Both the position numbers and the translations under genes were made by a program. Shown piece by piece: positions 1-64,000 of a DNA stretch of 64,000 bases. Origin of the DNA: a bacterium (lineage in GTDB: Bacteria; Patescibacteriota; Minisyncoccia; Moranbacterales; GWC2-37-73); the NCBI GenBank assembly GCA_037140955.1, contig JBAXDL010000005.1, positions 12,334 to 76,333 of the forward strand. Direction: 5' to 3'. Within the stretch, counting starts at the first letter, position 1. Each line of letters starts with the position of its first letter. The notes beneath the pieces are model-generated. The model had not been told where the DNA came from. It made no database searches and was given only the letters and a program-made list of their open reading frames with translations.

Positions 1-423
1 GAGGATGTGGTGGTGGCTGGAATTTTGCATGACACCATCGAAGACAGCATTTCAGAAAAAAAAGTTACTGTCGAAATGCTAAGTGAAAGATTTGGGCAGG
101 ATGTTTCAATTTTGGTTTTGAGTGTCACCGAGCAGGACAAAAAACTTTCTTGGGATGAAAGAAAAGCTCAAGCAATTGAACATATCAAACATTTCTCAAA
201 TGATTCAGTACTCATAAAATCAGCAGACGTTATTAGTAATGTTTCTGAATTGATTGATGATTATGCTAGGGAAGGTGAGGAAGTTTTTTCTCGTTTCAGT
301 GCCAGTCGTGAAAAAACAATCAACAATCAGCTGAATGTTATGGCTGCAATTTTGAAAAAATGGCCAGAAAGTCCTTTGGCCGAGGACCTTGCTTATTTCA
401 AGGAGAAATTACAAAACATTTAG
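1..423 (+). CDS. HD-domain (RelA/SpoT-like ppGpp-hydrolase type) protein, 5'-truncated at window edge
   Basis: ORF in frame from base 1; 'GILHDTIEDS' HD motif typical of the RelA/SpoT hydrolase domain; the N-terminus lies upstream of the window. Confidence 0.6.
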   Translation, partial: EDVVVAGILHDTIEDSISEKKVTVEMLSERFGQDVSILVLSVTEQDKKLSWDERKAQAIEHIKHFSNDSVLIKSADVISNVSELIDDYAREGEEVFSRFSASREKTINNQLNVMAAILKKWPESPLAEDLAYFKEKLQNI

Positions 424-539
424 TATTATCTTTTGGGTCATTTTTCTATTGACAGAAAGTCTATTTTATTTTATGCTGTTTTAATCGACAAAATGTCGAT
501 TAGGCACAAAGTAACTTAAAAAAAGGGGAGGGATAGCAC

Positions 540-1193
540 ATGACAATCGGGAATAAGAGAGGAATGGAGCTCTTCAAAAGAGCTGGGGCGCTGCTTGAGG
601 GTCATTTCAGGCTCCAAAGCGGCAAAGATGGCATTCATTACATCGCCAAGGATCTTCTTTGGCAAAATGATTATGCCGCAATGGGAGAAATTTGTGACAG
701 TATTGCTACGGATTTTTTCCCAGAAGATATCGATGCTGTTGTTGGTCCGGAAAGTGGTGCAGTGAAATATGCTCAGTTTGTCGCTGAGGCACTGTCGCTT
801 ATGGACAGGCAACTGGTGTATGCAGTCAAGGCAAAGAAATGCCTGATTGGAGAAAAAAAGTTTTTCATTGAAAAGGATGATCTGGATTTGATTGTTGGAA
901 AAAGAGTTCTTATTGTTGAAGATGTCCTGACTACCGGCGAAAGTGTTGCCAAGGTCGTTTCTTTAGTTTCAAAACTTGGTGGAGTTGTTATTGGAGTTGG
1001 GGCCGTTTGGAATCGGGGAGGAGTCACTGCCAGAGACTTGGGAGTGCCACTTCTTATCTCGCAAATAACAGAACAATTTCCAACCTTTGATCCAGGGATT
1101 ACATGTCCTGGATGCTGTGCAGAAATTCCATATGATCTGAAATGGGGTCATGGAAAAAATATTGTCTATACTGAAATGATACTACCAGAATGA
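540..1193 (+). CDS. pyrE: orotate phosphoribosyltransferase-like type I PRTase
   Basis: N-terminal 'GHFRLQSGKDGIHYI' and PRPP-binding 'VLIVEDVLTTGES' motif; unusual Cys-rich C-terminus (CPGCC). Confidence 0.65.
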   Translation: MTIGNKRGMELFKRAGALLEGHFRLQSGKDGIHYIAKDLLWQNDYAAMGEICDSIATDFFPEDIDAVVGPESGAVKYAQFVAEALSLMDRQLVYAVKAKKCLIGEKKFFIEKDDLDLIVGKRVLIVEDVLTTGESVAKVVSLVSKLGGVVIGVGAVWNRGGVTARDLGVPLLISQITEQFPTFDPGITCPGCCAEIPYDLKWGHGKNIVYTEMILPE

Positions 1194-1210
1194 AATTCTG
1201 AGTTGTTAAT

Positions 1211-1249
1211 AAGAGCGTTTGTCAAAATGACAGGCGCTCTTTCTTATTT
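1211..1249 (+). terminator. rho-independent terminator after pyrE-like gene
   Basis: stem aagagcg/cgctctt with inner tgtca/tgaca pairing, followed by tcttattt. Confidence 0.5.
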
Positions 1250-1259
1250 AGCAAAACAC

Positions 1260-1288
1260 TTGACATTTATTAAATATTAGCGTATAGT
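1260..1288 (+). promoter_or_regulatory. sigma70-type promoter (TTGACA-17-TATAGT)
   Basis: near-consensus -35 and -10 boxes with 17-nt spacer, about 135 nt upstream of the 1425 ORF. Confidence 0.5.
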
Positions 1289-1424
1289 TTAAAATCACTA
1301 TGCGTGAAAGTTTTTTAACAAAAAAAGGTGGTGGTGCGATGAAAGATGCTTGATTGTTGCCTAAAAAGAAGGGAAATGTTGAAATTTAAAAAATTAAATT
1401 GCAATCAAAAAAGGAGTGTAAAAA

Positions 1425-1883
1425 ATGAAAAATGAAAAATTTTTCCCTGGCATCTTTTCTTCAAATGAGAAATCGTTTGAATCTATTAACCTCAAATCAA
1501 CCAAACTCTTTTTTCCTGAACTTTGTCCTGAGACGGAAGTCTTGGGCGAAATGTCAGAATTTGAGAAAAAAGCTCTTATCATGATCAACAACTTGCAGTC
1601 AATGAGTGCGAGGCATATGATCAGTAAAAACTTTATCGAGGACATTGAAACTTTCGAAAAAGAACTCGAGGAAGTGAACAGGAAAAATCAAGAGCTGCTC
1701 GACATGGTCGCAAGATCACTCTCGGAAAGATTTTCTGATTGCCATTTTGGCTTTCGGGATGACGGCTTGATTGTGCGTGAAGGTAGTTCCTATTTTGTTG
1801 GCAGAAAAAGAAATAAGGCCATTGAGGCAGTAAAGAATATGCTCGAGAATGAACCTATGCACGTACTGGAAGCAGCAGTTTAG
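1425..1883 (+). CDS. hypothetical protein
   Basis: 152-aa ORF preceded by aaaaggag RBS. Confidence 0.5.
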   Translation: MKNEKFFPGIFSSNEKSFESINLKSTKLFFPELCPETEVLGEMSEFEKKALIMINNLQSMSARHMISKNFIEDIETFEKELEEVNRKNQELLDMVARSLSERFSDCHFGFRDDGLIVREGSSYFVGRKRNKAIEAVKNMLENEPMHVLEAAV

Positions 1884-1949
1884 TCTTTCAAATAATAAGG
1901 CCAGGAAAAACTTCCTGGCCTTAAATTTCTTTAAAAAAGGAGAAGGCCG

Positions 1950-2282
1950 ATGAAAAAGGAAACAAAGTTTATTGTTGTTGCTAAGGGCTCATTCATTAAT
2001 TCATCATTTGGCGAATTTTTGAACACTTTCTATCGCACACAGGGCGAAGAGGCTCATTTCATGTTTGGCAGTGTGCCAAAGGATGGATTTTATGTCTCGC
2101 ATGGAACGATCACTAAAATCAAAAGTACTTTTTTGGAGTGGAAGGAATCGTTCGAATTTTATTCTCAAGAAGGTGATGGTCAAATCAGAAAGTATTCCAT
2201 TCCAAGCAGAAAAAAAACTGCTGAGGAAAAAAGAGTTCAGCTGCAGCTTATGGAGTTGGCAAACAAGAAGAATGATAAGTAA
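1950..2282 (+). CDS. hypothetical protein
   Basis: 110-aa ORF with aaaaaggagaagg RBS. Confidence 0.5.
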   Translation: MKKETKFIVVAKGSFINSSFGEFLNTFYRTQGEEAHFMFGSVPKDGFYVSHGTITKIKSTFLEWKESFEFYSQEGDGQIRKYSIPSRKKTAEEKRVQLQLMELANKKNDK

Positions 2283-2405
2283 GTTCTATCAAAAAATATA
2301 AGACGAGTTGGATATTATTCCTGCTCGTTTTTTTGTACAAAAAAGTTGAATAATCCCATAATTTAAGCTAATATTATGATATTAATAAAAAATACAAAAT
2401 AAAAT

Positions 2406-4277
2406 ATGATTAGATTGCAAACAAAAAAAATTCAATTTATAAAATCGGATAAGTTTTTGTTGGGGTCGCTCTTTGTTGTGCTTGTTTTGCACTATGGAAA
2501 ACTTGTTTCTGCCTCAATTGATTTTTCATTGTTGGCTTTTTTTGCAAGTATTGCAACATTGCCTGTTTTGTATAGTGCCTATGAATCTCTTAGAAAAAAG
2601 AAGATCAATGTGGATTTGCTGGCTGGTGTGGCTCTGACTGTTTCACTGCTCAATCAGCAGTGGGCATCGGCTGTTTTTATTAATCTGATGCTAACTTCTG
2701 CCAGAATTTTTGATTTATATACACAAGACAGTGCACGCGATGCCATCAAGAGTTTGCTCAAACTTCGTCCGGATAGCGTGAAAATAAAAAAGGGAAATGA
2801 AATTGTTGAAGAATTGATTGCCAATATCAAAAAAGATGACCTGATTGTTGTTGAACTTGGCGAACGAATTGCAGTTGATGGTATTGTTGTTAGCGGGCAA
2901 GCCCAAATTGATCAATCATCACTCACTGGAGAGTCATTGCTCGTTGAGAAAAATGTTGGCGATACTGTTTTGAGTTCAACCATGAACATGTCTGGCTCTC
3001 TGATTGTGCGGGCTGAAAAAGTCGGAGAGGACACCACTTTTGAAAAAATGGTCAAATTGGTTGATCAATCACAAAAGGACAAGGCTGGAATTCAAACAAT
3101 AGCTGACAAGTTTACCGCTTGGTACATCACACTAACTTTTTTGGGTGCAATTTTGGTGTATGCTTTTTCAAGAGATTTGAATGTTGTTTTGTCTGTACTT
3201 CTGGTTACTTGCGCCGATGATATTGCGGTTGCTATTCCAATGGCTTTTTCTGCTGGAATGGCAAGTGCTGCCAGAAAAGGGATTATCATCAAGGGCGGTT
3301 CATTTTTGGAAGGCTTGATGCAGGTCAAGACAATTGTGGTTGACAAGACTGGCACATTGACTCGTGGAATGTTAAAAGTTGGTAGCGTGAAAGCATTTGG
3401 CGATAAAAAAGAGGAAGAAATTGTTTCTTTTGCAGCAAGTGCTGATTTTTTTTCGCAGCATCCTGTGGCGCGGGCTATAATTTCATATGCAAACAATAAC
3501 AACATTGAATTTGAAAAAACAGAAGAATTTGAGGAGCATTCAGGACAGGGGAGTCATGCAGTTTTGGGTGGAAAGAAAATTGTTTGTGGTAAACTTGCTT
3601 TTTTGCAAAATGAAGGTGTGAAAATTACTTTGCCTCAGCAGAAAATAATCGACAAAATCAAGAAAGATGGAGTCAGTAGTATGCTTTTGGTTGCCTACGA
3701 GAACAAGCTTGTGGGTCTTATTTTATTAGAGGATGAAGTGCGACCTGAAGCCAAAGAAACAATTAAAAGGTTGTATAAGCTTGGCATTGAAAATATTGTT
3801 ATGCTGACAGGTGATAATAGGAATGTTGCCAAAAATGTTGCAAATGAGCTTGGAATCAAAACCTTCCATGCCAATTTGTTGCCAGAGGATAAAATTAAAT
3901 ATATTAGGAAATATTTGAACAAGAAAAGCAAAGTCGCCATGATCGGGGATGGTGTCAATGATGCTGCTGCTTTGGCTTTGGCTGACATTGGAATCGCAAT
4001 GGGCGCGCTTGGCACAGATGTTGCAATTGAAGCTGCTGATGTGGCTCTCATGAAAGATGATTTTTCCAAGGTGGCTGAGGCAATTGAAATGGGTAGAGCG
4101 GTGGAAAAAATTTCTAGACAGGATTTTTGGTACTGGGGAATTGCAAATTCAATTGGTTTGGTGTTAGTTTTTACGAAAACAATAGGGCCGGAGGGGGCTG
4201 CTGCTTATAACTTTATTACTGATTTTTTCCCACTGCTAAATTCAATGAGAATGTTTGGCTTTAAGTTTAGAAAATAA
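2406..4277 (+). CDS. P1B-type (heavy-metal-like) P-type ATPase lacking an N-terminal metal-binding domain; non-canonical TM6 motif
   Basis: DKTGTLT phosphorylation site, GDGVNDAAAL hinge motif, SQHP motif (P1B hallmark); TM6 aligns to CopA but CPC is replaced by C-A-D (TCADD). Confidence 0.8.
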   Translation: MIRLQTKKIQFIKSDKFLLGSLFVVLVLHYGKLVSASIDFSLLAFFASIATLPVLYSAYESLRKKKINVDLLAGVALTVSLLNQQWASAVFINLMLTSARIFDLYTQDSARDAIKSLLKLRPDSVKIKKGNEIVEELIANIKKDDLIVVELGERIAVDGIVVSGQAQIDQSSLTGESLLVEKNVGDTVLSSTMNMSGSLIVRAEKVGEDTTFEKMVKLVDQSQKDKAGIQTIADKFTAWYITLTFLGAILVYAFSRDLNVVLSVLLVTCADDIAVAIPMAFSAGMASAARKGIIIKGGSFLEGLMQVKTIVVDKTGTLTRGMLKVGSVKAFGDKKEEEIVSFAASADFFSQHPVARAIISYANNNNIEFEKTEEFEEHSGQGSHAVLGGKKIVCGKLAFLQNEGVKITLPQQKIIDKIKKDGVSSMLLVAYENKLVGLILLEDEVRPEAKETIKRLYKLGIENIVMLTGDNRNVAKNVANELGIKTFHANLLPEDKIKYIRKYLNKKSKVAMIGDGVNDAAALALADIGIAMGALGTDVAIEAADVALMKDDFSKVAEAIEMGRAVEKISRQDFWYWGIANSIGLVLVFTKTIGPEGAAAYNFITDFFPLLNSMRMFGFKFRK

Positions 4278-4386
4278 TCATATTGATTAACGCTGACGGA
4301 TATGATACGATGAAATGGTTCAAATGGAAAAAGTAACCTTTAAATAAAAAGTATTAAATAAAATAGTTTAATATTTCAATAAAAAT

Positions 4387-4788
4387 ATGCAAAAAAATAA
4401 AAAGTACATTTTGTTGGCGGCAGCAATGTTGATAATCCTGGGATTGAGTTTTATGTATAAAAACAGAAATTCTGCAAGCAATGCTGATGTTGTTAGTAGC
4501 GTTGATGATGGTGGAATTGTTCTTTTCTTTGGTGACACTTGTCCTCATTGCAAAGAGCTTGCAAAAACACTGGAAGAAAAAAAGATGGCGGAAAAGGTGA
4601 AATTTTCAGAAAAAGAGGTGTATAGGAATGCTGGCAATGCCAAGCTTTTGATGGAAAAGGCCAAAAAATGTGGCTTCAAGGAAAGTGAAGTTGGTGTTCC
4701 GTTTTTGGTGGCTGAAGATGGAAAATGCTATGTGGGAAATCCTGATGTAATTAAATTTTTTGATGATAAAGTAAATGAAAATAAATAA
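4387..4788 (+). CDS. membrane-anchored thioredoxin-fold protein (CPHC active site)
   Basis: N-terminal TM helix then Trx-like 'FFGDTCPHCKEL' motif. Confidence 0.65.
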   Translation: MQKNKKYILLAAAMLIILGLSFMYKNRNSASNADVVSSVDDGGIVLFFGDTCPHCKELAKTLEEKKMAEKVKFSEKEVYRNAGNAKLLMEKAKKCGFKESEVGVPFLVAEDGKCYVGNPDVIKFFDDKVNENK

Positions 4789-5287
4789 AAAACTCATATC
4801 ATTTCTTGCGGTTGTTTCTTCATTTTTGATGGCTTCATCAGCCAAGGCGGTTTGTCCAATTTGCACAGTTGCTGTTGGCGCGGGGGTTGGATTTTCTCGT
4901 TATTTGGGAATTGATGACACAATTGCAGGACTTTGGATTGGCGGCCTGACCGTTTCAATGATCACTTGGACAATTGACTGGATGAATCGAAAAAATATTC
5001 GTTTCAAAATGAGAAAAATAGTAGTTGTTTTGGGGTATTATTTGATGATTGTTCCTCCGTTGTATTGGATGGGGATTATGGGACATCCTTTCAATAAAAT
5101 GCTTGGCATGGACAAGTTGCTGCTTGGGATAATTTTTGGGACAATTGCTTTTTCGATTGGTGCTATTTGGTATTATCAAATCAAGAAGAAAAACAATGGG
5201 CACAGTTATTTTCCTTTTCAAAAGGTTGTCATGCCGGTGTCCCCGTTGATTGTTTTGAGTGTGATATTTTATTTTTTAACTAAATAG
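4775..5287 (+). CDS. polytopic membrane protein with post-signal CPIC motif
   Basis: signal-peptide-like N-terminus, 'AVCPICTV', 3-4 hydrophobic helices; overlaps the previous gene by 14 nt, so probably co-translated. Confidence 0.5.
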   Translation: MKINKKLISFLAVVSSFLMASSAKAVCPICTVAVGAGVGFSRYLGIDDTIAGLWIGGLTVSMITWTIDWMNRKNIRFKMRKIVVVLGYYLMIVPPLYWMGIMGHPFNKMLGMDKLLLGIIFGTIAFSIGAIWYYQIKKKNNGHSYFPFQKVVMPVSPLIVLSVIFYFLTK

Positions 5288-5291
5288 CGAT

Positions 5292-5822
5292 ATGGAAAAT
5301 AAGATTAAAAGTTTGAGCGAATTTGTTGACAAGATTGATCAGATGAAAAAACAGGACAAAATGGATTTGTCTTCTGATCAGGATTTGAGCATTGCAATAA
5401 TGAATTTGATCAGCATTGAAGAACATTTCTTTTTTACTTCTCAAAAAACTGGAAAAGATGGCTATATTGACTTGTTGCAAGAGGTTCGAAAAATGCGAGG
5501 TGATTTGCTGCGAAAAATTATTACAGAATATGAAGGTGAGGTTTGGTGCATTTCTAAGCATCTTTTGGCAGCTTCAATGCGTTTGATGGAAGTTGGCACC
5601 AAGCAAAACGGCATGGGTAAGAAAGAAGAAGCAAAAGAAATGTTCACCAAAGCTTATGATTTGTATGGTATGTTTTGGGGGCTTAATATGAAACTTATTC
5701 CTGTTGATGAAATCAAGAAAATTGATGACAACGCTTTGAATGTGCATGACACCAAGGCAGAGGGTTTTTCTGGTAAGTTGAGAGACTTGGTAAAAAAAGC
5801 TATTGATTGTTGCATCGAATAG
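5292..5822 (+). CDS. hypothetical protein
   Basis: 176-aa ORF. Confidence 0.45.
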   Translation: MENKIKSLSEFVDKIDQMKKQDKMDLSSDQDLSIAIMNLISIEEHFFFTSQKTGKDGYIDLLQEVRKMRGDLLRKIITEYEGEVWCISKHLLAASMRLMEVGTKQNGMGKKEEAKEMFTKAYDLYGMFWGLNMKLIPVDEIKKIDDNALNVHDTKAEGFSGKLRDLVKKAIDCCIE

Positions 5823-5835
5823 GAATATATTTTTC

Positions 5836-6408
5836 AAAATGGAAATTATTAAAAAAAATCTTGGATTGATTGTCTTCACATTTTTTGTGATTGTTTTTGC
5901 GCTTGGATATGTGCAATATGTTTTGCTGCATGGAGGATTGGAATATGTGAAAAATAGATCACTTTTGGGAAAATTCGGAAAATCACTTGGCACGTTTGGT
6001 TTTTTTGCTTTGGCTGTGGTTTATCTTCGCAGTGCACTGAAAATTATGATTCGCAGTGATGAATTTTGGAGCAGGTTAAAGCCTCTTGGTGTAGATGAAT
6101 TTTTGGATTTGAAAAAATGGTCAGTAAAAATTTTTATCATCCTGAACAAAACCCATGCTTATTTTGGAGTGCTGGCAATTGTTAGTATTTTTTTGCATTG
6201 TTATTTGACTGGTAGTTATCGGGACAATTTTTTGTTGCAAGTTGTGCTTGGCTTAATGCTTTTTGAGGGAATTTCTGGTTTTATTATGAGGTTTAAATAT
6301 TCTCCGGTTGAATTGAAAAAGAACGCACTTTTGATTCATCGTCAATTCGTGGTGGCAATACTGCTGCTTGTTTTTGGTGCTTTTGGGCACTTGCTGCTGG
6401 GAGACTGA
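5836..6408 (+). CDS. hypothetical integral membrane protein
   Basis: multiple hydrophobic helices; start chosen at internal ATG (MEIIKK); the longer ORF begins at 5803. Confidence 0.45.
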   Translation, partial: KMEIIKKNLGLIVFTFFVIVFALGYVQYVLLHGGLEYVKNRSLLGKFGKSLGTFGFFALAVVYLRSALKIMIRSDEFWSRLKPLGVDEFLDLKKWSVKIFIILNKTHAYFGVLAIVSIFLHCYLTGSYRDNFLLQVVLGLMLFEGISGFIMRFKYSPVELKKNALLIHRQFVVAILLLVFGAFGHLLLGD

Positions 6409-6485
6409 TTCTTTTGATTTGAGCTTTACTGATAATATGGCTGTGATATACTAAAGATACTAATAAAAAGCTTATTTTTGGTTAT

Positions 6486-7427
6486 ATGAAAAAAATCTCA
6501 ATCATCATTCCTGCTTACAATGAAGAGAAAAATATTCCTTTGGCATATCTTGAATTGCAAAAAGTTTTTGCCAAAGTTTTAGAAAATTATTCTTTTGAGA
6601 TCATTTTTATTAATGATGGAAGTCGCGACAAGACAATTGTTGAAATTGAAAAATTGGCAAAAGAGCATGAAGATGTTAAATTTCTTGATTTTTCGAGAAA
6701 TTTTGGCAAGGAACTTGCGACTTCTGCTGGACTTAATCATTGCCAGGGTGATGCTTGCATCATGCTGGACGCTGATTTGCAACACCCAATAGAGTTGATT
6801 CCAGAATTTATTGCCAAATGGGAGGCTGGCGCAGAGGTCGTTATTGGCATTAGGAATAAAAACAAAAGCACGGGAATATTCAAGAAAATAGGCTCAAGTC
6901 TTTTTTATAAGATAATCAACAAAATAGCAGAAATTGAAGTTACTCCAAATGCTACAGATTTCAGGTTGTTGGACAGGAAGGTTATTGATGAGTTCAACAA
7001 ATTTCATGAGGCAAATCGAATGACTAGGGCCTTGATTGATTGGCTTGGTTTTCATCGCGAGTATATTCATTTTGAAGCCAATGAACGAATTCATGGTGAA
7101 GCGAGTTATAGCTTTTGGAAACTTTTTAAATTAGCTATGAATAGCTTTATTTCGCTTAGTTTGCTTCCCTTGAAATTGGCTGGATATCTTGGGATGAGCA
7201 TCACGCTTGTTTCTGGCTTGGCTGGTTTTTATATTTTGCTTGGAAAATATTTCTATCGAACACCGTTTGCTTCAACCTTCTCTGACTCTGAAAATTTGGC
7301 AATCTTGTTGGTATTTTTGGTTGGAATTATTTTAACTTCCATTGGTTTGATTGCTCTTTATATTGCCAACATTCACAGTGAGGTCATCAATAGGCCGATG
7401 TATGTTGTGCGAAAGAAGAATATTTAA
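6486..7427 (+). CDS. family 2 glycosyltransferase (DPM1/GtrB-like) with C-terminal TM helices
   Basis: 'IIIPAYNEEKNI', 'DADLQHP' GT2 motifs; hydrophobic C-terminal tail. Confidence 0.85.
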   Translation: MKKISIIIPAYNEEKNIPLAYLELQKVFAKVLENYSFEIIFINDGSRDKTIVEIEKLAKEHEDVKFLDFSRNFGKELATSAGLNHCQGDACIMLDADLQHPIELIPEFIAKWEAGAEVVIGIRNKNKSTGIFKKIGSSLFYKIINKIAEIEVTPNATDFRLLDRKVIDEFNKFHEANRMTRALIDWLGFHREYIHFEANERIHGEASYSFWKLFKLAMNSFISLSLLPLKLAGYLGMSITLVSGLAGFYILLGKYFYRTPFASTFSDSENLAILLVFLVGIILTSIGLIALYIANIHSEVINRPMYVVRKKNI

Positions 7428-7440
7428 ATAAGTTTTTTGT

Positions 7441-8553
7441 ATGAAAAAAATTATGCTATTTGGTTTGATGTTTTTAACCCTGCTACTGTTGTTTTTGATG
7501 TCTCATTGGTTTGTGTATTTTTCTTTGGTTAAGTTTTTTGGCGTCAAAACTGTTTTGACGAAAAATGTCATAGCTGGAATTTTGATTGTTTTGGGTGGAA
7601 GTTTTTTTGTTTCAACTTTTTTGTCTCACGTTAGGGATAATGTTTTTTCTCGTGGCTATTATTTTTCTGCTGGCGTGTGGGTTGGGATGCTGGTCAATCT
7701 CTTGTTGTTTTTCGCTATAACCTGGGGGATTTTGTTTGTTGGCTCTAAGATTAATTTTGTTCCAAACAAAATGTTTTTGGCAATTTTGGCTATTATTGCT
7801 GCTGTGATATATTCAGCATATGGTGTTTTTAATGCTTTTAATCCAAAGGTTACAAGTTTGAATGTTGCAATTGATGGTTTGCCAAAAGCCTGGATTGGGA
7901 AAAAAATTGTCCAAATTTCGGATGTGCATCTCGGACATGTGTATAGGGCTGATTATTTGACTCAAGTTGTCAACAAAATTAATGCTCTGAATCCCGAGGT
8001 TGTTGTTATTACCGGTGATCTTTTCGATGGCACAGATGGAAATATTGATTCTTTTTTGGCCCCGATCAACAAGATAAATGCTCCGATATTTTTTTCAATG
8101 GGAAATCATGAGACATATCTTGGACTTGATAATGTGTATGCTGCAATTGGTAAAACAAAAATAACACCACTTCGTGATAGCCTTCAGGTTATTGATGGGT
8201 TGCAATTTATTGGTATTGATTATCCATTGCGAGGGGAGGCTCGTGATATTACGAAAATTATTCCAAAAATGGAAAACTGGGATCAGTTTTCTCCCAGCAT
8301 TCTTTTGATGCATGAACCGCTTCAGATTGAAAATGCAAAAAAAGTTGGTATTTCCTTGCAACTTTCAGGACACACTCACAAGGGGCAATTGTTTCCTTTT
8401 GGTTTGATCACTTCGCTTATTTTTGGTGGCTATGACTATGGTTTCAAGAGAGAGGGTTCATATGCGATTTACACTTCTAGTGGTCTTGGCGGGTGGGGTC
8501 CTCCAATGAGAACAGAGCATGGAAGCGAGATAGTTGAAATAACACTGAGGTAG
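7441..8553 (+). CDS. membrane-anchored calcineurin-like metallophosphoesterase
   Basis: N-terminal TM helices; 'DVHLGH', 'GDLFDG', 'GNHE', 'GHTH' phosphoesterase motifs. Confidence 0.8.
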   Translation: MKKIMLFGLMFLTLLLLFLMSHWFVYFSLVKFFGVKTVLTKNVIAGILIVLGGSFFVSTFLSHVRDNVFSRGYYFSAGVWVGMLVNLLLFFAITWGILFVGSKINFVPNKMFLAILAIIAAVIYSAYGVFNAFNPKVTSLNVAIDGLPKAWIGKKIVQISDVHLGHVYRADYLTQVVNKINALNPEVVVITGDLFDGTDGNIDSFLAPINKINAPIFFSMGNHETYLGLDNVYAAIGKTKITPLRDSLQVIDGLQFIGIDYPLRGEARDITKIIPKMENWDQFSPSILLMHEPLQIENAKKVGISLQLSGHTHKGQLFPFGLITSLIFGGYDYGFKREGSYAIYTSSGLGGWGPPMRTEHGSEIVEITLR

Positions 8554-8578
8554 ATTCTAACAAAAAAGGAGAGTTGTT

Positions 8579-8734
8579 ATGAATGACCGAGTTAGTACTT
8601 TCAAAAGATGTGTAAGTTTGTTTTTGGTGCCGTTTATTTGGGTTGCTTTTATTGGTGGACTGTTGCTTGTTGCTATTGTCGATGTGGTTTCAATGAAACT
8701 ACAAAAATCAGGAAGAGTTGCTTTTGGGCGGTGA
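8579..8734 (+). CDS. small single-TM protein (51 aa), hypothetical
   Basis: strong RBS aaaaaggagag upstream of ATG; hydrophobic core; followed by the 8752-8790 hairpin terminator; not in the ORF track because it is shorter than 60 aa. Confidence 0.35.
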   Translation: MNDRVSTFKRCVSLFLVPFIWVAFIGGLLLVAIVDVVSMKLQKSGRVAFGR

Positions 8735-8751
8735 TTTCAAAAAGTTTCCAG

Positions 8752-8790
8752 TAGGGTTATTCTTTATTTAGAATAACCCTTTTTATTTTT
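8752..8790 (+). terminator. rho-independent terminator
   Basis: gggttattct/agaataaccc stem followed by a T-run. Confidence 0.55.
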
Positions 8791-8854
8791 AAAATATTTA
8801 TAATTCTTGATTGTATTAAATGAGGATTGAATTTTTAATAAGCGCAAAAAATAT

Positions 8855-9637
8855 ATGTTAGTTTTTTCTGCAATCATGCCACATCCACCCATGAGTATTG
8901 CCGGTATTGGCAGTGCTCAAGATTTTAATTTGCTGTCACAAACAATGAAGTCTTTTGAAAAATTGCGCAGTTGCCTGGAAAAGTCTGATCCAGACACTAT
9001 TGTTGTCATTTCTCCTCACGCACATTTGGAGAAATATGCTTTTGTTGTCAATTCAAGTGAAGATCTGATTGGTAGCTTAAATAATTTTGGGCTTGATGGA
9101 AAACATGTTTTCAAAAATAATCTTGAAATTGTGGACATGCTTGATTATGCTTGTATGGCTAATGAAATGCCCTGCTTGCTTTGCGAGGAAGAACTTGATC
9201 ATGGGGCACTTGTTCCTCTTTTGCATCTTACCAAAAATATTAAGCCAAAAATTGTCCATCTGTCCTTTTCCTTGATGGACTACAAAAATCATTATCTTTA
9301 TGGTCAAATAATTCAAGGAGTTTTAGATTTGAGTGGAGCTGGTCGCGTTGCGGTTATTGCTAGTGGTGATCTTTCGCATAAATTGTCCAAAAATTCTCCC
9401 GCTGGCTATTCTTCAATTGCTAAGGATTTTGACAGAGATGTGCTTCACTTTTTGGGGTCTGGCGACTTGGTCAGTTTGATGGGGATGGAAAATGAAACAA
9501 TCAAAAAAGCAGCAGAATGTGGTCTGCGCTCGATCATTATTTTGCTTGGAATTTTGCATGAAAAAAAATATAAATTTGAACTGCTAAGTTATGAAGCACC
9601 ATTTGGAATTGGATATTTGACTGCAAAATTGCTCTGA
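8855..9637 (+). CDS. LigB-family (class III extradiol dioxygenase / Memo-like) protein
   Basis: 'MPHPP', 'ISPHAH', 'LDHGALVPL', 'ASGDLSH' motifs match the YgiD/LigB family. Confidence 0.6.
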   Translation: MLVFSAIMPHPPMSIAGIGSAQDFNLLSQTMKSFEKLRSCLEKSDPDTIVVISPHAHLEKYAFVVNSSEDLIGSLNNFGLDGKHVFKNNLEIVDMLDYACMANEMPCLLCEEELDHGALVPLLHLTKNIKPKIVHLSFSLMDYKNHYLYGQIIQGVLDLSGAGRVAVIASGDLSHKLSKNSPAGYSSIAKDFDRDVLHFLGSGDLVSLMGMENETIKKAAECGLRSIIILLGILHEKKYKFELLSYEAPFGIGYLTAKLL

Positions 9638-9673
9638 TTTTTGTTCTTTCGGTTTGATATAGTTGCATATAAT

Positions 9674-9708
9674 AAAAAAAGTTCTCAGATTGCTCTGAAA
9701 ACTTTTTT
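9674..9708. terminator. hairpin terminator flanked by A-run and T-run
   Basis: aaaaaaagttctcagattgctctgaaaactttttt. Confidence 0.4.
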
Positions 9709-9831
9709 AATATGGTTTGGCACCATTTTTATATTATACTCTTTTTTTGAAAAAAAGTCAAGTATAAAAAAGGGCCAAATTAAGTTATAATTAAATCAAT
9801 AAATTTAACTTTTTTTAAATATATTTTTTAA

Positions 9832-12561
9832 ATGGAAAAACAAATATACAATTTAACAGTAGAAGAAATTTTGCAGAAGTTTGAGGTTAGCGCAAAGGGA
9901 TTGTCTTCAGCTGAAGCGCAAAAGAGATTGAAAGAATATGGCAAAAATGCAGTAGAGAAAAAACAATCATGGAGTTGGTTTTCTCTGCTATTAAATCAGT
10001 TTAATGATGCTTTGGTGTGGATTTTGCTGGTGGCAGCAACACTTGCTTTTTTCTTTGGCGAGTTTCGTGACACGACGATTATTTTGTTGATTGTTTTTAT
10101 TAATGCTGCAATTGGTTTTTTTCAGGAATATAAAGCAGAAAGGACACTTGAGAATATAAAGCGCTTGGCATCTGATCGGGCTGTTGTTTTGCGCGATGGT
10201 CAACGGGTTGAAATCGATGCTGCTTTCTTGGTTCCTGGTGATGTCATTATTCTCGCTTCGGGTGACACGGTGGCGGCAGATGCATATTTGCTTGAGAGTT
10301 ATGATGTATATGCCAATGAATTTATTTTTACTGGAGAGTCAAAATCTAGCAAAAAACAAATCGGAGCAATTGAGGCAGCATCACTGGTGTTGGCTGATAT
10401 GGATAATATGATTTTCATGGGAACATCTTTGACAAGAGGAAGTGCAACTGCGCTTGTGACTGGGACTGGCATGAAAACGCAACTTGGACAGATTGCACAT
10501 ATGGTCACGGAGGTCAAAGATGAAGACACACCACTGCAAAAACAAATGCGAACACTTGGGCGCGATGTTTCCGTGTTGGCAGTTCTGATTGGAACACTTG
10601 TTATGATCGCTGGATATTATAGTAAGATCTCAATGTATGAAAATTTTCTCTTTGCGCTTGCACTTTCTGTTTCGGTTGTGCCAGAAGGTCTTCCAGCAGC
10701 AATCTCAGTGGCGCTTTCATTGGGCATGAAAAAACTTTTGAAATATAATGTGCTGGCAAAAAAATTAAACGCGGTGGAAACTTTGGCCTCTGTTTCTGTG
10801 ATTTGCTCGGATAAAACAGGAACGATTACTCGAAATGAATTGATGGTTACTGACATTGTTGTTGGCGACGATGAAATCACTGTTGATGGACAAGGTTATC
10901 AGGAAGATGGCGATTTCTTTTCTTTTGGACGCAAAATAAACATTGCAAATTATCCTCAATTGGAAAAATTATTTCGTATTGGAGTGATTTGTAATGATAG
11001 TGCGATAACAAAAAAGGATAGTAATATTGCAATTTCTGGTGATCCAACGGAAGGCGCATTGCTGGTGGTGGCAAGAAAATTTCAAAAAAAGAAAGATTAT
11101 TTTCAACTTGATTGGAATAAAATAAATGAAAATCCTTTTTCTTCTGATCGCATGAGAATGAGTGTGATTTGCAAAAACAAAAATTCCAATGAGGTGATGT
11201 CATTTGTGAAGGGCTCTCCTGATGTACTGATTGATCTTTGCTCTTTCAAGCAAGTTGGTGATCAGTTGATTGAGTTTGGTGAGCAAGAAAAGCAAAAAGC
11301 CAAAAATATTTATAATGCAATGTCAAAAAAGGCTTTGCGAGTTTTGGCATTCGCACAAAAGGATCTAAGTCATGTCGAACAAAGCAGTGTCTTGGAAGAG
11401 GCTGAGAATAATTTGATTTGGGTTGGCATGATGGGAATGATTGATCCTCCACGCACTGATGTGCACATGGCAATTGATGAATGCATCAAGTCTGGCATAA
11501 AAGTTATTATGATAACGGGGGACTATGAAATTACAGCCGAGGCTATTGCCAAAAAAGTTGGTCTTTTGAAGTCATCAAATTCGCAAGTTATCAATGGAAA
11601 AACTCTGGACACTCTTTCTGACAAAGAGTTGATTGCAATAATCTTGGAAAAAGAAGTTGCTTTTGCGCGCATTGCGCCTGAACAAAAATTGCGTATTGCA
11701 ACATTGCTCAAAAAAAGTGGTGCGGTGATTGCCATGACTGGAGATGGCGTGAATGATGCGCCAGCACTCAAGCGTGCTGACATTGGCGTGGCAATGGGTG
11801 TCATTGGCACTGATGTTGCCAAGGAAGCTGCTGACATGATTTTGTTGGATGATAATTTTGCTTCTATTGTCAGAGCCATCAAGCAGGGTAGAACGATTTA
11901 TCAAAATTTAAAGAAATTTGTATATTACGTTTTCACTTCAAATGTCAGTGAATTTTTCACCGTTATTATTGGTGTGCTGCTTCAGATTCCAGCTCCAATA
12001 ACCGCTGTGCAAATTTTGGCGATTGACCTTGGAACTGATATTTTTCCGTCATTTTCACTGGGAATGGAAAAGTCTGAGCCAAATATTATGGATAGAAAAC
12101 CCTTTAGTATTAAGGAAAAAGTTATCGATAGTGGTGGTGTTTGGCGTTTGCTGCGAGTTGGGCTAATTATGGCGCTTGGGGCAATAGTGGCCTTTATTTT
12201 GTCTATGAAAAGGGGTGGCTGGGACTTTGGGAATAAAATTGACGTTAGTAGCGTATTATACATTAGGTCCACTTCAGCAGCCTATGCGGTTCTTTCCATG
12301 ACTCAAATGGCAAATTTGATGCAAGCACGCAGTGAGACACTTTCTGTTTTTGCGATTGGTTTTTTCAAAAACATGTATGCGATTGGCGCTATTGTGATTT
12401 CTGTTGGAATGTTGCTAATGTTTATGTACGTTCCATTTTTGCAGAAATATTTGCATATGCTGCCGATTACCTGGAAAGATTGGATTGCTGTTTTGGTTGC
12501 AACTATTGTAGTGTTTGTTTTTGAAGAGGGAAGGAAATCTGAAAAATTGAAAAAAGTATAA
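9832..12561 (+). CDS. P2-type cation-transporting ATPase (Ca2+/Mg2+ family)
   Basis: DKTGTIT, PEGLPA (type II hallmark), GDGVNDAPALKRADIGVAMG; 909 aa with N- and C-terminal TM bundles. Confidence 0.9.
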   Translation: MEKQIYNLTVEEILQKFEVSAKGLSSAEAQKRLKEYGKNAVEKKQSWSWFSLLLNQFNDALVWILLVAATLAFFFGEFRDTTIILLIVFINAAIGFFQEYKAERTLENIKRLASDRAVVLRDGQRVEIDAAFLVPGDVIILASGDTVAADAYLLESYDVYANEFIFTGESKSSKKQIGAIEAASLVLADMDNMIFMGTSLTRGSATALVTGTGMKTQLGQIAHMVTEVKDEDTPLQKQMRTLGRDVSVLAVLIGTLVMIAGYYSKISMYENFLFALALSVSVVPEGLPAAISVALSLGMKKLLKYNVLAKKLNAVETLASVSVICSDKTGTITRNELMVTDIVVGDDEITVDGQGYQEDGDFFSFGRKINIANYPQLEKLFRIGVICNDSAITKKDSNIAISGDPTEGALLVVARKFQKKKDYFQLDWNKINENPFSSDRMRMSVICKNKNSNEVMSFVKGSPDVLIDLCSFKQVGDQLIEFGEQEKQKAKNIYNAMSKKALRVLAFAQKDLSHVEQSSVLEEAENNLIWVGMMGMIDPPRTDVHMAIDECIKSGIKVIMITGDYEITAEAIAKKVGLLKSSNSQVINGKTLDTLSDKELIAIILEKEVAFARIAPEQKLRIATLLKKSGAVIAMTGDGVNDAPALKRADIGVAMGVIGTDVAKEAADMILLDDNFASIVRAIKQGRTIYQNLKKFVYYVFTSNVSEFFTVIIGVLLQIPAPITAVQILAIDLGTDIFPSFSLGMEKSEPNIMDRKPFSIKEKVIDSGGVWRLLRVGLIMALGAIVAFILSMKRGGWDFGNKIDVSSVLYIRSTSAAYAVLSMTQMANLMQARSETLSVFAIGFFKNMYAIGAIVISVGMLLMFMYVPFLQKYLHMLPITWKDWIAVLVATIVVFVFEEGRKSEKLKKV

Positions 12562-12596
12562 GTGTGAAAATTGTTAAATATTTAATTTGATAAATT

Positions 12597-13529
12597 ATGA
12601 TTAAAATGCAAGAAAATGTTTCCCTGTCCACACTGACGTCATTTCGTATTGGTGGAAATGCAAAATTTTATGTTGAAGTTTCAACAATTGAAGAGTTGAA
12701 AGAAGCAGTTGCTTTTGCTAAAGAAAAGGCAATTGATTTTTATGTTTTGGCTGGAGGCACAAATTTGTTGGTTAGTGATGATGGCTATGACGGTCTTATT
12801 GTTCGAATGAAAATGAATGCAGTGATCGTCAATGGCGAGGAATTGGAAGCGCAAGCTGGCGCAGCACTCATTAAGGCGATAAACACGGCCGCTCAAGCTG
12901 GTCTTACTGGTATGGAAAAAATGGCCGGAATTCCCGGAACAGTTGGTGGTGCTATTAGGGGAAATGCTGGTGCCTTTGGAACAGAAGTAAAATCTTGCAT
13001 CAAGAGCGTCACCGCTTTTGATTGTGAAAAAATGGAAACAAAAAGTTTTGATCTTGCGGAGTGTGATTTTAAATATAGAGAAAGTATTTTCAAGCACAAC
13101 ACAAATTTGATTGTCGTTTCTGCTATTATTGATTTGAAAAAATCAGATGCAACAGAAGTTCAGAAATTAACCCAAGAAACAATTGCCATGCGCGCAAGCA
13201 AGGGATTACATGGGGTCAGAAGTGCTGGATCATATTTCATGAATCCTGTTACTGAAAATGAAAAACTTTTAACTGATTTTGAAAAAGAAAAAGGTGTCCC
13301 TGCCAGAAACAATACTCTTCCGGCTGGTTGGGTGATTGAGCAGGCTGGACTTGCTGGCAAAAAAATGGGTGGTGCAGCAATAAGTGAACTGCATGCTAAT
13401 TATATTGTCAATGACACTGGAGATGCTAAAGCAGCTGATGTTATTATGCTAGTAGGTTATATCAAGCAACAGGTTAGGGATCAGTTTGGAATTCAACTGA
13501 ATGAAGAGGTGAACTATCTTGGATTTTAA
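12597..13529 (+). CDS. murB: UDP-N-acetylenolpyruvoylglucosamine reductase
   Basis: FAD-binding 'FRIGGNAKFY', 'GGTNLL'; type II MurB length. Confidence 0.85.
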   Translation: MIKMQENVSLSTLTSFRIGGNAKFYVEVSTIEELKEAVAFAKEKAIDFYVLAGGTNLLVSDDGYDGLIVRMKMNAVIVNGEELEAQAGAALIKAINTAAQAGLTGMEKMAGIPGTVGGAIRGNAGAFGTEVKSCIKSVTAFDCEKMETKSFDLAECDFKYRESIFKHNTNLIVVSAIIDLKKSDATEVQKLTQETIAMRASKGLHGVRSAGSYFMNPVTENEKLLTDFEKEKGVPARNNTLPAGWVIEQAGLAGKKMGGAAISELHANYIVNDTGDAKAADVIMLVGYIKQQVRDQFGIQLNEEVNYLGF

Positions 13530-13581
13530 TAATCTGATATAATTCATTTGGTTTCGACTAATTTCTTAAATACAAAAACAT

Positions 13582-13950
13582 ATGACAAGCACGACTGAAA
13601 ATGTAAGATTTTTGTTTAAAGGGGTTGAGGTGGAAAAGAAAACCAGGTATTATATTGAAAAACACTTGAGCAGTTTGGACAACAAGTTCATGGAGGATGT
13701 TACTTTGACTGAAGTTGAAATAGACATCGACAAGAAGGGAAAATTTCGAGCAGAGATCATGATTAAAACACCAAGAAATCTTTTCCGTGCAGAAAACACG
13801 ACTGAAAGTATTGAGGCTTCGGTTGATCTTTGCATCAAGGAATTGCAAGAGCAAATAACTCACCAGAAAGATAGAGTCCGAACAATTAGAAAAAGAGGAG
13901 CACTTTCACTGAAAAAGAAAACTGTGGTTGCAAAAGAAGCTCGCTTCTAA
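13582..13950 (+). CDS. hpf: ribosome hibernation promoting factor / RaiA family
   Basis: YfiA/HPF fold signature 'VEIDIDKKGKFRAEIMIK...'. Confidence 0.75.
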   Translation: MTSTTENVRFLFKGVEVEKKTRYYIEKHLSSLDNKFMEDVTLTEVEIDIDKKGKFRAEIMIKTPRNLFRAENTTESIEASVDLCIKELQEQITHQKDRVRTIRKRGALSLKKKTVVAKEARF

Positions 13951-13974
13951 TTGGCAGAAAAATATAAATCAAAA

Positions 13975-14004
13975 AAAGAAGATATTAACGTGTCTTCTTT
14001 TTTA
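13975..14004 (+). terminator. rho-independent terminator after hpf
   Basis: agaaga/tcttct stem followed by a T-run. Confidence 0.55.
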
Positions 14005-14044
14005 ATTATGAAATAAATATGGTATAATTGCATGGTAATTAATT

Positions 14045-14632
14045 TTGAAAATAAAAATGGATAAAACAATAAAAATAGGACTTATCGCGGTTGTTGTTTT
14101 GGGTCTTGTCAGTGGAGCATTCTTGTTTTTTGGTAGAAAAAAAGCACCAGCGCCTCTGCCAGCAAAAAAAGTGCAAGCAACAGCTCCAATAAATAGTTCA
14201 AGTCTGACACCGGCTGAGCAAAAACCAACAACCTTGCCATCTCAAGCTGCAAATGCAGGCACTCCAACACCAAGCACCACTGCTCCAGTTGCAAAGCCAG
14301 CTGTGAGTAAAGCACCTGTTGCTGCATCTAAAGATGATGCAAGGAAAAAAATAGTTACTAGTCAATGGGCACAATGTGCTGGAAAAACAATGCCAGCAAC
14401 AACAAATTTGATTTGGAGTATTAAAATTCTTGAAGGTATTCCTGTTGGTGGAACATATGCCAAAGGAACTCTTAATGGTGATGCAGGCTTTCCCGTGCAA
14501 ATTACAATAAAAAAGACCAGCACCATTGTTGATAAAATAAAAGCCATGCTTGTTACTGACAAAATGGCATTTCTGCGTGGAACATGTGGTGGTTTTTCTG
14601 CTAGCGGAGCTGTGATGTTGGAAGTTTTTTAA
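14045..14632 (+). CDS. secreted/anchored Ala-Pro-Thr-rich protein, hypothetical
   Basis: N-terminal TM/signal, low-complexity APT linker, globular C-terminus. Confidence 0.5.
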   Translation: MKIKMDKTIKIGLIAVVVLGLVSGAFLFFGRKKAPAPLPAKKVQATAPINSSSLTPAEQKPTTLPSQAANAGTPTPSTTAPVAKPAVSKAPVAASKDDARKKIVTSQWAQCAGKTMPATTNLIWSIKILEGIPVGGTYAKGTLNGDAGFPVQITIKKTSTIVDKIKAMLVTDKMAFLRGTCGGFSASGAVMLEVF

Positions 14633-14670
14633 TTGGATAAAAAATAAGATTTGATTTTCTTGAGATAGAT

Positions 14671-14708
14671 AAAGAGGCGGTCCGTTTGGATCGCCTCTTG
14701 TTTTTTTG
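14671..14708 (+). terminator. rho-independent terminator
   Basis: agaggcg/cgcctct stem followed by a T-run. Confidence 0.6.
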
Positions 14709-14725
14709 GTTAAATAATTTCTGAC

Positions 14726-15196
14726 CTATTTTTTATCACCTCCTTTTTTGTGATAGTGCACAACAATTGCTGTGGTGCACTTACTGAAAACTCGTCCGCT
14801 GCCTGGCATTATTTTTTCGATAGCGAATGAGGGAGTTAAATACTCCTTTCTGTCTACTACCACATCAGGGGACTTCATGAGTAGTTCATCAATCTTGTTT
14901 TCAAGTTCCCAATAATAACATCTATCTGTTTCGTTGGTTTTTGTGAATACGACGGTTTTGTCGTTATCACGCTCTCTAGCAGTAGCAACTGCTTTCTGAT
15001 ATGCAGCCACTTCCTCCCTGGAAAGCTCCTTTTTTATGGGAGTCTTTACCGGTGCACCATTCTGTGGCAGCGTTGTTGCAAAATTCTCACTACAGCTTTG
15101 TCCAGCTGGGCATGGCTCAGTTGCTAAGACAAAACTTGCGCCCAATATTATAAAAAACACAGCCATCACAAGTACCACCAAAATATTTTTTTTCAT
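14726..15196 (-). CDS. secreted hypothetical protein
   Basis: signal peptide; RBS aaaaggagaag upstream on the minus strand. Confidence 0.55.
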   Translation of the reverse strand: MKKNILVVLVMAVFFIILGASFVLATEPCPAGQSCSENFATTLPQNGAPVKTPIKKELSREEVAAYQKAVATARERDNDKTVVFTKTNETDRCYYWELENKIDELLMKSPDVVVDRKEYLTPSFAIEKIMPGSGRVFSKCTTAIVVHYHKKGGDKK

Positions 15197-15420
15197 GAAC
15201 TTCTCCTTTTTTGTGCCTCATTTGAGGCTAGAATATGTTATATTGCTATAACTTTTTATTATACTCTTTTTTTGTTATTTTGTCAACCATATTGTTTGTT
15301 AAAATTTTCGCTTTACGCTGCGTTTTTTTTGGTGTAGAATGAACAAAGAAATAAAGTTTCAAATTGAATTGAACTCTGCACAATTACTCGACCATTTTCC
15401 TTTTTTGGAAGAAGAAGTAT

Positions 15421-15503
15421 GTGTCATTCCGGGCTTGACCCGGAATCTAGTTTGAATTATTAATTAAAGTGTAACATAGATTCCCGCTTTCGCGGGAATG
15501 ACA
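15421..15503. repeat. nested palindromic element: two 8-bp-stem hairpins (ATTCCGGG..CCCGGAAT and ATTCCCGC..GCGGGAAT) that are themselves inverted copies
   Basis: tgtcattccgggcttgacccggaatctag [26 nt] tagattcccgctttcgcgggaatgaca; followed by ttattttttttg. Confidence 0.5.
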
Positions 15504-15577
15504 ATAGCTATTATTTTTTTTGAACATTTGAATTTGTTTAGAAATTAAAAATTAGAAATTAAAAATTTTATACCATT

Positions 15578-18223
15578 ATGACACTATTTAGCAAAATATT
15601 TGGTTCAAATGAAAGAGAAGTGAATAAGCTCAGGCCAATCGTGGAAACCATTAATTCGCTTGAAGAAAAAATGATTCCACTTTCAGATGAGGAGTTGAGA
15701 GATAAGGCCAAGGAATTCAGGCAAAGAGTTGAAAAAGGAGAAACTTTGGATCAAATTTTGCCAGAAGCCTTTGCTGTTGTTCGTGAAGTTGCCAAGCGAG
15801 TTAATAATACTCGTCATTTTGATGTGCAGATGTTGGGAGGAATCGCATTGCATCATGGAAAAATAACCGAAATGAAAACTGGAGAAGGAAAGACTCTGAC
15901 TTCAACACTTCCGATTTATTTGAATGCAATTGAAAACAAGGGTGTGCATGTGGTGACTGTTAATGATTATTTGGCAAAGCGAGATTGCAACTGGATGGGT
16001 TCAATTTATCATGCGCTGGGGCTTTCCACTGCTTGCATCATGCATGATGTTTCATATATTTATGAACCACAAGTTTTTGACACTGATGAAGTTAGTGTTG
16101 AAATGGAAAACCTTTCCGAGATCAGCAGAAAAGAAGCTTATGCTGCTGATATTACCTATGGAACAAATAATGAATTTGGTTTTGATTATCTGCGAGACAA
16201 CATGGTACAAAATCATGAACAAATGTCACAACGAGAACTAAATTATGCAATTGTTGATGAAGTTGATTCTATTTTGATTGATGAGGCTCGTACTCCACTG
16301 ATTATTTCTGCACCTGACAGTGAGTCAACCAAATTGTATCAACGTTTTGCACAATTGGTTCCTCGTCTTTTGGAAAAAGAAGACTACGAGGTTGATGAGA
16401 AAATGAAAGCAGTGACTTTGACTGAAAATGGAATTGCAAAAGTGGAAAGAGATTTAGGCGTTGGAAATATCTATGAACTTGGGAAGATAAACTACGTTCA
16501 TCACCTGGAGCAATCTCTTCGCGCTGAAGCTTTGTTCAAGTTGGACAAGGATTATGTGGTCAAAGATGGTCAGGTTATTATTGTGGATGATTTTACTGGA
16601 CGTCTTATGGAAGGACGTCGCTATAGTGATGGTTTGCATCAAGCAATTGAAGCAAAAGAAGGGGTTGAGGTTCAAAAAGAATCTCGCACTTTGGCCACCA
16701 TCACCTTTCAAAATTATTTTCGCATGTACAAAAATTTGGCCGGAATGACAGGAACAGCCTCAACTAGCGCCGAGGAATTTTCAAAGGTGTACAAAATTGA
16801 TGTGATGGAAATTCCAACGAACAAAGTTTTGATTCGTAAAGATTTGCCTGATGTCGTTTATAAAACAGAAAAAGGAAAATTTGATGCAATTGTGCAAACA
16901 ATCAAGGAGGCACATTCAGTTGGGCAACCATTTTTGGTTGGAACAATTGCTATTGAGAAATCGGAATATTTGAGCGCACTTCTTTCTCGTGAGGGAATTG
17001 CTCATGAAGTTTTGAATGCAAAGCATCACGAAAGAGAAGCTGCGATTATTGCTGGAGCTGGTCAAAAAGGTGCGGTGACAATTGCCACAAACATGGCTGG
17101 GCGAGGAACTGACATTAAACTCGGAGAAGGGGTGAGAGAAGTTGGTGGGTTGTATATTATTGGCACTGAACGACATGAAGCCAGGCGAATTGACAATCAA
17201 CTTCGAGGAAGAGCTGGACGTCAAGGTGATCCAGGTGCTACTCAGTTTTATGTTTCACTAGAGGATGAATTGATGCGAAGATTTGGAGGTGACAGGTTGA
17301 AAAACATGATGGACACGCTTGGTCTTCCTGAGGATCAACCTATTCAAAATGCAATAATCTCACGCACAATTGAAAGTGCCCAGTCAAAAATTGAAGGGTA
17401 TAATTTTGATATTCGAAAACATGTGCTTGATTATGATGATGTGATGAACAAGCAACGAGAGGTTGTGTACAAAAAACGCAAAGAAATTTTGGCATCGAGT
17501 GATATGAAAGCGGAGGTGATGCAATATGTTGAAGAGGAAATAGAGAGAACTATTTCTGTGCATTGCACTGGCGAGGAATATCAATGGAACATTGAGATGA
17601 TTGCAACTGAATTGCAAAATATCTTTGCATTCAACGAGCAAGACAAAAAGAAGCTTGAACAAGTTCGCGATGACAAGTCAAAAAACACAGTTGAAAAAAT
17701 TTCTCTCATGATGGACTATGTCATGGGCAGATCAAAAGAAGCTTATATTCAAAAAGAAAAAGAAATAGGCGTGGATGTTTTGAGGCAAATCGAAAAAGCG
17801 ATCGTTTTGCAAACAATCGACACCCTTTGGATGAATCATTTGGATGAAATTGATTATTTGCGACAAGGCATCGGGCTTCGTGGTTATGGTCAGCGTGATC
17901 CATTGATTGAATACAAGCGAGAGGCTTTTCATATGTTTTCAAATTTGATGGAAAACATGAGATCGACAACTGTGCGCACTATTTTCAAAGTTTCTGTTAT
18001 GTCTGCTGCTCCTTCGGCCGCAGCTTCTGTTGCGCCAAAAAATATTCAATTTCATGGAGCCCAGGATAATGTTTCTGCCATTGGAGAGGTTAGTGAGGGT
18101 GGCGCTCAAGCAAATGAAAGTCACACTGCTCAAAAACCAATCATAAACAGAGAGAGTGTTGGAAGAAATGACAAATGTCCTTGTGGTAGTGGAAAAAAAT
18201 TCAAGAATTGCTGCGGAAAATAA
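15578..18223 (+). CDS. secA: preprotein translocase ATPase SecA
   Basis: DEAD-like motor motifs and a C-terminal Zn finger 'CPCGSGKKFKNCCG'. Confidence 0.95.
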   Translation: MTLFSKIFGSNEREVNKLRPIVETINSLEEKMIPLSDEELRDKAKEFRQRVEKGETLDQILPEAFAVVREVAKRVNNTRHFDVQMLGGIALHHGKITEMKTGEGKTLTSTLPIYLNAIENKGVHVVTVNDYLAKRDCNWMGSIYHALGLSTACIMHDVSYIYEPQVFDTDEVSVEMENLSEISRKEAYAADITYGTNNEFGFDYLRDNMVQNHEQMSQRELNYAIVDEVDSILIDEARTPLIISAPDSESTKLYQRFAQLVPRLLEKEDYEVDEKMKAVTLTENGIAKVERDLGVGNIYELGKINYVHHLEQSLRAEALFKLDKDYVVKDGQVIIVDDFTGRLMEGRRYSDGLHQAIEAKEGVEVQKESRTLATITFQNYFRMYKNLAGMTGTASTSAEEFSKVYKIDVMEIPTNKVLIRKDLPDVVYKTEKGKFDAIVQTIKEAHSVGQPFLVGTIAIEKSEYLSALLSREGIAHEVLNAKHHEREAAIIAGAGQKGAVTIATNMAGRGTDIKLGEGVREVGGLYIIGTERHEARRIDNQLRGRAGRQGDPGATQFYVSLEDELMRRFGGDRLKNMMDTLGLPEDQPIQNAIISRTIESAQSKIEGYNFDIRKHVLDYDDVMNKQREVVYKKRKEILASSDMKAEVMQYVEEEIERTISVHCTGEEYQWNIEMIATELQNIFAFNEQDKKKLEQVRDDKSKNTVEKISLMMDYVMGRSKEAYIQKEKEIGVDVLRQIEKAIVLQTIDTLWMNHLDEIDYLRQGIGLRGYGQRDPLIEYKREAFHMFSNLMENMRSTTVRTIFKVSVMSAAPSAAASVAPKNIQFHGAQDNVSAIGEVSEGGAQANESHTAQKPIINRESVGRNDKCPCGSGKKFKNCCGK

Positions 18224-18338
18224 GAATATCAAAATAAGAACACTATTTCTTATAGGCATCTACTGAATTAAAGTTGGTTACTTGGAAAGCTCACAATGAA
18301 AGTTTGTGAAGCTTTTCTTTTTTATGTATAATTGAGAT

Positions 18339-18797
18339 ATGAAATATTTATCATTTGAAAAATCCGTTGGCGCGGTTGTTTATCGAAAAGTTGGAAATGA
18401 GATCTTGTTTCTTTTGTTGCAATATCGTTCTTGGCAATGGGATTTTCCAAAGGGGCATGTGGAAAAAAATGAAAATGAAAAGCAAACTCTTTGCAGGGAA
18501 GTTTTGGAGGAAACCGGCATTGATGATCTTGTAATTTTGCCAAAGCCTCGAGTTTCTGTGCATTATTTTTATCGTGCTAAGGGAAATGAAAAAAATGAAA
18601 GAATTTTAAATAAAAGAGGTGTATATATTTTCAAGAATGCTGTTTATTATGCTGCGCAAACAAATACTGAAAATGTTTCAATTGATTTCGAAAACAAAGC
18701 CTACGCCTGGCTTAACTTTGATCAGATTTGCAAAAAACTCACGAATAATGGCTCAAAAAAGGTAATAAATGAAGTTTATGCAGCGTTAAAGGAATAA
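18339..18797 (+). CDS. NUDIX hydrolase
   Basis: Nudix box 'GHVEKNENEKQTLCREVLEETGI'. Confidence 0.8.
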   Translation: MKYLSFEKSVGAVVYRKVGNEILFLLLQYRSWQWDFPKGHVEKNENEKQTLCREVLEETGIDDLVILPKPRVSVHYFYRAKGNEKNERILNKRGVYIFKNAVYYAAQTNTENVSIDFENKAYAWLNFDQICKKLTNNGSKKVINEVYAALKE

Positions 18798-18906
18798 TTT
18801 CCCCGGAAGTGGTTCAATGGTTATTTGTCAAAACATATTTTTTGCTTTACTCTTGAATTAAAGTAGTTCTTGAAAATACAATAAAACGAACAAGGGGGGG
18901 GTAATA

Positions 18907-19248
18907 ATGTTAAATTCTACTATCAAGAAGAAGGAGAAGCATTTCGTTAGTATTTTTGCTCATACAAATCTTGCAAAAGATGTTTGTGAAAATGTAATAA
19001 TTGATTGCCTGAAAGACCTTGATCATCAAAAAATCTCTGTCGCTGTCCATGTTGAGCAGGACACTGGATTAAAGCTTCGCAGTGGTGCTTGTATTACACA
19101 TTTGTTTGTGGTTGGGGATACTGATGGTCGCGGATGGGTCAATAGTGGCATGCGTGATCTTTGTGCCTGTCTTGAGAGAAGTGGGTATTACATTCAAACA
19201 ATGAATTCTTCTCATTCTTTTATTTCTAGAGCTGAAGATGAAGAGTAG
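18907..19248 (+). CDS. hypothetical protein
   Basis: 113-aa ORF with RBS 'gggggggtaataATG'. Confidence 0.45.
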   Translation: MLNSTIKKKEKHFVSIFAHTNLAKDVCENVIIDCLKDLDHQKISVAVHVEQDTGLKLRSGACITHLFVVGDTDGRGWVNSGMRDLCACLERSGYYIQTMNSSHSFISRAEDEE

Positions 19249-19262
19249 AAAATGTTTTTACT

Positions 19263-19293
19263 ATGGGCTCACGATGTGCGCCCATTTTTTTGT
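19263..19293 (+). terminator. rho-independent terminator
   Basis: atgggc...gcccat stem followed by tttttttg. Confidence 0.5.
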
Positions 19294-19335
19294 AGATATT
19301 GCATGTTTGGTTTTTTTGATATAAAATTAAATTTA

Positions 19336-19471
19336 TGAATCCGGTAGTGAAAATTCAAAAGAAGGGAATATCGGATTGTTTCTGGAATGTTTTTAATCCA
19401 ATATGTAGCATTTTTATATAATTAAGAATTTTTTGAGCAAAGCTCATTTGAATTTCTACTACCGGATGAAT
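19336..19471. repeat. about 22-bp imperfect inverted repeat bracketing the secD 5' leader and start codon
   Basis: atgaatccggtagtgaaaattc ... gaatttctactaccggatgaat; the right arm contains the secD ATG. Confidence 0.5.
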
Positions 19472-21142
19472 ATAAAGAAAAAATTACAATTAAAATTTGG
19501 TGGGATTATTGTTTTGGCTTTAATGTGCGGCTTGTTTTCATATCCTCAAATTGTTAGCAAGGCTCCTCCTGTCTATGATTTTTTCAACAAGTTCAAGCTC
19601 AATCTCGGTCTTGATTTGCAAGGGGGATTTCATTTGGAATATAAGGCTGATGTTTCTAATATTGATTCAACAAAAGTTGCCGAGGCTATGCAAGGTGCGC
19701 AGACCGTCATCGAAAGACGAGTTAACGCTTTTGGTGTTGGCGAGCCATTGGTTCAAACAGCAAAAAGTGGACAAGAGAATCGTATTATTGTTGAATTGCC
19801 AGGAATAAAGGATATAGAAGAGGCAAAAACAAAAATCAAAGATGCTCCATTGTTGGAATTTAAAGAAGAAGGTCCGGTTGATGCTCAAGTTCAGCAAATG
19901 TTTGATCAAGCAAATCAGCAGGCAAAAGAAAAGGCTGCAAAAATTCTTGATGAGGTGAAAAATGGTGGTGATTTTGCGCAACTTGCAAAAGACAATAGTG
20001 AGGATCCAGGCTCAAAAGACAAAGGTGGTGATTTGGACTTTGTGAAAAAAGGAGCCTTTGTTCCTGAATTTGATAAAGTTTTGTTTGATTCAAATTTGAA
20101 GAATGGGGATATTTATCCTGATTTGGTTGAATCAACTTATGGATGGCATATTATCAAATTCATTGAATCTCGCGGTGAGGGTGCTGATTTGGAAGTTCAT
20201 GCTCAGCATATTCTTTTTTTGAAAAAAGATCCTTCTCAATATGATCAGTTCAAATATCAAACAACAGGATTGACTGGAAAAAATTTGAAAAGTGCTACTG
20301 CGCAATACTCTCAAGGACAAGGCCTTGGTGAGCCAGAGGTTGCTTTGCAATTTGATGAAGAAGGAACAAATCTTTTTGCTGAGTTGACCAAGAAAAACCT
20401 TGGCAAAAAAATAGCCATCTTTCTTGATGGAGAGTTGCAAATAGCTCCAACTGTTCAGGTTGAAATTACTAATGGTCAAGCGGTTATTACCGGAAATTAT
20501 ACTTTCAAAGAAGCAAAGGATATTTCTGACAGATTGAATCAAGGAGCGCTTCCAGTTCCTTTGACCTTGGTTGGACAACAGAGTGTTGAGGCAACTCTTG
20601 GGGCTGATTCGCTGCGAAGCATTTTGATTGCTGGTGCAATTGGACTTGGTGCAGTGATTGTCTTCATGCTTATCTTCTATCGCTTCTTGGGATTGGTAGC
20701 CTCACTGGCTTTGCTTATTTATACTGTTGCAATGATTACGCTTTTCAAGATGACTGGAATTACTTTGACACTTTCTGGTATTGCAGGGTTTGTGCTTTCA
20801 ATTGGAATGGCGGTGGACGCAAATATTTTGATTTTTGAAAGAACAAAAGAAGAAATTAGAGGTGGTCGCTCAATTGCAAACTCATTGGAAGAAGGATTCA
20901 AGCGTGCTTGGACTTCAATTCGTGATGGAAATGTTTCTTCATTGCTCACTTCTGGAATTTTGTACTTGATGGGAACTGGATTTGTGAAAGGATTTGCGGC
21001 TGCACTTTTCATTGGAGTAGTGGTTTCCATGTTTACTGCGGTGGTGATTACTCGTACAATGCTTAAGTTTATTATTAGTGATTGGATTCATGGAAGAACA
21101 TGGATGGTTGGAGTTAGAAAAAAGGATATTAAAAATGGATAA
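19466..21142 (+). CDS. secD: protein-export membrane protein SecD with an embedded parvulin (PpiC/PrsA-type) PPIase domain
   Basis: SecD P1 start 'GLDLQGGFH', C-terminal TM bundle 'GMAVDANILIFER'; internal segment 'NGGDFAQLAKDNSEDPGSKDKGGDLDFV...STYGWHIIK' matches the parvulin fold; the track ORF starts at an alternative TTG (19433). Confidence 0.85.
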   Translation: MNIKKKLQLKFGGIIVLALMCGLFSYPQIVSKAPPVYDFFNKFKLNLGLDLQGGFHLEYKADVSNIDSTKVAEAMQGAQTVIERRVNAFGVGEPLVQTAKSGQENRIIVELPGIKDIEEAKTKIKDAPLLEFKEEGPVDAQVQQMFDQANQQAKEKAAKILDEVKNGGDFAQLAKDNSEDPGSKDKGGDLDFVKKGAFVPEFDKVLFDSNLKNGDIYPDLVESTYGWHIIKFIESRGEGADLEVHAQHILFLKKDPSQYDQFKYQTTGLTGKNLKSATAQYSQGQGLGEPEVALQFDEEGTNLFAELTKKNLGKKIAIFLDGELQIAPTVQVEITNGQAVITGNYTFKEAKDISDRLNQGALPVPLTLVGQQSVEATLGADSLRSILIAGAIGLGAVIVFMLIFYRFLGLVASLALLIYTVAMITLFKMTGITLTLSGIAGFVLSIGMAVDANILIFERTKEEIRGGRSIANSLEEGFKRAWTSIRDGNVSSLLTSGILYLMGTGFVKGFAAALFIGVVVSMFTAVVITRTMLKFIISDWIHGRTWMVGVRKKDIKNG

Positions 21143-21171
21143 TTAAAAACTTCAAATTTCAAATCAAAAAA

Positions 21172-22074
21172 ATGTTTAATATAATTTCAAAAACTAAATA
21201 CGCATATATTTTTTCTGGCATTGTTTCTATTGCCAGCATTTTGAGTCTTCTTGTTTGGGGATTGAAATATGACATTGATTTTACTGGTGGAACTCGCATG
21301 GTTGTCAAATTTGCGCAAGAAACTCCGGCCAAGGATGAGGTGATTGATGCTTTGAAGGGTTTTGATTTGAAAAGTTTGACCCTGCAAGGCATCGAAGGAA
21401 ATTCAATGGTGATTCGTTATGCCTCAGAGGATGACAAATTGAATTCTGATGTTTGGCAGGCAGTGGTGACAAAATATCCCGAAGCTACTCAATCAAGTGT
21501 TGATTTTTTCAATTCTTCTGTTTCAGGGGAGCTTAAATCAAAATCCGTTAATGCTCTCATCTTGGCAATTTTGGCTATTATGGCATATATTGCATGGGCT
21601 TTTCGCAAAGTGTCACATCCGGTTGAATCATGGAAATATGGCGCTGGAGCTGTGATTGCCTTGGTGCATGATGTTTTGATTACAACTGGATTTTTTTCCT
21701 TTCTGGGTCATTTTTATGGCGTAGAAATTGGAATTCCATTTATTGCGGCATTGCTTACCATCTTGGGTTTTTCAGTACATGACACTATTGTGGTGTATGA
21801 CAGAACTAGGGAAAACTTGCTGCGAAGTTCACACAAAACTCCTTTTCCTGAGGTTGTGAATCAAAGTTTGAATGAAACATTGGTTCGCTCAATAAACACC
21901 TCGCTTACTGTAATCATAACCTTGTTGGCAATCTATCTTTTTGGGGGAGTTGCGATTAAGTATTTTGCCTTGGCGCTGCTTGTTGGTGTTACCTTTGGAA
22001 CATATTCCTCAATTTTTATTGCGACTGCTTTATTGGTGACAAGTTATGAGTTGACGATAAAATATAAAAAATAA
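21172..22074 (+). CDS. secF: protein-export membrane protein SecF
   Basis: 'GIDFTGGT', 'VVYDRTREN' SecF motifs. Confidence 0.9.
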   Translation: MFNIISKTKYAYIFSGIVSIASILSLLVWGLKYDIDFTGGTRMVVKFAQETPAKDEVIDALKGFDLKSLTLQGIEGNSMVIRYASEDDKLNSDVWQAVVTKYPEATQSSVDFFNSSVSGELKSKSVNALILAILAIMAYIAWAFRKVSHPVESWKYGAGAVIALVHDVLITTGFFSFLGHFYGVEIGIPFIAALLTILGFSVHDTIVVYDRTRENLLRSSHKTPFPEVVNQSLNETLVRSINTSLTVIITLLAIYLFGGVAIKYFALALLVGVTFGTYSSIFIATALLVTSYELTIKYKK

Positions 22075-22215
22075 TTTAAATATAAATAATTTCGAAGTCT
22101 GAATTTTGAATTTTGAATCAAATCTGAATGATATAATGTTTTAAATATTAAAAATTAAATCATTGGAAATTAATTCAAAATTCAAAATTAGAAATTCAAA
22201 ATTAATAAAATCTAT

Positions 22216-22494
22216 ATGGGAATTTTAGATGTATTTGGCAAAAAAGATGACAAGAAAAAAAGTGCAAATCCGCTTGATCCTGAGAACATGGGATTCATGC
22301 AAAAAATGGCCATGAAAAAGTTGGAAAAAATGAGTCCAGCTGAAAGAGAGGCTTTGATGCGAAAAGTTATGACTCCTGAAAATATTCAAAAAAATAAGGA
22401 TGATATTCTCAAAACTCTTGAACAAATGAAAAAATCAGGACAGATGAATGATCATCAAATTTTTGAAGCAAAAAAGAGATTGGGAATTTTGTAG
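22216..22494 (+). CDS. small Lys/Met-rich hypothetical protein
   Basis: 92-aa ORF immediately after secDF. Confidence 0.45.
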   Translation: MGILDVFGKKDDKKKSANPLDPENMGFMQKMAMKKLEKMSPAEREALMRKVMTPENIQKNKDDILKTLEQMKKSGQMNDHQIFEAKKRLGIL

Positions 22495-22512
22495 AAAATT
22501 TTGTGAGAAATT

Positions 22513-22549
22513 TAAAACCCAACAGATTTTTGTCTGTTGGGTTTTTTTA
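22513..22549. terminator. bidirectional rho-independent terminator
   Basis: aacccaacaga/tctgttgggtt stem with flanking A-run and T-run between convergent genes. Confidence 0.65.
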
Positions 22550-23368
22550 CTTGCCATTTTTGGCATGATACATTTTTTTGTCAGCAATAGCAATTTCTTC
22601 TGATATGTCATTATCTTCGTTGAAGAGATGAATTCCAATGGAGATTGAAAGTGGAATTTCTTTTTGTTCATAAAAGAATCTAACACTTTTGACAGAATTG
22701 CTTATTCTGTTTGTCAGTTCTGTTACCTTTTTCGTGCCAGCTTCGTTGACTTTCTTTTCCTTGTTGAATGTCATTGGCTTTACTGGAATTACCAAGAAAA
22801 ACTCATCTCCTCCAATTCTGAAAAGTCTGTCCTCACTTCGTACATGCTCAGAAATGATCTTTGTAATTGTTGTGATAGCAGCATCGCCCGCATTATGTCC
22901 AAAAACATCATTGATGTGCTTTAACTTATCAATATCGAAGAATAAAAAATATAAGTCCTCTTGATGTCTCTTGGCTCTTGCGGATGATTGTCTGATGGTG
23001 TCGTGCAACAAAACTCTATTATATGCACCCGTCATTGAATCTTTGATTGAAAGCTCTTCTAGCTTTATCTGCAATTCCTCCAGTTGAATATTTTTCTCCC
23101 TTAATTCAATGTTTACTCTTTCAAACTCAAAGTAATCCTGCATTACGATTGTTGACTGCTGAGAAATTTTCATAAACAAAACAAGAGAAAAAATGCCGGT
23201 ACAGAAAAGTTTTGATTGCCAATTTTGTAATTGAGTCATGATATAAAAATGACCATGAAACACTGAAAAACCAATAATTAGGGATAGTGCAATTTGAATA
23301 GCAAGCCTATTCCTGTTTGAAAGTGAAAGTACCCACCAACGGCTAAGTGACAGTAGAATTCTATTCAT
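22547..23368 (-). CDS. membrane-anchored diguanylate cyclase (GGDEF domain with RxxD I-site)
   Basis: N-terminal TM helices, coiled coil, 'RSEDRLFRIGGDEFF'. Confidence 0.85.
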   Translation of the reverse strand: MNRILLSLSRWWVLSLSNRNRLAIQIALSLIIGFSVFHGHFYIMTQLQNWQSKLFCTGIFSLVLFMKISQQSTIVMQDYFEFERVNIELREKNIQLEELQIKLEELSIKDSMTGAYNRVLLHDTIRQSSARAKRHQEDLYFLFFDIDKLKHINDVFGHNAGDAAITTITKIISEHVRSEDRLFRIGGDEFFLVIPVKPMTFNKEKKVNEAGTKKVTELTNRISNSVKSVRFFYEQKEIPLSISIGIHLFNEDNDISEEIAIADKKMYHAKNGK

Positions 23369-23532
23369 GGCTCAATGGCCCTCCTTTTTTAAATAACTCA
23401 TAATAAGTGATATCTAAATATAGTAATTTTTCTTCGTCTTGTCAATAAGCAATGATTAATTGTTTTTGACTTTTTGCCTTGTTGGCCTTAGAATAAGGTT
23501 ATTGATAAGGTAATGTTAAATAAAAAATACCT

Positions 23533-24564
23533 ATGTTTAAGGAAAAAATTGAAGCAATAAAAAATGAGGCATTGGATGAAATTTCAAAAACAGCTGATGA
23601 AGTTGTTTTGGTTGAGCTAAGGGTTAAATTTTTGGGCAGAAAAAGTGATTTTATTGGTATCTTGAAAAGCTTGAAGGACATGTCAGAGCAAGAAAAAAAA
23701 GAAGTTGGTCAATTGGCAAATCTTGCTAAATCAGAAATTGAGAATTCTTTTTTGCAAAAAGAACAAGAGCTTAAAAATAAAAGTTTTGATTTTGCTGCTG
23801 AAAAAATAGATGTTTCCATGCCGGCCAAAAAAATTCAAAGTGGTCACATGCATCCACTCAGTTTGATTCAATATGAAATAGAGGATATTTTCACTGCTAT
23901 GGGATTTGAAGTGGCTGATGGTCCAGAAGTTGAAACTGAATTTTATAATTTTGATGCTCTTAATATCCCTAAGGATCATCCTGCTCGCGACATGCAAGAC
24001 ACTTTTTGGGTGAAGTCTGAAAATCCAGAGGAAAAAGTTGTGATGCGCACGCAAACATCTGATGTGCAAATTCGCTATATGGAAAAACACACTCCGCCAT
24101 TTCGCATCATTGCGCCAGGCAGGGTTTTTCGTCGCGAATCAACCGATACTACTCATGATCACACCTTTCATCAGTTTGAAGCCTTGATGGTGGGGCAGGA
24201 TATTACAGTGGGAAATCTGAAATTTGTGGCTGAGCAGTTTTTTTCAAGCTTTTTCAAGACCAAAGTTGAAATCAGATTGCGTCCAAGTTTTTTTCCATTC
24301 ACTGAGCCAAGTTTTGAATTTGACATCAACTGCGTTGTTTGTTCTGGGAAAGGTTGTTCTTCATGCAAGTGGGCTGGTTGGTTGGAATTGGGCGGGGCTG
24401 GCATCGTGAATCAAAATGTTTTTGAAGCAGTGGGATATCCAAGAGGAAAATATCAAGGTTTTGCCTGGGGATTTGGATTGGAAAGATTAGCCATGATGAA
24501 ATACAAAATAGATGACGTTAGACTTTTCCATGGTGGAGACCTTAGATTTATTCGTCAATTTTAG
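23533..24564 (+). CDS. pheS: phenylalanine--tRNA ligase alpha subunit
   Basis: class II aaRS motifs; 'FRPSFFPFTEPS', 'GWLELGGAG'. Confidence 0.95.
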   Translation: MFKEKIEAIKNEALDEISKTADEVVLVELRVKFLGRKSDFIGILKSLKDMSEQEKKEVGQLANLAKSEIENSFLQKEQELKNKSFDFAAEKIDVSMPAKKIQSGHMHPLSLIQYEIEDIFTAMGFEVADGPEVETEFYNFDALNIPKDHPARDMQDTFWVKSENPEEKVVMRTQTSDVQIRYMEKHTPPFRIIAPGRVFRRESTDTTHDHTFHQFEALMVGQDITVGNLKFVAEQFFSSFFKTKVEIRLRPSFFPFTEPSFEFDINCVVCSGKGCSSCKWAGWLELGGAGIVNQNVFEAVGYPRGKYQGFAWGFGLERLAMMKYKIDDVRLFHGGDLRFIRQF

Positions 24565-24623
24565 ATTGAAGAATTTAAAATTTAGAACTTTGGATTTGAT
24601 TTAAAATTTAAAATTTAGAATTT

Positions 24624-27032
24624 ATGAAGTATAGCTATAATTGGCTCAAGGAACTCTCTGAAACAAAAAAAACAGCCACGCAGGTTGCTGATCTCATAAC
24701 AAAGCATTCTTTTGAAGTTGAATCGGTGGAAAAAATCGGATCTGATTTTGCTGGAATTGTGGTTGGAAAAATTTTGGAAATTTCCAAGCATCCCAATGCG
24801 GACAAACTGCAACTGACAAAGGTTGAGATTGGACAGGAATCTCCTTTGGACATTGTCTGTGGCGCTCACAACATTAGCGTGGGCGATCATGTTCCTGTTG
24901 CGACTGTTGGCACTAAATTGCCAAATGGAATTGAAATCAGAGAGGCTGAAATCAGAGGAATGAAATCTTTTGGAATGCTTTGCGCTGAAGATGAAATTGG
25001 TCTTGGAAAAAGTCACGCTGGAATTTTGATATTAGACAAGGAAATAGGAATAGGCACACCTTTGTCAGAAGTTTTTGCTAATAATGATGAAATTTTGGAT
25101 ATTAAGGTTTTGCCAGACAGAGCACATGATGCTGTTTCGCATGTTGCCATGGCCAGAGAAATTGTGGCACTTGAAGGTGGGCAGTTGGACTATGACTATG
25201 ACGGTCTGATTTTGGAGGGCAATGGAGAGGCAAATCTTGAAATTAAAATTGAAAATAGTGATCTTTGTCCCAGGTATATTGGAGCAAGACTTTCTGGTGT
25301 TACGGTTAAAAAATCTCCTGATTGGATGATTGCACGCTTGGAAGCTTGTGGTCTTAATGCAATCAACAACATCGTTGATGCGACGAATTATGTCATGCTA
25401 GAGCTCGGACAACCATTGCATGCTTTTGATGCTGATGTGGTTGGTAGTACCATTGTCACCAGACTTGCTAAGGATGAGGAAGAAATTGTCTTGCTGGATG
25501 GCAATGTTAAAAAACTTGCCTCAAGTGATATTGTTATTGCAAACAATGAGAAAGTTTTAGCTTTGGCTGGAATTATGGGCGGAAAGGATTCTGGAATTTC
25601 AGATCAAACAGAAAATATAATTCTGGAGGCAGCAAATTTTAAGGCAATTTCAATTAGAAGAACTCGCTCAAGATTGAACATGCTTAGTGATGCCTCCATG
25701 CGCTTTGAAAAAGAGCTTGATCCAAATCTAGCTGAAAAGGCTATGGTCAGGGTTATTGAAATTCTTGAACACACCGCCAATGCATCCTTTGAAGGATTTG
25801 TGGATGTGTATCCTGAAAAAGTGTCGCCGTGGAAAATAGAATTGGAAAAAGAATATATCGACAAATTGTTGGGGACCACCGTTCCTGCTGGTGTGAGTGA
25901 GAAAATTTTGAGTTCACTTGGCATTGAAATTGAAAGCAAGGATGAAAAAGTCTTAATAGTAACAATTCCAACATATAGAATTGATTTGAAATCACAAGAG
26001 GATTTGATTGAGGAAATAGGGAGAATTTATGGTTATGAAAAAATTCAAAATGTGGCACCACTTGTGCCAGTCACTGCTGCCAAACAAAACGAAGCAAGAA
26101 TTTTCGAGCGTAATGTGAAGAAACTTTTGATTGCCAGTGGTTTTTCTGAGGTTTTGAATTATTCTTTTTATTCTTTGCAAGATCAGAAAAATTCTCATTT
26201 TGAGCACATAAAACACTATGAGCTTGAAACACCGATGAATCCTGATCAAAACTTGCTACGCGTGAGCTTGCTTCCTAATATTTTCAAAAAAATTAGAGAA
26301 AATCTCAAAAATTATGGCGAGTTTAGTATTTTTGAAATAGGAAAGGTTTATTTGCCAAGCACGGAGCAATTGCCGCAAGAAAAATCAATGCTGGTTGGCG
26401 CAATGGTCTTTCCGAAAAAAGTCGCAAAAAAAGAAAAGCAAGATTTGCGTTTGGAATCAAACTTCTTTGAGTCAAAGTCTTTTATTAATAATCTTTTGCT
26501 TCAAATTGGAATCAGTGATCAATATTATGACAATTTTGACATTGATAATGGTGAAAATTCAAAACTTCTCTGGCATCAAGGAAGAAGTGCTGAAATAAAA
26601 ATAACAGGAAGTGGCAAATCATTGGGTCTTGTTGGTGAAATAAGTCCAAATGTTTTGAGAAAATATGACATTTCAAATAGGGTTGTTGTTTTTGAATTTG
26701 AAATGGAAAAAATGCTAGAAATTTCACGCAGCGAAAGGGAATATGCTCCAATTGGAAAATATCCAGTGGTGACTAGAGATATTTCACTGCTAGCACAAAA
26801 AAATGTGCGCATTGATGAAATTTTGATGATTATTCAGCGTGCAGGAGGAGATTTGGTGCTTGATGTTGATCTTTTCGATGCAATAGATTTTTCTGATGAC
26901 TCTTCGAGTTTTGCTTTTCACATTATTTTGGGAGCAAGTGAGCGAACATTGAATGGAAAAGAGGTTGATGAACTCATGAATGCGATTGTTGAAAAATTGG
27001 AAAGTGAATTGCAAGTCAAACTTCGCAGATAA
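24624..27032 (+). CDS. pheT: phenylalanine--tRNA ligase beta subunit
   Basis: tRNA-binding N-domain, B3/4 and B5 domains, FDX-ACB C-terminus. Confidence 0.95.
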   Translation: MKYSYNWLKELSETKKTATQVADLITKHSFEVESVEKIGSDFAGIVVGKILEISKHPNADKLQLTKVEIGQESPLDIVCGAHNISVGDHVPVATVGTKLPNGIEIREAEIRGMKSFGMLCAEDEIGLGKSHAGILILDKEIGIGTPLSEVFANNDEILDIKVLPDRAHDAVSHVAMAREIVALEGGQLDYDYDGLILEGNGEANLEIKIENSDLCPRYIGARLSGVTVKKSPDWMIARLEACGLNAINNIVDATNYVMLELGQPLHAFDADVVGSTIVTRLAKDEEEIVLLDGNVKKLASSDIVIANNEKVLALAGIMGGKDSGISDQTENIILEAANFKAISIRRTRSRLNMLSDASMRFEKELDPNLAEKAMVRVIEILEHTANASFEGFVDVYPEKVSPWKIELEKEYIDKLLGTTVPAGVSEKILSSLGIEIESKDEKVLIVTIPTYRIDLKSQEDLIEEIGRIYGYEKIQNVAPLVPVTAAKQNEARIFERNVKKLLIASGFSEVLNYSFYSLQDQKNSHFEHIKHYELETPMNPDQNLLRVSLLPNIFKKIRENLKNYGEFSIFEIGKVYLPSTEQLPQEKSMLVGAMVFPKKVAKKEKQDLRLESNFFESKSFINNLLLQIGISDQYYDNFDIDNGENSKLLWHQGRSAEIKITGSGKSLGLVGEISPNVLRKYDISNRVVVFEFEMEKMLEISRSEREYAPIGKYPVVTRDISLLAQKNVRIDEILMIIQRAGGDLVLDVDLFDAIDFSDDSSSFAFHIILGASERTLNGKEVDELMNAIVEKLESELQVKLRR

Positions 27033-27226
27033 AAGAAAAAAAGGATATTTTTTCATCCCAAAACAGTCAGAACTTTCAAGTCCGGCTGTTTTTTTGTCAG
27101 CTATTGACAAAAAAATAATATGTGTTAATATAATTTGAAATCAAGAGAGATTAATTTTGGCTCTAAATTTATGAAAACAAGCTGTTTCTGCCGGAGGGGA
27201 GATGCAAACTTTGTTTATACTGACAA

Positions 27227-28291
27227 ATGGAAAAAATAACAGATAAAAACAGCCAAGCAGTTGAGTCTGAAAAGGCGATATTTTCAGATGCACTGAAAAG
27301 TACCGTGAAAGATTTTTCACAAAGAAGTCAGGAGATAATTTTTTCTCGCTGGGGGGTTTTCAGTTCTCATTCTTTGACTTTGGAAGAGATTGGAAAAAAA
27401 TATCAAATTACTCGTGAGAGAGTTAGGCAAGTTATTCGCGAGGTTTTGAAAAAAGTTAAAGAAAAAAAGGATCAAACTGTTTTTCGTGAAATAGAAGAAA
27501 AAATTATTTTGGCGCTTAGAAATAATGGTGGTATAATGGAGGAGCAAAAACTTTTGTCTGTGCTTGTGGGAAAGCAAAAAAGTGAGCAAGCAGCAGTTTC
27601 ATTTTTTCTGGAATGTTTTGATAGTATTTGCAAAAATCAAATCAAGGGAGAACTTAAAGTTGCATATTCTTTGCCAAGTTTTGAAATTGAAAAATGGCGA
27701 AATGTGAAAAATGATTTGATTTTGGTTTTGAAACAACAGGCAAAACCTCTTTCAGTTGAAAAACTTTTTGAACTGACAAAAGCAAAGTCTGGTGAATTTG
27801 ATTTGAACATTGAAACATTCACACAATATCTTGAAATTTCAGAAGAGATCAAACAAAACACTTTTGGAAAATGGGGAATTGCAAAATGGAAAGAAATTTC
27901 TCCAAAAGGAACGCGTGAAAAGGCTTATCTTGTTTTGAAAGAGGTAGCCAAGCCTTTGCATTTTCGGGATATTGCCAAAAAGATTGATCAATATCATTTG
28001 AACAAAAAGAAAACTCATGCTCAAACAGTGCACAATGAATTGATCAAGGACAAAAATTTCGTGTTGGTGGGAAGGGGGATCTACGCGCTGGTTGAATGGG
28101 GATATCGCAGTGGAACAGTCAAGGATGTGATTGAAGAGATTTTGAAAAAAAATAAGGCTCCACTCAGCAAGGAAGAAGTACTAGAAATGGTTTTAAAAAT
28201 CAGACGTGTGAAAAAATCGACTATTGTGATAAACTTGAATAACTACTTTGCCAAATCAAAAACAGGCACATATTCAATTAAAAAATCTTAA
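27227..28291 (+). CDS. DNA-binding protein with N-terminal sigma-70 region-4 HTH and C-terminal HARE-HTH domain
   Basis: 'LTLEEIGKKYQITRERVRQVIREVLKK' (sigma r4-like); C-terminal 'FVLVGRGIYALVEWGY' matches the HARE-HTH motif (RpoE-delta N-domain type). Confidence 0.6.
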   Translation: MEKITDKNSQAVESEKAIFSDALKSTVKDFSQRSQEIIFSRWGVFSSHSLTLEEIGKKYQITRERVRQVIREVLKKVKEKKDQTVFREIEEKIILALRNNGGIMEEQKLLSVLVGKQKSEQAAVSFFLECFDSICKNQIKGELKVAYSLPSFEIEKWRNVKNDLILVLKQQAKPLSVEKLFELTKAKSGEFDLNIETFTQYLEISEEIKQNTFGKWGIAKWKEISPKGTREKAYLVLKEVAKPLHFRDIAKKIDQYHLNKKKTHAQTVHNELIKDKNFVLVGRGIYALVEWGYRSGTVKDVIEEILKKNKAPLSKEEVLEMVLKIRRVKKSTIVINLNNYFAKSKTGTYSIKKS

Positions 28292-28311
28292 AGTCACTCA
28301 AAAACAAAAAA

Positions 28312-29589
28312 ATGGACATTCTTCTAACTTCACTAGCTCAAATACCTGAAGATTTAAAAATGGTGTCGCAAGTAATAAATCACACTTGGTTTATTATTTT
28401 GCCACCACTTTTTTATTTTATCTTTAAAATTTTTTGGATTACACATATTCAAAATGCTTATTGGGCCTCTGCTAGTTGGGTTTTGTTGGAGCTTATTCCT
28501 CCAAAAAATATTGAAAAAAGCCCTAAGCCAATGGAGGCACTTTTTGTTGGCTTTGCAGGTGTGGAAAAAGGTTTTGACGTGGCTGAAACATATATCAGTG
28601 GAATGTTTGCTGATTCAATGAGTTTGGAGATGGTTAGTGATCAAGGGACAGTGCATTTTTACATCCGCAGCATGAAAAAATATCGCCATTTGGTGGAGGC
28701 TTCGCTCTATGCTCAATATCCCGATGTCGAAATCATTGAAGTTCCTGATTATGTTAATGATGTTCCCAAGGTTATTCCTAATGAAAAATGGGATTTGTGG
28801 GGAGCTGACATTGCATTTCAAAGTGATCCAGCTTATCCAATCAAAACGTATAAAGCTTTTGAAGAAGAAATTTCTGGCACCATGATTGACCCTTTGTCGA
28901 GTTTGTTGGAAGTTATGGGTAAATTGGGTCCAGGACAGCAGATGTGGCTACAGTGGGTGATTTCTCCAACATCTCCAGCTTGGGCTGGAAAAGAAGGGAA
29001 AAAATTGACTGACAAATTGAAGGGAAAAGAAAAGAAAGTCGTTTCTGTTCCGGAAAGATTGGTTAAGGATTTTTTGGATGTTGTCACAAACCTTTTCAAC
29101 GCCTTGCTAGGGCCGGTTGAATTTGCTGCAGAAAAGAAAAAAGAAGAAGCAGCATTGGACACAAGACTTTCTCCGGGAGAAAGAGATGTGCTCAAGGCCG
29201 TGGAGGATAATCTTGGAAAATTGCAATTTTACACCAAGGGAAGATTTATATATCTAGGTCGACGAGAAAATTATGACAAAGCGCTTGGAATTTCATCTTT
29301 TTGGGGAAGTCTCAAGCAATTTAATGACAACAATCTTAACAGCATGAAGCCTGATGGTGATTCAAAAACTTTTGCAAATTATTTCAACCAACGAAGTCGT
29401 TTGCGTTATCGTCAACGAAAAATATTAAGACGCTATCGCACTAGAAACAGGGATGGTGCAACATTGGTCTTTAGTACTGAAGAATTGGCCACACTTTTTC
29501 ATTTCCCTGATATGAACGTGATGGCTCCATCATTCACGCGCGTGGAAGCGAAGCGTGGTGGTGCTCCTTCAAATTTGCCGATTGAATAA
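28312..29589 (+). CDS. membrane-anchored hypothetical protein (two N-terminal TM helices), partner of the downstream ATPase
   Basis: 425-aa ORF 20 nt after the previous gene and 40 nt before the next; no recognisable catalytic motif. Confidence 0.55.
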   Translation: MDILLTSLAQIPEDLKMVSQVINHTWFIILPPLFYFIFKIFWITHIQNAYWASASWVLLELIPPKNIEKSPKPMEALFVGFAGVEKGFDVAETYISGMFADSMSLEMVSDQGTVHFYIRSMKKYRHLVEASLYAQYPDVEIIEVPDYVNDVPKVIPNEKWDLWGADIAFQSDPAYPIKTYKAFEEEISGTMIDPLSSLLEVMGKLGPGQQMWLQWVISPTSPAWAGKEGKKLTDKLKGKEKKVVSVPERLVKDFLDVVTNLFNALLGPVEFAAEKKKEEAALDTRLSPGERDVLKAVEDNLGKLQFYTKGRFIYLGRRENYDKALGISSFWGSLKQFNDNNLNSMKPDGDSKTFANYFNQRSRLRYRQRKILRRYRTRNRDGATLVFSTEELATLFHFPDMNVMAPSFTRVEAKRGGAPSNLPIE

Positions 29590-29629
29590 AGAGATAAATT
29601 AAAAATTAACTACAACGCTAGTTAACCAT

Positions 29630-31726
29630 ATGGCTCAAAAAAACGAAATTGCATTTTTTGCAAAAACAAATTTTAGAAATCAAGAAAGAGTTTTCGGCAT
29701 CAAAACTGATGATCGCACTCGACACATGTATATCATTGGAAAGACCGGTATGGGAAAAACAAACCTGCTGGAAAATTTGGTGGTGCAGGACATTAGAAAC
29801 GGTCATGGTATTTGTTATATTGATCCACATGGTGACACGGCTGAAAAATTGCTTAGAGCGATTCCCGCTGAACGCATTAATGATGTTATTTATTTGAATC
29901 CTTCTGATCAAAATTATCCTTTGGCTTTCAACGTGATGGAATCGGTTGATCCTGACTATCGTCACTTGGTGGCATCGGGCTTGATTGGTGTTTTCAAAAA
30001 AATCTGGGCTGATTCCTGGGGACCACGCTTGGAGTATATTTTGCGTAATGCAATTTTGGCACTTTTGGAATATCCTGGGAGCACCTTGCTGGGTGTGACC
30101 AGGATTTTGGTGGACAAGAAATATCGCGAAAGAGTGGTTGAAAAGGTGACTGATCCGGTGATTAGGCAATTTTGGGTGGATGAATTTCCAAAATGGAGTG
30201 ACAAGGTTTTGCAAGAAGTTGTTTCTCCGATTCAAAACAAGGTTGGACAATTCTTGTCATCTTCTTTGATTCGAAACATTGTTGGTCAAACAAAATCTTC
30301 TTTTGACATTCGAAATGCAATGGACACGCAAAAGATTTTGATCATCAATCTTTCCAAAGGAAGAATTGGTGAAGACAATGGTGCGCTTTTGGGAGCCATG
30401 ATGATCACCAAGATTCAATTGGCAGCCATGGGACGCGTGGACATAGCGGAGGCTGATCGTAAAGATTTTTATTTATATGTTGATGAGTTTCAAAATTTTG
30501 CCACAGAATCTTTTGCCAACATTTTGTCTGAAGCTCGAAAATATCGCTTGAATTTGATTTTGGCAAATCAATATATCACTCAAATTGATGAAAAAGTTCG
30601 TGATGCTATTTTTGGTAATGCTGGCACGATCATTTCTTTTCGTGTGGGTGCGATGGATGCTGAATTTTTGGAAAAAGAATTTATGCCAGTTTTTGTGCAA
30701 AATGACATCGTGAATTTGCCAAAATATAACATATATTTGAAGCTCATGATTGATGGAATTGCAGGTGATGCTTTTTCTGCTACTGTTTTGCCACCTGTTT
30801 ACATCGGTGACACGGCTGAAAATGAGGAAAAGATTATTGCAGCTTCGCGTGAGCGTTATGCTTCTAGTAAGGAAGAAGTTGAAGACAAAATTTCACGTTG
30901 GGCTGGTGTGATGCCTGCAGCAGGCTTTACTACTGTCAACAAGGCTCCTGAGCAAGTTGCTCAAAATCCAAATAATATTAAATATGTTCATCCGGTGAGC
31001 AGCCCTCAGCAAAGATCAAATTCAATACAGAATTTTGCTCCAAAAGCAGTTGCTGCCCCAGTTGCACTAAAAGCTCAGCAACCAGTGCGAAATGTTGCCT
31101 CAAGCGCTCCTGTAAGCGCTCCAGTGCCTATTGCTGCTCCTTTGTCTCAAAAATCAGTGCAGCGGCCAGTTGAAGAACAAAAAAAGCCCTATGTGCAGGA
31201 TGATTTGGGGGAATATAATGAAATTCCAAAAAATGAGGCTGTACAATCAATTGCAGCTGAGCCAGAAGAAAATCATGACTATTATGTGAAGCCAATTGAT
31301 GATCGGCCAAAATTTGATGCTGTTTGCGACATGTGCGCGGACAATATTCAAATTCCTTTTGCTCCAGATGGAAAAAGACCAACTTTTTGCAAGGATTGCT
31401 TGAAAGAATATCAACGCATGAATGCTAAGGAGAAATTGAAGCAGGAAGAGAAAATAAAGCGACAGCAAGAAGAAGCGCAGGTTCAAGAGGTGCCAACTGC
31501 TTCGCCAGCAAAAACATATCCAAAAAAGTTTGAAAGCAAGTCTGCTACAAATCAAGCGCCAAGACAAGAAAGAAAAACCGAACACAAGGCTTTTGTTTCT
31601 AAGGATAGGCCCATGTCACTTTCGCAAATGCAGCATATTGCACCCAAGCAATTCAAGCCAACTCGCGTCCGTCCACAAATAAACTTGAGTGAAGTGAGAG
31701 AAATGATTAATAAAAACAAAGAATAG
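29630..31726 (+). CDS. FtsK/HerA-superfamily P-loop ATPase (T4 coupling-protein / DUF87-like) with low-complexity linker and C-terminal C4 zinc ribbon
   Basis: 'RHMYIIGKTGMGKT' Walker A in T4CP-like context, 'IDPHGD', Walker B 'YVDEFQNF', 'RKYRLNLILANQ'; C-terminal 'CDMCADN...FCKDC'. Confidence 0.7.
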   Translation: MAQKNEIAFFAKTNFRNQERVFGIKTDDRTRHMYIIGKTGMGKTNLLENLVVQDIRNGHGICYIDPHGDTAEKLLRAIPAERINDVIYLNPSDQNYPLAFNVMESVDPDYRHLVASGLIGVFKKIWADSWGPRLEYILRNAILALLEYPGSTLLGVTRILVDKKYRERVVEKVTDPVIRQFWVDEFPKWSDKVLQEVVSPIQNKVGQFLSSSLIRNIVGQTKSSFDIRNAMDTQKILIINLSKGRIGEDNGALLGAMMITKIQLAAMGRVDIAEADRKDFYLYVDEFQNFATESFANILSEARKYRLNLILANQYITQIDEKVRDAIFGNAGTIISFRVGAMDAEFLEKEFMPVFVQNDIVNLPKYNIYLKLMIDGIAGDAFSATVLPPVYIGDTAENEEKIIAASRERYASSKEEVEDKISRWAGVMPAAGFTTVNKAPEQVAQNPNNIKYVHPVSSPQQRSNSIQNFAPKAVAAPVALKAQQPVRNVASSAPVSAPVPIAAPLSQKSVQRPVEEQKKPYVQDDLGEYNEIPKNEAVQSIAAEPEENHDYYVKPIDDRPKFDAVCDMCADNIQIPFAPDGKRPTFCKDCLKEYQRMNAKEKLKQEEKIKRQQEEAQVQEVPTASPAKTYPKKFESKSATNQAPRQERKTEHKAFVSKDRPMSLSQMQHIAPKQFKPTRVRPQINLSEVREMINKNKE

Positions 31727-31735
31727 TACTAGTTT

Positions 31736-31767
31736 AAAAAACAACCATCTTATGGTTGTTTTTTTTA
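31736..31767 (+). terminator. strong rho-independent terminator closing the 27227-31726 operon
   Basis: aaacaaccat/atggttgttt stem followed by a T8 run. Confidence 0.7.
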
Positions 31768-31772
31768 AACTA

Positions 31773-31801
31773 TTGACACAATATCAGCATTAATCTATAT
31801 T
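31773..31801 (+). promoter_or_regulatory. sigma70-type promoter (TTGACA-17-TATATT)
   Basis: consensus -35 box, 17-nt spacer, -10 TATATT upstream of the 31914 gene. Confidence 0.45.
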
Positions 31802-31913
31802 GTATTATTGGTTGCAATGATGCAATGCAATGTCCCTTGTTCTTTGATATTTTCGCTGTTATCTGTCAACCCTAAACTGAAGTTGCCCTGCCAAGCAGGG
31901 AAAGGAATTTACC

Positions 31914-32435
31914 ATGAGTATTGTAAATTGGATTGCGTTTGTTGGCCTCTTTTTTGTTATTTTTGCTGGAAATGTTTGGATTGATAAATCAATCATGAAA
32001 AAATGGGTGTTAAAAAGAGGAATAGGTTCGTTTTTCCTCTATGCAGCGTTTGCATTCCTACTTTCCAATTTTTCTGATATTGGTTCATATCTGCACGTTG
32101 AAAAAAATGTGCCATTTGAATGGAAAGAGAATATTTTGGCAAAACAAAGCATCGAAGAAGTTTCTATGAGCAAAGAGAGAGAAGGACATTTATTTTTGGG
32201 TTGTGGAAGTTTTCGTGAACGTGAAACGTTTCGCTACACGGCCAATAATGAAGATGGCTCATATCATCGCGACAAGGTGTACACTTCTGAGTGTGTGGTC
32301 CTGAAGGCTGAAGATGAGAATAGCCAACGGATTGAAAAGGTGCAGGTGGTGCGAGAATACAAGAATAAATCTGACAAGAGTTGGTTCGGGACCAAGATGG
32401 ACAAGAAGGATTCGTTCTATAGGATATATCTATAG
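31914..32435 (+). CDS. hypothetical membrane protein
   Basis: 173-aa ORF with two N-terminal hydrophobic helices. Confidence 0.45.
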   Translation: MSIVNWIAFVGLFFVIFAGNVWIDKSIMKKWVLKRGIGSFFLYAAFAFLLSNFSDIGSYLHVEKNVPFEWKENILAKQSIEEVSMSKEREGHLFLGCGSFRERETFRYTANNEDGSYHRDKVYTSECVVLKAEDENSQRIEKVQVVREYKNKSDKSWFGTKMDKKDSFYRIYL

Positions 32436-32530
32436 GACAAAAAAGTGTAAGTAAATCGAGAGAGATTGAGTTTTAAGTGTGAGTGTTAGTAAATACAAGC
32501 ACTGAGCGTTAGATTAAGCAGCAGGGACCT

Positions 32531-32562
32531 AGAGGCATTGAAAATTCAATGCCTCTTTTTTA
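32531..32562 (+). terminator. rho-independent terminator
   Basis: agaggcattgaa/ttcaatgcctct stem followed by a T-run. Confidence 0.65.
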
Positions 32563-32607
32563 TAAAAATATTTTACAAATGGTGGCATTTCAAGGTAGCA
32601 TTAACAT

Positions 32608-33924
32608 ATGAAACAAAAAACAGCACTCGAAATTTTGAAAATGGGACATAATGTTTTTTTGACTGGTCCAGCCGGTTCTGGCAAAACATTTTTGCTAAAT
32701 GAGTATATTGATTATCTCAAGAAAAATGGCATTGGCGTGGCAGTGACTGCTTCCACTGGGATTGCAGCGACACACATGAATGGTCAAACAATTCATTCAT
32801 GGTCAGGCATGGGGATCAGTGATGTTTTCTTGGAGGATGATTTTGCTAAACTAAAAAAAAGATATTATCATTGCGAACGCTTTAGGCACACCAAAGTGCT
32901 TATTATTGATGAAGTTTCAATGCTTCACGCTCATCAGTTGGACATTGTGAACAATATTTGCAAAAACTTTAAAAACCCAAAACTTCCTTTTGGTGGCTTG
33001 CAGGTTATTTTGTGTGGAGATTTTTTTCAATTGCCGCCGGTTGTGCGAAACGGAAAAAAGGCGCAATTTGTGATTGAATCTGAGGCTTGGATTGAAATGG
33101 ATCCAAAAATTTGTTACTTGGAAGAGCAGCACAGGCAAGAGGATTCTGCTATGTTGAAAATTTTGGCTGATATTCGAGGTAGAGCTTGCGACGAAGAGAC
33201 TATTGATCTTATTTGTTCCCGCCAAAACAAAAATATTAAAAATGGTATTACACCAACAAAGCTGTACACTCATAATGCTAACGTTGATGGTATTAATAAT
33301 TTGGAGCTTAAAAAAATAAATGAAGAACCTAAAATTTTTCAAATGACAACTGCTGGCATTGAACAATTGGCGGCGGTGGTGAAGAAGGGTTGTCTTGCTC
33401 CTGAAACATTGACGTTGAAAAAAGGAGCTGTGGTGATGTTTGTGAAAAACAATTTTGAAAAAGGTTATGTTAATGGAACTCTTGGAAAAATTAAGGATTT
33501 TGATCAAAGCGGGATGCCAATCGTGAAAACCTTTGCCGGCAAAGACATTGTGGCTCTGGCAGAAAAATGGTCAATTGAGGAGGATGGTGAGATGTTGGCA
33601 TCGGTTAGTCAAATTCCGCTGCGCTTGGCCTGGGCGATTACTGTGCACAAAAGTCAGGGAATGACGCTTGATGCTGTTGAAATGGATCTGGGACGTTCTT
33701 TTGAATATGGCATGGGATATGTTGCTCTTTCGCGAGTGAGGACACTTGATGGTATAAAATTGCTAGGAATAAATGATATTGCTTTGGAGGTCAATCCAAT
33801 AGTATTTGAACTGGACAAGGTGCTCAAGGAATTGTCGAATGCGAATTCAAAAGCGACCTTGAAAATGAAAATTAGTGAAAAAAAATCTTTGCAAAAAAAG
33901 TTTTTAGAAAAATGCATAAACTAG
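32608..33924 (+). CDS. Pif1/RecD-like SF1B DNA helicase (AAA_30 + UvrD_C_2 architecture)
   Basis: Walker A 'GPAGSGKTF', 'VLIIDEVSML', 'ILCGDFFQLPPV', 'AITVHKSQGMTLD'. Confidence 0.8.
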   Translation: MKQKTALEILKMGHNVFLTGPAGSGKTFLLNEYIDYLKKNGIGVAVTASTGIAATHMNGQTIHSWSGMGISDVFLEDDFAKLKKRYYHCERFRHTKVLIIDEVSMLHAHQLDIVNNICKNFKNPKLPFGGLQVILCGDFFQLPPVVRNGKKAQFVIESEAWIEMDPKICYLEEQHRQEDSAMLKILADIRGRACDEETIDLICSRQNKNIKNGITPTKLYTHNANVDGINNLELKKINEEPKIFQMTTAGIEQLAAVVKKGCLAPETLTLKKGAVVMFVKNNFEKGYVNGTLGKIKDFDQSGMPIVKTFAGKDIVALAEKWSIEEDGEMLASVSQIPLRLAWAITVHKSQGMTLDAVEMDLGRSFEYGMGYVALSRVRTLDGIKLLGINDIALEVNPIVFELDKVLKELSNANSKATLKMKISEKKSLQKKFLEKCIN

Positions 33925-34020
33925 GCATGAATAATGGTTGATATTATAGTAATTTTTTCTATTGTTGTTTTTTGAAAAATTTGTTATAATAAAAATATCA
34001 AAAAACTTTTAAACAAAAAT

Positions 34021-34530
34021 ATGAAAATAAAAAAACAAGCACCAAAGAAAACAAAAACTGTTCCAAAGAAAAAAGTTGTTTCCAAAGTTCGCACAGTAAC
34101 TTTGACAAAAAAAGTTGTCAAAAAAACAAAGACTGCTCCAGTAGCAAAAGCTGCCCTCAAAAAACACAAAACAATTGCAGCAATAAGAATTGATAGTAGA
34201 AAAGAGGTTACTAGTGTTTTTTCAACTAGTGAAAAAAGAGAACTTAGACATTCCTTGAAACGTTGGACGTATATGGTTCTTGCTTTGACTGTTGGAATTT
34301 TGTCTGCTGGCTTCGTGACTGGTATTTTGGAAAAAATTTATATTGAAAATAATCTTAGAATGGGGCATGAATTGCTGACACATCAATTTTTGGGAATGAG
34401 CATGTTTCTTCTGCCGGTGGCATATATAGTAATCTTTGGAATTGGAATTTGTTTTGGAATCTGGCTTGGCTTTTGGGGTTGGCGGGTGGTATATATCGAA
34501 CACAACCATCGTATTTTTCGCAAAAAATAA
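34021..34530 (+). CDS. protein with histone-H1-like Lys-rich N-terminus and C-terminal TM helices
   Basis: 'KKQAPKKTKTVPKKKVVSK...KKVVKKTKTAP' followed by two hydrophobic helices. Confidence 0.5.
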   Translation: MKIKKQAPKKTKTVPKKKVVSKVRTVTLTKKVVKKTKTAPVAKAALKKHKTIAAIRIDSRKEVTSVFSTSEKRELRHSLKRWTYMVLALTVGILSAGFVTGILEKIYIENNLRMGHELLTHQFLGMSMFLLPVAYIVIFGIGICFGIWLGFWGWRVVYIEHNHRIFRKK

Positions 34531-34650
34531 GTTCTTATAAAGCAGTCTCAAGAAAAAGAGGCTGCTTTTGTTTTGTAAGAAAAATTGATATACTGTTGAC
34601 AAAATCATTAAAACAAGGTATAAATCTCAATACCAGCTAAACTAAACACA

Positions 34651-34740
34651 GAAAGGGGGAAGATGAGTTGTAACTTAAAAAAAGGGGGAGGATGCATTGA
34701 AATTGGCGCTGTCAAAAAAGAAAGGGGAGGTTATGATTAA
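34651..34740 (+). promoter_or_regulatory. leader with three tandem strong SD sequences and a 25-codon uORF that overlaps the main start
   Basis: aaagggggaagATG (34663), aaagggggaggATGcatTGA (34692), aaaggggaggttATG (34733); the uORF stop TAA at 34738-34740 overlaps the main ATG. Confidence 0.45.
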
Positions 34741-35770
34741 CATTGATTTGGATATGGGCATTCACACCATGCGAATGCCACATGGAATCAAGAAGCTTTT
34801 TTTGGATATGATCCAATCATTGGACATTACCCAGGGAAATTTTAAGATTCACTTGGGCAAGAACATTCGAGGAGTTAGTCAGAAGGGTATAAAATTCATT
34901 AAGGTTCTGCCACAGTATTGCGCCATTTGGGTCAAGGCGCAGCCTTCCGGCAAGGAAGGCCGTCATGAATGCACGGTATATTTTCCAGATATTTATAAGA
35001 ATGATCTTGGAAAGTTTGGCGAGCTTCTGCAGTCAAAAGTTGGTCAGGAAGATTGGGCTGATGAAGAGGTTATTCCTGAAGAGGAAATTGCTACAACTAT
35101 GGATGATGTTAAAGCTACCATAATTGATGTTGAACATGTTGAGAATGCTATTATTAGACAGCAACAATATCAAGCTGAAGCATTAATCTTGAGTGCGGAA
35201 ATGCTATCTCTCATTGTCGGTGATATTTTTGAAAAAAAAGGCACTGGCTGGATTTTCAAGAGTGCATTGTTCAAGATTTTGAATAATTTGAAACTGCAAT
35301 ACGCTACTAATAAGTTGATTGGAAGACTTTTCCATTTGGGATATCTTGAAAGAGATCCTGAGAATCTTGAAAAAAGAAGTCGACTGACTCAATCGGCATG
35401 TCTGCTTATCAATGCTCCGATCCCGCTTGACACTGGACACAAGATTGTCATTGGAAGTAGTGAAGATGACTTGAAAGTTTATAATGCTGTAGATTTTCTT
35501 CGAAGGTCGAACGCAATTTATAAAAAGCTTTTAATTAATCAGTCAAAGGCTTTTGATGAACTCGAAAAGCTTAAGTGTGCCGATGAGAAATTGCAAAAAA
35601 GAATCTCACGTCTTGCGGAATTGATGGAAGTGAAGATGCAGGAAAATCTGGTCATGATTAATGAAAAAAGTCTTGAGATAGAAAAAATTTCACAAGGCAT
35701 AACGCCTCGCTTGATTGAGGCATCAAAAAGATTTGAGATTATTATGGCAGATGATCTGCCTCCAGAATAA
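34733..35770 (+). CDS. hypothetical protein
   Basis: 345 aa from an ATG with ideal RBS aaaggggagg; the track ORF begins at an alternative TTG (34697). Confidence 0.55.
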   Translation: MINIDLDMGIHTMRMPHGIKKLFLDMIQSLDITQGNFKIHLGKNIRGVSQKGIKFIKVLPQYCAIWVKAQPSGKEGRHECTVYFPDIYKNDLGKFGELLQSKVGQEDWADEEVIPEEEIATTMDDVKATIIDVEHVENAIIRQQQYQAEALILSAEMLSLIVGDIFEKKGTGWIFKSALFKILNNLKLQYATNKLIGRLFHLGYLERDPENLEKRSRLTQSACLLINAPIPLDTGHKIVIGSSEDDLKVYNAVDFLRRSNAIYKKLLINQSKAFDELEKLKCADEKLQKRISRLAELMEVKMQENLVMINEKSLEIEKISQGITPRLIEASKRFEIIMADDLPPE

Positions 35771-35792
35771 ATTTGTTTAATGTTTATTGTTA

Positions 35793-35827
35793 TAAGCGCA
35801 ACTAAAAAGTTGCGCTTATTTTTTTTG
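35793..35827 (+). terminator. rho-independent terminator
   Basis: taagcgcaact/agttgcgctta stem followed by a T9 run. Confidence 0.7.
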
Positions 35828-35869
35828 AAAAAATTGGTGTTTTCTTGTTTTTAATCGTATGATTGTGGA

Positions 35870-36376
35870 ATGAAAAAGAAAATTATTGTCGTTAATGACA
35901 AAATGCAAAAAAATTATAGTTACGAACTTTCGCAGCCTATGGGGAAAAATTTTGATCCTCTTTTTGCGCCAGAGTTGACACCAAGGCAAATGCTGGAACT
36001 CGGTGTTTTTGGTGGAAAATACATGACAGATTGTCAAAATGAATTTCCGCATGATTGGTTTTCTTTTGCCAAATTGAGCAGCAAAAAACGCGATAAAAAT
36101 CTAAATTTTTTTGGAGTTAATGCTAGTCAGTCTTTGAAGGAATGGCGCCGCAATGGCTGGATTGAGGTTAATGATCCACGCGGGTGGTTTCAATGGTATT
36201 GTAGATATTATATGGGAAGGCGCTGCGGCGATGATATGCGGCAGATAAAGCGCTGGAGGGCTTTTATTAGGCACTATAGTGCGGTTAAGAATAATTGCTT
36301 TGCTTTTGATTTTTCTTGTCGAACTCGTCAACGTCAGGCACTTTTGCATTGGGCCTATGACAGTCGAAAAATATGA
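35870..36376 (+). CDS. conserved hypothetical protein with Trp/Arg/Tyr-rich C-terminal motif
   Basis: 168 aa; 'RGWFQWYCRYYMGRR...RQIKRWRAF'; family not recognised. Confidence 0.5.
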   Translation: MKKKIIVVNDKMQKNYSYELSQPMGKNFDPLFAPELTPRQMLELGVFGGKYMTDCQNEFPHDWFSFAKLSSKKRDKNLNFFGVNASQSLKEWRRNGWIEVNDPRGWFQWYCRYYMGRRCGDDMRQIKRWRAFIRHYSAVKNNCFAFDFSCRTRQRQALLHWAYDSRKI

Positions 36377-36410
36377 TTTTTTGCCTTAGTGTGGCCAAGA
36401 TATGTTGTTA

Positions 36411-36439
36411 TTGACAATTTTACTAAAAAATGTTACTAT
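36411..36439 (+). promoter_or_regulatory. sigma70-type promoter (TTGACA-17-TACTAT)
   Basis: consensus boxes about 70 nt upstream of the M16 peptidase start. Confidence 0.5.
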
Positions 36440-36480
36440 TAAACGTCCTAAAAAGGATTGTTAACTTAAAAACCCAAAGT

Positions 36481-36501
36481 CCACGGACTATAAAAAGGAG
36501 G
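36481..36501 (+). promoter_or_regulatory. conserved 5'-UTR motif (CCACGGACTATAAAAAGGAGG), copy 1
   Basis: 17/17 identity to the core ACGGACTATAAAAAGGA at 37923-37942 upstream of the next peptidase gene. Confidence 0.5.
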
Positions 36502-36507
36502 TTTCAC

Positions 36508-37782
36508 ATGCAAACAGGACTCGAAGGAACACATCGGTTGCACGACACTGCCAGGTTTGCAAGATGTCGGCTAAGTAATGGGATTACAGTTTGGCTGCAA
36601 AAGACGGATATCATGGTTGACCATGAAGGATATTTGTCGATGTTTTTCAAGAACGTTGGATCAGCTAATGATCCGAGAGGCTTGGATGGTCTGGCTCATT
36701 TTTTGGAGCACATGCTATTCAGGAAAAGCTTCACCCATGACAGCGAAACAGCATTGAAAGATTTTGTTGTAAGCAATGGGGGAGAAATTAATGCTCGCAC
36801 CAATGCAGAATTCACTGAGTATTATGTCATGTTGGACACTGCTCATTTTTCAGAGGCCTTGCAATCATTGCATTCCTTGGTTTGTGAGCCAGTTTTCGAT
36901 CTCCAGGATGTTGTCTTGGAATCAAAAATTATTTTACAAGAATTTTTGAAATCAAAGGCTCGTAGCAGCTTCCTTGTAGGTGAGCACATCAGAAGATTCT
37001 TGTTGGCTAAAAACGATCCATTTAATCATGCTGTGCTTGGAAATCCCGCAACGATCAAGAGGATTTCTCAGCAGGATATTTATGATTTTTATCATAAATA
37101 TTATCACACCGGAAATGCAAATATCATTTGCGGTGGGAGCTTTGCTAGAATTCCAAATGTCTTGGAGGAGCTCGAAATGGCATTTGGCATGATGTGCAAA
37201 GGTAAGACATGTGAACCAGTTTTTTATGCTGGCAGTGCAATCAAGAGTGGAAATCATCGCTTTTTGGATAAGCGATATCCAAATGAAAATTTGAGTATAC
37301 AATATTGTTTGCCAGTACTTACCTATGAAGAAAGAATTCCACTCATGCTTTTGCTGGAATCATTAGCAGGCAGGACAGGTGCACCATTTGACACTGAAGT
37401 AAGGATTATGCGCGGTTTGACCTATCATATTGATGCGGAAGTCATCACCAACCATTTTGAGTCATTGATTGACGTCGAATGCGAACTTGATTCAAACAAT
37501 TTTGAATTGGTGAATGAAATATTCCTGGAAAAACTAGCAACCCTTTCAGAGGAATGTATTTTGAAATATGTTAAGTCAATTCAGCAGGAGAGGCTTATTA
37601 AATTTCAGCATCCCATTAGTGCATGTAAAAGTGTTGTTTCGGAAATAGTTTATTTTGGTAAGTCAATCTCTTGTCGCGAGCATGAAAGGCTCATTGACGA
37701 GACAGATATTACTGACATCTTTGCCTGGAAAAATGAACTCCAATCAACAAGGCAGAGAGTCTTGGAATTAAGAATAAAATAG
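36508..37782 (+). CDS. M16-family (pitrilysin/insulinase-like) zinc peptidase
   Basis: inverted zinc motif 'HFLEHMLF' (HxxEH) plus downstream 'NARTNAEFTEYY'; start placed at the ATG with GGAGG RBS (the longer ORF begins at 36430). Confidence 0.8.
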   Translation: MQTGLEGTHRLHDTARFARCRLSNGITVWLQKTDIMVDHEGYLSMFFKNVGSANDPRGLDGLAHFLEHMLFRKSFTHDSETALKDFVVSNGGEINARTNAEFTEYYVMLDTAHFSEALQSLHSLVCEPVFDLQDVVLESKIILQEFLKSKARSSFLVGEHIRRFLLAKNDPFNHAVLGNPATIKRISQQDIYDFYHKYYHTGNANIICGGSFARIPNVLEELEMAFGMMCKGKTCEPVFYAGSAIKSGNHRFLDKRYPNENLSIQYCLPVLTYEERIPLMLLLESLAGRTGAPFDTEVRIMRGLTYHIDAEVITNHFESLIDVECELDSNNFELVNEIFLEKLATLSEECILKYVKSIQQERLIKFQHPISACKSVVSEIVYFGKSISCREHERLIDETDITDIFAWKNELQSTRQRVLELRIK

Positions 37783-37794
37783 TTTTTTGTGCAT

Positions 37795-37829
37795 GGACCG
37801 CTTCGAATTTTCGAAGCGGTCCATTTTTT
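37795..37829 (+). terminator. rho-independent terminator
   Basis: ggaccgcttcgaa/tcgaagcggtcc perfect stem followed by attttttg. Confidence 0.75.
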
Positions 37830-37830
37830 G

Positions 37831-37859
37831 TTGACATATCAAAAAAAATAAGGCATAAT
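37831..37859 (+). promoter_or_regulatory. sigma70-type promoter (TTGACA-17-CATAAT)
   Basis: consensus -35 box directly after the terminator. Confidence 0.45.
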
Positions 37860-37922
37860 TTAAAATCAAAAAGAAAAATAGTCTAACGATTGTCTTTTAA
37901 ATGGTACTTTAAAAATCTAGAG

Positions 37923-37942
37923 TCTACGGACTATAAAAAGGA
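37923..37942 (+). promoter_or_regulatory. conserved 5'-UTR motif (TCTACGGACTATAAAAAGGA), copy 2
   Basis: see copy 1 at 36481. Confidence 0.5.
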
Positions 37943-37943
37943 A

Positions 37944-38627
37944 ATGGAGGGGATTATGAGGAAAAGAGATGGAATGTCGCTATGGAAGCTGATAGAATAT
38001 ACTCTTCAAATGTCTAATGTTTTAATTCATGAAAATGTTAGTCAGGAAAAACTCTCTAAAATAAGGGATCATTTTAACAGAAGGGAGTATGAAAAAGTTA
38101 TTATTGGACTAATGGAAACCATAGACTTGGAAACAAAAATACAGCTTGATTTTATGCCTGATAATTTTATTTTGGATGAATTGAAGAAGATGTCTGGCTA
38201 TGAATGGGCTTTGAAGTCAGCATCCATGATGGGCCTATCGTTTTCTGTTTTTTCCTACAAAAAACCGGCCTATGTTTTGGTTGGCGATGAGATGCCATGC
38301 TTTCGATCAAGAATTTTTCAAGAGCACGTCACACAAATGAGAATTGGCGAATCTGTAAAGTTTGAGTCCTTTGAAAGTTTTGTCACAATTGTCATGCACG
38401 AACTTATGCATATAGTTTTGTTTTCTCGTCAGCATCCACTGCGAAGAAATGAGCTGGCGACAGACATTGGCATTTTGCTGGCTGGATATGGAGATATTGC
38501 AAAGCTTGGAAGAATAGGGCAAAGTGCTAGATTTGGATATTTAAATTGTAAAGAATTTGCATTTGTTCATCGTCTGGTTGAATTGATTAAATTTTTTAAG
38601 CGCAAAAAAAAGATTAAAAATAACTAA
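37944..38627 (+). CDS. putative HExxH zinc metallopeptidase
   Basis: 'VMHELMHIV' HExxH motif; the start may instead be 37956. Confidence 0.55.
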   Translation: MEGIMRKRDGMSLWKLIEYTLQMSNVLIHENVSQEKLSKIRDHFNRREYEKVIIGLMETIDLETKIQLDFMPDNFILDELKKMSGYEWALKSASMMGLSFSVFSYKKPAYVLVGDEMPCFRSRIFQEHVTQMRIGESVKFESFESFVTIVMHELMHIVLFSRQHPLRRNELATDIGILLAGYGDIAKLGRIGQSARFGYLNCKEFAFVHRLVELIKFFKRKKKIKNN

Positions 38628-38636
38628 TAAAAAAAC

Positions 38637-38680
38637 AAAGGACTTATCTAAATAGATAAGTCCTTTTTGCTTTTTTAAAG
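38637..38680. terminator. bidirectional terminator between convergent genes
   Basis: aaaggacttatcta/tagataagtccttt perfect stem followed by ttgctttttt. Confidence 0.7.
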
Positions 38681-39100
38681 CTAGCTCAATCGCATGGAAA
38701 TGAGCCTTACTGGTCTTGTTTGATGAGTTGAATTGCCATAAAACTTGTGTTGAAAAATGAAATCTTCCCAGAAATCTGTTCCTTGCACATTTTTTTTGAT
38801 CAAATAACCGCCATTCTTGTCTCTGTATGTTGTTACGTTTATGTTCTCTATGATCTTAAAGTCTCCTCTTGTTGTTGTGCCTTCGGCATAGACAAGGCCT
38901 TCAATGCTAGTGTCATACTTCAGTGGAGTTTCTTCTGGAGCAAGAAAAGCAAAATAGAAAGGGAATTTCATGTCTTCATATTTTCCAAACACAATCACTT
39001 TCATACCTTTTTTGACATCTTGCACGCTCGGAAAGCCATTATTTTTTTTAATGTGCATGTTTTTCTCCTCCATGATTTGAGTTATGGCAATTTTTGCCAC
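38681..39100 (-). CDS. hypothetical protein
   Basis: 139-aa ORF. Confidence 0.45.
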   Translation of the reverse strand: MAKIAITQIMEEKNMHIKKNNGFPSVQDVKKGMKVIVFGKYEDMKFPFYFAFLAPEETPLKYDTSIEGLVYAEGTTTRGDFKIIENINVTTYRDKNGGYLIKKNVQGTDFWEDFIFQHKFYGNSTHQTRPVRLISMRLS

Positions 39101-39245
39101 TTGTTTGCTTGCATTATAATGTTTTTGTTTTTCAAAGTCAATTCTGGCTGATATTGCTTGAGTAATACAAAAAAGAAGCGTAGAATGTTAACATGTATTG
39201 GTATATTACATTAGATATTAAAATCTTAAACTAAAAAATATAAAC

Positions 39246-39809
39246 ATGAAAACACTTATTATTCTGGCTCATCCAAGCAAATATGGTTTTTCGCGGAGAA
39301 TAGCCAATGAATATGCTAAGGGCGCCAAAGAAAAAGGCATGGAGGTTGAAATTTTGGATTTATATCAAGATGAAAATAAGCAAGATTTTTTGATTTTTGA
39401 TGATATCAAAAGCGTGCCACCTGATCCAAGTGTCACAAGGATGCAAGAGAAAATAACAGCTGCAGATGAATTGGTTTTTGCTTTTCCTCTTTGGTGGTTT
39501 GCTGAGCCTGCAGTTTTAAAAAATTTTTGGGACAAAAACATGACAACTCATTATGCTTATCAATATGTTTCAGGCAAACCAGTCGGATTGCTTTTGGGAA
39601 AAACTGCCAGAGTTTTTGTTACTTCTGATGGATCAAAGATGATTCACTGGTTGCTTTTAAATCCAGTAAAAACAATTTGGTGGTTGGCCAGGTTGAGATT
39701 TTGCGGTATTCAGATGAAGTCTTTTGTACTTTTTGATGACATGTTCAAAAGAAGCGAAGCAAATAAGAGCAATCAGCTCAAGAAGGTTTTTGAGATTGCA
39801 AAAAATTAA
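39246..39809 (+). CDS. flavodoxin-like fold NAD(P)H-dependent oxidoreductase (FMN reductase / NQO-like)
   Basis: 'MKTLIILAHPSKYGFSRRIANEY' and 'FAFPLWWF' typical of the Flavodoxin_2 family. Confidence 0.75.
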   Translation: MKTLIILAHPSKYGFSRRIANEYAKGAKEKGMEVEILDLYQDENKQDFLIFDDIKSVPPDPSVTRMQEKITAADELVFAFPLWWFAEPAVLKNFWDKNMTTHYAYQYVSGKPVGLLLGKTARVFVTSDGSKMIHWLLLNPVKTIWWLARLRFCGIQMKSFVLFDDMFKRSEANKSNQLKKVFEIAKN

Positions 39810-39863
39810 TTAATTTTTTTTGATGATGATAGTTTGACTTATTGTTGCGAATTTTTAAAATAT

Positions 39864-39941
39864 TTATGCGGATATTGTTTTTTTGCGGCTTCCGTGTGAA
39901 CAAAGTGAACGAAAGGCAAGTAAAAAAACAATATCTGCATA
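39864..39941 (+). repeat. intergenic structured repeat element, copy 1 (terminal inverted repeats and conserved core)
   Basis: ttatgcggatattgttttttt | gcggcttccgtgtgaacaaagtgaacgaaaggcaagt | aaaaaaacaatatctgcataa. Confidence 0.8.
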
Positions 39942-39973
39942 AAATGAAGTTGTATAATTGATAAAATTTTAGT

Positions 39974-40573
39974 ATGGATTCAAAAATAAAAAAGATTTTA
40001 GTGAAAATTGATGAGCTTAATGACGCATTGAAAAAGGAACATCTGCGCGTGGCTGAAAAATATGGCTTTTTTGTTAAAAAGAAAAAAGTTATTTTTTTGG
40101 AGAAAATTCGTAAACAAAACAAACGTTTTCGCATGCCAGCCTGGAAATATGCTGTTCCAAAAAGCATCAGACATATTGCTTCAATGCCTTTTATATATTC
40201 CATGTTGATCCCTGCTGTTATTTTGGATGTTTTCATTACGATATATCAGTTTTTTGCTTTCCCTTTATATGGAATTCCAAAAGTAAAAAGATCAGAATAC
40301 TTTGTCTATGATCGAAGATTTCTTGATTATTTGAATGTTATTCAAAAAGTTCACTGCGTGTATTGCACCTATGTGAATGGGCTTTTTGCTTATGCTGTGG
40401 AAATTGGAGCTAGAACTGAGAGGTATTGGTGTCCAATCAAAGCTGCTAGCAAACCAAAGGCATATCATGGTTGGTACAAAGAATTTGCTGACTATGGTGA
40501 TCCAGAAGAATGGACTTGCAAATTCAACGATCATGAGGCTTTTGCTGATACTGTTAAGAAAAAGGTAAAATAA
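39974..40573 (+). CDS. hypothetical membrane protein with CxxC...CP motifs
   Basis: 199 aa with a central hydrophobic segment; 'HCVYCTY...YWCPIK'. Confidence 0.45.
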   Translation: MDSKIKKILVKIDELNDALKKEHLRVAEKYGFFVKKKKVIFLEKIRKQNKRFRMPAWKYAVPKSIRHIASMPFIYSMLIPAVILDVFITIYQFFAFPLYGIPKVKRSEYFVYDRRFLDYLNVIQKVHCVYCTYVNGLFAYAVEIGARTERYWCPIKAASKPKAYHGWYKEFADYGDPEEWTCKFNDHEAFADTVKKKVK

Positions 40574-40580
40574 ACAAACA

Positions 40581-42098
40581 ATGAATCAACTTGTTATTAG
40601 AAAATTAAAAGAGTGGCGCGCGCAGATTGCAAGTCGAGATAATCTTGAGCTTTTTCGTGTTATTCCAAACAAAACAATTGATGATCTTGGTGAACTTTTG
40701 CCAATCAACAAAGAAGAACTCCTTGCAATTAAGGGCATTAAGGATAAAAAATTTGAAAAATATGGCAGACAGATTCTGGCTATCATTAATGAAACAATTG
40801 CCAATGAAAATGCGCCAATTGTGCCGGCTGTGGAGGTTGAAGATGGAAACAAGAGAAATGAAAAAATATATTCAGTTAGTTCATATTTAGATAGGATTAA
40901 TGATGATATTGCAAGAATCAGTGCTGGAATTTGTGGTGAGGTTTCAAGTGTGAGCTTCAAGGGGCATTTGTATTTTTCTTTGAAGGACAAAAATGATGGA
41001 AGCGTGCTGTCATGTTTTATGTGGGCAAGGGATTATGAAAACAGTGGCATCGAGATGCGCGAAGGCGAGGAGCTTATTATTCATGGTTTTCCTGAGATCT
41101 ATAAGCCAAATGGAAAATTCACGTTTAGAACCAGTGCCATTGAGTTGGTTGGTGAGGGAGCGCTCAAAAATGCTTATGAAGAATTGAAAAGAAAATTGTC
41201 AGCAGAAGGATTGTTTGATGAAGCAGTAAAAAAGCCAATGCCTGATTTTCCTTCGCGCATCGGCTTGATAACCTCCAGAGATGGCGCAGTTACTAATGAT
41301 TTTTTGAACAATATTGGCAGGTTTGGATATCAAATAAAATTCGTTAATTCTAGGGTTGAAGGTGCTATGGCTGTTGGCGACTTGATTGGTGCGGTGGAAT
41401 ATTTCAAAGACAAGGACATTGATTTGTTGGTTATTATTCGAGGAGGTGGCAGTTTGGAGAGCCTGCAGGCTTTTAATAATGAAATTTTGGTTCGCAAAAT
41501 TGCAGATTTGGACGTGCCCGTGATTTGTGGCATTGGACATGACAAGGATGTTCCGCTTTTGTCTTATGTTGCAGATTTAGCAGTTTCAACACCATCGATT
41601 GTAGCCAAGGAGCTTAATCGCAGTTGGGAAAAGGCTGTCGACAGACTTGATTATCACGAATTGAATATTCTAAATACTTTTGATGCAGTCCTTAAAAAAT
41701 CAGAGCGAAAATTGGAAAACAGTGTGATTGAAATTAAAGATTTTTATCAAGCTATCTTTCGAAAATTTGATTTTTATCATCAGGCGCTTGTAAATATTAT
41801 TGGCAATGTTAGTTATCTTATTAAAAAAGATCTTGAAATGGTGGAAAAAATTCCTCAGAAATTGCTGGTTGATTTTGGTAGATTGATTTTTTCGACCAAC
41901 AAATCACTTGATAATTATGAAAAGTCTTTAAGGCAGAATAATCCAGAACGCCAACTTGCCTTGGGATATAGTATTATCAGTGTTGATGGTAAAATTGTGA
42001 AATCAATCAGTGAAATTTCTGTTGGCTGTGAAATTGTCAACAAAATGAGCGATGGTCAAATAATTTCAATTGTAAAAAAGGTGGATAAAAAGAATTAA
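40581..42098 (+). CDS. xseA: exodeoxyribonuclease VII large subunit with N-terminal HhH-type extension
   Basis: OB-fold, then 'IIRGGGSLESLQAFNNE', 'CGIGHDKDVPL'. Confidence 0.85.
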   Translation: MNQLVIRKLKEWRAQIASRDNLELFRVIPNKTIDDLGELLPINKEELLAIKGIKDKKFEKYGRQILAIINETIANENAPIVPAVEVEDGNKRNEKIYSVSSYLDRINDDIARISAGICGEVSSVSFKGHLYFSLKDKNDGSVLSCFMWARDYENSGIEMREGEELIIHGFPEIYKPNGKFTFRTSAIELVGEGALKNAYEELKRKLSAEGLFDEAVKKPMPDFPSRIGLITSRDGAVTNDFLNNIGRFGYQIKFVNSRVEGAMAVGDLIGAVEYFKDKDIDLLVIIRGGGSLESLQAFNNEILVRKIADLDVPVICGIGHDKDVPLLSYVADLAVSTPSIVAKELNRSWEKAVDRLDYHELNILNTFDAVLKKSERKLENSVIEIKDFYQAIFRKFDFYHQALVNIIGNVSYLIKKDLEMVEKIPQKLLVDFGRLIFSTNKSLDNYEKSLRQNNPERQLALGYSIISVDGKIVKSISEISVGCEIVNKMSDGQIISIVKKVDKKN

Positions 42099-42124
42099 AA
42101 AAGTGAGAATATGTTGTTGCTAAA

Positions 42125-42208
42125 TTTTCATACTGATATTGTTTTTTTGTGGCTTCCGTATGAGCGCAGTGAATGAAAGGCAAGTAAAAAATAATATCAG
42201 TATGAAAA
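42125..42208 (+). repeat. intergenic structured repeat element, copy 2 (between xseA and xseB)
   Basis: ttttcatactgatattgttttttt | gtggcttccgtatgagcgcagtgaatgaaaggcaagt | aaaaaataatatcagtatgaaaa. Confidence 0.8.
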
Positions 42209-42243
42209 TTAAAAAATTAAATTCATAAGCTCTAAAAAAATAT

Positions 42244-42450
42244 ATGGAAAGTTCAAATTTGTCAGAATCATTAAAAAAATTGGAAGAAATTACTCAATGG
42301 TTTTCAAATCAACAAGATGTTGATGTGGAACAGGGACTTGAAAAGGTCAAGGAAGGAGTCAGGCTTGTCAAAGAAAGTCGTGCCAGATTGCAAGAGGTTG
42401 AAAATGAGTTCCAAGATGTGAAAAAAGACCTTGAAGCTGGCCTGGAATAG
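42244..42450 (+). CDS. xseB: exodeoxyribonuclease VII small subunit
   Basis: 68-aa helical protein 'LEEITQWFSNQQDVDVEQGLEKVKEGVRL' matches XseB. Confidence 0.8.
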   Translation: MESSNLSESLKKLEEITQWFSNQQDVDVEQGLEKVKEGVRLVKESRARLQEVENEFQDVKKDLEAGLE

Positions 42451-42503
42451 CTTTTATTTTGCATGTTTACAAGGCTTGCTAGCAATGCTATTATTTAGTG
42501 ACT

Positions 42504-43601
42504 ATGAGCACCAATAAGCCAAAAAAACGGGTAATTGTGGGCATGAGTGCCGGAGTTGATTCTTCTGTGGCTGCAGCACTATTGAAAGAACAAGGATATG
42601 ATGTCGTTGGTGTTTTTCTGCATTTTTGGAAAGAACCAGGTCAGAGTTCATTGATTGAAAACAAATGTTGCTCAATTGAGTCTCAGCAAGATGCCAGAAA
42701 AATTGCTCAAATTTTAGATATTCCACTCTATACAGTCAATGCTGCAAAGGAATTTAAGAAGGAAATTGTGGATTATTTTCTGGAAGAAATCAAGGCCGGA
42801 AGAACTCCAAATCCATGTGTGGTTTGTAATGAAAAGATTAAATTCAATTTTTTGTTTAAAAAAATGCTAGAAATGGATGCTGATTTTGTGGCAACTGGTC
42901 ATTATGCTAAATTGCAAAAAGTTGGAGATAAATTTCATTTGTACATTCCAACTGACAAAGAAAAAGATCAGACATATTTTTTGCACACGCTTGGTGAAAA
43001 ACAGCTTGCAAGAATCTTGTTTCCTCTGGGCGAGCTCAAAAAACCCGATGTCCGCAGAATGGCTGAAAAATTGAAATTGCCTGTTTTTGATAAGGAAGAT
43101 TCGCAAGGTCTTTGTTTTACTTCCGAAAAAACTCCTAATGAATTTTTGAAGCGTAATTTGAAATTGTCTGCTGGTGACATTGTTACAACTGAAGGTAAAA
43201 AAATTGGCACGCATTCTGGTTTGGAGCTGTATACTATTGGGCAGCGAAAAGGCGTGAACATTGGTGGTGATGGGCCATATTTTGTGGTTCAGCGAGATTT
43301 TGGCAATAATGTTTTGGTGGTCACGAACGACACTGTAAATGAAAAGATTTTCAAGAAAAATATGTCAGTGCAAATAAAGAATTGGTTGGGAGCTGAAATT
43401 GTTACTCCCTTGGAGCTTAATATTAAAATACGTTATAGACATCAAGCTGTGCGTGGTATAATCAAAAGTAGCAAGAAGAATAATGAAGGTTTGCTGATTG
43501 AGGTTGATTTTATTGAAGCGCAAAAAGCTGTTACCCCTGGCCAATCTGCAGTTTTTTATTCAGACAGTGAAGAGCTTTTGGGTGGTGGAGTTATTATCTA
43601 G
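42504..43601 (+). CDS. mnmA: tRNA-specific 2-thiouridylase
   Basis: PP-loop 'VGMSAGVDSSVAA', catalytic cysteines, 'YFLHTL'. Confidence 0.9.
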   Translation: MSTNKPKKRVIVGMSAGVDSSVAAALLKEQGYDVVGVFLHFWKEPGQSSLIENKCCSIESQQDARKIAQILDIPLYTVNAAKEFKKEIVDYFLEEIKAGRTPNPCVVCNEKIKFNFLFKKMLEMDADFVATGHYAKLQKVGDKFHLYIPTDKEKDQTYFLHTLGEKQLARILFPLGELKKPDVRRMAEKLKLPVFDKEDSQGLCFTSEKTPNEFLKRNLKLSAGDIVTTEGKKIGTHSGLELYTIGQRKGVNIGGDGPYFVVQRDFGNNVLVVTNDTVNEKIFKKNMSVQIKNWLGAEIVTPLELNIKIRYRHQAVRGIIKSSKKNNEGLLIEVDFIEAQKAVTPGQSAVFYSDSEELLGGGVII

Positions 43602-43764
43602 CGTAACGAGTGAAATGATTTGTCAGCAGACAAGCATTTCCGAGTGAGCGACGATACTAAAAGGTTTAATGCCCCGAGGCTTGCCTCGAAGACCCAATGG
43701 GTTCAGGGCTTGCCCTGGGGTATATGCCTTTTATTGTTTAATAAATTTTTTAAAATAAAAAAAT
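43602..43764 (+). other. GC-rich structured intergenic segment: candidate compound terminator or small RNA
   Basis: three short hairpins (cgagg-cttg-cctcg, accc-aat-gggt, caggg-cttg-ccctg) closed by atgccc/gggtat, then gccttttatt. Confidence 0.3.
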
Positions 43765-44022
43765 ATGGATGTTGATCACACGCTTGAACTTCGAAAAAGA
43801 CATATGCAAAATGAATTGATCTTGAAAGATTCCGACAATAGAAAAAATGAACGTGACATGCAGACAGCCGAGCTTGGAATAAAGGATGTTAAGCACAAGA
43901 TTCTACAGTTGCAAAATGATTTGGTGGTCAAGGAACTTGCTATGAAAAAATTAGGTGAAAAGAAAATTCAACTTCAGGCAGAAATGATTAAGCTTAAACA
44001 TCAAATTGCAAATCCTAATTAA
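43765..44022 (+). CDS. small coiled-coil hypothetical protein
   Basis: 85-aa ORF with heptad-like Leu spacing. Confidence 0.45.
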   Translation: MDVDHTLELRKRHMQNELILKDSDNRKNERDMQTAELGIKDVKHKILQLQNDLVVKELAMKKLGEKKIQLQAEMIKLKHQIANPN

Positions 44023-44048
44023 GTTTTTGAATATATTTTTCTGGTTTC

Positions 44049-44120
44049 ATGTAGATATTGTTTTTGCGGTTTACATGTGAACGCAGTGAGTGAAAGGTAA
44101 GCAAAAAAATAATTTAGCAT
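44049..44120 (+). repeat. intergenic structured repeat element, copy 3 (degenerate arms)
   Basis: atgtagatattgttttt | gcggtttacatgtgaacgcagtgagtgaaaggtaagc | aaaaaaataatttagcat. Confidence 0.65.
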
Positions 44121-44163
44121 AAAAAAGTTAATTTTATACGCTTTATAATTTATAAATAAATTT

Positions 44164-45993
44164 ATGACAGCAAACGAACTGCGCACAAAATATTTGGATT
44201 TTTTTCGCTCAAAGGGTCACACTATAATTCCGTCAGCATCTTTGCTTCCTCGCGAAACAGATGCTTCAACATTGTTTACCACTGCTGGTATGCATCCATT
44301 GGTACCATATCTTCTGGGTGAGCAACATCCTGGTGGTAAGCGTGTGGCAAATGTGCAAAAGTGTGTGCGCACTGGTGACATTGATGATGTGGGCGACAAT
44401 CGTCATTGCACTTTTTTTGAAATGATGGGGAACTGGAGTTTTGGGGATTATTTTAAAAAAGAAGCTATTGCTTGGAGTTTTGAATTTTTGACTGACCCAA
44501 AATGGCTAGGACTTGATCCAAAGAGATTGTATGTCACTGTTTTTAAAGGTGAAGATGGAATTCCGCGCGACCAGGAAGCTATTGAGTTTTGGAAAAAAAC
44601 TTTTCATGATGCGCATATTTATGCTGGAATTGCAGGTGAAGACGAAATGGTTGCAGATGAGATCAGAATAGTCCCGCTTGGAAAAGATGATAATTTTTGG
44701 ATTGCTGGTGCAACTGGTCCTTGTGGGGGAGATACTGAGATTTTTTATGACATGCGTCCGGAGGAGGGAGAGTTGAATGGAAAATTTGGCGACCTGGTTG
44801 ATAGTTTTAGGATTATGGAGGTTTGGAATAATGTTTTCATGGAATTTAACAAAACTGCTAAAGGAAAATATGAAAAATTGCCAAAGCCAAATGTTGACAC
44901 CGGCATGGGTGTGGAGCGAACACTGGCTGTGCTTGCTGGTGAATATACAATTTTTGAAACTGAATTGTTTGCTCAAATTTTTGAAAAAATAACAGAAATT
45001 TCAGATTGCGGATATCGTGACAATCTGGAAACAGAAAAAGCTTTCCGCATCATTGCCGATCATGTTCGCGCGAGTGTTTTCATGTTGGCTGATGGGGTGA
45101 CACCAATAAACACTGGTGCGGGATATGTTTTGAGGCGCTTGATTCGTCGCGCAGTGCGCTATGGAAAATTGATTGGTTTGGAAAAAGATTTTACTGTTGC
45201 TGTTGCGGAGGTTGTGATTCAAAAATTTGGTGATTTTTATCCTGAATTAAAAAAGAAACGCGAAAATATTTTTGCTGAACTGAAAAAGGAGGAGGAGAAA
45301 TTTCGAAAAACCCTGGAAAATGGACTCAGACAATTCAACAAGCTTTCTGTCGCAACAATCTCAGGAAAAGATGCTTTTGATTTGTATCAAACTTATGGAT
45401 TTCCATTAGAGCTTACTGTTGAGCTTGCCAAGGAAAAGGGCGTGGTTGTTGACCAGCAGGAAGCTGACAAGGAAATGAAAAAGCATCAAGAACTTTCTCG
45501 TACGGCATCGGCTGGCATGTTCAAGGGTGGCCTTGCTGATTCTGGCCAGGAAACGGCCAGATTGCACACAGCAGCTCATCTTTTGCTTGCTTCACTTCGT
45601 CAAGTTTTGGGAAATGAGGTTTTTCAAAAAGGTTCCAACATCACACCAGAGCGATTGAGGCTTGATTTTTCGTATGGACAAAAAATGACGCCAGAACAAT
45701 TGGTTAAAGTTGAAAGTCTTGTTAATGCCGCTATAGAGGCCAATTTGGATGTTGCAAATGAAGAAATGACTCTCGAAAGAGCGAGAGAAATTAATGCCAT
45801 GGGTGTTTTTGAGGCTAAGTATGGGGAAAAAGTCACAGTTTACTCTATCGTTAATGATGGAGGTGAGATTGTCAGTCGTGAGATTTGTGGTGGTCCACAC
45901 GCCAAAAATACGGCTGAATTGGGACATCTTAAGATCGCAAAAGAAGAAGCTTCTTCAGCTGGAGTGAGAAGAATAAAGGCAATTCTTGAATAA
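44164..45993 (+). CDS. alaS: alanine--tRNA ligase, short form lacking the C-Ala/DHHA1 domain
   Basis: class II catalytic core, 'HTAAHLL' and 'CGGPH' editing motifs; ends after the editing domain at 609 aa. Confidence 0.9.
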   Translation: MTANELRTKYLDFFRSKGHTIIPSASLLPRETDASTLFTTAGMHPLVPYLLGEQHPGGKRVANVQKCVRTGDIDDVGDNRHCTFFEMMGNWSFGDYFKKEAIAWSFEFLTDPKWLGLDPKRLYVTVFKGEDGIPRDQEAIEFWKKTFHDAHIYAGIAGEDEMVADEIRIVPLGKDDNFWIAGATGPCGGDTEIFYDMRPEEGELNGKFGDLVDSFRIMEVWNNVFMEFNKTAKGKYEKLPKPNVDTGMGVERTLAVLAGEYTIFETELFAQIFEKITEISDCGYRDNLETEKAFRIIADHVRASVFMLADGVTPINTGAGYVLRRLIRRAVRYGKLIGLEKDFTVAVAEVVIQKFGDFYPELKKKRENIFAELKKEEEKFRKTLENGLRQFNKLSVATISGKDAFDLYQTYGFPLELTVELAKEKGVVVDQQEADKEMKKHQELSRTASAGMFKGGLADSGQETARLHTAAHLLLASLRQVLGNEVFQKGSNITPERLRLDFSYGQKMTPEQLVKVESLVNAAIEANLDVANEEMTLERAREINAMGVFEAKYGEKVTVYSIVNDGGEIVSREICGGPHAKNTAELGHLKIAKEEASSAGVRRIKAILE

Positions 45994-46055
45994 TCATTGA
46001 CATTTTTCCTTTGTTTGGGTATACTTATTTAGTAACAATTATCTTATATACGATC

Positions 46056-46364
46056 ATGTTGGCAATTATTAAAACAGGTGGAAAGCAATACAAAGTGGCT
46101 GTTGGAGACAAAATCAAGATTGAAAAGCTTGAAGGAGAGGCTGGATCAGTTATTTCTTTTGATGAAGTGCTTTTTATTGGTGATGAAAAGGATGCAAAAA
46201 TTGGAACTCCTTTTATTGCTGGTGCTAAAGTTGAAGGAACATTGATTGAACAAGGACGTCACAAAAAAGTTTGGGGAATCAAGCACAAAGCAAAAAAGCG
46301 CTATAAAGTAAAATTTGGTCACAAGCAACTTTATACTGAAGTTGAAATCACAAAAATTGCCTAA
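46056..46364 (+). CDS. rplU: 50S ribosomal protein L21
   Basis: 'MLAIIKTGGKQYKV' canonical L21 N-terminus; start moved to the internal ATG (track ORF begins at 46011). Confidence 0.85.
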   Translation: MLAIIKTGGKQYKVAVGDKIKIEKLEGEAGSVISFDEVLFIGDEKDAKIGTPFIAGAKVEGTLIEQGRHKKVWGIKHKAKKRYKVKFGHKQLYTEVEITKIA

Positions 46365-46379
46365 TCTGAAATCCTTTAA

Positions 46380-46409
46380 AAACACTCAGAGAAATCTGAG
46401 TGTTTTTTT
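46380..46409 (+). terminator. rho-independent terminator after rplU
   Basis: aacactcaga/tctgagtgtt stem followed by a T7 run. Confidence 0.7.
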
Positions 46410-46414
46410 GATAT

Positions 46415-46460
46415 TTTTTATAAAAATAAAGCTGCCTATTGAATTTTCAATAGGCAGCTT
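46415..46460 (-). terminator. rho-independent terminator for the minus-strand block
   Basis: aagctgcctattgaa/ttcaataggcagctt stem followed on the minus strand by tatttttat. Confidence 0.6.
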
Positions 46461-46469
46461 GAGTGTCTT

Positions 46470-46910
46470 TTAGGGAATAGATAATCCTTGAAAGCTTAAT
46501 TCTGCAATCATTGTTCCATCTGATTTTTTTATGTCAGATTCGAAAAAATAAAACCCTCTTTTATGATTGATAAGTTTTGTAAATGCTACTACTGTGTCGC
46601 CATTGTGAACTGATTTTTTCATTTTGAATTCAACCCGTGACATGAATGGGCGTCCCGTGATTTTCATGTCATAGGCAATGATAAATCCAAGTTGTTGTGC
46701 CATTTCAATAAGCATTACGCCAGGAAAAGCATGTGGATGCCACTGCATGAAAGGATTACTGTCGCTAATATGCATTGTTGCACTTGCACTTGGTTTGCCG
46801 AGATGATTTAGTAGGAAAACCTCTCTGAGCATCAAAAACGGACCGGAATATGTTTTTGACATAATGTTGGCAACCTGCGATTGATTGAGCGATCTCATTT
46901 CTCTGTGCAT
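46470..46910 (-). CDS. FabZ/FabA-like hotdog-fold dehydratase
   Basis: 'HFPGVMLIEMAQQLG' matches the FabZ catalytic region. Confidence 0.65.
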   Translation of the reverse strand: MHREMRSLNQSQVANIMSKTYSGPFLMLREVFLLNHLGKPSASATMHISDSNPFMQWHPHAFPGVMLIEMAQQLGFIIAYDMKITGRPFMSRVEFKMKKSVHNGDTVVAFTKLINHKRGFYFFESDIKKSDGTMIAELSFQGLSIP

Positions 46911-46960
46911 GGGTGATACCTCCTTTTGGTTGGGCTAATTTTATTGTCAAAGAAATGTTA

Positions 46961-47548
46961 TTATAGCAAGACCTTCCTGTTTGTCAATGCCTCAGAAAGG
47001 GTCAACTCATCAGCGTATTCAAGGTCTGCCCCAGTTGAAAGTCCGCGCCCAAGGCGAGTTATTTTGATGTTTAAAGGTTGAATTTTTCTTTTTAAATATA
47101 GTGCAGTCGCATCTCCTTCAGTGGTTGGGTTGGTAGCTAAAATAACTTCAGTGATTTGTTCGTTTTCAATGCGGCTAATAAGTTCAGGAATTCGCAATTC
47201 TGCTCCTGGATTTCCAACTTGAATGACACCACCAAGAACGTGGTACAATCCAGTATATATCTTTGTTCTTTCGAGTGAAATAATGTCGAGTGGCTCCTCA
47301 ACAACACAGACTGAATGTTGGTCGCGAGTATGATCTTTGCAATATTGGCATAATTCACTTTCTGCAATATTAAAACACTTCTTGCAAACTTTCATGTTTT
47401 TTATTTCCAAAAGGTTTTCTGCAAAGTCACGAATTTTTTCAATATCTTGCTTAAAAAGAAATAGCACAAGACGTTCGGCCATTTTTGGCCCAACTGAAGG
47501 GAGAGAAGAGAGGTTTTTTATTAATTTTTGGAATGCTTTTGGATACAT
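46961..47548 (-). CDS. recR: recombination protein RecR
   Basis: HhH 'LPSVGPKMAERL', C4 zinc finger, Toprim domain. Confidence 0.9.
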   Translation of the reverse strand: MYPKAFQKLIKNLSSLPSVGPKMAERLVLFLFKQDIEKIRDFAENLLEIKNMKVCKKCFNIAESELCQYCKDHTRDQHSVCVVEEPLDIISLERTKIYTGLYHVLGGVIQVGNPGAELRIPELISRIENEQITEVILATNPTTEGDATALYLKRKIQPLNIKITRLGRGLSTGADLEYADELTLSEALTNRKVLL

Positions 47549-47636
47549 AAGGATAGTCTATAAAGTCAAAAGTCTATCAAGTCCATCAAGTTTTTTTAAA
47601 TGGGTGCTTTATGGACTTTTAGCTTTTTGCTTTTAG

Positions 47637-49034
47637 CTATTGCGGTTGTTGGTGTATTTTTTCAAGTGATCGGAAAGATGCAGAATTTTCCTGGAAGAAG
47701 GCGTTTACTTCACCAACAGGCCCATTACGATGCTTGGCAATGATTATTTTTACAATACCTTTGTTTGGTGTGTCAGGCTTTTCACGATCTTCGCGATATA
47801 GGAAAAGAACAACATCAGCATCCTGCTCAATAGAACCGGATTCTCGAAGATCAGAAAGTTTTGGAATTTGTGGGGAACGAGCTTCAACGGCTCGGGAAAG
47901 CTGTGAGAGGGCAATGATGGGAATGTTTAATTCTCGTGCTAGATTTTTGAGACCGCGAGAAATCTCGGAAATTTCTTGTACGCGATTGTCTCCGCCGCGA
48001 CCTTCCATAAGTTGCAAATAGTCGATCACGATTAGTCCCAGGTTATTGTCAGCCTGAAGGCGACGTGCCATGGTGCGCATTTCCATAATGTTAGCACTAG
48101 CTGTATCATCAATAAAAATCTTGGCTTCAGAAAGAATTCCCATAGCCTCACCAATTCTTTGAAAATCATTGTTCTCGCCTTCGCTTTGCATGCGTCCTGT
48201 TCGCAGGCGCCACAAATCAACATTAGCCTCAGCTGCTAACATACGATCGACAAGCTGATCGGCACCCATTTCCAATGAAAACATTGCTACTGCTGTGTTT
48301 TCTCGCACCGCCACATGGCGTGCGATGTCCAAGGCAAGCGAAGTTTTTCCAACTGATGGTCTGGCTGCCAAAATAATAAGATCTGATTTTTGAAGTCCGG
48401 CCAGAATGTTATCAAGATCAATAAAGCCGGTTGGAATTCCTCGAAATTTGTTGCCGTCGCGATGCAGTTCATCAATACGATTGAAAGCAGCTTCCAAAAT
48501 TGATTTGATTGGCAGAAAATCTTGTTTGATATATTTTTGAGAAACAGCAAAAAGTTTTTGTTCAGCTTCATCAAGAATTTTTTCCACATCATCTCCTTCA
48601 CGAAAACCAGCCTCAATGATTTCACTGGCTGCCATGATCAACCTGCGCAAAAGTGCCTTTTTTTGCACAACTTTTGCATAATGCACGATGTGAGAAGCTG
48701 ATGGAACACTGCCAACCAAAGATGCAAGATAGCTGGAGCCACCAATTTGTTCTAGTTGTTTTTTTTCATCAAGCTTATTTGAAATGCTAAGCACATCCAA
48801 TGGTTCTCGTTGTTCATAGAGCTCAAGCATTGATTCATATATTTGGTTGTGGATGTCCTTATAAAAATCTCCAACCTTAAGAAGATCCGCAATCTTGATG
48901 ACAGCATCCTTTTCCAGCATCAAAGAACCAAGGATGGACATTTCAGCCTCATTGTTGTGTGGAGGTGTGCGAAGAGGGTCAAAATTGTTGACCAGTGGTG
49001 TTTTTGGTTTGTATTCTTTGTATTCTCGAGCCAT
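47637..49034 (-). CDS. dnaB: replicative DNA helicase DnaB
   Basis: 'NNEAEMSILGSLM', Walker A 'ARPSVGKTSLAL', RecA-like C-domain. Confidence 0.95.
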   Translation of the reverse strand: MAREYKEYKPKTPLVNNFDPLRTPPHNNEAEMSILGSLMLEKDAVIKIADLLKVGDFYKDIHNQIYESMLELYEQREPLDVLSISNKLDEKKQLEQIGGSSYLASLVGSVPSASHIVHYAKVVQKKALLRRLIMAASEIIEAGFREGDDVEKILDEAEQKLFAVSQKYIKQDFLPIKSILEAAFNRIDELHRDGNKFRGIPTGFIDLDNILAGLQKSDLIILAARPSVGKTSLALDIARHVAVRENTAVAMFSLEMGADQLVDRMLAAEANVDLWRLRTGRMQSEGENNDFQRIGEAMGILSEAKIFIDDTASANIMEMRTMARRLQADNNLGLIVIDYLQLMEGRGGDNRVQEISEISRGLKNLARELNIPIIALSQLSRAVEARSPQIPKLSDLRESGSIEQDADVVLFLYREDREKPDTPNKGIVKIIIAKHRNGPVGEVNAFFQENSASFRSLEKIHQQPQ

Positions 49035-49240
49035 TTTCAGAAAGTATGATTTATATTATGTGAAAGTTTTTGTTTAGCGTTTCTTTATTATAGCAACTTT
49101 GCAACTAAAATCAACAGCATAATATGCTATTTTTGTGGGTAAGAAGTGTGTAATTTTTTCATTTGACTGATTTGTTTTAGTATGGTGAAAAAAAATAAAA
49201 AGAGGACTGCGCAGTGCAGTCCTCTTTTTGCTTGTGGGTT

Positions 49241-50671
49241 TTAATTTGCTGGTCTTATTCTTTGTCCGTCTTTGGTGTCTTCCAAAATGAAACCATGTTC
49301 TTCAATAAGAAGTCGCAGTTTGTCAGATTTTTCAAAATCTTTGGCATTTCTAGCTTCTTCGCGCTCTTTGACCAAGTTTAATATTTCTTCTGGGATTATT
49401 GCCTGGCCTTGCAAAACAAATCCGAAAACTGAGTTTATTTTTTTCCACAAAGTTAGAATTTTTTTGGCATCAACTGAGGACAGTGAATTTTCTGAGATTT
49501 TTTTGTTGATGTTGCCAATAAGCTCATAGGTTGTGCTTAGTGCAAGGGGAGTGTTTAAGTCATCATCCATGGCAAGTTCAAAATTTTCTTTGAAATCACT
49601 GGCATTGAAAAAATCATCACAAGAAATGTTTTGAGTCGCAATTATTTCCAAATTCAAAACAAAATCATTAATTTTTTGTAGATTTTTGTGTGCTTGTTCG
49701 ATGGCATCCCAAGAAAAATCCATCTGTGATCGATAACTTGAAGATAGTAGTAATAAGCGTAAATCCATTGCGCTAAAACCTTTTTCTTTGATGTCTTCCA
49801 GTGTGAAAAGATTTCCTTTTGATTTGCTCATCTTTTTTCCTTCAAACAAAAGATGGCGAGTGTGTAGCCAATAGCGAACATATTGTTTTCCACTGTAACA
49901 CTCGGTTTGTGCTATCTCAGCTTCATGATGGGGGAAGATGTTGTCCTCGCCGCCGGTGTGAATGTCAATCGTGTTGCCGAGGTATTCAGTGCTCATGGCA
50001 GAGCATTCAATGTGCCAGCCGGGATAGCCAACTGACCAAGGAGATTCCCATTTCATGATGTGTCCTTCTGGTGCCTTGATCCAAAGCGCAAAATCCCAAG
50101 CATTGATTTTGTCAGGATGCTCCTCTATTCTTGCTCCTATTTTCAGATTATTAAGTGTATTGCCAGAAAGTTTTCCATAGTCTCCAAATTTTGTGACATC
50201 AAAAAAAACATTGCCATTTTTCTCATAGGCAAAACCTTTTTCAAGTAAACCTTCAATAATTTTGATCATTTGTGGCACGTGCGCAGTGGCGCGTGGAAAA
50301 AAATGAGCAGGAAGAATGTTTAATTCTTTTTCTACTTGGCGAAAATATTCTTCATAAAATCTGGCAATTTCTTCTGGACTCTTTTTTTCTTTGGCAGCAG
50401 CTTTGATCATCTTGTCTTCTCCTGAATCTCCCTGGGCAACATCATCTTCACTAAGATGTCCAACATCAGTGATGTTTTTGATGAGGCGGACTTCAAAACC
50501 AATATATTCAAGATAGCGTCTTGTTAAATCTGAAAGAAGGTACGCTCGCATGTTGCCAATGTGCACGCGTCCATAAGCCGTTGGACCACAAGTATACATG
50601 CCAACCTTTCCTGGGTTGAGTGAGACAAATTCTTGTTTGCTTTTAGTGAGCGTGTTGTATAGATTAAGCAT
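49241..50671 (-). CDS. cysS: cysteine--tRNA ligase
   Basis: 'CGPTAYGRVHIGN' (HIGH) and 'KMSKSKGN'. Confidence 0.95.
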   Translation of the reverse strand: MLNLYNTLTKSKQEFVSLNPGKVGMYTCGPTAYGRVHIGNMRAYLLSDLTRRYLEYIGFEVRLIKNITDVGHLSEDDVAQGDSGEDKMIKAAAKEKKSPEEIARFYEEYFRQVEKELNILPAHFFPRATAHVPQMIKIIEGLLEKGFAYEKNGNVFFDVTKFGDYGKLSGNTLNNLKIGARIEEHPDKINAWDFALWIKAPEGHIMKWESPWSVGYPGWHIECSAMSTEYLGNTIDIHTGGEDNIFPHHEAEIAQTECYSGKQYVRYWLHTRHLLFEGKKMSKSKGNLFTLEDIKEKGFSAMDLRLLLLSSSYRSQMDFSWDAIEQAHKNLQKINDFVLNLEIIATQNISCDDFFNASDFKENFELAMDDDLNTPLALSTTYELIGNINKKISENSLSSVDAKKILTLWKKINSVFGFVLQGQAIIPEEILNLVKEREEARNAKDFEKSDKLRLLIEEHGFILEDTKDGQRIRPAN

Positions 50672-50767
50672 GACGGTTTTTAAATTTAAACTAACCCAAA
50701 TTAATCATAGTTATTTATAATATATGGGATTTGTGCAAAATACAAGATGAGTTTTGGGTGGAGATTT

Positions 50768-51676
50768 TTATAGCCATTTTTTGACCCAAAAAAGAATGAT
50801 TGTGAAGATTGAGATTATGAGCATTATGGCAGTATGAATCCAGAATCCTTCGTTGTTGTGACTCAGTGGAATGTTGGTGCTCATGCTCATGACATTGGAG
50901 TATAGTGTCATTGGCAAAAAGATGGCGGAGAAAATCGTAAGAACTTTCATGGTCAGGTCAAGTTTATTTGAAAGCAGGGAGTTGTTTGTTTCCTCCATAG
51001 ATTCAATTGTTTCCTTGTTGCTTTCCAATGCATTCCAAAGGCGAATATTGGTTCCTGTCAGGTCCTGAAAATAGGCAGAAAGTTCAGGTGCAATCAATGG
51101 TGACTTCATTTGTGCAAGAGATTCAATGATGTGACGCTGAGGTTTGAGTGTTCTTCGAAAATTCAAGATGTCGCGCTTTACCACGGAAATTTCAAAAACC
51201 ATCTCCTTTTCTTTGTTGTTGAAGACTTGTTCCTCAATGTTTTCTAGCTTTTCGTGGATATGATCAATGCGTGGAAAACAAGATTCCAAAAGGAGTTCCA
51301 GGATGTTGTACAAAAGATGGGCGGGTGTTTTGTTCATGTATAATCTTCTCTTGCCTTCACTATTTTGCAATTGTGCAAAAAAATCTTCTAGTTGGAAAAT
51401 TTCTTTGTTGTGGCCAGTGATCAAGTGGTCTTTGGTGATGACGATGTCCAATTCTCCTGGATATGTTGTTCTGGCTTTGGTGTCAAAAAGTGGAATATGA
51501 ATGGTCAAAAAAATACAATTGTCATATTGAGTTGCCTTTGGACGATAGGTTGGCGTGACAAATTCTTCAATGGTAAGTGGGTGAATGTCAAAGTTTTCTT
51601 GCAGATACAAGACATCATCAGCACTTGGATCTGAAAAATCAATCCAGGTTATGTTTTTGAATGCGACAGTTTTCAT
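50768..51676 (-). CDS. CorA-like divalent cation transporter with variant pore motif
   Basis: CorA-like length and two C-terminal TM helices; canonical YGMN replaced by 'VMSMSTNIP'. Confidence 0.6.
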   Translation of the reverse strand: MKTVAFKNITWIDFSDPSADDVLYLQENFDIHPLTIEEFVTPTYRPKATQYDNCIFLTIHIPLFDTKARTTYPGELDIVITKDHLITGHNKEIFQLEDFFAQLQNSEGKRRLYMNKTPAHLLYNILELLLESCFPRIDHIHEKLENIEEQVFNNKEKEMVFEISVVKRDILNFRRTLKPQRHIIESLAQMKSPLIAPELSAYFQDLTGTNIRLWNALESNKETIESMEETNNSLLSNKLDLTMKVLTIFSAIFLPMTLYSNVMSMSTNIPLSHNNEGFWIHTAIMLIISIFTIILFWVKKWL

Positions 51677-51762
51677 TTTTGTTTTTTGAGAAGTTATGCT
51701 TGATAAATTAATTATACCTTAAAATGACAAATTGACAAAGTGTTTGCAAATGCCTATCGTGA

Positions 51763-52008
51763 GTGTATATGAAAAAAGTTTTATTGCTTGTTATTAAGAT
51801 TTATCAAAAGATTTTCTCACTTGATCATGGAATTCCATCATATTTTTTTGGTGGAAGAATTTGTCGTTTTCATCCTTCTTGCAGTCATTATACCTATCAG
51901 GCTGTGGAAAAATTCGGTGTTTTGCGCGGATCTATGCTTGGCGTTAAGCGCTTTTTGCGTTGTCATCCTTGGAATGATGGTGGCTATGATCCAGTGCCGA
52001 AGAAATAG
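51763..52008 (+). CDS. yidD: membrane protein insertion efficiency factor
   Basis: '[25 protein letters not shown]' is the YidD signature. Confidence 0.85.
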
Positions 52009-52144
52009 TTGGTGATTTTTTTAAACGTATCAATTAAATTTGATACTCTTTACATAATTTGAAAAAACTGTATAATATTTAAATTGATATAGTGGTTGTT
52101 TTAAAAATAAATAGGGGACACATCCCCAAAAAAAGGAGGTAGTT

Positions 52145-52366
52145 ATGTCACAAACAGAAAGAGAAAAGGGGTATGACAAATTCATTGAAAAGCTGCATCA
52201 AGGTTGCTCAAGTAATTTTAGTATCATTGAGTGTTCACATTCTGGAGAAGTTGAAATGTCAAAAAGGGATAATCCATTTCGACCTGACAACTTGACTGAT
52301 CACTTGAATTCATTTGCAAAAAGAAATGGTCTCAAGAGTTTTAGTGTAAGCAGTACGTCACAATAA
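52145..52366 (+). CDS. small hypothetical protein
   Basis: 73 aa; strong RBS aaaaaggaggtag. Confidence 0.45.
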   Translation: MSQTEREKGYDKFIEKLHQGCSSNFSIIECSHSGEVEMSKRDNPFRPDNLTDHLNSFAKRNGLKSFSVSSTSQ

Positions 52367-52442
52367 AAAGGAGGTGGAACAGTTTTTATGCACATTGGCG
52401 CTGGATATTATTTTTCTTTTTAAAATGAAAAAGGAGAAAAAC

Positions 52443-52769
52443 ATGAAAAAAGTTATCGTGAAAGGTTCCATTTCTGAATTGCTTGCCGTTGTGGCCAAAG
52501 ATGGTTGCAATGGGAACGTGAGAGATCTTTGCAAGGCATTGCCTGAAAAAGTCTATTGTCATCACATGAAACAATCAATTCCACTTTCTATTGCACCAGC
52601 ATTGACACCTCATCACAGCAAGCATCTTGATTTTTCGCAGCATCTTGTGTGTGAGGTTGACTGTGGTCGCTCTTGTCAATCCTATAACATCAAGGGAATG
52701 ACAGTTAGTGAAATGGTCAAAATGGATCACTTTCCGCTTGAAAATCATAACTCCGACATTTTTGCTTAA
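52443..52769 (+). CDS. small Cys-rich hypothetical protein
   Basis: 108 aa from the ATG with aaaaggagaaaaac RBS; 7 Cys and several His. Confidence 0.45.
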   Translation: MKKVIVKGSISELLAVVAKDGCNGNVRDLCKALPEKVYCHHMKQSIPLSIAPALTPHHSKHLDFSQHLVCEVDCGRSCQSYNIKGMTVSEMVKMDHFPLENHNSDIFA

Positions 52770-52789
52770 AAGCAATTTTAAGCAAACAA

Positions 52790-52828
52790 AAAGGTCTTTA
52801 CATAGCATTGTGAAGACCTTTTTTCTTT
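52790..52828 (+). terminator. rho-independent terminator
   Basis: aaggtcttta/tgaagacctt stem followed by ttttcttttg. Confidence 0.55.
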
Positions 52829-52852
52829 TGAAAGAGCCATTTTTTGATAATA

Positions 52853-52879
52853 TTAGCACTCGGACTTGACGACTGCTAA
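52853..52879 (+). promoter_or_regulatory. CIRCE operator (HrcA binding site) upstream of hrcA
   Basis: TTAGCACTC-N9-GACTGCTAA (one mismatch in right arm); overlaps the -35 box and precedes TATAAT at 52889. Confidence 0.8.
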
Positions 52880-53001
52880 TCGATGTAATATAATACAGAT
52901 ACTAAGAGTCCATAAAGCTGAAAGTCGAAAGCAAAAAGCATATTAAGAAGTATTTCTTGCTTTAAGGACCTTATAGACTTTTAGCTTTAGACTATTTTTT
53001 T

Positions 53002-53748
53002 ATGAACGAACGCCAAGAAAAAATTTTATCAACCATCATTGAAGAATACACCAAAACAGCTATTCCTGTTGGTAGTGGAGTTTTGGTTGGTAAATATAAA
53101 TTCAAGGTTAGCACTGCCACCATTCGAAATGACATGATGGTTTTGGAAAATGATGGATATTTGTATCAGCCACATATTAGTGCAGGAAGAATTCCAACAG
53201 ACAAGGGTTATCGATATTTTGTGGAAGAGGTGATGAAGGATAAGGTTCTCTCGAAAGAACAGCAACAAGAAATGCAGCGTGAGTTTTTGAAGCTAAAAGC
53301 TCAAAACACACGTTTGACCAGAACAACTGCAAAATTACTTTCTAATATTAGTGGAAATTTTGCAATTAGCGGCTTGATTGATAATGACGAATTTTCTGAT
53401 TTTGGAATGAGGGAATTGATGGAAGAGCCAGAATTTAAGGAATTGGATGAGATGTGTCGCTTGGTTGAAATGCTTGACTATGTTGATGAGAAATTTGATC
53501 AGCTCACTAAAGACATTAAGGATGGCGAGACAAAAATCTTTATTGGCAAGGAGAATCCCATAGATGGAACGGCAAATTGCTCTATGATCGTGTCGCCATA
53601 TCGCTTGAGCTCTGGCGAAAAAGGAATTTTGGCACTAATTGGACCAAAGCGTATGGAATATGCAAAAAACAAATCAATGATTGAATATGTGAAAAAATTA
53701 TTAGGAGCAAGCATGGTGATTATAATTATGATAAATATTTATTTATAA
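53002..53748 (+). CDS. hrcA: heat-inducible transcription repressor HrcA (short, 248 aa)
   Basis: N-terminal wHTH 'ILSTIIEEYTKTAIPVGSGVL' and the CIRCE context. Confidence 0.85.
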   Translation: MNERQEKILSTIIEEYTKTAIPVGSGVLVGKYKFKVSTATIRNDMMVLENDGYLYQPHISAGRIPTDKGYRYFVEEVMKDKVLSKEQQQEMQREFLKLKAQNTRLTRTTAKLLSNISGNFAISGLIDNDEFSDFGMRELMEEPEFKELDEMCRLVEMLDYVDEKFDQLTKDIKDGETKIFIGKENPIDGTANCSMIVSPYRLSSGEKGILALIGPKRMEYAKNKSMIEYVKKLLGASMVIIIMINIYL

Positions 53749-53761
53749 AATTTAAAAATTT

Positions 53762-54322
53762 TTGAAAATTATGTCAAAAGAACACAAAAAAAAGAAAGAA
53801 GAAGTAATTGAATCAGAAGAAGAAATTGTTGATGCAAATTCTCAAACTATTGACGAGGCAACTGATGAGTTTGAAGAGCTGAGAAAAAAAGCTGCTGAAA
53901 ATTTGGAGGGATGGCAACGTCTGCAAGCTGAATTTGAAAATTACAAAAAAAGAACAGCAGAGTCACAAAAGGACATGATAAAATATGCGACCCAAAACAT
54001 TGTTCTTGAGATTCTACCGGTGATTGATAATTTTCACGCCTCAACCGATCACATTCCAGAAGATCAAAAGGAAAATCCTTGGGTAACCGGGATCATGTAT
54101 ATTCAAAAGCAGCTTGAAAACGTGCTGACGGAAAATGGAGTGGAGGAGATTGTTGCCAATGTTGGAGATAATTTTGATCCAATATATCACGAGGCAATTG
54201 AAGACAAGGAGTGCGAAGATTGCAAAAATGAAAAATATGTAAACAAGATTAAGAAAGTTTTGACAAAGGGGTATAAGATTAGTGATAGAGTTATTCGTGC
54301 GGCAAGAGTGGTAGTTGAATAG
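53762..54322 (+). CDS. grpE: nucleotide exchange factor GrpE
   Basis: 'LQAEFENYKKR' and C-terminal beta-domain. Confidence 0.9.
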   Translation: MKIMSKEHKKKKEEVIESEEEIVDANSQTIDEATDEFEELRKKAAENLEGWQRLQAEFENYKKRTAESQKDMIKYATQNIVLEILPVIDNFHASTDHIPEDQKENPWVTGIMYIQKQLENVLTENGVEEIVANVGDNFDPIYHEAIEDKECEDCKNEKYVNKIKKVLTKGYKISDRVIRAARVVVE

Positions 54323-54584
54323 ATTGGAATGCGCATTGTTTGTGACAAAGAAAAAAGCCCAGATGGGCATAAGTTAAATATCCCATTGGGCAAAGCAGGC
54401 AAACATTGTGCCAAACTCTATGGTCAGTATACAGCATTTAACACGCAAAAGACAATAGGTGATCACACAACAATCAATAAGTAATTGGATTTAATAATAA
54501 GATAATAATTAAGTTAAAAAATAAGTAATAAAATAATAACAATTTGCAAATAACTAATGTGCAAATTGATTATTGAAAAAATAT

Positions 54585-56501
54585 ATGAGTAAAATACTCG
54601 GAATCGATTTGGGAACAACAAATAGTGCTATGGCCATCGTTAGCGGTGGAAAGCCTGAAATTTTGGAAAACAAGGAGGGGAACCGCACCACACCTTCAAT
54701 GGTTGCAATTTCAAAAACAGGTGAGCGCCTTGCAGGACTCTTGGCCAAGCGTCAATCAGTAACAAATCCGGCCAATACTTTGTATTCTATTAAGCGATTA
54801 ATTGGACGAGCATATCATGATGCGGAAGTTCAACGTGATGAAAAATTGATGCCATATAAGATTGTCCATGCTGGTGAGAATGTCAAAGTTACTATGGGTG
54901 ATAAGGATTATTCTCCGCAAGAAATCTCTGCTATGATTTTGGGAAAACTCAAAGCTGACGCAGAAGAAAAACTTGGTGAAAAAATCACTGACGCTGTGAT
55001 CACTGTCCCAGCATATTTTGATGATGCCCAAAGAAAAGCAACCAAGGAAGCTGGAGAAATTGCAGGTTTCAATGTTCGTCGCGTGATCAATGAACCAACA
55101 GCTGCGGCTTTGGCGTATGGTTTTGACAAGAAAGCTGATGAAAAAATTGCAGTATATGATTTGGGCGGAGGAACTTTCGATATTTCAATTTTGGAAGTTG
55201 GTGGAGACACGGTTGAAGTGAAATCTACTAATGGTGACACTCATCTTGGTGGTGATGACTTTGATCAGATCATCATTCAATGGATTATTGATGAATTCAA
55301 AAAACAAGAAGGAATTGATCTTTCCAAGGATCCGCTTTCATTGCAAAGAATCAAGGAAGCTGCCGAAAAAGCTAAGATTGAGCTTTCAACTGCTGCTGAA
55401 ACCGAAATCAACCAACCATTCATCACTTCTGATGCCTCAGGTCCTAAGCATTTGGTGATGAAAATGAGTCGCGCAAAATTGGAAGAATTGGTTGGCGAGC
55501 TTGTGCAGAAAACTTTAGAGCCATTAAAGAAGGCACTAAGTGATGCAAAATTGACCGTTGGTGAGATTAATGAAGTTGTGATGGTTGGAGGAATGACTCG
55601 CATGCCGTTGGTTTTGCAAACAGTTGAAAAATTCTTTGGCAAAAAACCAAACATTACAGTTAATCCTGATGAAGTTGTGGCGCTTGGTGCAGCAATTCAA
55701 GGGGGAGTTTTGGAGGGAAGCGTGAAGGATGTGCTTTTGTTGGATGTGACACCTTTGACTTTGGGAATTGAAACAATGGGTGGAATTTCAACTCCATTGA
55801 TTGATCGAAACACCACAGTGCCAACTTCAAAGACTCAAACATTTTCAACTGCTGCTGACAATCAGCCTGGTGTGGAAATTCATGTGCTGCAAGGGGAGCG
55901 AGAGGTTGCTTCTGGCAACAAAACTCTTGGAAAGTTCTTGCTTGATGGAATCCCACCAGCACCGCGTGGAGTGCCACAAATTGAAGTTGAGTTTGACATT
56001 GATGCTAATGGAATTTTGAATGTGACTGCTAAAGACAAGGCAACTGGAAAATCACAATCAATCAAAATTGAAGCATCAAGTGGTCTTTCAAAAGAAGAAA
56101 TTGAAAAAATGAAAAAAGATGCTGAAATGCATGCCGAAGAGGACAAGCAAAAGAAAGAATTGGTTGAGGCTCGCAACATGGCTGATACACTTGTTTATAC
56201 AACTGAAAAAGCTATTAAGGATGCTGGTGAGAAAATAACTGAAGAGGAAATAAAACCAGTCAAAGAAGCAATTGAAGAATTGAACAAGGTGAAAAACGGT
56301 GATGACTTGAATGAGATCAAGGCCAAAACTGAAACACTTTCGCAAGCTGCGCAAAAAATTGGTGAAAAATTGTATGCTGCTGCTGAGCAAGCAAAGAAGG
56401 ATGAAACTGAATCCAATGCTGGAGCTGAGGGCGAAACAGTGAAAGAGGCTGAGGTTGAAGGTGAAAAAACAGAAGAGAAAAAAGACGAAGAAAAGAAATA
56501 A
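54585..56501 (+). CDS. dnaK: molecular chaperone DnaK (Hsp70)
   Basis: '[14 protein letters not shown]', 'DLGGGTFD'; start moved to the MSKI ATG (track ORF begins at 54573). Confidence 0.97.
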
Positions 56502-56526
56502 TTTTTCTTCAAAATGCAAAATGAAA

Positions 56527-56560
56527 AAGGCGGGGACATTTTTGTCCTCGCCTTTTTTTG
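56527..56560. terminator. bidirectional terminator
   Basis: aaaggcggggac/gtcctcgccttt stem followed by a T-run. Confidence 0.65.
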
Positions 56561-56563
56561 CCT

Positions 56564-56914
56564 TTATACTGTCATTAATACTTTTTCATGAATCTCGTTG
56601 AGATGCTTGATGATTTTCATGCGCAGATGCTTTTTGACTGGAATTGCACTGAGTTTTTTTTCAAAATCTTTTACGGTGACACGGAGAAACAATTCCATAC
56701 ATTTGCCAATCTTCTCCTTTTCCAAATCTTCCTTGACGCAGTTTGCGATGCTAATAAGATTTCCAATAGAAACCTTATCTCGCTCGCTTGACTCTCTGTA
56801 GTGTTGGTTACTTGTGCCTTGGATAAGTTCTTCCAGGGCATGTTGAATTTCAACACAGTTCTTTTTGATTTTTTCAATTACTTCAAAAATCCTAAGTCTG
56901 TCTCTGTTGTCCAT
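56564..56914 (-). CDS. hypothetical protein
   Basis: start placed at the internal ATG with aaaggag RBS (MDNRDRL...); the longer ORF runs to 57001. Confidence 0.45.
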   Translation of the reverse strand: MDNRDRLRIFEVIEKIKKNCVEIQHALEELIQGTSNQHYRESSERDKVSIGNLISIANCVKEDLEKEKIGKCMELFLRVTVKDFEKKLSAIPVKKHLRMKIIKHLNEIHEKVLMTV

Positions 56915-57080
56915 TTCTTTCTCCTTTTCTGTTGGTAATGTGCCTGGCGTGGTGCTTGGTTGCTGATTAAGCATTGAAACATACAATATGATTGCTGTCA
57001 ATGTTAAGCTTTACTAGCACGCAAAGGAAAATAGGAATATAATTCAAATATCAAATTCATTGCTTGTAAGTAAAAAATAA

Positions 57081-57875
57081 ATGCAAAGATTGTTAAAAAT
57101 TATTAAAATAATTTCGCTTATTATTTTTTTGACGGGTGTTATTTTTGGTTTGGAATTTTTTTGGCAAAAAAAGTCAAAAAATGCTGAAATAGTTGTGCCA
57201 AAGACTGAACAAGTTGAGTTAATTGCTGAGTCAGAAGTTGCAATCAAAAATATTGAGCCTGAAATCAAAAAAGAATCTTTGCCGCAAGAATTTTTGATTC
57301 AAGTTCCATTTTCTTCGCAGGCGCCAACTGGAAATTGGAAAAAGCAGCTATTTCAGGATGGTTGCGAAGAAGCCTCAGTTGTCATGGCTATAGCATGGAC
57401 TAAAAATAAAAAATTAACACCGGCGGGAGTTGAAAAGGAAATTATTGGGATTTCAAATTGGGAAAAGAGAATTTTTGGTTATGCTGTGGATGCCTCGTTG
57501 GTTGATGTGACAAGGATTGTTAATGAGTTCTATGGATATAAAAATGTTAAAATTATTTCAGGTGAAAATGCGCAAAATATCAAAGAGGAATTGGCAAAAA
57601 AATGTGTTTTGCTGGTGCCAGTTGACGGAAAAATTTTGGCAAACCCGCATTATACTTTTCCTGGTCCTGAGCAGCATATGCTTGTCCTGAAAGGTTTTGA
57701 TGACGAGCAAAAACAATTTATTGCAAATGACCCGGGAACAAAATTTGGCGAAAATTATGTCTATGATTATGACAAATTTGTTGCCGCTATTTGGAGTTAT
57801 CCATCTGGAAAAGAACATGCAAAATATCCAACCAATGGTAAAGTTGAGAAAAATATCATTTCAATTTGTAAATAA
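57081..57875 (+). CDS. secreted papain-like (C39_2-type) cysteine peptidase, putative
   Basis: N-terminal TM/signal; 'SSQAPTGNWKKQLFQDGCEEASVVMAI' (Q/C pattern), downstream His in 'PEQHMLVLKG'. Confidence 0.5.
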   Translation: MQRLLKIIKIISLIIFLTGVIFGLEFFWQKKSKNAEIVVPKTEQVELIAESEVAIKNIEPEIKKESLPQEFLIQVPFSSQAPTGNWKKQLFQDGCEEASVVMAIAWTKNKKLTPAGVEKEIIGISNWEKRIFGYAVDASLVDVTRIVNEFYGYKNVKIISGENAQNIKEELAKKCVLLVPVDGKILANPHYTFPGPEQHMLVLKGFDDEQKQFIANDPGTKFGENYVYDYDKFVAAIWSYPSGKEHAKYPTNGKVEKNIISICK

Positions 57876-57900
57876 TATTTTGTCTGACTTAAGTTTAATG

Positions 57901-57980
57901 CTCCTGCTGATATTGTTTTTTTGCTTGCCTTTTATTCGCTTCGCTCATACGGAAGCCGCAAAAAACAACATCAGTAGGAG
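57901..57980 (-). repeat. intergenic structured repeat element, copy 4 (inverted orientation)
   Basis: ctcctgctgatattgttttttt | gcttgccttttattcgcttcgctcatacggaagccgc | aaaaaacaacatcagtaggag; the core is the reverse complement of copies 1-3. Confidence 0.8.
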
Positions 57981-58057
57981 TATGTGCCAAAGATTGATTA
58001 TAAAAATATTTCTCAAAAGTGTGATATAATGGAAGAAATTAATCTTAATAATAAATT

Positions 58058-59113
58058 ATGAAACGCGATATAATTGAAATTGCCATTGGATCAGTGACTG
58101 TTATTTTTGCTTTTTGTTTTTGGCTGTTTGTGAAAAATGCCATTGTTGTTTCAACTGCAAGCACCTGGCTTGGACCAATTGTGGTGGCTTCATTTTTTTT
58201 GGTTTTTCTTTGTCTTAGCATCTTGCTTTTTCGTAGAATGATTTTTTTGGAAATTGTTTTGCTGCTCTCCTTGGCAACAAGTGCCTTTTTTGCTTTCAAT
58301 TGGTTGCAATTCGTCGTCATTGCCTTGGGTCACATCTTCATGTTTATTGCTGCTCGAAAAATCAGAAATGATATGGAACTTAATATTAAAATATCCCCAG
58401 TAAAATCTTTGCAAGCTGGAAAGACCTATCTTATTTTTGCAATATCGATCGTTGTGTGTATGCAGTATTTTTTGATTATTCGAGGATTTGAAGGTGAGAA
58501 AAAAGTGCCATATTTTGATGCTGGATTTGTTACTAAAAAAATTGCCATTCCTTTTTTGTCTTCGGTCAGTCCACAATTCAAGGCTTTGGAGAATGAGAAG
58601 TTGACTGTGGATGAGTTTGTTTTGCAATCGCAAAGTCAAATGGCAAAGGATGGTTTGACACAGGAAGAAGAAAAAATGCTGGATGAGCAATTGCCTGAAA
58701 AAATGACAGTTGCACAAAAAGAAATAATCAAAAAACAGGCCAGGGAAAATTTTTCAAACACTCAAGCTCAGATTACAGAAAAAAATAAAGTTTTGATTCT
58801 TGAAGCTGGCAGGAGACAATTTTCTGACATGGTCGGCACAAAAGTGACTGGCAATGAAAAGATTGGTGATGTTTTCACTGGACTTATAAACAATAGAGTT
58901 AATGGATATTTCAATCCAAAGGTTGGCGATGGCCAGAGCAATTCAACTCTTCCAATGATTTTGGCGATTGTTTTGTTTTTGATCGTCTTTCCTTTGGCTG
59001 TCTTGCTGTGCACTTTTTTGTTTTGGATTACTGGTTTTGTTTTGTATGTTCTGATCAAGTCAAAAGTTTTAGAGGTGAAATCCGTGATGATTTCCAAGGA
59101 AGTTTTGCAGTAA
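58058..59113 (+). CDS. hypothetical polytopic membrane protein
   Basis: 351 aa with TM helices at both ends. Confidence 0.5.
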   Translation: MKRDIIEIAIGSVTVIFAFCFWLFVKNAIVVSTASTWLGPIVVASFFLVFLCLSILLFRRMIFLEIVLLLSLATSAFFAFNWLQFVVIALGHIFMFIAARKIRNDMELNIKISPVKSLQAGKTYLIFAISIVVCMQYFLIIRGFEGEKKVPYFDAGFVTKKIAIPFLSSVSPQFKALENEKLTVDEFVLQSQSQMAKDGLTQEEEKMLDEQLPEKMTVAQKEIIKKQARENFSNTQAQITEKNKVLILEAGRRQFSDMVGTKVTGNEKIGDVFTGLINNRVNGYFNPKVGDGQSNSTLPMILAIVLFLIVFPLAVLLCTFLFWITGFVLYVLIKSKVLEVKSVMISKEVLQ

Positions 59114-59135
59114 AAACGGCTCTTTTTTGAAAAAA

Positions 59136-59162
59136 TTAGCACTCAGTCATGGGGATTGCTAA
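59136..59162 (+). promoter_or_regulatory. CIRCE operator upstream of dnaJ
   Basis: TTAGCACTC-N9-GATTGCTAA, followed by a TATAAT -10 box. Confidence 0.75.
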
Positions 59163-59217
59163 TTTTTTATTTTTGCTTTATAATAAATTGGTAATAAAAT
59201 TTAGTAAATTTATATAT

Positions 59218-60300
59218 ATGGCAAAGGATTATTATGATATTTTAGGGGTAAATAAAAACTCTACTGATGATGAAATAAAAAAGGCCTATCGAAAATTGGC
59301 ACACAAATATCATCCTGACAAGGCTGGTGGTGACAATGAGAAATTCAAGGAGATAAATTCGGCCTATCAGGTTCTTTCTGACAAGTCAAAGCGTCAACAA
59401 TATGACCAATTTGGCTCTGGTTTTGAACAGCGAGGTGGTGGATTTAGCGGAGGAGGCTTTAGCGGATTTTCATCGGCTGGTGGGCAAGATTTTGATTTTG
59501 GAGAGGGATTTGAGGACATTTTTTCTAATATTTTTGGCGGTGGAGGAGGTTCGCGAAATGCTGACATGCGCAGAGCTGGCAACGATATTCAGGTTGACAC
59601 TGAAATCACTTTTGAGGAAATGGTTGCTGGTGCTGTTCGGGAAATAAAATTATATCAAAAATTTCTTTGCGACTCTTGTCACGGTTCTGGCGGAGAGGCT
59701 GGATCAAAAGAGGAAGCTTGTCCAACTTGTCATGGTTCTGGTCAGGTGCACAAAAGTGTGAGCAGTTTTTTTGGCTCATTTTCACAGGCCTATGTTTGTC
59801 CAACTTGCCAAGGTATGGGAAAAACTTTTTCTCAAAAATGTCGCAAATGTCATGGAGATGGAAGGGTCAAACAGGAACGTAAGATTTCAGTGAAGATCCC
59901 TGCTGGAATTTCAAATGGACAAACAATTTCAATGCAAGGAGAGGGAGAGGCTGGTGAGCGCGGAGCAAAAAATGGAAATTTGTTTATTGTTGTGCATGTT
60001 ATTGCTCATGATTTGTTCACTCGCGAAGGAAATAATATTCTTTCAATTGAGCATATTCCATTTTCAAAAGCAGCGCTTGGTGACAAGATTGATGTGAAAA
60101 CCATAGATGAAACAGTGAAAATGAAAATTCCAGCTGGAACTCAGTCGGGAGAATTGTTTCGCATTAAGGGCAAAGGCGTGCCAAGTTTGGGGCGAGATTC
60201 TCGTGGTGATCATTTGGTAAAAATCGTTGTTGATGTTCCAAGAAACACTTCAAGAGAGCAAAAAAGAGTAATTGAGCAATTGCAGCAAGCAGGTTTGTAG
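59218..60300 (+). CDS. dnaJ: molecular chaperone DnaJ
   Basis: J-domain 'DYYDILGV...HPD', G/F region, four CxxCxGxG zinc motifs; start at MAKDYY. Confidence 0.95.
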
Positions 60301-60366
60301 TATAAATATTTTGTTTTTGTGAAAAGCTTCATCCTAAGGGGTGGGCTTTTTTTATTTATTATTATC

Positions 60367-60470
60367 GCATCAAGACTATTTGTTTTTGGGCACGTCACTG
60401 GTCGAAATCTATGACCACTGACTCTTGATTACTTTCATAATCAACGGCCCAAAAACAAATAGTCTTGATG
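60367..60470. repeat. perfect 25-bp inverted repeat enclosing two internal hairpins (104 nt)
   Basis: gcatcaagactatttgtttttgggc ... gcccaaaaacaaatagtcttgatgc; inner cactggtc/gaccactg and ttgatta/taatcaa stems. Confidence 0.75.
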
Positions 60471-60596
60471 CTAATGTGTGGTGTAATCTTGCTGTGTTTA
60501 TCATACATCACTATAACTATAAAAAAGAAGACAAAAAAACATAAAAGCGGTATAATTAAAAAGTAAATTGCAAAAAATAAAACTAAAATTAAAAAT

Positions 60597-62654
60597 ATGT
60601 TGAATAATCTTTTTGCTCCAAAATCAATCGCCATTGTTGGTGCTTCAAGCAAAAAAGGGAAAATAGGAACAGTGCTGGTTGATAATATTGCAAAGCTGGG
60701 ATATAAGGGCACGGTTTTCTATGTTAATCCGTCTTATAAGATTCTGAAGTTAAAGCGCTGCTACAGCGAATTGCATGATATTGAAAAACATGTTGACTTG
60801 GCAATAATTGCCGTGCCAGCCAAATTTGTGAATGATGTTATTGAAAAAAGCGCACATAAAATAAAAAATTTTGTGGTCATTTCTGCTGGCTTTTCAGAGA
60901 CAAATGCTGATGGGGTCAAAAGGGAACAAGCACTTTTGAAATTGGCAAAAAAACATGATTTGAATATTTTGGGTCCAAATTGTTTGGGCTTTATTTCAAC
61001 GGCAATAAAATTGAATGCTTCTTTTGCCGGTGGGATGCCTAATGCTGGAAATATTGCTTTTGTTTCTCAATCAGGGGCTTTGGCAGTGGCACTTATGGAC
61101 AGGGCGCAACAAGAACATATTGGTTTTTCTAATGTTATTTCTGTTGGAAACAAAATGCAACTTGATGAATCGCTATTGCTTGAATATCTTGCCAAGGATA
61201 AACAAACTAAGGTGATTGGAATGTATCTTGAAGGCATTGCTGATGGACAGAGGTTTATTGAAACAGCCAGGAGAATATCAAAAATAAAACCAATTGTAAT
61301 TCTAAAGGCCGGAAAAACAGAGAAGGCGCAAAAGGCTATTTCTTCTCACACTGGTGCCTTGGCTGGAAGTGATGATATTGTTGAGATTGCCTTTGAAAAA
61401 GCAGGTGTCATTAGGTCTAATAATTTAGAAGAATTTTTCGACTTGCTAACTTTGATTTCATTCGAGGAACCACCCAAGAATCAAAAAGTGGCCGTGATCA
61501 CCAATGCCGGCGGGGCTGGTGTACTCACTACAGATGCTTTTTTGGGAAAAGAGCTAGTGTTGGAAGATTTTTCAAAAAAAATAAAAGAGCAAATGCAAAA
61601 ATTTTTGCCAGAGGAATCATCACTTGAAAATCCTGTTGATTTACTTGGCGACGCAGCGGAAGACAGGTACAAGAATATTCTGGATGTTTTGAGTTTGCAA
61701 AAAATAGGCACAATTGTTTCAGTGCTTACCCCGCAACAACAAACTCCAGTTGAGAAAATAACAGATGTTATAATTGAAAACAAAAAACAAAGCCCAGCTG
61801 TGGTTGCAACAATTTTCATCGGAGGAACAAGGGTTAACAAATCGATTGAAAAATTAAAGAAAAATTCAATTTTAAATTTTGCTAATCCCGACAGTGCAAT
61901 TTTGGCTCTGGATAAATATTACAAATGGAGTGTTTTCAAAAAAGAAAAAGAAAGTGATGATGTTTGGCAGGCAAATGTTGCTCGTCAAAAACAAGTTGCC
62001 AAAATTATCATCGATGCCAAAGCTGAAAAAAGAACAGCACTATTCTTCTCTGAAGCAAGTTTGGTGATGAAGAAATATGGAATTTTGTCAACTGAACATT
62101 TTGAAATTATTCCTGGTCAAAATTTGCCAGAAATTAAAAATTTTCCAGTTGTGCTGAAAGTTGATAGTGATAAAGTGTTGCACAAGTCAGATAGACAGGC
62201 ATTAATACTTAACATTAAAGACAAAAATTCACTTGAAATAGCTGTAAGCAAGTTGAGAATTGATTTTGCTGAGGAGCGTTTGCTTGTGCAAACAATGCAG
62301 GACAAGCAAGTAGAAATTATTTTAGGCATAAAACGCGATAGTATTTTTGGTCCAGTTGTGGTCTATGGACTTGGTGGTATTTATACTGAAATTTTCAAAA
62401 TGGTTAACTTTATGATTCCTCCAATGTCGCTGGATAGTATTAAAAAGCAAATATTGAAAAGTAAAATAAGCTTCTTGTTTTTAGGTGCGCGTGGTCAAAA
62501 ACCCTATGACCTTGACGAATTTTCAAATGTTATTTTTGGGCTGATGAATTTTGCGCTTGAAAATGATGATGTACTTGAGTTTGATATTAATCCATTGTTT
62601 ATATATAATGATAAAAGAAAATCATGTGGAGTTGATATTAAAATAGTTATTTAG
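60597..62654 (+). CDS. ADP-forming acetyl-CoA synthetase (fused CoA-binding and ATP-grasp domains)
   Basis: 'IAIVGASSKKGKIG', 'ILGPNCLG', 'VSQSGAL' (succinyl-CoA-synthetase-alpha-like) plus C-terminal ATP-grasp. Confidence 0.85.
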   Translation: MLNNLFAPKSIAIVGASSKKGKIGTVLVDNIAKLGYKGTVFYVNPSYKILKLKRCYSELHDIEKHVDLAIIAVPAKFVNDVIEKSAHKIKNFVVISAGFSETNADGVKREQALLKLAKKHDLNILGPNCLGFISTAIKLNASFAGGMPNAGNIAFVSQSGALAVALMDRAQQEHIGFSNVISVGNKMQLDESLLLEYLAKDKQTKVIGMYLEGIADGQRFIETARRISKIKPIVILKAGKTEKAQKAISSHTGALAGSDDIVEIAFEKAGVIRSNNLEEFFDLLTLISFEEPPKNQKVAVITNAGGAGVLTTDAFLGKELVLEDFSKKIKEQMQKFLPEESSLENPVDLLGDAAEDRYKNILDVLSLQKIGTIVSVLTPQQQTPVEKITDVIIENKKQSPAVVATIFIGGTRVNKSIEKLKKNSILNFANPDSAILALDKYYKWSVFKKEKESDDVWQANVARQKQVAKIIIDAKAEKRTALFFSEASLVMKKYGILSTEHFEIIPGQNLPEIKNFPVVLKVDSDKVLHKSDRQALILNIKDKNSLEIAVSKLRIDFAEERLLVQTMQDKQVEIILGIKRDSIFGPVVVYGLGGIYTEIFKMVNFMIPPMSLDSIKKQILKSKISFLFLGARGQKPYDLDEFSNVIFGLMNFALENDDVLEFDINPLFIYNDKRKSCGVDIKIVI

Positions 62655-62702
62655 AGATAACCGTAGGATTGAATAGGGGATAAAAATATAATATACAAAA
62701 TT

Positions 62703-64000
62703 GTGGCTAAATGGATTTTTAAGGAATTGAAAGAACTTCCAGAATCTTTTCCGACCGAATTGAAAACACTCGTTTCAAAAATTTTATTTTCCAGGGGATT
62801 TTCCAGCGAAAAGGAAATTTTGCAATTTATTAATCCTGACTATAAAACAGATTCTCTTTCGCCGTTTGCTTTTGTTGACATGGAAAAGGTGGTGGAAAGG
62901 ATTGGTAAGGCTCGAGATGAAAAAGAAAATGTTATTATTTTTGGAGATTATGATGCTGATGGTGTCACTTCTTCCGCTATCTTGAAAGAAACATTTGATC
63001 TTTTAGGTATCAAATCATCGGTATATATTCCAAATAAGCAAACTGAAGGTTACAGCTTGAGTGGCGATGCCATTGATGTTTTTGCCGGAGAAAAAGTGTC
63101 ACTTATTATTAGTGTTGATTGCGGAATAACAAGTATTGATGAAGTTGAAAAGGCAAATTCATTTGGAATTGATGTTATCATTACGGATCATCATCATGTG
63201 CCTGAAAAATTGCCGCCAGCTTTTGCAATAATAAATCCGCATCAGATTAATTGCGGATATCAATTTGAAAATTTGGCAGGAGTCGGGGTTGCTTTCAAAG
63301 TTGTGCAGGCTGTTTTTGAAAGATTGATGCCGGACAAAATTGAATTTTCAAAATGGATGCTTGATTTGGTGGCAATTGGAACTATTGCCGATTGTGTGCC
63401 ACTTGTTGGCGAAAATAGACTTTTTGTGAAGTATGGTTTGGTTGTTCTTTCAAAAACCAGAAGAACAGGACTTTTGGAAATGTTTAAGGTTGGAAATATT
63501 GTCATCAATGAACTTGAAATTCCTGACACAAAAAAAGTTTCTTTTTATATCGCACCTCGCATTAATGCTGCTGGCAGGGTTAATCATGCCAGCTTGTCCT
63601 ATAATCTTGTGATGGAGAAAAATCCAATTCTTGCTCGTGATTTTGCATTAGAATTGGAGGAAAGTAACACGCACAGGCAAAAAATCACAGAGGTTATTGT
63701 TGATGAGGTGAAAATCTTGGCGGAAAGCAAATTCAAGGACAAAAAGTTTATTTTTGCCGAAAGTGAGCATTTTCAAATTGGAATTGTGGGCTTGGTGGCT
63801 GGAAAAATAACTCAAAAATATAACAAACCAACTGCTATTTTTCAAAAAAATGAAAAAATAAGCAAAGGATCTTTCCGTAGTATTCCACAGATAAACATTA
63901 TTGAAACGATTGGTGAGTGTAGTGAATTGCTTGAAAGATTTGGTGGTCATTCTCAAGCTGCTGGCGTGAGTGTGGCTAATGAGAATTTGGAAAAGTTTTG
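62703..64000 (+). CDS. recJ: single-stranded-DNA-specific exonuclease RecJ, 3'-truncated at window edge
   Basis: DHH motifs 'IIFGDYDADGVTSSA', 'ITDHHH'; frame open to the end of the window; start uncertain (GTG 62703), so absent from the ORF track. Confidence 0.8.
   Translation, partial: MAKWIFKELKELPESFPTELKTLVSKILFSRGFSSEKEILQFINPDYKTDSLSPFAFVDMEKVVERIGKARDEKENVIIFGDYDADGVTSSAILKETFDLLGIKSSVYIPNKQTEGYSLSGDAIDVFAGEKVSLIISVDCGITSIDEVEKANSFGIDVIITDHHHVPEKLPPAFAIINPHQINCGYQFENLAGVGVAFKVVQAVFERLMPDKIEFSKWMLDLVAIGTIADCVPLVGENRLFVKYGLVVLSKTRRTGLLEMFKVGNIVINELEIPDTKKVSFYIAPRINAAGRVNHASLSYNLVMEKNPILARDFALELEESNTHRQKITEVIVDEVKILAESKFKDKKFIFAESEHFQIGIVGLVAGKITQKYNKPTAIFQKNEKISKGSFRSIPQINIIETIGECSELLERFGGHSQAAGVSVANENLEKF

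Follow-up and report, generated by a model that had tools for sequence, protein, structure and literature searches.

What is the long hairpin that separates dnaJ from the downstream acetate--CoA ligase gene in this Moranbacteria genome: the product of a mobile element, the gene of a small RNA, or a recombination site? The source organism is a Candidatus Moraniibacteriota (CPR) bacterium, and the window, namely the whole 64,000-nucleotide stretch of its DNA that was analysed, carries at 60367-60471 a 105-nt three-way-junction palindrome whose minus strand is the one matched by the covariance models described below. The left TIR-like arm (60367-60391, GCATCAAGACTATTTGTTTTTGGGC) is 25 nt long and fully complementary to the right one (60447-60471), its exact reverse complement; the two arms pair 25/25 around a 55-nt spacer, and the inner 15 nt of the left arm (TATTTGTTTTTGGGC) are the portion common to other family members. 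On the plus strand, the spacer contains an inner hairpin at 60394-60422 (GTCACTGGTC/GACCACTGAC, 10 bp, one C.C mismatch, 9-nt loop) and another at 60425-60444 (TTGATTA/TAATCAA, 7 bp, 6-nt loop), which form a three-way junction via 2-nt linkers in the predicted fold of both strands. Read on the minus strand, the former is family hairpin 2 (GUCAGUGGUC-AUAGAUUUC-GACCAGUGAC), the stem of which covaries among copies while its 9-10-nt loop (A..GA..UU) is kept, and the latter is family hairpin 1 (UUGAUUAU-GAAA-GUAAUCAA), capped by a GNRA tetraloop and containing one U.G pair. The initial annotation had described a perfect 25-bp inverted repeat enclosing two stem-loops in a three-way-junction-like structure, and both points hold; its start at 60367 was also right, but the element ends at 60471 and not at 60470, the spacer measures 55 rather than 54 nt, the total is 105 rather than 104 nt, and the dnaJ-ACS gap is 296 rather than 300 nt. 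Its suspicion that the minus-strand ORF 60395-60712 is an artefact is borne out, as this ORF is not called in an independent assembly and overlaps the start of the ligase gene.

The inverted repeat is real, and neither chance nor an assembly artefact explains it, because it folds far better than its shuffled counterparts, the arm has no second match and an independent assembly is identical. Specifically, the whole element folds with an MFE of -56.2 (plus strand) and -60.4 kcal/mol (minus strand), corresponding to z -11.5 and -12.1, respectively (0/200 shuffles as good), and the 55-nt spacer folded alone reaches z -4.7 and -5.3 (0/1000 shuffles as good). Moreover, no other occurrence of the arm with up to three mismatches is present in the window (0 expected), and the independent Logan assembly L001 (SRR7053542) shows 100% identity over the whole intergenic spacer.

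The local gene order is hrcA-grpE-dnaK and, further downstream, membrane protein-dnaJ-element-ACS-recJ-GT. The upstream neighbour dnaJ (59221-60300, plus strand) has its stop at 60300, and the ADP-forming acetate--CoA ligase family gene (ACS; 60597-62654, plus strand), whose closest homologue is only 74% identical, starts with the ATG at 60597. An intrinsic terminator of dnaJ, made of a stem plus a T-run, lies at 60328-60353 (plus strand; called by the scan at 60328-60345), and the ACS promoter at 60528-60556 (plus strand; AAGACA-17-TATAAT), its (G)TATAAT box being kept in relatives about 40-65 nt 5' of the ACS ATG. The element starts 14 nt past the terminator and ends 57 nt before the -35 box, resulting in the order terminator-element-promoter with the element upstream of the ACS promoter. 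ARAGORN detects no tRNA or tmRNA in the window. A CIRCE-like operator (TTAGCACTC-N9-GATTGCTAA) is located at 59136-59162 directly upstream of dnaJ, in the same window as hrcA (53002-53748), and its position implies that dnaJ starts at the ATG 59221 and not at the ORF start 59149.

Exact and pairwise searches covered several collections. The arm 21-mer CAAGACTATTTGTTTTTGGGC has no exact match in 596 Gb of GTDB species representatives or in IMG/VR viral contigs, and a single JGI metagenome match falls within a coding gene and is ascribed to chance. The element has no blastn match in phage and plasmid collections, three core sequences have none in viral contigs, and the ACS upstream spacers of six relatives contain nothing alignable by blastn; an 8-mer (CATCAAGA) common to the window and the L003 spacer is also attributable to chance, as about three such matches are expected. 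A comparison with Rfam families, suggested in the initial annotation, gave no match at the gathering score of Rfam 15 in the window or in the related loci L003, L011, L014, and L017. The top sub-threshold matches, MIR2630 (33.5 bits, gathering 144) and MIR837 (28.8 bits, gathering 117), are plant or animal miRNA precursors and were discarded as generic long-hairpin noise.

Homology to elements elsewhere is evident from covariance models and not from pairwise alignment. A scan of related loci for long inverted repeats revealed a 118-nt element (L003a) in L003 (JAAXUC010000009), directly after recJ, with the architecture of the window element and GCAT...ATGC ends in common, although the pairwise alignment of the two is not significant (local p 0.05-0.3). 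A profile search located a second L003 copy (L003b) in the spacer separating recJ from a response-regulator gene (RR); over the alignment columns, L003a and L003b show 95% identity, and three pair changes are compensated. A covariance model built from L003a and L003b only (R1) matches the window element over its full length (60362-60477, minus strand, 49.7 bits, E 3.2e-9), which is its best non-self match in 273 kb searched on both strands, the plus strand being unreported. R1 also retrieves a plus-strand copy in L020/L019, located downstream of the promoter and ahead of the ACS start codon, and three minus-strand copies, of which L035a (= L034) and L033 lie in the ACS/RR spacer and L035b in the RR/recJ spacer. 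Conversely, a model built from the five non-L003 copies (R2) recovers L003a and L003b at 76.5-76.9 bits (E about 1e-17) and scores the window element at 100 bits on the minus strand versus 36 bits on the plus strand. In total, seven distinct copies are present in five genomes, with L003 (within 2 kb) and L035 contributing two each, and this family is robust because R1 and R2 each recover copies left out of their own build. The copies are 105-155 nt long with arms of 25-31 bp, and the arms are imperfect in all but the window copy, the sole one in which they are flawless. No further copy is found by R2 with filters off in the 74.5 kb read of the source genome, which comprise the window and about 10.5 kb beyond it (L001, L010), and a loop-motif regular expression run across all loci returns only the already-known copies. 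The element is one copy of a previously undescribed hairpin-repeat family that resides in intergenic spacers of Moranbacteria (CPR).

On the model strand, a U-rich arm ending in ..UUUUUGGCC forms the 5' side and precedes hairpin 1, a GAG trinucleotide separates hairpin 1 from hairpin 2, and what comes after hairpin 2 (CGUGCCAAAAA; CGUGCC-AAAAA..) is the A-rich 3' arm. The single-stranded GAG, the CGUGCC, and the hairpin-2 loop, which spans 9-10 nt (AUAGAUUUC, AUUGAUUUUC, UUGAGCAUU), are conserved, and hairpin 1 bears a GNRA loop in 6/7 copies (GAAA in the window). In the alignment fitted to the model, 94.8% of the cells are paired and 26/41 pairs are changed on both sides, two values that none of 500 shuffles reaches, and pairing falls to about 50% in a slid-partner control. 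RNAalifold arrives unaided at the same fold with 25/42 pairs compensated, and 5/9 pairs covary in hairpin 2. Moreover, the MFE is lower on the model strand in 6/7 copies, and the wobble cells on this strand number 7 G.U versus 0 A.C, a bias that rests on about six independent events (two-sided p about 0.03). Two subfamilies coexist in L035, with the inner arm and the core in common and different outer arms.

A sister family is represented by four copies in the 64-kb window, three of them within 5 kb. Copy A (39863-39943, plus strand; R2 32.7 bits, E 2e-6, filters off) has a similar inner arm (GATATTGTTTTTTTGCGGC), copies B (42123-42210, plus strand) and C (57903-57978, minus strand) are detected by R2 with filters off at 27.1 and 23.6 bits, respectively, and copy D (44046-44123, plus strand) is degenerate and folds poorly (z -0.7). 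These copies lie upstream of a 199-aa ORF/xseA, xseB, and alaS and have a 36-nt conserved core (GGCTTCCGT.TGA.C..AG.GAA..AAAGGCAAG), an inner arm (GATATTGTTTTTTTG.GGC) that resembles that of the main element, and outer arms that are copy-specific, yet complementary within each copy; the family has no Rfam match. Judging from the weak detection by R2, the sister and main families may share an arm type.

Further repeats and islands were encountered in the window and in the related loci. In the window, a 29-nt 83% inverted repeat around 81 nt (19334-19472), with a multi-branched fold (z -5.1), starts just past a TATAAA-like box upstream of a secD-like gene; a 68-nt 75% AT-rich imperfect palindrome with AATTTTGAATTTTGAAT-type units (22074-22217) separates secF from a convergent GGDEF gene; and the region 27227-33924 has a mobile-element flavour, coding for a HARE-HTH/sigma70_r4 protein, a TrwB/TraG-like coupling protein (29630-31726), and a PIF1-like helicase (32608-33924), and may be the remnant of an integrated conjugative element, with no integrase seen. 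Among the related loci, about 200 non-coding nucleotides between L003a and the GT gene (L003 8358-8554), with short G+C-rich hairpins (CCTCGAGGCTTGCCTCGG, CCAGGGCTTGCCCTGG) and no Rfam match, belong to the same 327-nt recJ-GT insertion as L003a; an 80-nt hairpin in which tandem GTCACTNN units are combined with their inverse and which carries the annotation of a 40-aa gene (L014 14146-14225 = L015 14128-14207) is a palindromic repeat of a different kind in another Moranbacteria genome; and L033 contains a GATGAC-unit repeat (6150-6208). Lastly, the dnaJ-ACS spacer of L014 (4100-4260) harbours a long imperfect hairpin with a closing stem of about 28 bp and the apical loop UAUGAUUGUGUUGAUUGA, located in the ACS 5' UTR after the GGTATAAT box; it is missed by both R1 and R2 and may represent either a strongly diverged relative or an insertion of unrelated origin.

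The distribution of the seven copies bears on their mobility. They are spread over five spacers of a conserved cluster, namely dnaJ/ACS (window), promoter/ACS (L020), ACS/RR (L035a, L033), RR/recJ (L003b, L035b), and recJ/GT (L003a), and are antisense to their neighbours in 6/7 cases. The L020 copy, unlike the others, is inverted relative to the genes and lies in sense within the ACS 5' UTR, in the order promoter-element-ATG versus terminator-element-promoter in the window; the window and L020 copies are separate insertions in one spacer because they occupy opposite sides of the ACS promoter. Empty sites are found at several of these positions, as judged by comparing filled and empty spacers between species at 70-88% ACS identity. 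Specifically, the ACS/RR spacer is 8 nt long in L020 versus 140 nt in L034, recJ runs directly up to or into GT in the window, L011, L014, and L017, with 327 nt separating the two genes in L003, and the ACS upstream spacers of L003, L004, L005, L011, L017, and L031 measure 100-146 nt without the element. An apparent strain polymorphism between L034 and L035 was rejected, being actually an NN assembly gap; NN gaps fall exactly inside hairpin elements in two NCBI MAG records (L019 4323-4324, L034 about 8098).

Two copies are bracketed by perfect 5-bp target-site duplications, AATAT on both sides of the ends CAGAAGTTACGC...GCGTAAGTCCTA in L020 and CATTT on both sides of the same ends in L035b. 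These copies come from two species (84% ACS identity) and different loci and have their ends in common; since AATAT and CATTT agree at 3/5 positions, the statistical weight is that of 2 informative positions each. No recognisable target duplication is present at the window copy, L003b, L035a, or L033, and L003a displays an offset 9-nt repeat at its ends. The idea that the outer arm of L020 is an inverted native flank was ruled out, as L035b has the same outer arms at another locus of another species. A relic in L025 is a decayed half-copy, consisting of a 23-nt 3' end 22/23 identical to L035b; at the ACS promoter of this locus (L025 9900-9975), the GTTATAAT -10 box is enclosed by this 3' end (GTTGAGAAAATGCGTAAGTTCTA) on one side and by a 5' piece of partial complementarity (GATTTGCGCAT) on the other. 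Solo or IS-flanking ends, or a larger ORF between such ends, are not found in about 470 kb of loci, and Pfam scans detect no transposase in the window. A single IS110 occurs among the partial-genome loci, in L025 (5462-6655, minus strand; DEDD_Tnp_IS110 + Transposase_20), about 2 kb upstream of dnaJ in a GWE1_36_7-like genome; members of the IS110 family lack TIRs.

The explanation that best accommodates these observations, to which we assign a probability of roughly 65%, is that the window element is a MITE-like, non-autonomous mobile element specific to the lineage Candidatus Moraniibacteriota; a miniature mobile element is the most likely option when set against a dedicated sRNA gene or an attachment site. 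The initial annotation had listed a miniature transposable element among its candidates, and this one gains from the homologues in other spacers and orientations, the empty sites, and the two 5-bp target duplications. The decayed half-copy in L025, the degenerate copy D, and the presence of the sister family in the same window also count in its favour. It had also regarded its reading as endangered should relatives carry the same region without the repeat and with no associated transcript, and the region is indeed free of the repeat in most relatives. Of the traits that define MITEs, terminal inverted repeats, small size, the lack of an internal ORF, and presence/absence at orthologous spacers are all observed; copy number amounts to two copies each in L003 and L035 and one in the 74.5 kb of the window genome, and an autonomous IS with matching ends was not found among the partial genomes available. 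Mechanistically, the long terminal inverted repeats would pair as a 25-31-bp stem enclosing the conserved core, and the element would insert into AT-rich intergenic spacers by means of a transposase presumably supplied in trans. The window copy would have landed past the terminator of dnaJ and ahead of the ACS promoter, arriving, as we infer, by the same transposition mechanism as the other copies, and its perfect 25/25 arms would reflect either a recent copy or arm-to-arm correction. The terminator-promoter stretch that hosts it is probably transcribed solely by read-through, so the window copy is probably tolerated rather than used and is likely devoid of a dedicated host function.

Several observations stand against a MITE. 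The window copy has no recognisable target duplication despite its perfect arms, a single copy is seen in the 74.5 kb read of its genome, and neither the window nor the loci yielded an autonomous element or a transposase with matching ends. Moreover, the outer arms differ between the L035 subfamilies, an uncommon trait for termini recognised by a transposase, and the covarying inner hairpins together with the one-strand G.U bias are not predicted by a simple cut-and-paste TIR logic. Given the strand-specific features (GNRA loop, mismatches of the G.U type only, conserved hairpin-2 loop), one strand may also have a role as RNA or folded ssDNA, which would be compatible with mobility.

The alternative that survives best, unlikely as it is, holds that the element is, or carries, a structured small RNA transcribed from the minus strand, namely a three-way junction with a GNRA-capped hairpin and a conserved 9-10-nt loop able to base-pair with a target or to contact a protein. 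In this case, RNase III would process the RNA at the long stem, and this reading would also be compatible with mobility, as the element could carry the RNA. The strong covariation, with the same fold returned by RNAalifold unaided, argues for an RNA, and so do the strand-specific features that coincide on one strand (GNRA loop in 6/7 copies, lower MFE in 6/7, wobble pairs of 7 G.U to 0 A.C) and the conservation of the single-stranded GAG, of CGUGCC, and of the hairpin-2 loop. However, neither strand has a consensus promoter or terminator next to the element and the copies have no promoter or intrinsic terminator in common, where it should be considered that CPR promoters may differ from the consensus. 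Moreover, the positions are non-syntenic and most relatives are devoid of the element, its orientation is antisense to the neighbours in six copies and sense in the ACS 5' UTR of L020, and target duplications occur at two copies. RNA stems under selection are also not typically perfect, wobble-free 25-bp duplexes, transposon ends or hairpin-templated correction would make the arms covary as well, and no Rfam family matches. For the sRNA proposed in the initial annotation, the strand-specific structural conservation speaks in favour, and the lack of a common promoter or terminator and of syntenic positions against.

A related view, which we consider improbable, merges structure and mobility and treats the whole family not as a passive MITE but as a mobile, strand-specific structured nucleic acid, in which the three-way junction (GNRA-capped hairpin, 9-10-nt loop, invariant GAG/CGUGCC) is conserved and the sequence of the closing stem is free to vary. 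Such an element may work as RNA, for instance as a small RNA released by processing or as a guide or cofactor of the enzyme that moves it, or as a folded ssDNA substrate recognised by shape, and would be of a kind so far undescribed in CPR bacteria. The outer arms that are copy-specific and yet complementary, in the main family and in copies A-D of the sister family, would in this case derive from a hairpin-templated copying step.

Very little weight attaches to the possibility of a REPIN/REP-type element moved as folded ssDNA by a RAYT (IS200-like Y1) transposase. Its appeal lies in the general layout, with inverted arms of about 25 nt around a spacer, an overall length of about 100 nt, hairpin formation, and intergenic location (PMC3116915). 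The strand-specific features, and a recognition of structure over terminus, would also fit an ssDNA mechanism. However, the arms are not self-palindromic REPs, a GTAG-type motif is not evident, the density of copies in the source genome is low, and no Y1_Tnp/RAYT gene is found in the window or in any locus, all of these being partial genomes. Furthermore, 5-bp target duplications flank two copies, whereas IS200/IS605-type transposition is not known to make any.

Even less probable is a cis-regulatory function, either as an additional terminator or insulator of dnaJ or as an ACS leader. The position between a terminator and a promoter is suggestive, and long hairpins do occur within the ACS 5' UTR of L020 and L014, but dnaJ has its own terminator, no U-tract follows the element, the window element lies upstream of the conserved ACS promoter, and other copies of the family flank unrelated genes. 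An intrinsic terminator was rejected, as a T-run is missing past the stem on both strands and the scan finds the dnaJ terminator only; a retron ncRNA was likewise discarded, failing the defining features that were tested.

Scarcely credible, lastly, are the two remaining explanations. A local inverted duplication generated by replication template switching, with no mobile or functional history, would account for the perfect 25/25 arms, the missing target duplication, and the single copy in the genome stretch that was read, but the arms and the core have homologues in elements of four other genomes at other positions, and the element was therefore not made locally from its flank; template switching could nonetheless explain how the arms stay perfect. 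A substrate of site-specific recombination, be it an attachment site, an attC-like site, or an inverton with a flipping 55-bp core, would agree with inverted repeats flanking a short segment upstream of a gene and with the reversed orientation of the core relative to ACS in L020 versus the window, but no integrase, invertase, or tRNA is present in the window or in the loci, the core has no promoter-like site, the perfect stem has neither R/L boxes nor extrahelical bases as an attC should, and the L020 copy sits elsewhere in the spacer, past the promoter, which indicates a separate insertion and not a flip. The attachment or recombination site put forward by the initial annotation, for which an att-like core is also missing, is thus not sustained.

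Among known systems, the closest kind to the MITE-like element proposed here is the bacterial MITE. Prokaryotic MITEs are non-coding, AT-rich, intergenic elements that form a stable hairpin and whose terminal direct repeats fade with age (PMC10969869). As in Correia/CREE of Neisseria, RUP of pneumococcus, ERIC of enterobacteria, and QMITE2 of Coxiella, a length of 100-160 bp and TIRs of about 25 bp are combined with the absence of an ORF; moreover, the elements are AT-rich and intergenic, often lie just 3' of genes, form very stable hairpins, and occur in several copies in either orientation, with a presence that varies among related genomes. Correia elements additionally have the feature that RNase III cuts their transcripts at the paired repeats. 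In contrast to known MITEs, the family has no sequence match to any of them (element searched in phage and plasmid collections, arm in GTDB and IMG/VR), the duplication is of 5 bp and not TA, the parent IS was not found, and the host belongs to the CPR; furthermore, the conserved part is the inner arm with the covarying three-way junction, while the outer termini vary within one genome. REPINs are vertically persistent intergenic repeats with two inverted arms of about 25 nt, a spacer of tens of nucleotides, and a hairpin (PMC3116915). The present family diverges from them in its target duplications, the lack of a visible RAYT, arms that are not REP palindromes, and an apparently low copy number. 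The attC sites of integrons, 57-141 bp in length, are imperfect palindromes that are recognised when folded as single strands and in which structure is kept over sequence and function is strand-specific; the likeness concerns the design only, as the R''/R' core sites (RYYYAAC/GTTRRRY), extrahelical bases, an integron integrase, and a cassette array are all missing here. CPR/Patescibacteria genomes are small and usually regarded as poor in mobile DNA, and in the literature searched no MITE or REP-like repeat has been described in CPR, Patescibacteria, or Moranbacteria. A family of hairpin repeats gained and lost in the spacers of a conserved housekeeping cluster is a marker of recent genome dynamics in uncultured organisms; it explains assembly breaks, such as the NN gaps on hairpins in two NCBI MAGs, and represents a source of regulatory variation, with some copies in the ACS 5' UTR and others outside the promoter. 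If its strand-specific conservation proves functional, the family would constitute a new class of structured RNA or ssDNA.
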